A stretch of DNA of 64,000 nt from Sphyrna mokarran (Eukaryota), in assembly GCA_024679065.1 (NCBI GenBank), contig JAGIQG010000011.1, positions 80,042,001 to 80,106,000 of the forward strand, in the 5' to 3' direction. The position numbers and the translations under genes were made by a program. Each line of letters begins with the position of its first letter. Positions within the stretch are counted from its first letter, which is position 1. The notes below the pieces were generated by a model that was not told where the DNA came from, made no database searches, and was given only the letters and a program-made list of their open reading frames with translations. Positions 1 to 64,000 of this stretch are shown one piece after another.

Positions 1-169
1 GGATTTTAGGTTGAAGAATAAAAAATAATTCCTCAAAGAAAAAATGAAGTTGAATCTCATTGCAACTGGTAGCTCAAAAGGGAATGTCCAAAGGTCTGAG
101 GTTTGAATCTTAACCTGAGCTTTAAATACGGAGACACCATTCCCCATGTTTACATTGTATAACGTTCAC

Positions 170-473
170 GGGTGGCACAGTGTTTAGCACTGTTGCTTCA
201 CAGCGCCAGGGGTCACAGGTTCAATTCCTGCCTTGGGTCACTATCTGTGCGGAGCTTGCACATTCTCCCTGTGTCTCTGTGGGTTTCCTCTGGATGCTCC
301 ACACTCCAAAGTTGTGCGGGTTAGGTGGATTGGCCATGCTAAATTGCTCCTTAGGATCTAGGAGAATTTACAGGGTAAATACATGGGGTTGCAGGGATGG
401 GGCCTGGGTGGGATTATTGTTGTTGCAGGCTCGATGGGTCGAATAGCCTCCTCCTGCAGTGTAGGGATTCTAT
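170..473 (+). mobile_element. HE1-type V-SINE, CR1-type tail
   Basis: tRNA head GGTGGCACAGTG..GGTTCAATTCC, V-domain GTGGAGTTTGCAC.TTCTCCC, tail GTAGGGATTCTAT. Confidence 0.92.
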
Positions 474-519
474 AAATACTATTCTTTTATTTATACATCA
501 TTCAGGCGTCTTTGCATTA

Positions 520-717
<198 letters not shown>

Positions 718-1141
718 TCAATCCCTTCACCTTGTTCAGATATCTCGGCCAGCTGGTGCGGTGGGGTCAAATAATCACAAGGTGGATAGTATTAAATTTA
801 ATTCTTATATGAACACAAGCTGCCAGATGTCTTCAAAGTTCATGGATGACATTCAGGATAGAATTTCAAAGCATGCCTCTATCCAGATCACAATAAACAA
901 AGACTCGCAAAACACAATGGCTTTTAATTTGACAATACAGTCCCCACCATTTATAATGGGAGTGTCACTGTCAACGATGATATTCTCCCCACGAGGGGGA
1001 CAGTTTTGTTTTCAATGCAATATGATGACCTTTATCCACTGTTGACTTGAATAGCCAATCTGTGATAAGCAATGTCTTTGCAATTGAATTCAATTGAAAT
1101 GGCAAATTATTTGGTATCAAAATAAGCAGTTGGCCTAACAA

Positions 1142-1458
1142 CACAGAATCCCAGTAGGGCAGAAAGAGGCCATTCAGCCCATCGAATCTGCACTGATTAC
1201 AACCCCACCCAGACCCTATCCTCACAACCCCGAGCATATACTCTAGCTAGTCCTCCTGACACTAGGGTTAATTTAGCATGGCCAATCCACCTAATCCGCA
1301 GATCTTTGGAGTGAGGGGGGTGGGGGTCGGGGGAGCAGAGCACCCAGAGGAAACCCAGGGAGAACATGCAAACTCCATACAGATGGTGACCCAAGCCGGG
1401 AATCAAACCCAGGTCCCTGGTGCTGTGAGGCAGTAGTGCTAACCACTGAGCCACCATA
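1142..1458 (-). mobile_element. HE1-type V-SINE
   Basis: Reverse complement of the same consensus. Confidence 0.92.
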
Positions 1459-1812
1459 CTTCCCTTTATGTAGGGCCTTTAATATAATAAAATAGCCCAA
1501 GCTGCCAACTTGCCTTTCAGCATAAGCAGAGTGAAATTAAAACATCAACTGGAGAGAATGCAAGGGAATTGAAGAAGTTCTCAAAATGGCAGGAAACAGA
1601 AAGATTAACACAATTCAGAGTATCATTACGAAAAGGAAACAAGGCTAGACTGACCATATTCTCAAGCCTGAGAACTTGCTGAAGGAAGGTTAGAGATTTG
1701 TAAATCAAGAAGGAGAAAGGGAATGATGATATTGGACAATTGAAAATTGGAGGTTTCTACGAGCAACTGAAGAGGAAAACACAAAAAGGCAAGGTGTTGG
1801 GAAACAAAAATG

Positions 1813-2120
1813 TAAAGTTTATTTATTAGTCACAAGTAGGTTTACATTCACACTGCAATAAAGTTACTGTGAAAATCCTCTACTTGCCGTACTCCAGTGC
1901 CTGTTCAGGTACACAGAGGGAGAATTTAACAAGGCCAATTCACCTAACCAGCCCAGTTTTGGAGCGCAGGAGGAATCTGAAGGACGCAGAGGAAACCCAC
2001 ACAGACACGGGGAGAATATGCAAACTCCACTCAGACAGTGACCAAGCTGGGAACTGAACTTAGATTCCTGGTGCTACGAGGCAGCAGTGCTAACCATGGT
2101 GCCATTATGCCACTCCCATG
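1813..2120 (-). mobile_element. V-SINE with alternative tail b (also 3083-3275, 18635-18872, 22425-22698, 30912-31198, 33522-33800, 34977-35228, 51535-51832, all -)
   Basis: Same head and V-domain but 3' end TTTTCACAGTAACTTCATTGCAGTGTTAATGTAAGCCTACTTGTGACTAATAAATAAAC. Confidence 0.9.
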
Positions 2121-3339
2121 CCATCATGTACTTTGGTACATTCCTACCATCATCAGAATTGAAGGAATGCCATGGAATTCATGGTGGCTGGTTTAAAGAG
2201 AGTGCAATCAAGATGAAAATGAGCAATTTTATGGGAAGAAGCCCATGAAAGCAAAACAAGCAAATAAAGTAATGCACATCATGGGTGCAACAAGAGGAAT
2301 GTATTACCTTACACTGAAGTCATGCTATAGCCTGACTTGGAAGTACTTGATATGAACACAGTGTAAAATGGTAAAGTGCTCCAAATTTCGGCAGTGATGA
2401 GCTTCATGTTGGCAAGTACACAAGCCCATCATAACCAGAAAGAGATGCTTTTGTTACACGTGAATCCGGTACTCTTGCATAAATCAGGGTGCCCAAAAGA
2501 TTAGAATATTGCTGCTTAACATTCGCATATCTGTAGCTAATGAAATCAACTGGAAAGCAGGCTCATTCTGGTCAAGTTCAAGATGGATTTTGCATTCAAG
2601 TAGGGAGAAGGAGTACGAGTGAAATCACTGAACTAGGCAGCTAAAAATAGCAAAGTGTTGAAATAAATTGGTGGCCATGGCAACAATTCAACTTGGATGT
2701 GATGAAACTTGCACACTGAATCTGTTGCACGGCAATAATTAAGCGATGCTTTGTTCAGTGCAAAAGTACTTTGTGTGGGTGGATCTTTTCAAAGCCGGTG
2801 AAGGTGGCTGTGTATTAAATTCACCCTGTTTGTGCTGTGGAGGCAGATTTAGAGAATTGACGGCAACACTCCAACAACATGAAGCCTGTACAATGCTTTT
2901 AAATCCATCACTCTGTGCCTTTGTCACAGTGCTGTGCTGAACAGGCACACTGCAAGCTCAGCCTGCCTGCAAATCAGAATGAGATGGTAGCACCACGAAC
3001 AAATAGCTTCCCATTTACTCTGCTCAAAGATACAGAGCAATACTGGTGTTCCAAAAACATGCATGTAGCTACATTCAAGAATAAAAGTTTATTTATTAGT
3101 ATCACACGTAGGCTTAGGTTAACATTGCAATGAAGTTACTCTGAAAATTCCCCTAGTCGCCACATTCCAGCCCTTGTTTGGATACACCGAGGGAGAATTT
3201 GGCATGGCCAATGCACCTAACCAGCATGTCTTTCGGATTGTGGGAGGAAACCGGAGCACTTGGAGGAAATCCAGATAGACAAGTGGCGCTGCCTCTGACG
3301 AGAGTATTGCAACAATCATTTACAAGGCATAAAGTGGGA

Positions 3340-3830
3340 GTGTGATGGGAAATTCTCCACTCATCTGGATGAGTGCGGCTCCAACAACAGTCACAAAGCT
3401 CAACCTCATCAGGATAAATCAGATTGCTCAATTAACACCCCATCTGCAGCTGACAGAGTGGCATCAATGTATACTCTGTACAAGATACACTATAGCAACT
3501 CACCAAGGATCCTTCAACAGCACCTTCCAAACCTGTGACACCTTCCTCCTGGGAGCGGAGAAGGCACCAGATACACCACTTGCAAGTTCCTCTCTCAAGC
3601 CATACACTATCCTGACTTGGAAATATATTACCGTTGCTTCACTGTCTCTGGGTCAAAATCCTGGCACTCCCTTCCTAACTGTGGTTAGGCACTGTGGTTG
3701 TATCTACACCACATGGACTGCAGCAGTTCTAGAAGGTTTCTTACCCTCGCGCTCTCAAGAGCAATTCGGAATGGGTCATAAATGCTGGCTTAGCATTGAC
3801 ATCCATATTCCATGAATGAATAAATAAAAA
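3340..3830 (+). mobile_element. CR1/L2-group LINE 3' end, second family (also 10265-10710 +, 40785-41250 +, 53755-54255 -)
   Basis: WMSAAPTTLKKLDTIQDKA...GSKSWNSLP motif; tail GGGCAATAAATGCTGG..CATCCCATGAATGAATAAA. Confidence 0.8.
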
Positions 3831-3869
3831 CAAAGTAGCACCTTTAACGTATTAATATTCTGTGGGACT

Positions 3870-4345
3870 TGCAAACAATACCTGTCAGCTTGATCAAAAA
3901 GTTAGATTTTCAAGAAATATCTTATGTAACAAAAGTAAGGTACGGAGGCAGAGATATGTGGAAGGACATGCTAAAGCAAAGGGCCTAGGCAACTTAAGAC
4001 ACGGCCACCAATGGTGGAGCAAATTGAGGATGTTCAAGAGGCTAGAATTAGATGTTGCAGACAGCTTGGAGAGTTTGAGGGCTGGAGGAGATTACAGAGA
4101 GAGCAAGGGGTGAAGCCACTTGGGTATCTGAAAACAAGAATGCAAATTTTATAACAAAGTCAATGTTTGACCAGGGGTCACTGTAGGTCAGCATGCACAG
4201 GATTTGGGTGAGAGTTGAGACTAAGCAACAATGTTTTGTTCAAATTTACAGACAGCAGAATGTGGTTGACCAGTGTGGAGTGCTTTAGAATAGTTGAGTC
4301 TATAGATAATAATGAGTTTCACTGTCAGATCAGCCAAGGCAGGAG
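3870..4345 (-). mobile_element. L2 LINE 3' fragment
   Basis: Minus translation PVHADLQ*PLVKH*LCYKICILVFR resembles L2 PVLADLHWLPV..RI.FKILILVFK. Confidence 0.7.
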
Positions 4346-4761
4346 AGAGTCCCTGGATGCAATTTTACCACTTTGCCTGCCCTAATTTTGAGGTTTGCAG
4401 AACGGAGTTCTCCATTGTCCTCAAATGGGATTTTACGAGCATTGCCCAAGCAAGGTTGTAAAATCCCGGCCCCCATCTCTGTTATTTTGTATTATTAAAT
4501 CCGGAACAAATTAAGCTTTGGATTGCTGGTATCAAGTGTTCCCATTCTTTGTGCAATGTATCAAAAGCTTGAACGTTCAAACAAATGTCCATAAACAAAT
4601 GACAGAAGGCCGGAGCTGGGAAATATATCACTTGGGCTTCATGACACAAATAACGCAGACTGAGACAGCAACAATTTGTTATCAATAATAGATTTCAGCA
4701 TCTTTCATCCAGTTAGGAAGCATTTGGAAGCAAAGCTCCCACTAAAAAATTACAAACTCAC

Positions 4762-4861
4762 GTTGTACTTAGCAGCCATCTCCCGCCCTTGTTCACTTGT
4801 GACTTTTCGCAAGTGCATCAGATCAACCTTATTGGCCACCAGTATCATGGGGAAAGAGTCT
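4762..4861 (-). CDS. MRAS: MRAS coding exon 3 (NKVD motif)
   Basis: Hand translation: (R)[33 protein letters not shown]. 100 nt; acceptor TTGCAG, donor AAC|GTGAGT. Confidence 0.98.
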
Positions 4862-5559
4862 CTGCAATAAAATAAATAGGAACACAGATTAACTGGAGGC
4901 ATTATATGCTTGACAACGCTCAGAGAGAAAGGTCATTGAAACTAATTGACTTTCTTCCATTCAACACACATAAAGTACCATGTTGTCAATAAAGAGTAAC
5001 CTTTGCATTTATAGAGCCTGTTCCGCATGAAAATATCTGGAAAGCGTTTTGCAAAATGAAAAAGGTATATGAAACACCAACTCTTGCGTCAGCATTAATC
5101 AATCAAGGATCGCAATCCATCGATAAGACTGGTTCTGCATTTCCTCCAAACAATAGCTTTATTCATCACTTGTAGTGTTACTGAGACATGCAGACCAGTA
5201 GGTTGTTCAAAGGTGAACCAGTTGAGTGGGGTGCTATCTTTGGCGATGCCAATTTTTATTTGCAAAGGTGAAACTCAATGCTGATTCCCCTGTTTTTAGC
5301 AATCCAAGCTGGAGGTTGTGCCTTTGGAAAAACACCACCCTCAACTGGCCCATAAATCTTTCCCTTCCATTCTCACGCCATCAGCTAAAATACAATGAGA
5401 TACCAGATGCCACCCTTGTAACCACAATTAGCAGGAACCACAATCGAAGAGGAGAGAATGAATACAAGGAGATAATCAGAAAGGAAGAAATGTTTGCAGA
5501 TCACTTGGAGGTTTGAAGGACTTGTTCCTGTAATGTACTGTTCTTTGTTCTTAAACATA

Positions 5560-6330
5560 CATAGAAAATAGAAGCAGAAGTAGGTTATTTGGTCCTTTGT
5601 GCCTGTTCAGCCATTCATAAGAGCATACCCAGATCCCACCTTTTCCCCTTGATCCCTACAGCCCCAATAGCTATTTCTAATTTCTTCTCAAAATCGCACA
5701 ACATTTTAGCCTCAACTACTTTCTATGGTAATGAATTCAGCACTCACTGGGCAAAGGAATTTTTCTCTTCTTCATCCTAAAGGTTTATCTAATCTTCAAA
5801 CTACGACCCCCAGTTCTGGATTCCTCCACCATTGAGAACATTTTTTTCTGAATCTACCCTGTCTAATTCTGATAGAATTTTGTAAGTTTCTACGAGATCT
5901 CCTCTGACCTTTCTAAATTCCAGTGAATGTAATCCTAACTCACTTAATCTTTCCTCAGATGACAGGCCTGCCATCATGGGAATCAGCCTGGTAAATCTTT
6001 GCTGTTCTCCCTCTATAGCAAGGACATTCTTCCTCTGGTAAGGACACCAAAGCGGCGCACAGTATTCCAGGTGTGGTTTCACCAACATCCCATACAATTG
6101 CAGTAAAACATCCTTACTCATATACTCAAATCCTATGAAGGCCAACATACCATTTGCCTTTTTTACTTTCTGCTGTACCTGCACACTTACTTTCAGCGAC
6201 TGATGCACGAGGATACCAAGGTTTTGCTGAATTTCCACTTCCCACAATTTACAGCCTTTTTTATAACAATCACCCTTCCTATTTTTGTGACTGAGGTGAA
6301 TAACCTCATATTATCCATTTTATACTGCAT
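5560..6330 (-). mobile_element. CR1 (HER1-like) LINE 3' fragment
   Basis: ORF 5801-6247: LGILVHQSLKVS..VKKANGMLAFI..LVKPHLEYC..QRFTRLIP. Confidence 0.92.
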
Positions 6331-7377
6331 CAGGTCATACATCTTCACATGAAAATACAGAGTTGGATAAATGTAGATAAAACAAAATGGTCCTTTCTAT
6401 TTAGGATCACTGACCTGTGAACAAGATATTGAAGTTTTTAGACCATTTACTTTGCTTAAAGCTGCTGTGAATACCAGTTTAAAATTCTCTTTTAATCAGA
6501 GACCACAGGCAAAATTGAACACCATTTCCAATTAAACAGCTAAGAATCATTTTCTACTTTCCATTTGCTTTACAGACCAAATCCAAGGAATATACTGAGC
6601 TTCAGTTTCACTGCGTTCACGGTCACGGATTTACCTTGTGAAATACTGCCTCCAAAGCAGTGTATTTACAAGGAGAACTGATGACATTGCTGCGAGAATG
6701 TAAGATCTTCAGCAAGACAAATGATGTACGGGTCAAGTGGATCGGCCATGCTAAATTGTCCTTTAGTGTCAGGGGCACTAGCTAGTGTAAATATATGGGG
6801 TTATGGGGATAAATGGGATTATGGTCTATGCAGATTCGATGGGCTGAATGGCCTCCTTCTGCACTATAGGGATTCTGTGAACTCCTGAGTCTTCAAAGCA
6901 ATTTTGGCAGTTTGTTGTGAAATCACGTTGCAGACGGGCAGGCAGAGTTTGGTGTCGGCATTGCCTGCTTTCAACCAAGTGTTCCGTGGCTGGGGTCGTC
7001 AGTGGGAAATAAACCAAGCCTCATGGACTTGCAACATCATCGAAAAGAAACTGATCAGCAGCCTTAATGCACCCTTTGTTTTTGTTGAAAATTTCATTTG
7101 ATATTCCTGCCCTCAATTATTTCCAAATGGAATTTCTACAGCACAGGCTCTCAAATTCACTCTGCTCCAGGGCTTCTTGATATCCCCATTTCTCTAACCT
7201 CTTCCCGGGAACCAACTAATTCAAGATGCTGTTCTCACCTTTCTTGATACATAATCCTGGACAATGGGTGTTGTTTACTTGACCATTTGGAATACCATAA
7301 CCATGTTAAGTCTATTCTGATTTGAACGCAAGGTCTTAGCTGTGTTCACTTGATTTGAATACTCTCCTTGGTTGCTA

Positions 7378-7548
7378 GGTCTAGAACTAGGAGATCAGGA
7401 TCTCAGGATGAGAGTCGAGAGTCAAGGATCATTGTCTCAGAGTAAGGGTCTAGAGAAAGAAGTCATGGCCTCAGGTTAAAGGTCTAAAGCCAGGGGTCAT
7501 TGTCTCTGGGTAAGGGTTTGGAGCCAGGGGTCAAGGTCTCAGGATAGG
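7378..7548 (+). repeat. Minisatellite, 5 x ~34 bp, derived from a CR1 segment
   Basis: Units like GGTCTAAAGCCAGGGGTCATTGTCTCTGGGTAAG, followed by normal CR1 3' sequence. Confidence 0.75.
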
Positions 7549-8774
7549 GGATTAGCCATTAGGGTGAAGGGGAGTGGTTTCTTCACTCTAAGGGTTGTGA
7601 ATCTTTGGCAATCCTGTACTCCAGAAATCAGAGGATGATTGGTTTTTGAGTACACAGGACAGAGATTTTGGACTTTTAAGAGAATCAAATAAAATGGTGA
7701 TACAGCAGGAGAGTGAAGCTGAGGTAGAACAGCAGCCTGTTCTATGAACCATAGAAATGGCAGAAGGAGGCCATTAGCCCCATCTTGTTCATGCCAGCCC
7801 AAGGTGGCCCAGGTGCCCTTTCTAATCCCATCTTCCTGCACCTGGTCAATAGCCCTGCAGTTTATAACACTTAAGGTGCAGATCCAGGTATTTAAAAAAA
7901 AGAGTTTAATGTCTCTGCCTCCACCACCAACTTGGATAGTGCATTCCAGACACCCAGAATCTTTTGTGTAAAATGTTCTTCCTGAAGTCCCTCGAGAAAC
8001 CACACAGTCTAATCCTGCTCCTATTTCTAGTTTTGTTAAACTATTCCGTGGAAAGTGGAACTTGAATGCAATGACTAATTGCTGTGCAGCTGACATCAGC
8101 ATAGATGTCCATTTACCCATCGGACAAACAGGTTCTGGGGAGATGTAACACTGATGTGGAGATGCCAGCATTGGACTGGGGTAAACTGATGTAACATTGC
8201 CAGAACAATTATACTTGCATTCATATAGAGCCTTTCACAACTTCCTGATGTCTCAATGTTCTTGACTGCCAATAAAATACACCTGAAATAAGAACACTGC
8301 TGTAATATAGGAAATGAGGCAGCAAGCATTTGCACAGCAACTGCTCACAGCAATGACTACTGTGACATAGTGAAAACTATTTTTTCCTTGCACGTTATAC
8401 AGACAAAATATAGAGAAGGAAAGGAGAGTATGCAGAATGTAGTGTTACAGTGACAGCTAGGGTGTAGAGAAAGAGCAACTTAATATACGGTAGGTCCACT
8501 CAAAAGTCTGACGGCAGCAGAGAAGAAATTGTTTTTGAGTCAGTAGATACGTGACCTCAATTCTGTATTGTTTTCCTGACGGAAGAAGGTGGAAGGAAGT
8601 ATGTCCAGGGTGCGTGGGGTCCTTAATTATGCTGGCTGCTTTGCTGAAGCAGCGGGGAGTGTACGCGGAATCAGGGATGTGTTGCAGTGAAGTTGGTTGA
8701 GGATCATGACATTAGGAAAACTCTCCTGCTCTTCTTCAAATAGATATTTTATGTTTATCTGACAAGGTGGACAG

Positions 8775-9059
8775 TGGCATGGTGGCACAGTGATTAGCAA
8801 TGTTGTCTCACAGCTCAGATTCGATTGCCGGCATGGGTCATTGTTTATGTGGAGTTTGCACATTCTTCCCGTGTCTGCGTGGAATTCCTCCAGATGCTCT
8901 GGTTTCCTCCCACAGTTCAAAGATGTGCGGGTTAAGTGGATTGGCCATGCTAAATTGCCCTTTAGTGTCAAGGGAATAGGGCCTGATGGGGGGGGGATTG
9001 TGGCCAATGCAGACTCGATGGGCCGAATGGTTTCCTCCTGTACTGTAGGATTCTATGAC
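8775..9059 (+). mobile_element. HE1-type V-SINE nested in a DeuSINE
   Basis: Full head, V-domain and tail. Confidence 0.9.
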
Positions 9060-10103
9060 ATCAGTTTAACACATCAGCACTGCTGATTGTGCAGCACCCC
9101 TTCAAAGTTAAGTGTTTAAATCTCTGGAACGAGGTGCAGACCTTCCAATTCAAAAGGCAGAAGAAACTGGAACCAGGATTGTCACTTAATTCCATTTATG
9201 GGCAGGCCACATTTCTCAAGCTAAAAATTCTAAAGAGATTTTCTGGCACATCACTGAAAGAGCTAATTTTAGCGACATAAATAACAACCTTGTTGAAATT
9301 TGACTGCGATGCTTGTCAAAACTTGCTGACGGGTAGAGAGAGACTGATGTAAGGTGTTATAAATGTTATACATGAATATACAGGGTCAACAGAAAGCAGG
9401 CTTGTGCAGTTGCAGGTTTCTGAGTAGGCAGAAAGGTCAGGCATTTGCAAGGGATTGAAATTAAGTGAGAAGGTGAACCCAAATCCTGTAAAAATTTCTG
9501 AAACCCAAAGCTGATTTTAGTCAGGAGAACGGTTTGAAAATAAATTTCACCTTGGAAACAAATGTGGGCAAGAACAGAAGACAAGTACATTAAATCTACA
9601 CACATTGAAGTATTTGAGACCCTGAGATCCTGATAATTGATGACCAGACTTGCCCAATTGTCTTGCTCACGGTTTGGCCAGGGGCTAAGAAATGGCCAGT
9701 GCGATGCCTCAGGATCAGTCTCTCTCTACCTGTCAGCAAGTTTTGACAAGTGCCGCAGTCAAGTATCAATAAGGTTGTTTTTTTTATGTTGCTAAAATTA
9801 GCTCTTTCAGCGATGTGCTAGAAAATCTCTCTAAAATTTTTAAACTCGAGAAATGTGGCCTGCCCATAAACGGAATCAAATGCAACCTTGAGTCCAGTCT
9901 CTTCTGGCTTTGAATTGGAAGGTTATGGATTTGCACCCCATTCCAGAGACTTGAACACTTAATCTTGAGGGGGATGCTGCAGAGTCAGCAATGCTGATTT
10001 TAGATGAGTGTTAAACTGGGGTCATACAATCCTACAGTTTAGAAAGAGGCCAATCGACCCATCGAGTCTGCGCTGACCACAATCCTACCTAGGCCCTATT
10101 CCC
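8972..10103. repeat. Diverged inverted duplication, arms ~8972-9348 and ~9714-10103
   Basis: For example CTTGTCAAAACTTGCTGACGGGTAGAGAGAGACTGAT versus ATCAGTCTCTCTCTACCTGTCAGCAAGTTTTGACAAG; colinear over the whole arm. Confidence 0.9.
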
Positions 10104-11229
10104 ATGCATTTAATAGTAAACAAGAGCTAATCAAGGCATATCCTTTCGATGACTGAGGTTTTTCTGGGCTGAAGCCACACTAAAAGGATACTTCTAACTC
10201 CTACAGAAACCATCTACCAATGATTCCAACTGTTTGAGAGAACTGACACATGTTTCATCTGCTCAGAGATTCCATACATGGGATCATTCAGGACCAAGCA
10301 ACCCGCTTGATTGGCACCATGTCTACAAACACCCACTCCCTCCACCAGCGATGCTCAATAGCAGCAGTGTGTACTATCTACAAGATGCACTACAGCAAAT
10401 CACCGAAGACCCTTCGGCAGCATCTTCCAAACACACAATCACTTCCATCTAGAACGACAAGGGATGCAGATACATGGGGACACTATCACCTGCAAATTCC
10501 CCTCCAAGTCACTCACTATCCTGACTTGGAAATATATCACTGTTCCTTCACAGTCACTGGGTCAAAATCGTGGAATTGCCTCCCTAATAGCAATGTAGTT
10601 CAACCCACAGAACATGGGCAGCAATTCAAGGTGGCAGCTCATCACCTCTTTCTCAAGAGCAATTAGGGATGAGCCAGTCAACCGCACCCATGTCCCACAA
10701 ATGAATAAAAAGATTCACATCAATGACTATGCAACAATATTAGAAGTTTCCAGGAAATAAAGAATATACAAAAGATGTTCAATACAACATCTTTTCAGTT
10801 CAGGACCAGTTCAATGAACTTCATATGTTCAGAATGCTAGATTCTAACAAGCTACCTCATTTTCTATTAGCATCTACTTAGTTTCAGCAAAAAAACTGAC
10901 CACTAACTTTAGATCTCAGTGAAAATATACAAATTGATGGGTGGGTGAGTGGAATCGGCTGCTGTCGGTGGTGGTGGAGACAAATTCATTAGGGCCTTTT
11001 AAGAGGCCTCTGGATGAGTACATGGGATTTAATAGGATTGAGGGTTATAGGTAAGCCTAGTAAATAGAGATAAGATCGATCCAACTTGGGGGCCGAAGGG
11101 CCTGTTTCTGCTGCAATTTTTCTACGATTCTAAACTGCTGATCGTTACCTAAATGAAAGTAAACCTGAAGATTTTTAGCATTTTGGAATTCAGCAAAGGA
11201 GGACCAAGGAACTGAAAAAGGAAATAGAG

Positions 11230-11780
11230 TAGGAAATGAACAAGAAACAAAAATGGCTGTAAAAGCTTCTCAGATGGAGACAAGCAGAGACAACAACATT
11301 TATAATGGGGAATAAGTAAATGGTAGAGTAACTAAATAAACGCTTTTGTGCCTGTCTTCACCGACAAAGATACAAAAGTCCTTCCGGGAATACGAGAAAG
11401 CCAAAGCAGTAGCAAGAATGAGGTACTGAAAGGAATTAATGAAGCAATACTTGAGAAATTAATGGGATCGAAAGTTGATAAATCTCCTGAACTTGATGAT
11501 ATACAACTCAGAGTGTTGAAAGAGTTAGAGATGGTGGATGCGCTGGTGGTCATCTTCCAAAATTCTGCAGATTCTGGAATGGTTCCTTCGTATAGGAAGA
11601 TAACAAGTGTAACTCCAGCATTTAAGGAAGGAGGGAGAGAGAAAATGGGGAATACAGACTTATTAGTCTGACATCAAGAATAGGGAAAATGCTGGACTCT
11701 ATTATAAAGGACGTGATAACTGAAAATAATGATAGGATTGGGCAGAGTCAATATAAATTTATGGAAGAGTTATCATGTAT
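11230..11780 (+). mobile_element. CR1 LINE fragment (RT N-terminal region)
   Basis: VDKSPELDDIQLRVLKE..EMVDALVVIFQNSADSGMVP..VTPAFKEGGREK. Confidence 0.9.
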
Positions 11781-12894
11781 GTTGCTAGGACAAAGGATTA
11801 AAATATGTTCATATTAATAATAGATGAAAACACTTGAAATGTATTATAACATCATTGCCTGCTGTCTAACATGGAGGGCATGAGACCATTTTAAAATCAG
11901 ATTAACAACTGCATTAAAAAAGTTGGCAAAAGAATGTCAGCAAAGCATGGACATGTTTAGCTCTTGATTTCAACATTGCTCTCAAGTTTATAATCCTCCA
12001 AGATAAAGTCTCTATAGTCCCAGATGACTATAGGCCTCCTTTGAGGAGAAGAGTTGACTGGTGATGATTTTAACCTGAGGATCACCATACCTTAGGCAAA
12101 GGGGGCCGAGAAGCCAGGGCCTTCATGAATAACCTCACTTGGTACAGGAATGGAACCTGTGCTGTTGGCATTGCTCTGCATCACTAACCAGCTGTTCAGT
12201 CAACTGAAAAGAAACCCAACTCCAAAACTGCTTCCAAAAGGAAGCAAATGATAAAAAAAATTCCTGCAGTTTCTGACTAATTGTACATCAATGGAACCCA
12301 TGGCTTCGAGTTGAACATGGCTTATATTGTTGGAGACAGACCCGAACCAGGAAATTCGGAAAACCATAACTCCTGGTTTCCAGAGAAACTAAGACCCCAA
12401 AACTGAGATTGGAAAACAGCTGAAACTGTTTGAAACCAGATTAAAAAGTTCACAGCCTTCCGAGCTCAGATGATGATCCCATTGAAGAGTGCAGAGGCTG
12501 GATATCAGAGCTGGGGAGTGGCAAATGTATTGCAGGTGCAATTGTTTCTGTTCTTGGATCAGCCATGATCTTCCTAAATGATGGAAGCAGCCCCAGCATA
12601 ACCAAGGACCCCATGCACCACGGACATACTCTCACCTTCTTCCGTCTGGAAAAAGATACACAAGTTTGGGGACACATACCAACCGAATCAAGAACAGCTT
12701 GTTCCCTGCTGCCATCACTTTTGAGCGGACCTATCATAGGTTAAGCTGAATTGTCTCTACACCCTAGCTATGACTGTAACACTACATCCTGCACCTTCTC
12801 CCTTCCTTTTCTATTTATGGTATGCTTTGTTTGTATAGTGCGCAAGAAACGATACTTTTCACTGTATCCCGATACAATAATAAATCAAATCCAA

Positions 12895-13196
12895 TTACTT
12901 GGGGACACGGATTTAAGGTGCAAGGGACAAAGTGTAAAGGAGATATACAAGGCACATTTTTTTTTTTTTTTTTTACGCAGAGTAGTGGGTACCTGGAACT
13001 CGTTGCCGGGGGAGGTAGTAGAGGCAGATACAGTAGTGACTTTTAAAGGAGCACCTTAACAAGTACATGAATAGGATGGGAATCGAGGGATATGGTCCCC
13101 AGAAGGGTAGTGGGTTTCGGTTAAGTCGGACAGCGTGGTCAGCACAGGCTTGGAGGGACAATGGGCCTGTTTCTGTGCTGTAATTTTCTTTGTTCA
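12895..13196 (+). mobile_element. CR1 3' end (similar pieces ~7750-7990, 10935-11130, 21030-21460, 23870-24450, 34165-34300, 39520-39710, 44915-45145)
   Basis: GHGFKV..FFTQRVVG.WNSLPGEVVEA..FK C-terminus plus GGGCCTGTTTCTGTGCTGTA tail. Confidence 0.85.
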
Positions 13197-13329
13197 ATGC
13201 AAGGGGCTGAAACTCCTGCTCCTACTTCTGATCTCTATTGGTGTACTTGGAATGCATGTCTAACATCTTCCTGAATTTTAAACTGATTAGTTTTTTCCTT
13301 TAAAGTGGATGGGTTAACACCTTTATAAT

Positions 13330-13520
13330 AAAGGCAAAACACTGTGGAGGCTGGAATTTGAAACAAAAACAGAAAATGCTGGATCTCACAGCATCTGTAG
13401 AATGAGAATATAGGCAATGTTGCTGGTCTGAATGACCCTTCATCAAACTCTGCTCTGACACAGGGTCATCCAGATTCAAAATGTTGGTTCTAATCACTCC
13501 ACAGATGCTGTCAGGTCTGT
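13330..13520. mobile_element. Family-2 palindromic element (also ~18135-18293, 22725-22822, 47620-47712, 54437-54597)
   Basis: ACAGCATCTGT...ATGACCCTTCATCA / TGACACAGGGTCATCCAGA...ACAGATGCTGT fold-back; recurrent AAACAAAAACAGAAAATGCTGG end. Confidence 0.75.
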
Positions 13521-13634
13521 TAGGTTAACACCACTGTTGGAATGGTAAAGGAATATCAAGTTCCATCAGGCATTCAAATGCTAATGTTTCAAACCTTCGT
13601 TCCAAGTGAGGTGTTGGTTTTCAGGCAGTGTTGG

Positions 13635-14100
13635 GAGAGTAAGAAGTCTCACAACACCAGGTTAAAGACCAACAGGTTTATTTGGTGGCATGAACTTTTG
13701 AAGCGCTGCCCCTTCATCAGGAGAGTTAGGTTCCCGAACAGAGCATATAGACACAGGGTAAACTTTTGACAAAAGCTTACCTGGACTCAAAATGTCAGCT
13801 CTTTTTTCTCCTTATAGATGCTGCCAGACCTGCTGAGATTTTCCAACATTCCCTCTTTTTGATGATGTATAGATACAGACTCAATTGCAAGATAATGGTT
13901 GGAATGCGAGTCTTAACAAGTAGTCAAGTTTTTACAGGTACAGACAATGCAAGTGGAGAGAGGATTAATCACAGGTAGAAGAGATGTGAATTGTCTCAAG
14001 CCAGAACACTTGATAAGATTTTGCAAGCTCAGGCAAGTTGTGGGGGTTACACAGATAGTGTGACATGAACCCAAAATCCCAATTAAGGCCATCCTCATGT
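13635..14100 (-). mobile_element. Penelope-like element 3' fragment with decayed hammerhead motif; interrupted by a family-2 fragment (~13765-13860)
   Basis: 13870-14100 is the reverse complement of 52770-52985 and continues into CTGATGAAGGGGCAGCGCTTCAAAAG...AATAAACCTGTTGG. Confidence 0.8.
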
Positions 14101-14106
14101 GTGAGT

Positions 14107-14130
14107 GAGAGAGAGAGAGAGAGAGAGAGA
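14107..14130. repeat. (GA)n microsatellite ~90 bp into intron 3
   Basis: Direct reading. Confidence 0.92.
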
Positions 14131-14219
14131 AAGAAGGGGGAGTGAGAGGGCTGTAGCGGACTGAATTAAGAAGAATGACTCACAAAATAAATTAAAATAT
14201 CGGGTTCTGCAGACACTCA

Positions 14220-14459
<240 letters not shown>

Positions 14460-15014
14460 CTATGGTCTTTCCAATAATTTAAATGAACTTTTTCAGCCTT
14501 GGACTGAAGTCTCAATAGTGCCTGTGTGGTTTGGTAACAGGATTAAAAAAGAAGAAATGTTTGCAACTGCAAAGTTACTAATACAGTTGCCACACAGAAC
14601 GAGGCCTCTGCTCTGTTTTGGTAACCCGGTTGATGTTAGTAGAGAGAATTCAAAATGCAAAAGGCACAAATAATGATGTAGCCTTCAAAATTAAAACAAA
14701 AGGACAAAACAAAATTGAGGAAAATTAGCAACAATACATGGAACAAAAATTTAGAAATTCTCAATTCACTGCAATGTCTGCTACTCAGATGTAGTCAGAC
14801 ATGTTACCACTGGTGAGAAAGAGAAATTAAACCCAAAAGGATTTGCCCCTTCGGTAGTTAAGGTTCCAAAATAAATTCTTTAATTCCAAAAATAACAGTT
14901 GCACTTCATTCTTTATCAAGTTCTACCTGGCACGTAAATACTTGAACATATTTATAGGAATGGAATCGTTCACAGTTTCAATGTGAATAAATTTGTACCT
15001 TTCCTTGAATATTC

Positions 15015-15638
15015 AAGTTTAAATTTATTTATCAGTCACAAGAAGGCTTACATTAACACTGTGATGAAGTTATGTTGTGAAAATCCCCTAGTTACCACAT
15101 CCTAGCGCCTGTTCGGGTACACAGAGAGAATTTAGCATGGCCAATGCACCTTATCAGCATGTCTTTCGGACCGTGGGAGGAAACCGGGGCATTGAAGGAA
15201 ACCTGCACAGACATGAAGAGAATGTGCAAACTCCACAGAGACAGTGATCCAAATCGGGAATCAAACCCGAGTCCCTAGCAGTAGTGCTAACCATTGTGCC
15301 ACTGTGCTGCCTGTTACAACGGAGTAGCACAGCAGCACAGTGGTTAGCGCTGCAGCCTCACAGTGCCAGGGATCCAGATTCAATTCCCAGTTTGGGTCAC
15401 TGTGTGGAGTTTGCACATATTCCCCATGTCTGTGTGTCTTTCCTCCGGGTGTTGTGGGTTCCACCCAGAGTCCAAGACATGTTGATTAGGTGCATTGGCC
15501 ATGCTAAATTCTCCCTCAGTGTACCTGAATGGGTGCCGGAGTGTGGCAACAACAGGATTTTCACAGTAACTTCATTGCAGTGTTAATTATGCTCCTTGAT
15601 TACCTGTACGTCTATTGTGATACTAATAAATAAATTTA
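15015..15638. mobile_element. Head-to-head pair of tail-b V-SINEs (15015-15311 -, 15327-15638 +)
   Basis: Two full copies in opposite orientation ~15 bp apart. Confidence 0.9.
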
Positions 15639-16809
15639 AATGTTAATATGACTTGTACAACTGCAATTTATAGTGAGAACATTTGGGTTAGATTTTTTTC
15701 TCCAAATTATACATAGCGTCAAACGTTACACCTAGTTCAGAAAAAATATAGCTGCCTGGAGTTCTATGTAGATCGAACAAAAAGCTCCCCGAGATGTTTT
15801 AAAATGTAATACAAAGCAGGAAACATCACAGCAATATAATCTCCCTTGTTCCGTGACCCAGCTCATGAACATAGCAGCTACTACGACGGTCTTTTTTCCT
15901 GCAGTTACTGTGCCCTATCCAAGTTTGTAATTGTACAGCTAGGAACTGGGGGTGGCTATTCAGCTCTTCAAGTCTGTGCTGCAAGTCATTTAGATAGACA
16001 GGACTGATCTACCCACCACCAACAACAAAAAACAATCAATCCATCTCAGTTTTAAAAATGTTCAACTGACCTAAGTCACAGGTGTTTTTTTTTGGGGGGG
16101 GGGCACTTTGAGAGGTGGTTGGAAAAGAGAATTCTTGAATTTCCTTTCCATGCAGATGATCTAAAGATTCGTAGGTTAGGTGGATAGGGTTACAAAATGG
16201 GGGTGGGTTGATGTGGGCTTGTGTAAGCACTTTGGGAGAGTTGGTGCAGACTCGAAGGGCTGAATGGCCTCCTTCTGCACTGTAGGGATTCTATGGTTCT
16301 GTGAAATTCTGAATACCTGCGAACACTTGTACTTTTCATTGAAAGTCATCTCCTGACTTCAAGACTGTCTGACCTGCAGATCAGAAAATTTCTCATTTGG
16401 AGATGGACTCAACTGCATTTTGACTTTCAGAAAGCAATTCATTCTCATGCTTAAAATGAACTCAGCATCTCCCTCAGACTCCCCATGGAGTCAAAGCAAT
16501 ATCGAATGCTAAATTAAATAAAAAAAAGCAAATGTAAATTATATTAATACAACACCAAACAGATTTCCCAGTTGGACCATGTTTCTTAAGGACAAGAATG
16601 CCATATTGTGCACTGTGCATTAATCTGCTGTCAAAAAGAGTGGTGTAGTCTCTTCAAAAATTATAATTGACCATAACACACTCCTTCCCATGTATTTCAT
16701 ATCAGCCACAGCAGACTTGGCTTAAAGATCTGCTTTGAAGTAGACAGGGCAACGTAGACAGGTTAAAGATTAAAACATCATTTGGTTCCAACTGGGTGGC
16801 ACAGCTATA

Positions 16810-17322
16810 CTTTTGGGTGGCACAGTGGTTAGTAGTGCTGACTAACAGCATCAGGACCCAGATTCAATTCCTGCCTTGGGTGAACGTCTGTGTGGAGTTT
16901 GCACTTTCTCCCCGTATCTACTTGGGTTTCGTCCGGGTGCCCTGGTTTCTTGCCACAGTCCAAAGATGTGTAGGTTAGTGCATTGATCATAAAACATATG
17001 CAGTGGCACAGAAGCCCAATGGTTAACACTGCTACCTTACAGCGCCAGGGATCCAGATTCAATTCCAGTCTCGGGTGACTGTCTCTGCGGACTTCACACA
17101 TTCTCCCCGCATGGATTTCCTCCAGTGCTCTGGTTTCCTCCCAAAGATGTATAAGTTAGGTGCACTGGCCATGCCAGATTGCCCCAAGATACATAGGTTA
17201 GGGGGATTAGTGGGAGAAATCAGTGAGGCTACTGCAGAGTAGGGCCTGTGTGCAATACTCTCAGTGAAACAGTGCAGTCTTGATGGGCTGAATGGCCTCC
17301 TTCTGCATTGTAGTGATTCTAC
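16810..17322 (+). mobile_element. Two tandem HE1-type V-SINEs
   Basis: Heads at ~16815 and ~17003; the second has a tail. Confidence 0.88.
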
Positions 17323-18416
17323 AAATCCAGTATGCCATTATCAATTCAGTCTCACATAACCTATTTTAAAAAAAATTCAAATTACATTTTTTAAAGATGA
17401 TTAAAAACTATAAAAATTACAGGAGTTAATCGTGGCAATCTCAGATAGCTCAAATCATTTCCCACAAAAGATTTATATTGCGAGATACAAGATGATAGTT
17501 GCTCAATCAGGCATCCTTGGCAAGATGTCTCACTTGAGGTTAATGCTGATTGGGGAATGAGAGTGGGAAGTCCATTCTTCCTATTTAAAAGCAATGTGCT
17601 CCACCTCCAAAATCTGCAATATGCTTCCCTCCATGTGAAGCTCTGATGGAAAGGGCAAAAATCGAGAGCATTCCCTTCCATCAAGTATCATTCCGACAAG
17701 AACACTGCACAAATATAGCCATTCGAAACTTGTGGGGGAAGCCTCTTGTTTTGTCACCTCTGCTGAAGGTGGTCATTAGCGACAAAGATCTTTCATTTTC
17801 ATATCACCCAGAAGAATAGCGCATTGTTCAAGCCGCTTCTCAGTGAAACATTACTTCAAATAAATCTCTGCGCACTCAGTGTTTCACTCAAATGGTTGAG
17901 TTTATTCTAAAAGGAACATTTTCACACTGTAATAACTCAGAACTTCTAGCTTCTTTTCAGGCCAGTGATGAATACTAACTTGAAAACCCAAGGTAATAAA
18001 AAAGGTGAAAAGATTGGGAGCAACAACTTTAGTTAGGGAGTCCAGGACAAAGCGGCACCAGTCTGAAGTTAAAGTCAGGAATGAAATTAGGAAATAACTA
18101 TTCATGCAAAAGGTTGGCAGAATTTGGAACATAAAAGGCAAAATACTGCAGATGCTGGAATCTCAAACAAAAAATGCGGGAAAATCTCAGCAGGACTAAC
18201 AGCATCTGTGGAGAGAGAGTATTGAGTCAATATTTTGAGTCTCAATGACTCTGTCACAGCCCTGATAGAGTGTTCCAGACTTGAAACATTGGCAGAATTT
18301 GGAACTCTACACAAACGGCATTTGTTGCTATGATACATGTCAATTTAAAAATCTAAGATTGATAGACTTTTATTAGCCAAAGCCATTAGGGAAGATTCGT
18401 TATTCAAGTATATCGA

Positions 18417-18522
18417 CATGTTAAAGTCCAACACAGTTATTTGGTAGCACCTGTTCGTCTTTAACCCGGAATTGTGAGACTTCTTACTCTGCCCACCCCA
18501 GTCCAACGCCAGCATCTCTACA
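18417..18522. mobile_element. Penelope-derived terminal fragment with 13-bp TSD
   Basis: Ends CCCCAGTCCAACGCCAGCATCTCTACATC; TCAAGTATATCGA at 18404-18416 and 18523-18535. Confidence 0.75.
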
Positions 18523-19091
18523 TCAAGTATATCGAAACTGTAAAACTTTTTTGTGGCACCTTAATGACTAAGTTCAGTGCTAAAATGCAGATGAGTCAGC
18601 GACAGTGTGTCTGGCAAATTAATAATTTTTTTCAAAAGTTTATTTATTAGTGTCCCAAGTAGGTTCACATGAACACTGCAATGAAGTTACTGTGAAAATT
18701 CCCTAGTCGTCTGTTCAGGTGCACCGAGAGAGAATTTATTTCGGTCAATGCATCTAACCAGCACGTTTTTGGACTATGGGAGGAAACCTATGCAGACATG
18801 GGGAGAATGTGCAAACTCCTCACAGATAGTGATCCAAGCCAGGAATCAAACCCAGTCCCTAATCACTGTGCCATCTCCTTTGGAGGAGAAGTAATGAATT
18901 GGCAGATATATTGAACTAATAGTGTGTATGCTTTCATCGTTGTACGCATAAGTAACATCCCAGAAATCATTATAAATCAAGAGATGTAAGAGAGGGAGGA
19001 ACTTAAAATTATTCAGGACAATACGCTTTTTCAGAGAGTAGGTGCAGACTCAATGGGCTGAATGGCCTCCTTCTGTATGATAGGGATTAGG

Positions 19092-19420
19092 ACATAGAAT
19101 CCTATAGTGCAGAAAGAGGCCATCCAGCTTATTGAGTCTGCACCAATCACAATCCCACCCAGCCCTATCCCCACATATTTACCCACTGATCCCTCTAACC
19201 TTTGCATCCCAGGACACTAAGGGGCAACTTAAAATGGCCAATCAACCTAACCTGCACACTTTTGGACTGTGGGAGGAAACTGGAGCACCCGGAAGAAACC
19301 AATGCACGCACAGAGAGAATGTGCAAACTCCACACACGGAGTAACCTGAGCTGGGATTCGAACCCAGGTCCCAGGAACTGTGAGGCAGCAGTACTAACCA
19401 TTGTGCTACCGTGCCGCCCA
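19092..19420 (-). mobile_element. HE1-type V-SINE
   Basis: Full length; tail-to-tail with a + tail at 19020-19090. Confidence 0.9.
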
Positions 19421-20052
19421 TTTTATAACTCTATGAAGGCTGACAAGGCCTCAGATCCTGATGGACTTCATTCTCGGGTCTTAAACGAGAAATGGCTGTT
19501 AAGACAGCAGAAGCATTGGTTTTAATTTTCCAAAATTCCCCGATTCTGGATGGTCCCATCAGATGGGAAAGTAATGAATGCAATTCCTCTATTCAAGGAA
19601 GGAGAGATAGAATGTCAGACAAATAGCTTAACGCATGTCATAGGAATCAGGCTGGAATCGATTGTTAAGGAGGGCACTTAAAAAATCTTAACGCAATCAT
19701 GCATGGTTTCTGTAAGGGAAATTATATTTGACCAAACTATTAGAGCTCTTCGAGGAAGTAACAAGCAACTGGAGATGTGGTGCATTTGGATTTCCAAAAG
19801 GCATTTAACAAGTCCCCCTTAAAAGGTCAGTACATAAGAAGAGCTCATGCTGTAATATATTAGCATGGATAGAGGCTAACTAACAAAAAACAGTATGCAT
19901 AAATGGTTCATTTTCACTCTAACAATCTATAACTACTGGACCGCCACATGGATCAGTAACGGGCTCTCAGTTATTTGCAAATCATATCAACAACTTGGAA
20001 GAAAGGATTGAACGCCCGATTGATAAAATTAAATTGTTGATGGCTCAAAGCT

Positions 20053-20365
20053 GGCAGCATGGTGGTTAGCACTGCTGCCTCACAGTACTAGGGATCCTGG
20101 TTCAATTCTAGCCTCAGGTGACAGTGTGGAGCTTGCACTTTCTCCCCGTGTCGGCACGGATTTCCTCTGGGTGCTTTGGCTCATTCCGACAGTCCAAAAA
20201 TGTGCAGATTAGGTTGATTGGCCATGATAAATTGCCCCTTAGTGTCAGGGGGATTAGAAAGGTAAATACATGGGGTTTCAGAGATGGGACTTGGGTGGAA
20301 TTGTTGTCAGTGCAGACTCAATGGGCCAAATGGCCTTCTTCTGCACTGTAGGGATTCCATGATTC
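20053..20365 (+). mobile_element. HE1-type V-SINE within CR1
   Basis: Full length. Confidence 0.9.
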
Positions 20366-21663
20366 GAAGGTAGAAGAATAGGCTGTGAGGGGATAAAAAA
20401 AAATCTGCAAAGAGATGTAGCTAGGTTAAGTGAGAGGAAAAAAATTTGACAGATGAAATATAATGTAGGATAATGTGAACTTTCCAATTTGGCAAGAAGA
20501 ATAGAAACACAATGTGTTATTTAAATGGACAGAGATTGCAAAACTGAGCAGCACAGAGTGTTCTAGTACCTGAATCACCACAGTAGGACCCAGGTACAGC
20601 AAGCGATTAGCAAGGCAAATGGAATGTTGTTTATTGCAAAGGGAATTGAATATAAAAGCAAGGATGTTTTCCTACAATCGCACAATGCATTGGTCAGACC
20701 ACATCTGGAGCTTGGTGTACAGATTTAGTCTCCTTACTTAAGAAAGGATATAATTACATTTAAAGCAGTTCAGGGAAGATTTACTCGGTTAATTTCTGAG
20801 TCAAAGGAATTGTCTTATGGAGGAAAAATCAGTACATATCCATTGGAGGTTAGAAAAATAAAAGATGATCTTAAAGAAACAGAGAAGATTCTGTGGGGCT
20901 TGACAGAGAAGATTCTGTGGGTGAATGCCAAAAGAATCTTTCTCCTTAAGGGTATGACCAGAGCCAGGGGGCACAGTTAAAACGGATTTCCAGTCTATGA
21001 CAAGGAGTAGGAATTTATTCTGAGTCATAAAGGTTTACAGGTCTGGAAACAGGGTGTTCAGCCCAACTTATGTGTGTCGCCCAATTTTTACCAATAAATA
21101 AGTCCCAATTGCTCATGATATAGTCTCTCCGTCTACAAGGGCAATATAGTCTGTCCAACTACGTTCCATTCACTGGAGGATGGTCTCTGTGCTCTGGAGC
21201 CCAGCATGATGAAGGACTTCATTGATTTGGCCCATATCCCACTATACCAATATATATGTGTAACTGTCTAAACGCTTTTCAAAAGATAAAATCATACTCG
21301 CCTCTAATACTCTCTCTGGCAGCTCGTTCCAGACACTCACCACCCTCTGTGTGAAAAAACTGGCTGGCTCTCCTCTTCACCTTAAACCTATGCCCTCTAG
21401 TTTTAGACCCCCCTACTTTTGGGAAAAGATGGTGTCTATCTACCTTATCCATGCCCCTCATTATATTACAGAGAGGGTTATTAGTTTGTGGAATGCTCTT
21501 CCCCAGCGTGCAGTGGAAGCAGGGTCGTTGCATATTTTTAAGGCCGAGTTAGATTGACCCCCTTGTCAGTCAAACATCTGAGTGTGTAGTGGAGTAGACA
21601 GGATGGCAGAAACCACAATCAGATCAGCCAAGATCTTGTCAAATGGTGAGTCCTGCACCTAAT

Positions 21664-22020
21664 TCAGATGCCCATGTACGATTGGCATGGATGGTCACAG
21701 GTGTGTGTGTGTGTGCGCGTGTGCGTGTGTATATTCCAGAGGTGGGGTACATTCCGGAGGTGGGGGAAGAACGTCTGCAGCTGTGCCACCTCTCCCTTCC
21801 TCTGGTTTTGTGGGTTTGGTCCAGACAGTCTCAGAACTTGCTGAACCACATTTCAATGCCTACCTCCACATCGGATGGTCAGCTGCAGTGTGTTTTCTCC
21901 CACCCCCGCAAAAGAGCAGGTCTGCAAAAGTTTTTATGGTGTCCTTATATTGTTTCTACTGACCCTCTTGACGTCATATACCCCCAGACAGTTTCCCGTG
22001 GAAGATTTGCTTGGGTATTA
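21664..22020 (-). mobile_element. RTE-clade LINE 3' fragment
   Basis: PKQIFHGKLSGG..RQEGQ.KQYKDTIK and terminal TCDHPCQSYMGI resemble the RTE ORF C-terminus. Confidence 0.65.
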
Positions 22021-22211
22021 TGTCATCATCTATGGGTGGGTGGTGGGGGGGGGGGGTAGTGGATATAGACTATTCATCTAAGTTCCATCATCAGGAGGGT
22101 AGTCTCTGTGCTGTGGAGTCAAGCATGATGAAGGACCTCATTGATTGGGAAGATTGTCCTGGCATCAAATGGTGGAAGCATTCTAGAAATAGGGAAAAAG
22201 ATGGAAAAATG

Positions 22212-22340
22212 GGCTGGAATTCTCTGACCTTGCCTGCAGTTGGGATCGTCTGCTCCCGCTGATGTGAATGGAGATTTGCCCGAGTGCCAAATTCTCCCGT
22301 CTTGCAGTGGCAGGGGCGAATGAGGCAGAGAATTCCAGCC
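22212..22340. mobile_element. MITE with 15-bp TIRs and 3-bp TSD (Harbinger-like); related ~35305-35420, 60403-60529
   Basis: GGCTGGAATTCTCTG / CAGAGAATTCCAGCC perfect TIR, flanked by ATG on both sides. Confidence 0.7.
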
Positions 22341-22787
22341 ATGGAGTTAGGCTGCAGATCAGCTGTGATCGTACTGAAGGACAGAATACACTGAAAGCGT
22401 TAAATGATTACTCTTGTTCCTATGTTAAAGTTAATTTATCAGTCACAAGTAAGGCTTACATTAATACTGCAATGAAGTTACTGTGAAATTCCCCAAAGTC
22501 GCCTTATTTCAGTACCTGTTTGGGTCAACACACCTAACCAGCATGCCTTTCAGACTGTGGGAGGAAGCCGGACCACCTGGAGCAAACCCACGCAGGCACA
22601 GGGAGAATGTGCAAACTCCACACAGATAGTGACTGAAGCTGGGAATTGAACCAGGGTCCTGGTGCTGCAAGGCAGCAGCGCCAACCACTGTGCCACCCCT
22701 ATATTCCTAGATGTAAGGTAACTGCAAAATATTGCGGATGCTGGAATCTGAAACAATGTCTGACAGCATCTGTGGAGAATAGAGTCG

Positions 22788-22825
22788 AGGCAATGTTTCG
22801 AGTCTCAATGACCCTTCGTCAGTTA
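22788..22825 (-). ncRNA. Minimal hammerhead ribozyme-like motif (family 2)
   Basis: Minus strand: CUGACGA A GGGUC-AUUGA-GACUC GAAA CAUU GCC; CAUU is probably CpG-decayed CGUU. Confidence 0.5.
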
Positions 22826-23118
22826 TGCCAAGTTCAGTTGCAAGACAACCGACCATATCAGGTGAACAAAAGTTCTGGTGGCCAAAATGAGAAGGAAGAA
22901 ATTTTTTTTAATTTTAGGGTTAAAGTTAAAGTTAAAAGGTCCGTTGTCTAGTATTCTGCTGGACTGCCTTGAAATTTTTGATAGTAGTGAACAGGACTGA
23001 GACATCTGCGGGTGGAACTCTGCACTTGTATAAGTTAGCTTATGTCAAGATCCACTGTATGACAGGAGTGAGGAAGTAGGACTGAGCATTATCCTATTGC
23101 ATGTTCCCAAAGTACAAA

Positions 23119-23345
23119 TGATGTGGAGATACTGGCATTGGACTGGATAAACACAGTAAGAAATCTCATAACATCAGGTTAAAGTCCAAAGGTTTATTTG
23201 GTAACAAACCCCACTAGCTTTCAGAGCGCTGCTCCTTCGTCAGGTCACTCATCTGACAAAGGAACAGTGTTCTGAAAGCTAGTGGGGTTTGTTATCAAAT
23301 AAGCCTTTGGACTTTAACCTGGCGTTATGAGATTTCTTACTGTGT
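23119..23345. mobile_element. Fold-back Penelope-derived mini-element with two head-to-head hammerhead-like cores and 12-bp TSD
   Basis: Arms 23151-23243 and 23253-23345 are near-complementary; TSD CCAAAGTACAAA at 23107-23118 and 23346-23357. Confidence 0.85.
23210..23246 (-). ncRNA. Minimal type I hammerhead ribozyme-like motif (family 1)
   Basis: Minus strand: CUGACGA A GGAGC-AGC-GCUCU GAA AGCU A GUG. Core nucleotides intact, palindromic AGCU stem III. Confidence 0.6.
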
Positions 23346-24195
23346 CCAAAGTACAAAGACAGCTTCATTTCAGAACGAGACATTTTACTTGTAATTTACT
23401 GGAAACAATATAGTTAGCAATATAGCCAGTGTGTGAGGCAATGTTTATGTCTCTGGCGAGGTTTCCAATAGTTACGCCTGCAATATGCAACTGATATTGG
23501 TACAGAGATGGTTTCATAAATAGGAACTGCAATTGCTTTAAAAAAACAAGTGAATGAAATATTTTATTTCATTTAGTTCTCACGTGGCAATGTCAAACAT
23601 TTAGCCTAAAACTAAAGAAAGGCGAATGGTCGAAGTAGATGATGTGGAATATTAAATCAATTTTAATTAAAAATAAATGACCTCTACTTTAAGCCTGTAG
23701 GCTCATTGGTCAACAGGGGTCATGCTATGACAGCTGAAGGATGGAGCAGTGCAGGAGTCAGTGACCAGTTAATAGGTGGCATGTTCCCCTCAGCGAACCA
23801 CTCTCGCCTTCAGCTGCAGGAGGTCAGCCCTGCTGTAGGGAGTCAATCGTTCACTATGCTGTCAAACAATGAACAAAGAATGACACAGGACAGGAGCGGG
23901 TCCCTTGGCCCTTCAAGCCCACGCCGATCGTGATGTCCTATCTAAACTAGGAAAACTTCCTGCCTTCACTTGGTCCATATTCCTCTATTCATTTACCCAT
24001 CCAGATGTCTCTTAAATGTTGCTAATTTGCTTACTTCCACTATCCACTATCTCCTCTGACAATGTCTTCCAGCTACCCACCACTCTCTGCATGAAAAACC
24101 TCCCCAGCACATCTTCCTTAAGCTTTCCCTCTCTCACCTTGAACCTGTGCCCTCTTGTATTGACACCCTGGAAAAAGCCTCTGGCTCTCCACTCT

Positions 24196-24394
24196 GATGT
24201 AGAGATGCCGGCGTTGGACTGGGGTAAACTCAGTAAGAGGTCTGACAACATGTATCCCTGTGTTGATATGTGTGCTATTGCAGACCAGAACACCTCATTC
24301 GCCTGACGAAGGCACAAAGGCTGAAAGCTAGCAGGTTTACTATCAAATAAATCGGTTGGATTTAAAATTGGTGTTGTCAGACCTCTTACTGAGT
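24196..24394. mobile_element. Penelope-derived mini-element with inverted ends, inserted in a CR1 fragment
   Basis: AACTCAGTAAGAGGTCTGACAACA / TGTTGTCAGACCTCTTACTGAGTT inverted pair; CTGACGA..GAAAGCTA at ~24303-24330; TSD TCTCCA(C/T)TCT. Confidence 0.75.
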
Positions 24395-25254
24395 TCTCCA
24401 TTCTTTGCCCCTCATAAATTTTGTAGATCTTTATCAGGTCTCCCCTCAGGCACAAGATGACTACAATACCACACCCAACCAGTGATTTGCCAACATATGC
24501 AAGCGATATTAGATATGTCGCTTTGGTGTGGCTGTTGACCTCAAGATGGCTGCCCCACTCCAAAGCTTCAGTAGAAAATCCAGCCTGACATTGCAATACG
24601 ATACTGAGATATTAAACAGACAGGCAGCATCGCTACACTATTCTGAAAAACATTGGGAGGTTTTCCCTGACACCTTGAATATTTATCTCCCAAACAACAC
24701 TATTGATTATTGTCACTCCCAAATGCAAGACAAATTGCAAAGAAAATGGTTGCTAGTTTGCTACACTCTCCCATCATCATTGTGTGTTTACAAGCAATGA
24801 GGAATAGTCACAAAGGTTTTCTAATTTAACAGGATTCTTTTGTGATAAGTGAAAGAATTCAAGTGAAACACATTCGATGTATCATGCATAGCTCGTGTTC
24901 AAGCTGGACAAATATGTCTAAATGTATGATAAGAGAAATCAAACGCACCATCAGTGCCTATGATCAGACAATTGCAATCTTCCTCCTTGGTATTGTTGTG
25001 TTTTAAAATCTCTGATCCTTTTTCGACCAGTTTGCTTATTCCAATGTTTTACCCCGGTGCCCTCCTTTGCAAAGAGAGGTTACAGCAAATGCTTTGCCTG
25101 GAGGCTACATTGTCGTGCAATTATTCCCACACCCAGAATTTTAATTTACCAACTCCCACTACCTTATTTCATGTAGAATTAAGTCAGATAATGCAAACCC
25201 TCTTTGGCTGAACATCAGATTATTTTATGGATTTAATAGAGAAAAACACGCACC

Positions 25255-25510
25255 GAGCCTGCGATAACAATCCCACACAGGCCTTATCCCCGTAATCCCA
25301 TGTATTTATCCTGATAATCCCCTTGACACTAAGTGTGGTCAATCCACCTAACCCACACATTTTTGGACTGTGGGAGGAAACTGCAGCAACCGGAGAAACC
25401 CACGCAGACACGGGGAGAATGCGCAAACTCCACACAGAGTTAGCAGAGGCTGGAATTGAACTGGGGGTCCCTGGCATTGCGAGGCAGCAGAGCAAGCCAC
25501 TGTGCCACAG
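25255..25510 (-). mobile_element. HE1-type V-SINE
   Basis: Head and V-domain. Confidence 0.88.
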
Positions 25511-27112
25511 CTGAAACAATCTCAATCCCCACTTCCAATTCACTGCCACTAGAGAGAAGAAGGGATTCTCACGATGCTGTGGTAGGCACAGATTGTTCCT
25601 ACTCACTCAAAAGACAAACGTTGGAATAAGTGTTCACAACATGTGCCAGGAGCAGGCTGCTTCCTAATCTTTTTACACTCGATTCACATCAGAAAAAATT
25701 GTCCCCCATACTTTAACAGTGGATTTAAATTCAGCAGGGTTAGCGCAGAGGCAAATATTTGGCGAGATTAAACTTGTAAATCAGTCGTGCAAGCCTGAGC
25801 TAATTATTGCCTTTTAGACGAAGGTCAGGTCTAGTCATCAAATTTTGAAGTGAGACATATACTGGAACTGCAGTACTGCTGCAAAGTGACTCATTGCAAA
25901 TATAAGTGCACTTTGCATCACACGCTGATTTTACATTGTATGAGCCCAAGGAGTATGGCCCTGTAAAGAGTTCCTCATCAGCTAATGTAAAACTGTTGAA
26001 ATTCACAGCAGAGAGGTTGTTATCACCAGGCTACTAATCCAGAAACTCAGCTAATGTTCTGGGGACCCGGGTTTGAATCCTGCCAAGGCAGATAGTGGAA
26101 TTTGAATTTAATTGAAAGAAATATACATGGAGTTAAGAATCTACTGATGACCATGAAACCATTGTTGGAAAAACCCATCTCGTTCATTAATGTCCCTTAG
26201 GGAAAGAAACCTGCCATCCTTACCAGGTCACGTGACTCCAGAACCATAGCACTGTGATTGAATCTTAAATACCCTCAGGCAATTAGGGATGGGCAACAAA
26301 TGGTGACCCAGTGATTCCCATGAAAGAATATAAAAGAGAAAAAAAATTCCACCTCAATCTTTGCAGCAAACGTGTACTCCCAAGTATGATTTTATAGGAC
26401 AAATAAAATTGATCCTAGAATTAAAAAAAAAAGCCGAGAATTATTATTTGAATAATACTGAAAAAAAAAGACATAGTGCAAGGAAAAAACTTTGACAGTA
26501 TCAGGACAGAATCACAAGAATACTGAACACCAAAAGGAAATACATGTATTGCTTGAGAAGAAGGTGCATATTGGTTGGCACGTGGATTCCAATTGCCATG
26601 GGGAATGGACCAGGGAACAGTTAATTGTCAAGCTTTTGTTCAAATCCAAATTAGGCAGAGGACCAGGTAATACCTGTTACCCAAATTGTTGTTTAGTTGA
26701 AAAGGTGCGATGTGTGGACATCTCTGCAAAGATCAAATACATATGAAGCTTCCAACACACGAGCCACACTATGAGCCCAACTGAATCTTACATTGTGCTA
26801 AAAAAAAAAAAATACACTAGCAACCAGAGTTGCTGTCCAAGTGTTGTCGAGTCACAGGATTACAGAATGTTGGACACCATGCTCCGAGTTTTGCAAACAA
26901 AGGCTGGTCGGTGCAGTCGGTACTTTGCTTGTTGCAAACAGTCAAAAGGATGTGCTGCTTAATATCGTGCATCCGTCACTGAGGCCTACATACCTGGTAT
27001 CACACTGGCATTGAAATCCATACACACTACTCATTTTGTGGTGGGCAGAACGCCTTTTTGGTTTGACGGCAGCACCTTGTGGAGAACACCACATGCATTG
27101 CTGATATATAAT

Positions 27113-27310
27113 GTGGATTGGTTTAGCTCAGTTGGCTGAGCAGTTGGTTAGTAATGCACAATGGTGCTAATGGCACAGGTTCAATTCTTCAAAGGCAGCC
27201 TTCTCAACCTTGCCTCTTGCCAGAGGTGTGGTAATCCTCAGTTAAATCACCACTACCCTTTTAGGGGAGAGCAGCCTATAATTACCTGGAATTATAGCAA
27301 GTTTATCTTT
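27113..27310 (+). mobile_element. tRNA-derived SINE family D (also 12000-12210 -, head shared with 28150-28350 -)
   Basis: TTAGCTCAGTTGG..GGTTCAATTC head; body GGTAATCCTCAGTTAAATCACCA complementary to 12060-12090. Confidence 0.7.
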
Positions 27311-27749
27311 TACCTGCTACTGTGTAATAGCAGCATGAAATGGTTAGCTTGTTCATCATTCAGTTTTGCGGTACTTGCCATTCCAGAGTAATTGGAGGTA
27401 GACGGAGCACATTCTAAACCGAAAGGAGAAGCCTGTTAGGAGTTTGCACGTCACACAACAAGCAATAATCTAATCAGGATAGACAATTATCCTATGGATC
27501 CCACCCTATTATGGCCTCAAGCTTTCCTGGTCAACAAATGGCGTGGGACCTATTTACGAGATCACTGATAAAATCAATCTGATAGTTCAAGGAATTGTAG
27601 GAATGCCAACGTGTGTATTGACCAATGTAGGTGACTTGCGATAGCCTCTAACAGAGAATTCATCAGCATTTTTGTCAGCAAGCATCATTAATATTTGCAT
27701 TATTGATGATGGAACAGTTAACACACAATCAAAATGTATCATGGCTTGA

Positions 27750-28100
27750 ACACAAAAATCAAGCCTGATCCTCGGGTCCTGCAGTATTGCAACACTGTCA
27801 AGAGCTGTCGACTTTCAGATGAGGTGTTAAATCATGGCTCAGTCTGTCTGCTCAGGTGCACGTAAAAGATCCAGAAGCAGTATTTTGAGGAAGATCGGGG
27901 GAGTTATCCCCGAAGTCTTGGCCAATACTTATCCCCGTTCAATATCACCAAAGCAGCTTATCTGGCCATTACCGCACTGTGGTTTATGGGAGGTCATTGA
28001 GTCCCACTTTGTACTTTACAACAGCAACTACAATTCAAAAGTATTTCATTGACTGTAAAACACTGAGATGCTCAGTGTTGGTGGAAAGCCTGTAATAAAA
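27750..28100 (+). mobile_element. Deu-domain SINE (SacSINE1/AmnSINE1-like); other pieces ~8210-8360 -, 24540-24800 +, 61090-61290 +
   Basis: CTTTCAGATGAGGTGTTAAA..CTCAGGTGCACGTAAAAGATCC..GGAGTTATCCCC..GGCCAATACTTATCCC matches the Deu core as I recall it. Confidence 0.75.
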
Positions 28101-28429
28101 CTGTTCTGTTTTTTGCTATTTAGCTAAGGCAGTTGCCCAGTTATGTGACATGGGTAATCAGCCATAGTCCATAAAGGGCCATTACCATCGCGACACAATT
28201 GCTTACACACAGCTTTGGGACACTTCTCCGCTAGTGCCCGCAAGGCAAGGAGGCAGGTCTCCATGAACCCACAGCCGAAATAGGAGCTGGACCAGTGCCA
28301 TTGCCTTCGTTCTGCATCACATTCCAGCCATCTACCCAACTGATCTAATCCATCAGCATTTCATAGGGGGAACATTCATTTATATTGAAATATGATAGTG
28401 GCAATAACTTGTACCTACACACCAATTTT

Positions 28430-29000
28430 GCCTCTTTGGGCTTTTACAGAGGGCTTGTTAAGAAATATGACTAATAGCCTCGACAAAAAGACAGGTTTCT
28501 AAAGCCAGGTGGAGAAATGGTGAGTTTTAGAAAGGGAGAGGATGCCAAGAATTCAAGTGGAGTAACGTCTGTGGAATGGGGATGCACAGATGGCCAGAAT
28601 TGGAGGACAGAATGGTATTAACTGAGTCATAGCACTAGAGGAGAAGGATGCTGAAATAGAATGGGGGTGAGGCTGTGAGGAATTTGCTAACAAGGATTTC
28701 AGTGCCCTGGAAGATTGGGACCTGGTGGTATTTGGAGAGATCAAGGTGATGCCAAATATAAGTTTGTACAGGATGCATGTAGCTGAGCTTGGCACAACTG
28801 GCAGGTTGTGTAGAATGGATCTGGAGAGGCCAACAAAGGAAACTATTGCAGACTCCAACCCTGGATACAACACTGGTGCTGACATTGGCTTCAGAGACAA
28901 AGCGAAGGATGGGTAAACAACCGCAGTTCAAAGAAACTGAGCAGGATGCCCGAGGTTGCATAAAACTGGTTCTGCCCCAGACAGTATGCTGAGGAGGCAG
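28430..29000 (-). mobile_element. L2 LINE 3' fragment
   Basis: Similar degenerate L2 C-terminal region (QVPIFQGTEILVSKFLTA). Confidence 0.55.
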
Positions 29001-29789
29001 TGTGTCGGCGATAGAGATTCTGAAAGGAATATATAGGGATTAACGACCAAAGGAATCAAAAGGACATGATGTGTGTGTGTGTGATGGTGAGGTGGGGGTG
29101 GGGGAGACAGGCGGATGGGAGAGGAGTTGGATGATTAGCTATGCTCATAATGAATAGCAGAACAGGCTTGAAGGACCAAATGGCCTACTCCTGCTCCTAT
29201 TCTCTCTTTTTCCATGAATGTATTTGACTTTTCTAGTATTCAGCTGGTTCATCCTTTACTTGATGTCAGTTTAGTAGGCAGACAATGTATTCATTGAGAG
29301 CAGTGGAAGGGTTGCAGCTTGACATACAAGTGGAAATTGACCCCCATGTGTGAGAATAATGCCGCTGAGGGCTGACATGATATTGGAAATTGAATTAATG
29401 TGCCACTAATAGTACCCATGCTATGCCTCATAAATGTAACTTTAAAAAAAGTGATTTATTTTGCTGAAGTCAACATGTGGCCAATATAAACAAGAACACG
29501 AAGTAAAGTTCAAAAGGTTTGCATGCCCAAATTCCCCTGGCAATTGCTTTACTAAAGTGCCTTCACTGCAACTGTGAGGTCATTAAATAAAACCTTCCTG
29601 ATGCAGCCTTCACATGTCAACTGACTCGGAACTGATAAAACTCAATTGTTTCACAAAGAGGGAAAAGAACTTCAGCACTGAGGAGTAGAATTCTAGGTAC
29701 TTCAGTAATAGGAATCAAACCTATTTCAGGAATGTCACCAGTACAGTTTCCCTGAGGACCAAGTTTTGTGATTTTTCAAAGAACTTAAT

Positions 29790-30085
29790 CATGGAATCTT
29801 AACTGTGCAGGAGCAGGGTGGGATGGGGGGTCATTTGACCCTTCAGGCCTGCGTCAACAATAGTCCCACCCAGGCTGTATCCCCGTAACCCCATGTATTT
29901 ACCCCGCTAATCCCCCTGATTCCAAGGGTGTCAGTTTAGCATGGCCAATCAACCCAACCCGCACATTATTAAATTATGGGAGGGAACCAGAGCACTCGGA
30001 GGTAACCCACGCAGGCATGGGGAAAACGTGCAGATTTCACGCAATCACCCAAGGCTGGAATTGAACCCAGGTCCCTGGTGCCATC
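29790..30085 (-). mobile_element. HE1-type V-SINE
   Basis: Diverged copy. Confidence 0.85.
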
Positions 30086-33000
30086 ATGCCGAGATTATTG
30101 ATTATGTACATTATTCAGATTTTTTTTTAAATACAAAGAATTTTTATGTGTCAACATCAAGTTTGCTCTCATCAGCAGAAGAATCTAGCCAGAGAGCATC
30201 CGTCCTCTGAGATGAAATGTCCATTGCTACATCACAGCTCAATTCCAAACTTAGGGAAATACACCAACTTTGTAATGGAACATTTGATTTATCATTCCAG
30301 TTTTTCAGAAGTAATTTCAAAGATATATTGCCAGTTGTGTCAGATGACGAATAGGTAACTGCTGTTCAGCTAGGAACAGTATTAAACATCCAAGGGTTCT
30401 CACCTTGATCAGCTCATTAATCTTTGATGGAATCAATGTGCCGAGCTATAAAGTGTACAGTATAATATACTGTCTCACCAAATCTCTCAGGGTTGTTAAT
30501 AGAACCCTATAATGGTTACAAGACAAAGAGTCATTTGGTCCATTATGCCTGTCTGCAAGAGCTTCACAGCTTGTCCAACTCTCGAAGTTTTTCCCTGTAG
30601 CCATGCAAATATTTCCCGCTTGGATAATTATCCAATTGTCTTTTGAAAGCCACGATTGACTCAGTGTCCACCACACTTCATAGTCAATGCATTCCAGATC
30701 CTAACCACTTGCTGCATAAAAAGGTTTTCAAACATACACATGAATTGGGAAGAGGAGTCCACTCAGCTCCTCAAGCCTGTTCTATCATTCAATAAGACTC
30801 TGCTCGCCACATTCCTAACTACCCCCAATAACCTTTCACCTCCTTGTTTACCAAGAATCAATCTAGCTCCCGTCTTAAAAATATTCAAAGAATTTTCTTT
30901 CACCACCTACATTTATTTATTAGTCAATTAACACTGCAATAAAGTTACTGCGAAAAACCCCGAGACACCACACCCAGGCACCTGTTTGAGTACACTGAGG
31001 AAGAATTTAACATGACCAAAGCAGCTAATCAGCACGTCTTTCGGACTGTGGGAGGAAATCAGCATATCCACAGGAAACAATGCAGACCCAGGGAGAACAT
31101 GCAAACTCCACACAAATTCCTATTCCCAAGGTGGGAATTGAACCCGGGTCCCTGGTGCTGTAAGGCTGCAGTGCTAAGCACTGTGTCACTGTGCCGTGGA
31201 GAAGATACAAAGTAATTCAATGGACCCGAAACTTGAATTTGATCTTCTCCTCACGTCCTCCAATCTTTCTTCATTAACGGAGGTCCCTCAACCCTGTAAA
31301 AATTTTTTGGCGCCATTTTAAGGCCTTCACATACTTCCTAAAGTGTGGCATCCAAGATTTGACACAATACTTCGGCGGAGGTTGAACCAGGTGTTTCAGA
31401 AAGGTGAAACTTCCTTGCTTTAATTCTCTCTAATTATAGTTATGAGAGTTGGCAGAGTTGATGGCGGAACACTGAAACTTAGGAAACCACACTTGACTCA
31501 AATTAAGAGACAATGCAAAACATTGCTTTAAAGTCACCTTGGTAAAAGTGTCTTGCAATACCGGTGTATAAGAGACCAGATCTGCAATACAGCGATTACA
31601 AACCATTTCAGATCGCAACAATTGTTTCTCAAATCTCATTTCTATTTTTCGATTTAAACGTAAAATTGGAAAAGCAGGTTTGCGGAGAAAGGAAATCTTC
31701 AGCACAAACTGAACCCAGCATTGAAGGGTATTAAATAGCGACGGTATTGTGAACCAGTCCCTAATCGCAGAGCGCAGAAGTAGGCCATTTGGCCAATGAT
31801 GTCCTTTGAAAGAACTTCCTGGTTAGCTCCATTCTTGTTGCCACATAGTCCTTTCGAAAAAATCCAAACAAGCGCCACAGTGCAAAAAAAAAAGACCATT
31901 CGGCCTATCGAGTCTGCACTGACTCTCCAAAACAGCATCCCACCCAGACCCTCCCCTGTGCCCTATCCTTGTAACTCTGAACATTTACCATTCAATCTAC
32001 ACATCTTTGGAAATTAAGAGGCAATTTAGCATGGCCAGTTCTCCTAAACTTTCCTTTTTGAAAAGAACAGGAGTAGGCCATTTAGCCTCTCAGGCCTCTT
32101 CTGCCAGTCAATGATATGATTGCTGACCTGTCACCTAACTCAACGGACCCACTTCAACTCCGTAACCTTAATACTTTTCATTGGTCCTTGCTAACTAATC
32201 TCAGCATTAAAATTAACAACTGACTGAGCAATAATTTTTCAAACAGATATCCAATGAATTAAGAAAAGCCTCTCACTCTGCCAGGTACACTGTAGCTTCT
32301 CTGAGCGACCTTGCCATTCACTGCTGAATGAAATGTAGCTTTGCACTGGGGCCCGTAGGAACCAGAAACTGTATGAAGACAACTCAAATGCATTTCAAAT
32401 CTGGATTTAAACCTCAGCCACGAGGACAAAAGGGCGGTACTTAAACCATCTAATTGATGGCGCGTGAGGCAGGAGGTTCAACAAACTTCCAACTTTGGCT
32501 CTTCAAGATAAGGAAACTCAGTTGGTCTTATTTGTTTCTTTACATTCCTACTTCTTTGCTTCTGAAGGGAATTAAGAGAGTTGGGATAGAAAATGGGGAA
32601 GCAGAATCATAGAATAATACAGTACAAGAGGCCATTCAGCCCATTAGGTCTACATTGGTTCTTCGAAACAGCCATGATGTGAGTGAACGGTCGTATAGGA
32701 TAGTCTAGTCCTAATATTTCTGATGCTCTTAACACCAGCATTGCTGCACTGAAGGTTGCCAGGAGACAAAATGTGGCATTTTAATTCCTTTCGGGAACTG
32801 TCACGAGGACAAATGTGGAATAGCATAATGCTTTCTTAATTAAATCTTCTGCTGTCTACCACATTAAAAGCACAACATTGCAAACGGCAAATTTATTTCC
32901 ATACTTTGCAAATCTATTGAGAATTCTTGCATAATTAAAATGACACGGCCCTCAAAATTGCACAACTGTACGAAACGCATGAAATAATTTGCTGGGAATG

Positions 33001-35594
33001 GATGTAGGTCAAAGGTTTTGTATTTGAATTGTACAGTTCACTAGGTTTGAACTGTGTTCTTTTATTTCTGGGGTCTAGGTTCAGAGCACGCAGAGACTAT
33101 TGATGCTGACAGATCGCCTCTGGCTCAAAGACCTTTGGACAGCATGTATCAAGAATCTAGTATATGTGATTCCAAGCTAATCGACTATAAGAATGTTGGT
33201 CTCACTTGAGGAAAGTACAAGGAAGGGTGGTACGAGATATAAAACACTGCATTTTTTGTAACCTGGGGCTGGGAGCAAAGGCACATCTTGGAAATCGAGT
33301 ACAGGGAGACTTACCTGTCAGAAATGCTGTTTTAACAACAAATATCATAATCAGTTTCTGAATTTCTTTGTGAAGGGAAAGGGTTTAATAAGTTAGTGGC
33401 GGGGGTTGGGGGGAATCCTTGTTCGGCACTTCAAAAACTGGGTCCTACGATATGCTGCACTGCACTCAGGTCATCATTTATAAGCAGCTTCTACATGGCA
33501 TGGTGCTGCAAAAAATATTTTAAAGTTTATTTATTACTGCCACAAGTAGCTCTACATTAACACTGCAATGAAGTTACTGTGAAAATCCTCTTGTCGCCAT
33601 AACTCTGTTTGGATAACCAAAGGAGAATTTGTTAGCGTGGCTAATGCATCCAACCAGCACGTTTTTTGAATTGTGTCGAGGAAACCCACCCAGACACGGG
33701 AGAGCATGCAGACTCTGCACAGATCATGACCTAAGCTGGGAATCGAATCTGGATCCTTGGTGATGTGAGGCAGTTGTACTAATTACTGTAGCAATGTTCA
33801 AGCCACATTCAAATATTCAAAGCATGCAATGTTATTTCAGCCACTAAAGCAACTTGCAGGTATCATGACACAATGTTAAGCTCCAAATTCAACTGAGAAT
33901 CGTACTGAAGCGAGCTCCAACTATTGGTCATACGTGAATACGTATCGAGAATACGTTTAGTCTCTGTTCATTTGTTTCAAATAAAATTTGATTATAGCTG
34001 ATTGGATGTATAATTAGACATGCTTTTCATGCTGTTACAAGCCAAAGAGACTTTAATAAGGAAATTAGCTACACTTACAATCATATTCCTGTGAAGGGTT
34101 TTGGATAATTTTTTTATTATGGTAAAAGATGCCACACAAAAACAAGTCTGGATACTAGTGACGTTAAAGGACATGGGGATAGAGAGAAAAAACGTGATAA
34201 GGGTAAATGATCAGCATCATCTCTATAGGGATATGTTTGGCACAACTTTGTGGGCCGAAGGGTCTGCATTGTGCTGTAATTTTTCTATGTTTCTATGAAT
34301 GGCAAAGTGGCCTCAACGGGCCAAATGGAGTACTCGTGCTCCTTCCCCCCCCAACCCCACCATGTTTCTAAGTTGCTGCAGCAACAATTGACTCTAAAAT
34401 TCTGAACATAATGAAGGTTTTAAACAGGTAGTCAAAAAAAAATGAAATGCTTCTTTACTCGGTATCCCTGGTGACCAACAATAGTTGTTTGGGAGTATGG
34501 AACTTCTGAAAAGAGAGACAATTTTTGTTGAAGCTTTTTGTCTTTAATGTCCTGATGAACGCAGGCTGAAAAATTTTATTTTTTTTTCAATAAAATGACC
34601 TACAATAATTGATTGTAGGGGATGGGAAATACGTTTTTTTTTTGTTGATAGCAATTGCTGCAATGCCCAGTATGAAAAGCATTAAATTTAATGGTCCTAC
34701 AGCAAGGGTACGATTTTGAAGAAATGAGAAAATGCCTCTAAGACAGGATATAATTTCCCCTGTTTGTAAAAAGAAATATCACCCAAAGCACAACTACTGG
34801 CACAACTCCAGTTCACAGTGTGACAAAAGAGTGGATGGGACAACAGTTTCTTGTAATACAAAAAGGAAAAAAAAACATATTGAATACTCTGATACTGAAA
34901 CAGAATATATCGAAAAGGGCAAATGCAAATTTATCTGCTTCTGTGGTGAGCACAGTAGAACACATCCTCAAACATTTCATTAGTCACAAGTAAGGTTTAC
35001 ATTATCACTGCAATGAAGTTACTGTGAAATTCTCCTAGTTGCCACATTCCGGTGCCTGTTCAGGTTAGTGCATGTCTTCCAGAATGTCGAGGAACCCCGA
35101 GCACCCAGAGGAAACCCACGCAGACATGGCGATAACATGCAAACTCCACACAGACAGTGACCCAAGCTGGGAATCGAACCCAAGTCCCTGGCGTTGTGAA
35201 GCAGCAGTGCTAACCACAATGCCATCCCATTAAACAATTCCTCTGCCAGTAGTTCACTGACATATTGTGTACATCCAGCATTGAGTTTTTTTTTACTCAA
35301 TGACCAGGATTCTCCGGTGTCGCTACTGTGAGAACAGAGAATTTGGTGCTCTGCCAAATATCCATTCACTGCAGTGGGAAGGGAGAATCCCAGCTGTGTG
35401 TGAGGCCAGAGAATTCTGACTAATATCTTTTGGGTGGAGTTCTGGAAATAAGACATGCAAAATGCAAGTTTGTAAAAAAAAAACACAATTCAAAATATTA
35501 ACAAATAGACTTTGCAGTACATAGTGAGGTTCTATCCGAATTAATATTTCAATAATCTTTCTGCAACTTAAAAAAACTGCACTTTTCGGAGTTA

Positions 35595-35816
<222 letters not shown>

Positions 35817-35881
35817 TTAGTTTAACCTGCAACATGTAGAAGGATAGAAAACATTGTTAAAATCAAAACTTTGTTTTTACT

Positions 35882-36093
35882 GTAAAGGTCATTGTTGTGG
35901 GGGGCAATTTCTTCACAATGCTCAAGGGCTCACATATTAGGAAAGGCAAAGAGGGAGCAAAGGTGCAAAGAGGTAGACTCAAGATGATATAAAGGCAATT
36001 GCTGTGGGCAATTTCTTCACAATGCTCTTGGGTTGACATGTTAGGAAAAGCTAAGGGGATACAAAGATGCTAAGAGGGGGATTCAAGGTGATG
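35882..36093. repeat. Diverged ~105-bp tandem duplication
   Basis: GGGCAATTTCTTCACAATGCTC...TTAGGAAA...TCAAG(A/G)TGAT occurs twice. Confidence 0.8.
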
Positions 36094-36594
36094 TGTGTTC
36101 ACAAATTATGAAATTCTGTTCAACCATTTGTTAATTGAACATTTTCCAATGTTTCTACCTTCAAAAAGTTGCATACTTTCCAAAGTCTATGCAGTGCCAC
36201 TGGGAGAATTTTTAAAAATTCTCCCCACTGTGCCTCCATGTCTGTAAGCTCATTCAGTTCTTCAGCTAACTGAGATATCGCTCCTCCTTTCAATTTTAGC
36301 CTCCTGCACATTCCTAGGTTTTACTGCTCTACAATTGGCAGCTGCCTTTGCTCTAAACTGTGAAATTCCATATCTAAACCTTGCCAGCTTTTTACCTGCC
36401 AATTCAATTACTGTTTTTAAAAGAGTTTTCACCTTGATGTTTCTCTCACTTATGTTCTTACCCTACCTATTTATAATCTACAGTAACTCCCACGGAACTT
36501 ATTGTGCCAATTGCCAATCTTCTTTCCCTTGCCAGAGCCTTCAGTGGCCTTGGCTGCAGGCTCTGAAATTTTTCCCAAAACCACCACGATTCTC

Positions 36595-36915
36595 ATAGAA
36601 TCTTAGAAAGCCTGCAATGCAGAAGGAGGCCATTCGGCCCAGCAACTCTGCACCAAGTCTGCGACAAAGCAGCTTACCCATGTCCACCCCACCCTATTGC
36701 TATAACCCCATGTATTTACCCCATATCTCTTTAAGCACAAAAAGAGCACATTAGCAAGGCCAATCCACCTAATCCAAACATCTTTGGACTGTGGACGGAA
36801 ACTGGAGCACCTGAAGGAAACCCACACAGACATGGGGAGAATGAACAAATTCCACAGTCACTCAAAACTAGAATCGAACTCTGGTCTCTGGTGCTGAGAG
36901 GCAGAAGTACCACAG
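36595..36915 (-). mobile_element. HE1-type V-SINE
   Basis: Full length. Confidence 0.88.
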
Positions 36916-38639
36916 TACTACATCATCTCTCTATCTCCCTTCCACTTTGACTTAAATGGGAGATTCCTTATTTTTATTTTGTGTCCCCTCGTACTATTAG
37001 AGAATGTCAAGAATATCTTCCCAGCCATTGCTTGGTAGTCGGATCGTCCAGTCCCACTGATGTCAATGACTTTAGCTGCATTCTCCCAAGCTGGAAAATT
37101 TCAGCCTTTGGAATTCTTTTTCCTGGAAAACGGTGAACGAATATCTTTGAAGCGAAGATAGAAAGGTTCTTAACCAATAAGAGAGTAAAGGTTATCGGGG
37201 TAGGTGGAATGTGAAATTGAAGCCCCAATCAGCTCAGACACATATTTATTGAAAGGTGAAGCAGATCCAAGGGGCTGAATGGCTTGCTGCTGCCTCTAAT
37301 TCACATCTTCATACATTAATACTTTCCCTAATAGCCACACCACCTTTCAACAACCTTATGGCTACCCTTTCTCAGTTCCATTCAGCCCACCAACCTCGCA
37401 CCGATAACAATCCCAATCCAGGCCCTGCAATGAGCTTGTGTATTTATCCTGCTCGCCCCCTAACCCCGACAATAAGAGACAATTTACCACGGCCAAACAA
37501 CCCTAACCCGACCTGAATTTTAGATCACCAGTTCTATTGTTACATACTAGACTCACACTATCGCACAAGTAGGTACTGGGAAAATACCTACGGCTACAAA
37601 TGCAACATGTTTGAGCTGCTTTTGAAAGCAACCGATGTTACTGAACCAGGAGAAGCTATTTCCAGCAGAGATAAGCCACCTGAAGCCACTAACTTCGGAA
37701 ACTGCTTGGAAACAGAAACAACAAAAAAAATTTAGCTATCAAACTGCAAAATTCAGCCATTTCTGGACACAAGAAAACACAGAGTTACAGATATTAGGAA
37801 GCATTGAGGTGCGGTACTTGCACCTTGTGATTCAGACAAGATTTTAATTAATTTATGGGACATGGGCATCATTGGCTGACTAGTATTCATTGCCCTTCGC
37901 CTACCTGCCTAACGGCAGTCAAGAATCAGCTACATTGCCGTGACTCTGAAGTCACATGTAGGCCAGACCAGGTAAGGATGGCAGATTTTTTTCCCTGAAG
38001 AACATTAGTGAACCAGATGGGTTTTTTCTGACAATCGACAATGGTTTCATGGTCATCAGTCGATTCTTTATTCTAGGTTTTTAAAAATTGAAGTCAAATT
38101 CCACCATCTGCTGTGGTGGGATTCGAATCCAGGTCACCAGAACATTAGCTGAGTTTCTGGATTAATGGTCTAGTGATAATACTATCAGGCCATCGCCTCC
38201 CTAAATCCACTTGAACATCTGAAGCGATTTCATTTTTTTTTAAGGATTGCACACAAAAAGCAAGTCCTTTTGAAAAGTCAAGTGACGGTTACTGTTGGCA
38301 GGGTTGAATGTGTATTTTTGAAAACATTGAGAAATTATGCAGTGTTTGGGGTACATGGAACTCAAAAAAATGATTCAATGGAACTGCTCAGTGCTATTAT
38401 AGACTAACAACAACCCAGTTACACTTTTCAGGCATTCATTAAAATTAATAACATAAAAAAGCTTACACAAACTAGAATACTTCAGAAGCTTCACAGCGTC
38501 ACATTCATGGGTTGAGCAAAAAAAATTGACATTCAGACCGACAGAAACACAAGTATTGCTGAGGAGTTTGAAGCAGACTGGATAACGTTAGTATAATAGT
38601 GTCTTTGTGAGTTAGGCAAAAAAAATTGTGCCTTGCAGA

Positions 38640-39350
38640 TGGCTGTGTTGTACTGTTGTTCTATAACAAGAGACCCATTAACAATACGGGGCTATATAGG
38701 AGATCAGCAATTGCAGTTCAGGTTAGGACTCACCGAATTAACAATCTATTTAAAGAAAAAGTTTTGCTCATTGTTTTCTCTCCTTGCTCAGTTAACGGGA
38801 GTTAAGAAAGAGCTAAGGAACGAAGAGTTTAATTGGAAGATCTTCGCAACAGGGGAAGAAAATGAATGCAGTAGTTCATTGTTACCAATGACTCTCCAGT
38901 TGCTCCTAAAAGGTGCAAGTTTGATCGGAGTCGGACACATCTAGTTCCCACTTCTCCCAGTTGCTGCATACAGCTTTCATGAAATGTTGATTTTACCAGT
39001 GAGGTCACATGCCTTCATTTCCTTCCTGATTTCGCAAGTCCCTATTCTCTACCTCATTAAATCTCAAAATCTCACAATTCACTGACTTGGCAGCGAGGGG
39101 ACTTATTCTCAAAAACATTGCCAGTTCCGCCAAGTGGTATTCAAATTGATACATCAATTTTCCCCTCCCTCTGGACGAGAGGACTGCTATTGCCAATTCC
39201 ACCAAGTAGTGTAAAAATTCATAGACGTCAATTTTTAATTGATTCACTTTGCTCTCAAAGCCCGCTATCTCAGCCTGCTATACGATATTCACTTTCTCCC
39301 GTTGACATCAAGTTCCTCAGGTAATTTGATTCAATGTATGCTTCATCATC
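38640..39350 (-). mobile_element. Old CR1 RT fragment
   Basis: Degenerate CR1 RT/C-terminal motifs (KCEIL.F, RDLG-like). Confidence 0.55.
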
Positions 39351-39964
39351 CAATCTTAAAAAAAAAATCCAACTCCACAGTATTCAGTTCTCCAACCCAA
39401 CTTTTTGCAGCTGCCAGAGACCATAATATACACAAAAATATTACTTCGAAAGGCCCAGATTAACAAGTGTCAATTCACATGGATTGGCAAATGATACGTT
39501 GCTGTTGATGAATTTATTTAGAACATAGAACATTACAGCACAAACAGGCCCTTCAGCCCACAAATTGTGCTGATCATATCAGTACCTACCAGGCCATAGA
39601 AATATCTGTAACTCCCAATCCCATTAAATCCCATGTACTCATCCAGAAGTCTCTTAAAAGACCCCAGCGAGTTCGCCTCTACTACCATTGACGGCAGCCG
39701 ATTCCGTTCACGTTCATTTGTGTTATTTAAGAAAAGAACAGAAACTTATGAAAGAAATTGAAACATGCACATTAATTATAAATGGCCAGCACCAATAGGA
39801 GGTTGGCCAAAAGGCAGAGTAATAGTGAACAAAGGCTTCTCAAACAAGAGGGACATGAATAGTGGTGATGCTCTCACACAATGTCAAAACCATTGCACTT
39901 CTCAATAACTCAACGAAACCAACATAGGAATATAATAGTAAAAACACACATAAAAATAGATTCA

Positions 39965-40232
39965 TAGAACATAAAATCCCTACAGTGCAGAGGATGGCCA
40001 TTCAGCCCATCAAGTCTGTACAATCACAATCCCATCCAGGCTGTATTCCTGTACTCCCTCATATTTACACTGCTAATATCACTGACACTAGCGTTAATTT
40101 AGCATGGCCAATCAACTTAACTTGCAGACCTTTGGACTGTGGAAGGAAACCAGAGCACCCGGAGGAAACCCATGCAGACACGGGGAGAATGAAAATTCCA
40201 ACAGTCAGTGACCCGAGACCAGGTCCCTGGCA
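39965..40232 (-). mobile_element. HE1-type V-SINE
   Basis: Near full length. Confidence 0.88.
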
Positions 40233-41319
40233 CACAAGGGCATAAAAATTGGACTCAAAGCTTGATTTTAACCAAGTTTGCTGGGGATGTGGAGTTTTAA
40301 AATGAGTCAGACTGGACTAGCCATTTACTGTTGCTTCCAGAACAGGTCAGGAGCTGGGAATTCTGTAGCAAGTAACTCACCTCCCATCTCCCCAAAGTTT
40401 ACACATCATCTACAAGGCACGAGTCAGGAGTGTTCTTTTAAGTTATTTGAGAGACATAGGCATAACTGGCTGGCCAGCATTTATTGCCCATCCCTAGTTG
40501 CCTGAGGGCAATTGAGAGTCAACCACATTGCTATGGCTCTGGAGTCACATGTAGGCCAGACTGGATCAGGGCAGGAGATTTCTTTCCCTAAAAGGACATT
40601 AGTGAACCAGATAGGTCTTTACAACAATTGACAATGATTTCATGGTTATCAGTAGATTCTAAATTCCAGATATTTTTAATGAACTCAAATTGTGGCGAGA
40701 TTCAAATCCAGGACATTAGCTGAATTTGTAGATTAATAGTCTAGCGATAATACCAATAGGCTATCGCATCCCCACTTGCCTATGTGTTTGTATGCAAGCT
40801 CCAATGACACTCAAACTCAATGCTATCCAAAGACAAGACAGCCCACTTGATTGGCAGCCATCTCTAACCTTCACCCCATCTACCACCAATACACAATGCA
40901 CAGCATACACCATCTAAAGCACGTAGTGCAGCAACTCACCAAGGCTCTGTCAACAATACCTTCCAAACCTGCCACTTCTGCTGCTTCATAGGATAAGGGC
41001 AGTAGATGCATGAGCAACACCACAGGCTGTGAGTTCCCCTGTAAGCCACACAGCTTCCTAACTTGGAACCATTAGCGCCATTCCTTCACTGTCCCTGGGT
41101 CAAAATCCTGGAATATTCTTCCCAACAACATTGTGGATGTACCTACACTACAAGGACTGGAACAATTCAAGGTAGCTTACCACAAGGTCCTTGAAGGCAA
41201 TTTGGGATGGACACAAATGTTGGCATTGCCCATGACATCCACATGCTAGGAAAGAATAGTAATTTTAAAATAGTTATGGTGGTAGGAACCGAATCAAAAT
41301 TTCAACCAACGCCTCTACT

Positions 41320-41812
41320 TTCTCAGAAGGCTAACGGAATTTGGCATGTCAGCATTTTACAGATGCACTATCGAAAGCATTCTTTTTGGTTGTTCTGCAG
41401 CTTGGTATGGCTCCTCCTCCTTCCTACAAAAGATTGTGAATGCAGTCCAATCCAGCCTTCCATCCACTGACTGTCTACACTTCCAGCTGTCTCGCTAAAC
41501 AACTTAGCATAATTAAGACTCCATGCACCCCAGTCATTCTCTCTTCCGCCTTCTTCCGTTGGAAAAAGATACAAAAATCTGAGGTTAGATACCAATCGAC
41601 TCAAGAACAGCTTCTTCTTTGTTGCTGTTGGACTTCTGAATGGACTTACCTTGTATTTAGTTGATCTTTCTCTACATCCTAGCTATGACTGTAACACTAC
41701 ATTCTGCGCTCTCTCGTTTCCTTCTCTAAGTACGGTATGCTTTGCTATGTAGCGTGCAAGAAACAATACTTTTCACTGTTTGCTAATACATGTGACAACA
41801 ATAAATCACTCA
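41320..41812 (+). mobile_element. Rex1 LINE 3' end (also 8375-8670 -, 12585-12892 +, 46040-46310)
   Basis: Same C-terminal motif and GTGACAA(T/C)AATAAATCA tail. Confidence 0.85.
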
Positions 41813-42724
41813 AGTTGTGGCCTAGTGAGGTGACTGGTTTTTTTTGCCGCACTTAAAAAAGACATTAGGCCAGAGTAGCCAATAAGACAATGTTCGTATT
41901 TTTTTTTTGGGAAGTTGCACTCTGGCTCAGGTTGTGATTTTACCAGACTCCATTAGGAATCCTCCACTTTCCCACTCCTTTCCTCTCACCACTTGCAACT
42001 CTCCGGAAAACCGTGCTCCCAGCACTGGGCAGTGAAATACTGCTTTGGTCCTTTTGACATTGGGTCAATGATAGTGGGAAGGGAGCATCAGTCCTGCTGG
42101 CATTGGAAAACTGCCCAATCAGAATTTAAAAATGGGGCCCAGAACTCACACCAAGGAGTGCAAATGGTACCCTGATGGGCTCAAACCTATCTTGGATTAT
42201 AAATCGGGGTCTTAGGAGCTTGGGTATGCAGATTTGTGTGTGAGAGAGAGAGATTTAAAAAGACGTCACCAAAGATGAAGACAGACAAGAGAAACTGGGG
42301 CTCTTTCCACTCAAAGATGCTGAAAGAATCAAGAGGCTTTGGTAAAATAAATAGATGAGAACTTAAACTGGTTAGGATTTGAATTCCTGACCGTATACAG
42401 ATAAGGAAAGCAGAATCTACAATAGTTTCTAAGATGGAAGTGAATAATTATTGAAAGATTTGGAGGACGTGGGGAATTGACAGGGGAATAGGACTAAGTG
42501 AAGAGCTCAATATGGGTAGCATGATCTAACTAGCCTCCATCTGCATTTCAATTCTAGATTTAAGGTACTACGCACACGAGAAAAGCTTAATCGCTGTAAT
42601 TCTTTATCAAGGAGAAATGCTTTAAAATACTGATGAATTACAAATTGAATTATTTTTCAATGATTTTGACTGTTATTTGAGGGCTCCCTCCTCCTTCCAA
42701 CCATGTCCCATTCTGAACTATGAG

Positions 42725-43070
42725 CCGTGGTATTATCACTAGGTTATTGATCCAGAAAGTCAGCTAATGTTCTGGAGACGAGGTTCAAATCCTGCCATAG
42801 TAGCTGATGAATTTGAATTCACTAAAAAACTTACGGAATTGAGAATCTACTGATGAAATCATTGTCAATTATCTGAAAAGCCCATCTGGTTCACTAATGT
42901 CCTTTAGTGAAGGAAATCTATCATCCTTACCTGGTCTAGCCTACGTGTGACGTCAGAGCCATTGCAATGTGGCTGGCTCTCAACTGCCGTCCAAGGACAA
43001 CAAGGGATGGGCAATAAATGCTGGCCAGCCAACGGCACCCATGTCCCATGAATGAATAACAAAAAAAAAC
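42725..43070 (+). mobile_element. tRNA-derived SINE family C (also 26010-26335 +, 37845-38200 -, 40440-40770 -, 45215-45570 -, 46905-47230 +, 53240-53550 -, 56770-57050 -)
   Basis: A/B-box head (GTGGTATT..GGTTCAAATCC), body CCCATCTGGTTCACTAATGTCC, 3' tail shared with the LINE above. Confidence 0.85.
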
Positions 43071-44539
43071 TTTAAACTTTATCACAGCCCATTTGTTATC
43101 AACCTTTCATCCTTGTCATTGTTGGAGTAACTAAGTCTAAAGGTGACAACTTTCTGGCCTCTCTTCCCCCACAAATATCAACTCATCCCAAAACCTGCAG
43201 TCAGCATCCCATTCTGCATGAGTTCCCACTTGGTCCACAATGGCTTCTTATTCTCCCTAATACCTCAAAAGTCAACACCGTCATGTTTAAAAACCCAGAA
43301 CCCCTCATCATCTGTTCAGAAGTATCAAATAAATCGGTTGGATTAAAAATTGGTGTTGCTAAATTCTTACAGGAGTACAAGCCCATCTTCCCTACACTCT
43401 GTATGTCTGATATTAACCTCTTGTACATCACGCTCTCTCTCTCCATCATTGTGTGTTTCGCATTCTGGAAGTTGTTCACTGAATTCCTTCATCTTCTTTA
43501 TGACCTTGGTGGAAGAGGTGGAGCGAAGGAACCTAATATTCACGATAGGCACAGACAAACGTTTTGACGGATAAAAATTTTAAATAATATCTCACTATCC
43601 CTTATTTCCATGCATCTTTGTCGTGCCTTGAGACAACTTTCTATCAAAAGAGAGCTCATAAAAAAGCCATTCTTGATGCTCCGGTGAACGAAGTAACCTG
43701 GGATTTAAGAATTGGGGATTAATACTTAACTCCTCAACTCAGCAAACACAATTTTGACCCAAAACTATCAATGGAATAGATTAGTTAGAAACCACGTATT
43801 TCCCAAGAGGAAGGAATTAAAGTGCAGGCAATTTTCTGCATGTTAAGCAAACATCAACATTTATTCAATTCTGTACAGAGAGAGAACAACCACACAAGAT
43901 ACTGGGCAGATTATGTATACAGTAACATCTGTCTGTATAATCTTCAACTTTGATGGCGTGGTAGCCAGAATTCTTATATAAATGGCACATTTGACCAATG
44001 ACTCATTTTATGTGTATGAAACATCACATAGGACTAGCGAGAATCTCAGAGACACCATCACAGTGACACATTCTCAAACAGCAACAGGCAATGTTTCATC
44101 TATTTGAAGAGGAACACTTTAAAAACGTGTAGGTGGAAAAAGACTGTTGCCCATCAAGAGTGCTTATTTGAATACGACATTTATATTGTTACGCAATCAA
44201 GATCCCTTCTTATAAATACAGACAGTGAATGTCTATACCTTTAATGTACTGAAGATTGGAATTTACATCAGCTAACACTTCAGCTGATTTGGGCAATTTG
44301 GGGGTTTTATTCTGCTTTTCTCAGCAACTATGTTTAATATCAGGTCATCCTCATTTATAAAGGGACAGCTAAATAATGTGACATCAGTATGTCAGGTGAA
44401 ATAGTCAGAAATAACACATTACTAATAGGGTTTTTCTGGATCCCAGGAGTATAGTACTGATGAACGCCCAGAGTCAGCTTTCAATATAGCCCAACTTGCA
44501 TTCATATAGTGCCTTGAAATGTAATCAGGAGATATCCAA

Positions 44540-44855
44540 TGGCATGGTGGCACAGTTGTCAGCGCTGTTGTCTTACAGCTCGAAGGACCCAGGTTCAATT
44601 CTAGCCTCAGGTCACTCTGTGCGGAGTCCACACATTCTTCCCGTGTCTGCATGGGTTTCCTTCGAGTGCTCCGATTTCCTCCCCCAGTCCAAGATGTGCG
44701 GGTTATGTTGATTGGCCATGATAAATTGACCCTTAGCATCAGAGGGACTAGTATGTGGAGTTACAGGGATTGTATCTAGGTGGGATCATTGTCGGTGCAG
44801 GCTCGATGGGCTTACACTGACAACGGGCCTTTCTCAACAGTAGGAATTCTATGAC
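44540..44855 (+). mobile_element. HE1-type V-SINE
   Basis: Full length. Confidence 0.9.
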
Positions 44856-47800
44856 ACTTCAGAAACAGCATTATCAGACAAAATTCGGATGCTACGACAA
44901 ATAAAGAGATAATAGGTACAGAGGAGATGTCAGGGGTAAGTTTTTCACTCACAGGGTGCTGAGTGAGTGGAATCAGCTGCCGTCGGTGGTGGTGGAGGCA
45001 AACTCATTGCTGTCTTTTAAGAGAGTTCTGGATGAGTACATGGGATTTAATGGGATTGAGGGTTATAGACAGGCCTGGTAGGTCTGGATATGATCAGTGC
45101 AACTTGTGGGCCGAAGGGCCTATTTGTGCTGTAGCGTTCTATGTAATATTCAAATGTTAGTTAAAAGAAATAAAAAAGTGTTAGATTTCAAAAGAAAGAG
45201 AAGATTTTTTAAAAAACTTTATTCCTTTAAGGGATGTGGGCATCACTAACAAGGCCAGCATTTTTGCCCAGCACTAACTGCCCCTAAATGAGTGGCTTGT
45301 TGGGTCATTTCAGAAAGCAGAGACATTGCTACAGATTTGGGCTCGAATGTAGACCAGGTAAGGATAGTAAATTTCCTTCATTTGAGGGTATCAGTGAACC
45401 AGATGGGTTTTTAATGATAATCAATAATTTCATGGTTATCAGCTTACAACTTCAGATTTAAAATAAAATCAATTGACTTTAAATTCCAGCAGCTGGTGGG
45501 ATTTGAACCAGTGTCCCCAGAGACTGAACCCAGGTCTTTGGATTAGTACCCACTGACATTACACCAGAGTAGCGGTAGTGAAGTTAAGAGTCCAGTACAC
45601 TAGAACCTAGACTGGTCGTATTCAATGAGGGCGATCTTATCAGAATTTGACAGGGTGCTGGTTCAGGTGAGAAAACTGGTGTGCTTCTCCCCAGAGAAAC
45701 AAGTTGGCTTTTACTGCCACATCCTACCTCACTGTCAAAAAGACCCCCAGCCGGGCATGTTTCACACCATCATGCAGGAGCAGGGTCTAAACATGCTGGA
45801 AAAGCCCAAATGCACTTAGTTCAGAGCACCCTGTTTAAAGTACTCCTCAATCAGAACACGAATAAACCTTTCCTCCTCCAGTCCATCGTGGAGATCTTAA
45901 GGGCTCCCCCATTATCTTCTGTGATCGGAGTCGAAGCCTGCATTGGAGTTAATATCTCTCCTTACCCACACAAGCTAGGAACGTTCCCTCCCATTCTCAA
46001 ATATCAGAGAGTGTTGCCATGCCATTCTCTGGCCTTGTGAAAAGTCTGAAGGCAGCAGGGAAGGAGCTGTTCTTCGGTCACTTACCAAACGACTCATGAA
46101 CAGCTTTTTCTCTGTTGCCATCTTTGTTTTAAATAGACCTACCTTGCATTAAGTTGATCTTTCTCTACAGTGTAGCTATGACTGTAACACTACGTTCTGC
46201 ACTCTCTTGTTTCTTTCTCTATGAAGGGTATGCTTTGTCTGTATAGCTCGCAACGAACAATACTCTTTACTATATCCCAAAACACGTGACAATAATAAAT
46301 CAAATCAAATGTCCTTCTCCCTCGAGGGCTATACTCATTTTTTTTTACCTCCCCAGGGCAATCCCCATGACAGGTTCACATCTGGATGAACACGTTGTAA
46401 ACCTCACTGACATGACGTGACATTGGTTCAGTTTGAAAATATGGCAGAAGTGGTCAATATATGGTGAGGGGGTGTTTAATAAGATCAAATATATTTTAAT
46501 AGATTTGCAGTCAGGTTCATGGCCCTTGTGAAACTGAATCCGATTATGTCACTGGCGAAGGATGGCAAAAACTGGAAGCACCGATCTCTTGGCCAGATCT
46601 GTGACTTTTGGGTTTCGCCACATCTTTAGTCACCACCAGCAATCTCGTGACGAGAAGCACGGGCTCAAGATCCCGCCCATGAATTAGGCATCTAAAGATC
46701 AAAATATGAGTTAAATCCAAAAAAAGGAAGCCGTCATTTTCCATTATTCGCAATGGTTTCATTATCACTTGTTTCCAGTTTTAGATAGAACCCAGCAGAG
46801 GCCATATAGTCATGGGCTGGACAACATAAAAGCAAAACTGGGTTGACTACAGAAACAAAAATGAGAGCTCTAAAGGAATACACTGGGCCCAAAGTTTATA
46901 AGTGGAGATGAGATGCTGGCAGAGTGGTATTGTCGCCTGATTAATAATCCAGGGTAACACTCTGGAGACCCGAGTTCAAATCCCATCATAGAACATAGAA
47001 GGTGAAGTCTGAATGAATCAAAAGTCTCAGGATGACCGTGAAACCATTGTCGACTGTCATAAAATCCCAAGTGGTTCCGTAATACCTTTTAGGGAAGAAA
47101 TTTGTCCTTATCCCAGGCTGGCCTAGATACGGCTCCAGATCCACAGCAACGGATGCCCTTAAATGCCCTCAGGGATGGACAATAAATGCTAGCCCAGCCA
47201 GCGACGCTCACATCTCATGAACGATTTAAACCAAACCTCTCGCAATCACTAAAACTGGGAAGATACATCTTGATGTTCTGTCTAAGCTGCCACAAGGATC
47301 GTAAAACCACTAAATTAGTTTCAGTCATCTTAAATACTTTTAAAATCATTTCTTTTCCAGCTCTGTTTATTTTGATTTAATTTAGAATAAATTCTTGACA
47401 TGAGATATCAGGGGCAGCCAAGATACACAATCCATTGTCTCCACATTAATAAACAAGGCTGCTTCAACATGAGTAAACCAAATTCCATTTTCATTAGAAT
47501 TAATTTAAATCCCTTGCTTTTTTTTAGTGTATTTAAAAGTCAAAAGTCGCTGAGGCGGAATTTGCTTCGGTTAGCGTACTGCAACTGCACAGGGCAAAAC
47601 ACAGGGCAGGGATCTGCTGAAATGTTCCCTCTCTACAGGGAGCTGCCTGACCTGCTGAGTATTCTCAGCATTTTCAACTTTTATTTCAGATTTCCAGAAT
47701 CTGCAGTATTTAACTTACGTGGGCAATGCGAGTGTTGAATTAGCCAGCCTTTCACTGGGCAATCCGCGTTAGTTATGGGAAACGCACACAATTTGGAGAA

Positions 47801-48264
47801 ACTTTATAAAGTGCAGAAACTCAGCAGTCACAGTAGGGCACTGGAATTTATTCAATAGATTGTTCAGCAAGAAACAATGCAGTTATTGTTTTTCTTTCTG
47901 GGCTATTGTTCCATTATTTTGCTGAGCCTATATCACACACATACATACAAATATACTGTATGATTTTAGCACTCAATGATTCAACATTCTGTCATAATTT
48001 TAAACAGTGAAATCTGACACTGGTCAAGCAAAAACAACTCATGTTATGAAACAGCTGAGGATTCACATCAGCCTTGAGGCTTCATTCCATGACTGACATG
48101 ATTCACAGCACCAGGTTTGAAAAGAAGAAATCTTTTTAATAACAGTTAGATCTTTAAAAAAAGAAATGGAGAGACTTGCCCCAGAGAAGAGGGATAGCAC
48201 AATAATCCACCATTCATCTTACAAAGTAGTGCAAAAATCAGCCTTGGAATCACAAGCACAAAAA

Positions 48265-48266
<2 letters not shown>

Positions 48267-48305
<39 letters not shown>
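48267..48305. repeat. (CA)n microsatellite
   Basis: Direct reading. Confidence 0.95.
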
Positions 48306-48306
<1 letters not shown>

Positions 48307-48499
48307 CCCCCAGCCAATTTCCTTACAACAATTCTCGGAAAAGAACAGCTTCCTCCGCATAAAAAACAATTGTCAACAATCTCACATTTTGCCTCTCAGT
48401 CATCAAGATCTGAAGTCTTCTTTCCTTTAAAAACGAAACGCTACGATGTTGAAGAGATGTTCTTAAAGCTGGAACACCCCCTTAACTAGTGTGGCCTGC

Positions 48500-48590
48500 T
48501 TTCAGGAAGCCAAGACCAGCCAATCACTGCTTTCTATCCACAGTCAAGCCCAAAGCCACATAATAAATATGTGCTATCCCATATAAGGAA
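48500..48590. promoter_or_regulatory. Candidate intronic enhancer (ETS, NF-Y, CArG)
   Basis: CAGGAAG 48503-48509, AGCCAATCA 48518-48526, CCATATAAGG 48579-48588 in a TE-poor part of intron 1. Confidence 0.35.
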
Positions 48591-50490
48591 AACTTTTGAC
48601 AGAAAATTAAATTTATTGTAGACAGAACGCTTGGGTGATGGATTTAAATTGATTCTGAAATGGTGAATCCTACAGCATTCAAGCCTAGTTTTGTGAATTT
48701 TTCCCCCCTTTGTCTTAGTCTATTGCATGGGGAGGGAGGGTGTGTGTGTGATGGCTTTGTGGCATAGATTAATTCTAAAGTACAGTTATATCATTTAATT
48801 TGACTTATTAAATCTCATTTAGCCAGGATGGACTGCAGAGGGAGACTAATTTAATGCATTTTACATCTTAGAAAAAAGTGTCCAGAGTGCTGTAATTGTT
48901 CAAAAATCCCATTTATTTTCCATTTCAAAACAACGTATACATAAACTGGAGCTAAGATATGGGTCTGATCCAGAATATCTTTCATATGACAGCTACAGAA
49001 AATGGAAATAAACTGCTCATACTAACCTTCAAGTACCTTGAATTGGCTGATTTAAAAAATCAGAAAGAAACAAGAATCAAATGGTCCAAATGTGGGAGAC
49101 TGTCGAACATGAAGTGATATTGTCCTTGCTGTGGTTAATTATTATAACAGAATAACTTAAAATCAATCAAATATTCAACTCCTCTATTACGATTCTGACC
49201 TAATTTAGAACTGGGTTAATATCTCTTGATTGAAGTTAACCTCGTTGTAACCTTTCTCTCTCCCTCCTACCCACACTAATAATTGCCGTAAAGAATGGAA
49301 GCTTGGAACAATGCTGAAATATATACAAGATAATCATTCAATCAAGGGGTTCAGAACACCAATAATGGTGAGGCTAATCCTGTATGGTTTGGGTCAGCTG
49401 TCTGAACCCCAATGTTATATCACTCTCTTGTATACATTTTTATATTATCCACACTTGTAATCCATATCAAGCAGTGCTGGTTCATTTTATAGCTTGTAAT
49501 ACTGCGACAGTTCTCCTCTCCCCACCTGACAATGATACCACAGCTTGACAAACAGGGTTAGAAATAGGGGATTACCAATGTTATAGAAGATCAGAAGGCA
49601 TATTGGAACGGTCGTGCAACATCCCAGTACTGCTCCTTCATTGTTCACAAGAGAGCCACCCTGCGATAAATAAATCTAACATCCGAATTGCTTTTTTTAA
49701 AAAGCTGGTGTAGGGTTACTTCCTCAAAGTCAATCTTAAGCAGTGTTTTTAAATTCTTTAGTGAACCAGCTAATGATCTCAGTATCCTTTTGGTCCTTTA
49801 TTTAGCATGGTGGGGCGGGGGGAGGGGAACGGTGTGTGTGTGTGTAGAGAATGTGGGTGCGAAGGTTACTGATCTTAATCCAATATTTGCAGAAATATAA
49901 AGTGAAAACAAAAAACAAACAAACTGTGGTTTTACATGAAGCCTGAAAACAGGCCTGAGAAAGCTGATATCAGCATGATCAAGAATTAAAATGTACCTGC
50001 TTCTATCAAACCATGCATCCTTTCACACTTTTGCTGACTCGTTAGATTGAATAACGAGTTATTTCAATGTCTTAAAAGCATTATAGATTAAAAAAATTAT
50101 AATCAAAAATCAAAATATCCAAGACACAATGGTTTTTCATAAAAGTTACATCACAGCAAAATGCATAATCTTAAATTAAATAAATTGCAGGCTAACACAT
50201 TACATTGAGTCAAATGCTCTGTGACTACTAAGCTTCTGAAATTGTACAATATCTGGATCATTACACAATATGTCTGGATTGAATCTGAGAACAGACAGCT
50301 GAGAGGAAGGTTGGAATGAAGGATTATTATTTAAGATATGAAATAATATGGGGGAGGTGAAGTTAAGGGGGCAAAGTTAAGGAATGAAAATTGCAGAATC
50401 TTTTTTTTGTTACTTTCTTTTGAAATAAAATGGTTTTAATCCGAGCTGAGTCAAAATGAACAAAATCTTGATTCCTGCCCAGTAACTTAC

Positions 50491-50650
50491 CCTCAAGTCG
50501 CCGCTGCTACTCCTGCTTGGTCGCTGCCTCTTTCTACACGGTGCTGGCCAACATGTCAAGACTGTAGCGAGAACCCGCAGCCAGCCCAGGGCTGCTCCCT
50601 TACCGAACCCCTGCCATCCACATCCAAACACACACACACACACGCACAGT
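50491..50650 (-). other. MRAS: Putative non-coding first exon of MRAS (5' boundary uncertain)
   Basis: Strong donor GAGG|GTAAGT at 50490 in a GC-richer, TE-free island; TATA-like TTTAAAG at ~50680. Vertebrate MRAS has a 5' non-coding exon. Confidence 0.55.
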
Positions 50651-50669
50651 TACAACAACAATCTGCTCT

Positions 50670-50920
50670 GCCACTCTTTAAATGAAAGAGAGTGTAGCCG
50701 CTGTGAATGTCCCTCCTCCCCCTTTATTACAAAGAAAGCCTCTCTCCTTCTCCTCTGCACAGACCTGCCCCTGACTTTACTCCCTAATCCATGCTTCAAC
50801 AGCTGATGCTAAAAATAGAAGGGCAGGGGATGGGGGAAGGGGGCTCCTTCCACCAATGTTCCCCTTCTGCCCAGGGAGAGGTGATTGGAAAGCCGACCTT
50901 CGCCTTCACATTCCTGAGTA
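50670..50920 (-). promoter_or_regulatory. Putative MRAS promoter: TATA-like, GC box, E-box + MEF2, CCAAT, MCAT
   Basis: CCCTCCTCCCC ~50710-50722; CAGCTG 50800-50805; CTAAAAATAG 50809-50818; CCAAT 50853 and ATTGG 50884; CATTCCT 50909-50915. Confidence 0.5.
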
Positions 50921-50994
50921 AAGCTCTCTGTGCCTCTTCTCTCTCTCTCCCCACCGCTGCGTCTCCCCTCACTTGGGTTTTCTGCTGACACCAG

Positions 50995-51030
<36 letters not shown>
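50995..51030. repeat. (TC)n(CA)n compound microsatellite in promoter region
   Basis: Direct reading. Confidence 0.92.
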
Positions 51031-51857
51031 TTGGAAATGGACTGATCCAGAGAGTAATCAGGTGGACTGACTGACAGAGGAGAGAGCTGCTTGCTTTGTG
51101 TTACTGAGCTCACAATGATTCTTTCACACAAACCACTCTCAGAACTTACCCCCCTCCTCTTTCTCTCTGTCCCTTTCAGCCCTTTCTTTCTGCACTGCCA
51201 TTCTATTTTCAAATGAATAATGATTGCACGTCGCTATCCCCTCCCCCTCTACAAAGGAAGGCTCTTGAAACCATAACAGTTGCTGTAACTTACGAAGTCC
51301 CAACTACGCAGGCGTTGCTGGCAGTTCCTGGTCTCACTCTATAGGTTGTGTTTGAGTGTGCTGCGGTTTTTTTTCCTCTTGTATGTGTATAATGCGATCT
51401 TAAACTACTCAACATTCGCTCAAGATTTAATAGATTCAGCTGGGGAATAAAAAAAATAGATTTGTTCTATCTCCCTGCAGTTCTTGCAAATAAAATATTG
51501 TATTAGCTTCAATAATCCCATCTCCTTTAAATTTTAAGTTTATTTACTAGTATCACAAGTAGGTTTACATTAACGCAGTAATTAAGTTATTGTGAAAATT
51601 CCATAGTCACCACATTCCCACACCTGTTTAAATACACTGAGAGAGAACTTAGCATAGCCAATGCACCTAACCAATACGTCTTTCAGACTGGGAGGAAACT
51701 GGAGTACATTGGAGGGATCCCACATAGACACAGGGAGAACATGTAGACTTCACACAGGCAGTGACCCAAGCCAGGAATCAAACCCAAGACCCCATGGCTG
51801 TGCTAAGCATTGTGCCCTCCATGCCGCCATCCCAACTTGCATTTAACAAATGAATAA

Positions 51858-52235
51858 TAGAATCCCTACAGTACAGAAAGAAGCCATTCAGCCCATCGAG
51901 TCTGCACCAACTCTCCATCACAGCATCCCTCCCTGACACTATCCCCTGCTAACCACCACCTCCCCTTAACCTACATCTCCTGGGACATTAAGTGGCGTTT
52001 TAGCATAGCCAATCCATCTAATCTACGCATCATTGGGCACATGAGGTCATTTACCATGGTCAATTCACTAAACCTGTTCATCTTTGGACTTTTGGAGAAA
52101 ATCAGAACCCTCAGAGGAAACACGCGCAGACACGGGAAGAACATGCAAACTCCATACAGACAGTGAAGTTGGAAGTGAACTCGAGTCCTGGGTGTCGCGA
52201 GGCAGCTGTGCTAACCACTGTGCCAAATTGCCGCC
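51858..52235 (-). mobile_element. HE1-type V-SINE with internal duplication
   Basis: CATAGCCAATCCATCTAA / CATGGTCAATTCACTAAA segment repeated. Confidence 0.85.
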
Positions 52236-52349
52236 CTTTGATCTTCTATACTCATGAGAATACAAGCTCTGTTTATGCTGCTTGACTTCATAATATACTC
52301 CCAGTATTATTCTGGTAAATCTATGCTATATTTAGATAAATTGACCTTT

Positions 52350-52985
52350 AAGGGTTCCCAGCCAGGCCAATTGCCAGCCTTCAGGAGAACAGTGACCACA
52401 ACACCATACACCCTGCCACAGCAACCTCTGCAAGACGTGCTGGATCATTGACATGGATGCCATCATCTGACACGAGAACACCATGCACCAGGTACATCGT
52501 ACATACACTTGTAGCTTGGCCAACGTTGCCCACCTGAGACGCTGCAGGAAATGATGTCCAGAAGCACGGTATATTGGGGAAACCACGCAGGCGCTACGAC
52601 AATGGATGAATGGACACCGCTCAACAATCACCAGGAGTGTTCTCTTCCTATCGGGGAACACTTCAGCAGTCACAGGCTCTGATTTTCGGGTAAGCATTCT
52701 CCAAGGCAGCCTTTATGCCACACAATGATGCAGGATCGCTGAGCAGAAACTGATAGCCTAAGTTCTGCACACAATCGTGATACTGGGTTCATGTCACACT
52801 GTCTGTAACCCTCAAGACTTGCCTGGGCTTGCAAAATCTCACTAACTGTTCTGGTTTGGAGACAATACACACCTCTTTAACCTGTCCCTCTCTCCACTCA
52901 CATTGTCTGTACCTGTAAAGATTTGATGACCTGTTAAAACACACATTCCAACCATAATCTTGTAATTGAGTTTGTGTCTATATTT
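52350..52985 (+). mobile_element. Penelope-like element fragment (GIY-YIG endonuclease end + 3' region), decayed
   Basis: Translates with stops to PCHSNLCKTC..IDMDAII..YTCSLANVAHLRRCRK.CPEARYIGETTQALRQWMNGHRSTI, matching the PLE Cys motif plus the YIGET..L..R...H signature. Confidence 0.85.
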
Positions 52986-54654
52986 GGCAGCATCATCTGT
53001 GGTTATTGTCATTGCAACAAACTCTCAAAGAACATTTTGTGGAAATGGCACTCAGTAATTGAAATCAGCGACAATGTTTTCATATTCTGAAGAAGATCAT
53101 GATGGCACATTTGGTCATTAAATAATCATGTTGGTGCAATAGGATATGTACTTCTAAGGAAAGTTGTGGTTAACATGCATTGTATAGAGGGGATGTTAAT
53201 CTACATTTAAGAGTATTTTGCTTGACCCCCGTGTTCTTTTTATTCATTCATTGGGCATGGGTGTCACAGGCTGCACATCCCCATCCCTAACTGCCCTTGA
53301 AGGAACAGGTAAGAGTCAATCATTTCTGTGGGTCTAGAGTTACATATAGGCTAAGCCAGGTTAGGGCAGATTTCCTTCCCTAAATTATATTATTGAATCA
53401 GATGGAATTTTGCGACAACTGTCATTAGCCTTTTAATTTCAGATTTTTATTGAATTTGAACTTAACCATCTGCCATGGTGGGATTTGAACTGAGTCCCCA
53501 GGGTCTCTGGATCACATGTCCGATAACCACACCGCTATGCCACTGGCATCTCCATCTGTGCTTTGATGCTGATCTTGGAGGCTGATAATGAAAATGTTCA
53601 CTATGCCTCCTTCACTTTGATGAGTACTGACAGACAACATCAATGAAATGAAAAAGCAGTAAAATGTAACAAGCTGTTGTGTGCTGATGGTAAGCAGCTT
53701 TGGAAGAAATTGGGCAGACTTAGCGATCTCAGTATTGAAGAGCAAAAAGGACAGCATTTTTTATTCATTCGTGGGACATAGGCATCGCTGGCTGGCCAGT
53801 ATTTATTGTGCATCCCCTCGTTGCCTTTGAGAAAGTGATGGTGAGCTGCCTTCTTGAGTCGCTGCAGTCCATCTTCTGTCGATTGACTCACAATGCTGTT
53901 AGGGTGGGAATTCCAGCGACTACGAAAGAACAGTAATATACTTCTAAGTCAGGATGATGCGTGGCTTGGTGGGGAGCTTGCAGGTGGTGGGGTTCCTGTG
54001 TATCTGCTGCCCTTGTCCTTCTAGATGGAAGTGATTGTGAGTTTGGAAAGTCCTGTCTAAGGATCTTCGGTGAATTTTTGCAGTGCATCTTGTTATTAGT
54101 ACACACTGCTGTTATTGAGCGTTGGTGGTAGAAGGAGTGGGTGTTTGTGGATGCGGTGCCAATCAAGCAAACTGCTTTGTCCTGGATAGTGTCAAGCTTC
54201 TTGAGTGTTGTTGGAGCTGCACCCATCCAGGTAAGTGGGGAACATGTGGTCATTCACCATTTGTAGTGCATCACAATGATTAATTGAAGGCTTTTTGCAC
54301 TTACTGTTAGATTGCCATTGATATAGAACAAATCAACATAGTCAACACTGTCCCTGGCTTAGACATGCTGACATGAAATAAGAAAGCCCTCCATCCTCAA
54401 GCAGTGAACTTGTTCATCAGAGCAGAGAAGACGGCTCAAAACAAAAACAGGAAATGCTGGAAAATCTCAATAGGTTTGACAGCATCTAAAAAGAGAGAAC
54501 ACAGCTAATGTTTTGAGTCTGGATGACTTTTTGTCAGAGCCAGACTTTGAAATGTTGGCTCTGTTCTCTCTTCATAAATATTGTCAGACCTGCTGGCTGG
54601 AATTCTACTGCCCCTTCAGAAATGGGAATCGGAGCAGGTAAGGGGCAGACGTTG

Positions 54655-54905
54655 GGAAAGACTTGCAAAATCTCACTAACTTTCCTGTCTGGAAACAATA
54701 CGCATCCTTTTAACCTGTGCTTACTGCTCTCTCCACTCACATTGTCTATCCTTTAAGACTTGATCACCTGTAAAGACTCACATAGCAGCCATTACTCATG
54801 TGAATTGAATTTGTGTCTTTGTGCCCTGTTTGTGATCAGAACTCCCACCCACGTGATGAAGAGGCAGCCTGTTCTGTTAAAGCTGGTGCTGTGAGACTTC
54901 TTTCC
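54655..54905 (+). mobile_element. Penelope-like element 3' fragment
   Basis: Similar to 52825-52985 (CTTGCAAAATCTCACTAAC...CTCTCCACTCACATTGTCT). Confidence 0.75.
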
Positions 54906-55082
54906 ATTCCCAAATTGCATTTATACAAGGCAAATTTTGCATGGTTGCATTAATACATCAAATGCGTGCCAATACGATTTTGAAACACTCTGTTTTACAT
55001 ATTGGGAGAGATAAGGAATAGAAGGAATTGGTTAAATTAAGTAAAGTATGCTGTGATAAAATCAATTCATATATACTGAATT

Positions 55083-55722
55083 CACAGAAATCTTACAGTG
55101 TTTCCTACAGTGAAACCCTACAACCATTTGGCCCATTGAGCCTGCATTGACAACAATCCCATCCAGGCTCTATCCTCTTAACCTGACGTATCTATCCTGC
55201 TCACCCCTCTGACGCTAAGGGGCAATTTAGCATGGCCGATCAATCCAACCCATAGATCACTGAAGTGCGGGAGGAAAGAGATAGGGATGACATGGTGGCA
55301 CAATGGTTAGCATTGATGCCTCACAGTGCCAGGGACCAAGGTTCAATTCCCAGCTTGGGTCACTGTTTGTGTGGTGTTTACATGTTCTCCTCATGTCTGC
55401 GTGGGTTTCCTCCGGGTGCTCAGCTTTCCTTCCACAATCCAAAGATGTGCAGGTTAGGTGGATTGGCCATGTTAAATTGCCCCTTAACATCAGGGGGTTC
55501 CGGCTAGGATAAATGCATGGGGTTATGGAGATTGGGCCTGGGTGGAATTGTGGTTGGTGCAGGCTCAATGGACCTAATGGCCTCCTACTGCATTGTAAGT
55601 TTCTATGATTCTATGAAACTGTAGCACCCATAGGGAGAACTTTCCACAGTCACCTGAGGCCGGAATTGAAGCCAGGTCCCTGGCACTATGGAGGCAGCGC
55701 TGCTAACCACTGTGCCACCGTG
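55083..55722. mobile_element. HE1 (+, ~55290-55615) inserted into HE1 (-)
   Basis: Tail of the minus copy lies left and its head right of a complete plus copy. Confidence 0.85.
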
Positions 55723-57899
55723 TTTACATTGCATTGCCTTCAGATTGGTCCCAACAGACATTTTACACCAGGTAGGAAGATTTACTCATTCTTAATTGGG
55801 GCAAAGTAAAATGCATTAATGATTTTACTAATCATCAGACATGGGTGAAATCCTTTCTTTTCCCTCCATCCAAGGTCTATCAAGTTCATCTGATCACAAT
55901 GTCAGAATGTTTCTGGACACATGCAATTATTCTTCAGTTCAAGAATGTTCCAGAATCTTACTACCATTCATGCTGGCAGGATTTTCCCATCCTGCCTCAG
56001 TGAATGGAGGTTTGACTGGCTGAACAGCCATGTTGAACATGAACAATCAGTAAGGTTATGCCCATAGAGTCATCGACCTGGATTTTCATTCTGAAAGTGG
56101 GTGGTGGAAGTTGAGAAAATTCCTGACATAGCCTGTCCACCTCGGGAGAAAGTATTTGCAAAGGCAGGATCTTCATTGTTTGGGAATGGATGTGGGTTTG
56201 AGTTGGTCTATTTGAACGCAGCTAGGTTGGAGGCAGGCTGCTTTGAATGCCAATGAAATCAACAGCATTTGATATTGAAAATGTTGAGGGCCCTAAGTTT
56301 CACACTACTACCAAATTTAAGATTCCAAACCATTCGATATACTGCCTGCCCAACTTACAGCAGAAATGTATAGGTTTGGTTGAAGGGAACCCAACTCAAA
56401 TCCACAATTTTAAGTTCCAATATATAGAAATATTGTTTAGGGCATATACTACATAACAGTAGACAGGCAGTCTTACATGGACAATTATGGGAATGCATTA
56501 AATCCTTAGAGGCAGAAGCCCTTCACCAAAATCCCTTTATTTACAAGTCTGACAACAGCATTCTCAGTGCTTTCGATCAGCAGTCTACACTAAAAGTCCC
56601 AGAGGCCCTGAAACTCCTGGTTAAGCACAAAGCAAGAGGCTCCCTGATTGGCCCATCAATCTGGCCCTTAATCCCAGGCCCACCTCAATTGCCTGATTAA
56701 AGTCATTATAACCATCGCCTTGTAAACCTGTTTAGCATTTCTGTGCATACCTTTTTATTATCCTTTAATTTGTTACCCATTCCTAATTGTGTTTAAACTG
56801 AAGGGATGGTTGGACTGTTTCGGAGGACAGTTCAGTGAACCACATTGCTGTGGGTCTGGAGTCACATGTAGGCCAGACCAGATAAGGATGACAGATAAAG
56901 GACATTTGTGAACCAATGGGTTATTACACTGATGATCCTCCTCTTTAGGCTTATAATTCCAGATATTTACTGAATTCAAATTTCACCCTCTGCCTTGGTG
57001 GGATTCAAATCCAGTTCCCAGACCATGGGCCTCTAGTCCAGTAACAATACGTTTTATTTTGAAGTGGTTGCATGATTGCTTTAACAGCAGGTCACATGTC
57101 TTGAAAATTAGGACATTGGGGGTGTCACAGGCTTCTGTCTTAGTTTCACTTAACAATCTGTGCAGACAACATCTCTTTCAATAAACCTCTGTGTGTTAGT
57201 TCAAATTGACGTATGCAAACCGCATTGTTTTCTTTGTGTTAAAACCCTCAACACCTATCAGAGTTAGAACATTACAAAAATAAAATAGCAGTGAGTTGGG
57301 ACTTTGTTTCATTGAGAATATTGAGAAAAGATCCCAAGTAGAGCACAAACATTGCGGGTTCTCACACTTTGAGTACTAGAATTATGAGGAAAATCAACAG
57401 GTTTAAAGATTAAAGTGCCAGTGAAGGGAGACCAAGTAAAAAAAAGAAAATAAAAAAAAATGCATTTCATACTGGGAAAATAATGAACAGGCTCCTTTAA
57501 GCTGCAGGGTCCAAATTCAAAGTGATCAGCAGTTGTTACTGTTAAATCTACTACATCCGAACAAACCAATGAGAAACTTTGACAATTTTTTTGCAAGATT
57601 TGGTAAACAGATTATCAATGATAATAGTTCACAGTTTACTTCAAAAGAGTATTAGGATTATCTCAAAGTATCTGAAAAGTAGATAATGTTCAGCATATAA
57701 AATCCACACTTTAACAACAATGGATTAGCAGAAAGATCAGGACAATCCTTGAAACATTCTTTAAAAGCTTCAAGAGGGAAAGTTTATTATTATGTCGTGA
57801 GAATGGCTTTTTGAAATCTCATAGAAACTCTGCTCATGTGACCATCCAAAGTTTACCTGCATTACTACGCTTAAAAAAAAGTTAAGAAATATGTTCAGA

Positions 57900-58460
57900 G
57901 TCATGGAGTAATATAGGTATACAGCATGGAAACAGGCCCTTTGGCCTAACTTATCCATGGTGCCCTTTTTTAAAAATCATTAGGCTAGTCCCAATTGCCC
58001 GTGTTTGGCCCATATTTCTCTATACCCAACTTACCCATGTAACTGTCTAATGTTTTTTAAAAGACAAAATTATACCTGTCTCTACTATTAGCTCTGTTAC
58101 CTTGTTCCAGACACTCACCAGTCTGTGTGTGAAAAAGTTGTCCCTCTGGACTCTTTTGTATCTCTCACCTTAAGCCTGTGCCCTCTAGTTTTGCATTCCC
58201 TTACCTTTGGGGAAAGATGTGGACTATTTAACTGCTTTATGCACCTCATTATTTTATAATGAGATTGGGAAAAAAATCCCAGTCTATTCAGTCTCTCCTT
58301 ATAACTCAACCTATCAAGTAAATCTTTCAGCGCTCTTTCAAGCTTAATAGTATCCTTTCTATAATAGGGTGACTAGAACTGTATTCAGTATTCCAAGTGT
58401 GTTCTTATCAATGTCTTCAACAAAGATCTCCCAACTCCTGTATTCAATATTCTAACCAAT
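57900..58460 (-). mobile_element. CR1 3' fragment nested in Gypsy relic
   Basis: ORF MSYKERLNRLG..KTRGHRLKVR. Confidence 0.85.
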
Positions 58461-59136
58461 GTTTGATTTGTTATTATGTGAAGAAACTTCAGAGTTAGTA
58501 CAGCAGCGCCAATAATCTCAAGCTAAATGAGAAGCGAGGGCAAAGCGGCACTCATTTTAACCAGGAAATTGAGTGATAGCTCAGAATTATGCCATGACTG
58601 ACAAATGGGTGCCAGGCATAGTTTTAGCAAAAAGCAGGTCCAATTTCTTACATAGTTCAAACTGAAGATGGGTCAGTTTGCTGAAGGGAAATGCTGACCA
58701 ATTATTGTCATGTCAAAATGATTTCTCAGAATCATCTCCAGAAGTAACGATTTCTTTAGTCCTTAGTGTTGTGAATATACCACATGAGAGTGATGCAGAA
58801 TTAGTTCCAACAGAAAATGTTTACTGAAAGTCCAAATCATACTACCAGGGTCAAAGACAGTCAAATTCAAAGTGTGGTGACTAGGGGATTTTCACAGTAA
58901 CTTAGTTGCAGTGTTAATGTAAGCCTTACTTATGACACTGTTAAATAATCTACAACTAATTCTAAACATGATATACAACCAAAGAGGAATGAATGCCCCT
59001 CTGATTGACTTTCTTATTGACAGTATATAATATTTATTGGTGCTGTACTGTGTTTAGAGTAGTATTAACCATATGCTGAACATCATATTAATTTATTGTC
59101 AAGACAACAGACGTAAAGGGTGGAGAGATGTTTAAG

Positions 59137-59428
59137 GCCAGTGTGGTAGTATAGTGGTTAGCACTGCTGCCTCACAATGCAGAGGACTCGGGTTCAATTC
59201 TGGTCTCGGGTGACTGTCTAAGTGGAGTTTTCACATGGTCTCTGTGGGTTTCTTCTGGTTCTCCGGATTCCTCCCACAGTCCAAAGATATCCAGATTAGG
59301 TTGATTGGCCATGCTGAATTGTCCCTTATTATCAGGGAGATTAACGGGGTAAATACATGGGGTTAGGGCCTGGCTGGGTTTGTTGCTCAATGGGCTGAAT
59401 GGCCTCTTTCTACACTGCAGTGATTCTT
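59137..59428 (+). mobile_element. HE1-type V-SINE in Gypsy 3' LTR, TSD TTTAAG
   Basis: TTTAAG at 59131-59136 and 59429-59434. Confidence 0.88.
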
Positions 59429-60726
59429 TTTAAGTGGTCACATGATAGCTTTAAGAGTAGTTCATATGATTTGATCATAAGGTCATTGGGGTGCTTCACA
59501 GGCTTCTGTCACAAAATTCTGAACACCTCTATTAAATCTCCCTTTAATCTGCTATAGAGAGAAAAAAAATCCAGGTGTCTCTGGTCTCTCCACGTCATTG
59601 AAGTCACCCGTTCCTAACACGAGCACTTTAAAAGCAGAAATCCGCCCCTGGAGTGGATGATGCCTTCTTCTCAGTCTTTTTTTCCGAGCTACCTTTGGAA
59701 GAGAATGTTCTAAATGCATGAAACCACAAAAATGTGATGGGAAATTCTATAAATTCCAAATGAACTGAATGAAATTTCTGATAGTGAGCACAGAGAATTG
59801 ATTGTGTGAAGGAATTGGCTTTCAGACTGCCTTCAAATCTGAGTCTTTTTACGATGTTACTTTAATGATTTATTGTCATTTGTTGTCTGTCCCTGGTTGC
59901 TGTGAGAACGTCTCCTTGAACCAATAACAGCAGTTTCATGGTAAAGATGCTCTCCTCGTACTGTAGAGCTTCAGGAATTTGACCCAGCCGCAGTGAGAAT
60001 AGAAAAAGATATTGTACTTACAAAGCAGTCTAGATTCTGAAATAGCAGTCTTAATGAACAAAGCAAACATAAAATTGAACCATTTTACCAAATCAGTGGA
60101 ACATGAGTTGGAGGAGGCTACACTAAAATTATATAGTTGCCTTAGCCTGACCACAGCTTGAATGCTGCGGCTTGGTTTCATAACCAAGTCAGTAGACTTG
60201 GGGCATTCAAACTCAGCAGATAGCTCAGAGAGAAGCCACAAGGCCAATCAATCCTCAACATCAGAGAGTTTATACAATGAGGATAGGTTAGGAAACTAAG
60301 CTCTGTTTCATATCAAATCTGGATGACTGGGAAGAAGTCTACAGAAATTGATGATCGCAGTACAGCTTTGTCATATCCCAAGCAGAGGAAAGGTTTTACA
60401 CAGGGTAGGATTTTCCGACTACACTTGCCCAAGACTAGAAAGTCCTGTCAGAGGTCAACAGACCTTTACACGGTCCATGTCTCACAAAGCTGCGATTCCT
60501 ATGGCGGGCAGGATGCCAAAATTCCACCCTTTGTATCGACAGGTCTGTTTTTTGATAGCAATATTTTTAAAAGGAAAGACATTACCGAATGCTATCTAGA
60601 ACCGACCATCCATCTGTCTAACCATCATCCATCCATCCTTCCACAATTTCCATGCTCCTCCAATTTGGGTTTCTTATACATCTTTTTTTTTGCACAATTA
60701 TGTGACATGAGATCCATGGCTTGTTG

Positions 60727-61025
60727 GCATGGTGGCATGGTGGTTAGCACGGCTGCCTCACAGTGCAGGAGACTCCAGTTCAATTCTGGCTTCAGGTCAC
60801 TGTCTATGTGGAGTTTGCATATTCTCCCTGTGTGGGCTTCCTCTGGGTGCTCCGATTTTCTCCCACAGTCCAAAGATATGCAGCTTGATTTGCCATGCTA
60901 AATTGCCCTTAGTGTCAGGGGGATTAACATGAGGTTACAAGGATAGGGCCTGGGTGAAATTGTTGTCATTGCAGACTTGGTGGGCCAAATGACCTTCTTC
61001 TGCATTGTAGGGATTCGATGGTTAT
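60727..61025 (+). mobile_element. HE1-type V-SINE
   Basis: Full length. Confidence 0.9.
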
Positions 61026-61849
61026 GTGATGTGCTCAGGTGAATTTAAATATGCCAAGATGTTATTTCTTTGTGGAGTGGAGTAAATTCACCCATCTCGC
61101 TATGCCCTGGACAATGATTATCCTTCAACCAACAACTCAGAAAGGTGATCTGGTCACTCATTTCATTGCTGGGTGAGGAAGCTGGAAATGTACTGCTGTG
61201 TTTCCTACATTACATTAGATTACACTTTCAACTCACTTTTAATAACTGCTTAGCCCTGAAATCATGAAAGATACTAAATACATGCAAGTCTTTCAATTTG
61301 TTAATTCATTTTAATCAATCTAACCAAAGTAACAGACCATTGCATCAAGTCCAATATTGTATTTCCAAAGGAATTTGGAGTCATTGGTGCAAGTGCAATA
61401 TTAGGATAACTACAATACATAATTAGGAAATTCATGGAACAAGTTTGACATTTTTGTTCAATTTGTGAGATGTCAGTTTTGAAGAAAATAGCCAATGGAA
61501 TATTATCGAATGGATGACTAGTTATTTTGGTGTAATGAATTGAAGAGAGCATATTGACCAATGCAGCAGCTGATTTAACTGCTTTTTGAATACAATCTAC
61601 TCCTGTTAAAGACTCAAGTTTGACTCTGGCTTTAGGTGACTATCTGCGTGGAGTTTGAAAATTCTCTTCATGTTCGCATGGGTTTCCTCCAGGTACTCTG
61701 GTTTCCTTCCACGATCCAAAAATGCGTGGGTTGGGTTGGTTGGCTATGCTAAATTGCCCCTCAGTGCCAGGGGGACTAGCACCCCCTTCATCAGGTGAGA
61801 CTTCTTCTTGTGCCCACCCCAGTATGATGTTGGCATCTCCACACCTTGA

Positions 61850-63310
61850 TTTGTTATAACACAAAAGCAAGAAAGTTATACTTATTTTATGAGCCACTTG
61901 CTGAGGAATTAGGGATTCAGTCCTGGGCATCATGAGTAAGGAAGGACTAAAAGATCTTGGAGCTGCTGCAGAGGAGATTTACTATATTCCCAGGGATGTG
62001 ATAATTCACATCCCTGGGAATATAGTAGGAGAGAACATAGTAGGAGAGACTGGAGAAGCCACATTTGTTTTCCATGAAACATGGAGGGGAGAGGGATGTC
62101 AATGTGAGATTTAACAGAAGTGTTCAAAATCAATGAGAGAATAAATAGGAAGAATCTGGTTGTCATAGCAGCATGTTGATAACCAAAGGGCACAGATTGA
62201 AGGTAATTGACAAATAATCAAACCAGACATGAAGACAAAATGCTTTGTGCAGTGAAATAATCTGGCATACACCGCTTGAAAGGGTGTTGGGGACCCAACT
62301 AGTATTTTGATGCATGGGGTTATGGGGATAAAGGACTGGGTGGGATTGTGGTCAGTGCAGACTCAATGACCCTAATGGCCTCATTCTGTACTGTAGGAGT
62401 TTGTGAAGATTAGGTGGATTGGCTGTGTTAAATTGCCTTTTAGTGTCCCAAGATGTGTAGTTTTGGGGGATTAATGGGGCAAATATGTATTGTTATGAGA
62501 ATAGGGCGGGGAAGAAGGCATGACTAAGCTGGAGAATCTGTGCAGATTCGATGGGCCGAATGGCCTATTTCTGTATTATAGTGATTCCATTCTGATCTAA
62601 GAATCGTAAAATGATATGGATAGAATGAGACCATTCAGCATGCTGTAACTGTGCTTGTTCTTTATAAGAGCGACCAAATTAATTCTACTCCTCAGCTCTT
62701 TCCCTAGAACCTTTCAATCTTTTCCCTTTGCAGTATTTATCAATTCCCTTTTCAAAGTTCCAATTGAGTGGCCCATAAAAAAGGCTTAACTTTCTTACTT
62801 TTGTGTTGTATATGGGCTCTTAAGTCATAAAAAAATTTAAGATGTGCAGATGCCGGTGTTGTACAGGGGTGGACACAGTAAGAAGTTTCACCTGTTGAAG
62901 GAGCAGTGCTCTGAAAACTCGTGATAAAGTCCAACCTGGTGTTGTAAAAAATCAAGGATTCCATCTGCATTTTTAACAACTTTCTCAACTTGTCGTACCT
63001 TCGTCAGAGATTTGTGCATCTACATCTCCAGGTCTCTCTGGCTGTTTCTGCATCTCCTTTTGAAATCATAGTCAGTTTAATCTGCCCCCACTAATTTTTC
63101 CAACCAAAAAATGAATCACTTCACACTCCTCCGCATTAAATTTGATCTCCCAAGTGTCTGCCCATTTCAACAGTTTCTCTATAACTTCCTGAAACCTCCT
63201 CACTATTTTTTAGTTATGCATTTTGTGCCATCTGATTGTACAAGCCATTAATATATCGCAAAACAAAAATCAGTGGTCCTATTATTAATCCCTGGGTTAC
63301 ACCACATTAT
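61850..63310. mobile_element. Cluster of old CR1 fragments and SINE tails
   Basis: CR1-like segments on both strands; two HE1 tail fragments at ~62310-62595. Confidence 0.55.
62840..62950. mobile_element. Penelope-derived terminal fragment with mutated hammerhead core
   Basis: GATGTGCAGATGCCGGTGTTG tail, then TCAC CTGTTGA AGGAGC AGT GCTCT GAAAACTC GTGA. Confidence 0.7.
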
Positions 63311-63394
63311 ACATGTGACCCCAGAACCACAGTAACATGGTTGACTCCAAAAGTACTCCTCTGAAATACCTAGCAAGCCATTCAGTTCAAGGGC

Positions 63395-64000
63395 AATTTG
63401 ATTTGATTTATTATTATCATATGTATTGATAACCAGTGAAATTATTATTTTTTGCACACTAAACAGGCAAAGCAAACTGTTCACAGAGAAGGAAAGAAGA
63501 GAATGCAAAACGTAATGTTTCAGTTATAGGGTATAGAGAAAGATCAACTTAATGTGAGATAGGTCCATTCAAAAATCTGATGGCAATAGGGAAGAAGTTG
63601 TTCTTAAGCCAATTGTTATGTGAACTCTGACTTTTGTATTTTTCTTCCAAAGGAAGAAGGTGGAAAAGAGTATGTCTGGAGAGTGTAGGATCCTTAATTA
63701 CGCTGGCTGCTTTTCCAAGATAGCAGGAAATGTAGACGGTGTCAATGTGTAGAAAACTGGTTTGAGAGATCGACTGGGCTTTGTTCATGACCCTTTGTAG
63801 TTTCTTGCTATCTTGAACAAAGCATGAGCGGCACCAAGCTGTGATACAACCAGAAAGAATGTTTTCTATGCTACACCCGTAGAAGTTGGTGAGAGTTGTA
63901 TTAGACGAGCCAAATTTCCTTAGCCTTCTGAGAAAGTGGAGGCATTGGTGTGCTTTCTTAACTGTAGTGTCAGCATGGGGAAGCCAGGACAGGTTGTTGG
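63395..64000 (-). mobile_element. Rex1/Babar LINE 3' end (runs off window)
   Basis: CYLGKAASVIKDPTLSRHTLFHLLP..KYKS..LKNNFFPIAIRFLN; tail AATAATAAATCAAATCAAAT. Confidence 0.85.

Follow-up and report, generated by a model that had tools for sequence, protein, structure and literature searches.

What is a 227-bp fold-back with a hammerhead ribozyme core on each strand doing in a shark intron, and how did its two halves come to lie head to head? With its target duplications, the insert occupies the interval between positions 23107 and 23357 of the 64,000-nucleotide stretch of Sphyrna mokarran DNA analyzed here (the window). The preliminary description of this locus took it for a mobile retrozyme-like unit, mobilized by a Penelope enzyme and with a ribozyme core on each strand.

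Architecture and family of the insert

The insert sits between two copies of a 12-bp target-site duplication (TSD), CCAAAGTACAAA, at 23107..23118 (left) and 23346..23357 (right). The copies are identical at 12/12 positions, no further copy of these letters is present on either strand of the window, and the chance of finding them at one fixed position is ~1e-7; the duplication described as clean is indeed exact. Inside it, inverted arms at 23151-23243 and 23253-23345 are 91% complementary over 93 nt. Carried on to 23245 and 23251, respectively, the arms reach 95 nt with 9 mismatches, every one of which is a transition. The insert RNA folds at a predicted −161.5 kcal/mol (z −22.3) and 0 of 200 shuffles folded equally well, in agreement with the earlier view of ~93-bp arms that form a near-perfect hairpin. 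That view overlooked 32 nt at the left end (23119-23150) which have no partner at the right end.

We compared the window with the assembled contigs of four of 21 runs (X1, X2, X5 and X12; likeness 80), with 4,817-13,964 contigs per run on the stretch. The unpaired 32 nt are the natural continuation of the family, as 81 contigs of run X12 run from the tail-less end into the 23119-23150 sequence. Upstream of 23245, the family sequence also continues, as ordinary upstream pLTR, and agrees with the 5-nt hairpin loop (314 contigs of run X1). Because the family continues beyond both the tail-less end and 23245, the insert reads as two truncated pLTR ends placed head to head and not as a hairpin with a spacer. 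In the sense of the element, 23245 down to 23119 (the left part, 127 nt) and 23246-23345 (the right part, 100 nt) are the same sequence. The left part comprises an inverted, 5'-truncated pLTR copy (23151..23245, minus strand), which starts 2 nt upstream of its hammerhead core, and a 32-nt Penelope "tail", a 3' extension of the pLTR found at this end only (23119..23150, minus strand). The right part is a direct, 5'-truncated and tail-less pLTR copy (23246..23345, plus strand), which starts 7 nt upstream of its core and whose first 5 nt form the loop. Additionally, a base carried by family contigs at 23189/23306 is missing from both arms, which points to one template. On these sequence grounds, the fold-back very probably consists of two 5'-truncated, hammerhead-bearing pLTR ends of a very abundant Penelope-like family, head to head, old and dead. 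The Penelope-like origin proposed earlier is thereby kept: both arms come from the pLTR of such a family and were inserted with a target duplication.

The insert shows four marks of an EN+ Penelope-like element (PLE) insertion, namely a hammerhead pLTR, a head-to-head inverted truncated copy, a one-sided 32-nt tail and a TSD of variable length; for a fifth, a family that encodes RT plus a C-terminal GIY-YIG endonuclease, the window offers the endonuclease remnant described below. Similar to the inverted-pLTR insertions of EN+ PLEs described by Arkhipova et al. 2013 (PMC3846280) and Craig et al. 2021 (PMC8557442), the insert shows head-to-head orientation, 5' truncation, a tail of 30-40 bp at one end and a TSD of ~8-12 bp. 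Both of these sources present the head-to-head tailed layout as typical of PLEs, and a rotifer copy in PMC3846280 has an inverted pLTR, mostly head to head, with a 31-bp tail and a 9-bp TSD. Unlike the insertions described there, the direct copy here is also cut to ~100 nt, leaving no reading frame and a near-perfect hairpin. The insert is real, old and ordinary for its class, one of very many decayed copies.

MITEs are short and non-coding, with long inverted repeats and target duplications. The insert has all of these features, and identity as a MITE or fold-back DNA transposon is still scarcely credible. Its inverted repeat begins 32 nt inside the left end and so is not terminal, both arms derive from the 3' terminus of a retroelement family that is linked to a GIY-YIG remnant, and the duplications of sibling insertions vary from 9 to 13 bp. 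The one-sided tail, the retroelement arms and the variable TSDs thus largely refute this candidate. As a caution, such inserts resemble MITEs or double-ribozyme elements and are neither.

The GIY-YIG remnant, a broken endonuclease end with a CX4CX2C linker followed by a 3' region, lies at 52345..52982 on the plus strand. At 52.3-52.7 kb it carries the linker CHSNLCKTC and a YIGET motif, and it matches 4/13 candidate proteins at 66-68%, all four of them from the shark Mustelus asterias, in keeping with a shark host. Three of these four relatives were scanned and gave the GIY-YIG model PF01541 at 15.8-21.7 bits, under the curated cut-off of 22.6, and a Pfam scan of the remnant itself returned no match. 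The 210 nt downstream of the remnant are 81% alike to 14084-13868, which is in turn 75% alike to 54662-54818, and both of these copies continue into the hammerhead pLTR. This DNA similarity, via 13.6-14.1 kb and 54.7-54.9 kb, ties the endonuclease remnant to the pLTR through a chain of three decayed copies and not one intact element. A CX2-5CxxC linker ahead of the GIY-YIG domain marks the Neptune and Nematis clades according to PMC8557442, and CHSNLCKTC is such a linker; the family would therefore be of Neptune/Nematis type. No reverse transcriptase (RT) domain or intact reading frame of the family was seen in the window.

At least nine pieces of the family are present in the window. TSDs of 9-13 bp were recognized in five of the nine pieces tested (three exact, two with one or two mismatches) and none was found for the other four. 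The TSD-bearing pieces are 36, 109, 227, 201 and 107 bp long, with no second 227-bp layout among them. The head-to-head inverted, 5'-truncated layout is also found in the siblings at 18417, 24195 and 62840. The 201-bp sibling (24195..24395; duplication ~10 bp, 1 mismatch) combines a 57-nt inverted tail arm with a longer direct arm that holds an intact core at 24303. Its outer ends are those of the focal insert, its inner ends differ, and a different stem II surrounds the unchanged core. The 107-bp sibling (62840..62946; 10-bp duplication, 2 mismatches) is an inverted insertion with a direct arm from 3 nt upstream of a decayed core. The 109-bp inverted sibling (18417..18525) has an exact 10-13-bp duplication and lacks a hammerhead; its inverted arm (18417-18448) starts ~25 nt inside the usual tail-less end, indicating that the standard two ends are not used by every insertion. 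A tail alone makes up the 36-bp sibling (8152..8187, minus strand; exact 9-bp duplication).

Two longer copies join the element's 3' region to the pLTR. One, at 13638..14084 on the minus strand, runs into the same hammerhead pLTR and is interrupted by a second repeat, and the other, at 54662..54905 on the plus strand, is joined to a decayed hammerhead pLTR. Further fragments without a recognizable duplication lie at 61768-61845, which turns 5 nt upstream of a core, and at 43323-43374, which resembles the subfamily at 24195. Contigs from viruses, prokaryote genomes and metagenomes contained no match to a 28-nt pattern of the tail.

State of the hammerhead motifs

A minimal-hammerhead descriptor located sites at 23243 on the minus strand, at 23253 on the plus strand (with G8 relaxed only) and at 24303 on the plus strand in the 201-bp sibling. 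These are the only sites in the 64 kb, three with G8 relaxed and two without relaxing it, and all fall within this repeat family; 200 shuffled windows gave a mean of 0.03 sites. The two minimal cores reported earlier, one per strand, are thus real by descriptor, the plus-strand core once G8 is relaxed. The covariance-type search suggested at the time came back empty, with no match to any Rfam hammerhead model at E values up to 10 in the three stretches searched. Rfam matches to miRNA and snoRNA models were dismissed, with scores far under the gathering scores.

The minus-strand motif (23210..23245), which is in MRAS sense, is a minimal type I hammerhead with an intact core at 23243-23237, GAAA at 23222-23219 and a stem II of 5 bp. 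Its stem I has just 2 bp because the head-to-head junction cut it off; the predicted cleavage lies between 23215 and 23214. The "intact" core of the preliminary description therefore stands for the core sequence and falls for the motif as a whole. The plus-strand motif (23248..23286), also of minimal type I, has 5 bp in both stem I and stem II and carries G8>A at 23258. In the usual hammerhead numbering this is a core position, and the change falls in a CpG and is read as CpG decay. Both this core G>A and the G-C to A-U change in stem II are present as claimed, and the assignment to minimal type I, with the palindrome AGCU standing in for stem III, was right. We dropped the "compensatory" stem II change as a signal of selection, given a probability of 0.16 that 5 random changes in 25 nt alter the two partners of a stem II pair together.

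Similar to the minimal type I hammerheads of metazoan PLEs (Cervera and de la Pena 2014, PMC4209133), the motifs show CUGANGA, an extra base before stem II, GAAA, palindromic bases for stem III and, on the plus strand, a stem I within the 4-5 bp of those motifs. That study reported minimal hammerheads paired on opposite strands in Schistosoma, at distances of 100-700 bp; its available text makes no mention of sharks. Unlike those pairs, the cores here are 9 nt apart, one without stem I and the other without G8. An active minimal hammerhead combines an intact core with both stems I and II, and neither motif does (stem I of 2 bp on the minus strand, G8>A on the plus strand). Even minimal hammerheads in general are reported as inactive as monomers and little active as dimers (PMC4209133), and a different change at the same position, G8C, abolished cleavage of the Anolis motif in PMC11167929. 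Cleavage as a dimer through a palindromic stem III had also been cited as a property of PLE hammerheads. The palindromic AGCU is there, and a dimer in cis is impossible because the cores lie on opposite strands.

Folding calculations point the same way. Forcing the hammerhead fold costs 53 kcal/mol on the plus strand and 44 kcal/mol on the minus strand, with partial transcripts behaving likewise, and the hammerhead pairs have an ensemble probability of 0.0, partial transcripts included. In the transcript of either strand, the core's own complement comes before the core. Both ribozymes are damaged and are predicted to be held in the hairpin, and hence to be inactive.

The genomic copies show no extra conservation of the core: CUGANGA, GAAA and AGCU together are kept in 2/7 window arms reaching the core, contrary to the extra CUGANGA/GAAA conservation that had been anticipated. 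If there is any bias, differences between the arms are more frequent in the hammerhead part (5/25 vs 4/70, p 0.05). Judged against other copies in the window, 7-8 of the 9 arm differences lie on the plus-strand arm (p 0.04-0.18). This is more lopsided than plain decay predicts and counts against our best explanation, set out below.

Age, recurrence and route of integration

Run X1 shows 0 differences over both flanks and both borders between flank and insert, and may come from the same sample as the window. In runs X2 and X5, contigs cross into the insert on either side, at a divergence of 8.2% and 7.6%, respectively, indicating that the insertion predates their split from this lineage. These values fit the 9.5% divergence between the two arms. 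Given the low mutation rate of sharks (7e-10 per base per generation in one species, PMC10587355), the insertion is likely tens of millions of years old. In run X12, a single contig crosses the site and has 26 letters there, against 253 in the window (23102-23354), exactly 227 fewer, and the insert is absent. This is not a clean empty site, as 14 letters were expected and neither flank alignment reaches into the duplication; the extra letters may reflect an altered target or an imprecise loss of the palindrome. The absence may be ancestral or a later loss, as the matches listed do not root the four lineages. The empty-site comparison suggested earlier thus gave a partial answer, X12 lacking the insert with 26 letters instead of 14 and X2 and X5 carrying it. 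The pattern of presence and absence makes the site usable as a phylogenetic marker.

Recurrence of the layout bears on whether the 227 bp ever moved as a unit. Among the 15 matches listed (with 35 more beyond these), the contig joints are all different, mostly with one contig per run. The focal junction is bridged by at least two X1 pieces among the 32 pieces listed (with 43,197 more beyond these), with at least 31 letters on each side and the same or nearly the same spacing; a third bridging piece has 22 letters. Each of the two pieces has 17 differences and so derives from another locus. Near-identical fold-backs therefore do recur, which counts against our best explanation. Summed contig depth reaches up to ~1e6 vs 10-16 in the flanks and was not taken as a copy number.

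These loci lend support to a non-autonomous fold-back family whose 227-bp unit, with a ribozyme on either strand, would be transcribed and then re-inserted by a Penelope enzyme. Additionally, a transcript of either strand would carry a pLTR 3' end, and non-autonomous PLE derivatives exist (PMC8557442; bioRxiv 10.64898/2026.07.22.740005). We consider such a family improbable. The layout is absent from 8/8 other family pieces in the window, the contig joints differ among the matches listed, and the cores, both of them damaged, are predicted to be sequestered. Moreover, arm ends that cluster a few bases upstream of the core would recreate equal spacing independently. Similar to non-LTR retrozymes (Cervera and de la Pena 2020, PMC7229834; bioRxiv 10.64898/2026.07.22.740005), the insert is short, non-coding and PLE-derived with a type I hammerhead. 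Unlike the insert, retrozymes are described in these sources as head-to-tail tandem repeats that give circular RNA; here we find a single inverted pair in which neither motif is complete. The mobile unit with a working ribozyme per strand is thus not borne out, as the siblings share the outer ends and not the internal junction and both cores are damaged. Its stated counterpart, a one-off inverted insertion, describes most of what we see. The exact layout is missing from the other pieces in the window (0/8), and about the same spacing recurs at no fewer than two other X1 loci among those listed.

The best explanation overall, to which we assign a probability of roughly 0.8, is a PLE pLTR pair placed between 12-bp duplications, likely in one event by two-strand priming, with the ribozymes predicted to be inactive. 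The priming route, taken by itself, is probable. A Neptune/Nematis-type RT-GIY-YIG protein would nick the two target strands 12 nt apart. The top-strand nick would prime at the outer RNA start site to give the tail-bearing cDNA, and the bottom-strand nick would prime 32 nt further in to give the tail-less cDNA. Both cDNAs would run through the uncleaved hammerhead and end 2 and 7 nt beyond its core, where they would be joined without microhomology and the gaps filled. The insert would then decay, and the hammerheads would be passengers of the pLTR.

Biochemistry from a related element is consistent with these steps. The purified PLE protein of Anolis is reported to cut and extend both target strands, to start reverse transcription at two sites bounding the tail and to prefer uncleaved RNA (PMC11167929). 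As expected of an uncleaved template, both arms of the insert pass through the cleavage site. Similar to Poseidon of Anolis carolinensis (Frangieh et al. 2024, PMC11167929), the family has its hammerhead ~100-130 nt upstream of two putative RT start sites that bound the tail, and the uncleaved RNA that serves as the template of Poseidon would have served here as well. The family would belong to a different clade from Poseidon, since it has the Neptune/Nematis linker, and the available text of the Poseidon study describes no reconstituted inverted products.

The same pair of pLTR ends could have arisen by another route, in which the inverted repeat forms by self-priming on an antisense template, as proposed in PMC3846280, or by some other template switch. 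Palindromes at inverted junctions are interpreted in this way in PMC3846280, and the rare variants common to both arms would also be explained by one template copied twice. We regard this route as rather unlikely. The loop is the sense sequence of the tail-less arm, with the tail on the opposite arm, and by the logic of the sequence the simple folding back of one cDNA cannot account for both features. Additionally, given sense RNA, the purified enzyme is reported to extend both strands (PMC11167929).

Under two-strand priming, the position of the inner ends may carry information of its own. Four of the seven window arms reaching the core begin 2-7 nt upstream of it, and several contig joints turn 2-4 letters past 23245, in a table that is reference-biased. 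We tentatively suggest that such hairpins could be the smallest Penelope integration product, two run-off cDNAs, one per target strand, both ending at the 5' end of a pLTR transcript that starts just upstream of the hammerhead. If so, two-strand priming and the transcript start would be recorded thousands of times as fossils in shark genomes, and head-to-head hammerheads would keep appearing with no need for a fold-back family that moves as a unit. How PLE inverted repeats and tails form is still called undefined in PMC8557442, and this family offers raw material for that open question. In the literature searched, we found no report of two-nick priming in PLEs or of this shark family, which may have an entry in Repbase, Dfam or article supplements.

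Host gene and neighboring repeats

The first coding exon of MRAS lies at 35622..35813 on the minus strand, with 63/64 residues identical to solved M-Ras. The four coding exons, all on the minus strand, are found at 35622-35813, ~14200-14380, ~4750-4870 and ~570-680. The insert falls between the first coding exon and the next one (near 14.2-14.4 kb) and is therefore intronic; with MRAS on the minus strand, the intact core is in the sense of its pre-mRNA, as stated in the preliminary description. An AATAAA occurs at 23193-23198 (minus strand) on the MRAS-sense arm, downstream of the hammerhead, and the other arm reads AATAAG.

Retention of the insert for a role in the MRAS intron, through a conserved sense core, a double-stranded RNA signal or a cryptic polyadenylation signal, is very improbable. 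The insert is common to two other organisms, 5/5 of the arm differences in the hammerhead part lie on the antisense arm (p 0.06), and the AATAAA is on the sense arm, all of which would fit such a role. Against this, the arm divergence is in line with the flank divergence, the sense core lacks a full stem I and is predicted to be buried, and a third organism manages without the insert.

Other repeats surround the insert. The 201-bp sibling at 24195 lies within the decayed end of a LINE-like reverse transcriptase (24012-24611, minus strand), which resembles CR1, with paralogues at ~12.9, 21.3 and 58.1 kb. A second repeat family at 22790-22822 (minus strand), 430 bp to the left of the insert, carries a hammerhead-like CUGACGA, a 5-bp stem II and GAAA. 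It is likely a second Penelope-like family, with related pieces at ~13330-13510, 13770-13860, 18140-18250 and 54440-54600. Lastly, a perfect 15-bp inverted repeat with its halves 99 nt apart occurs at 22212-22340, possibly a small DNA element, and a similar motif is found at ~54593-54610.
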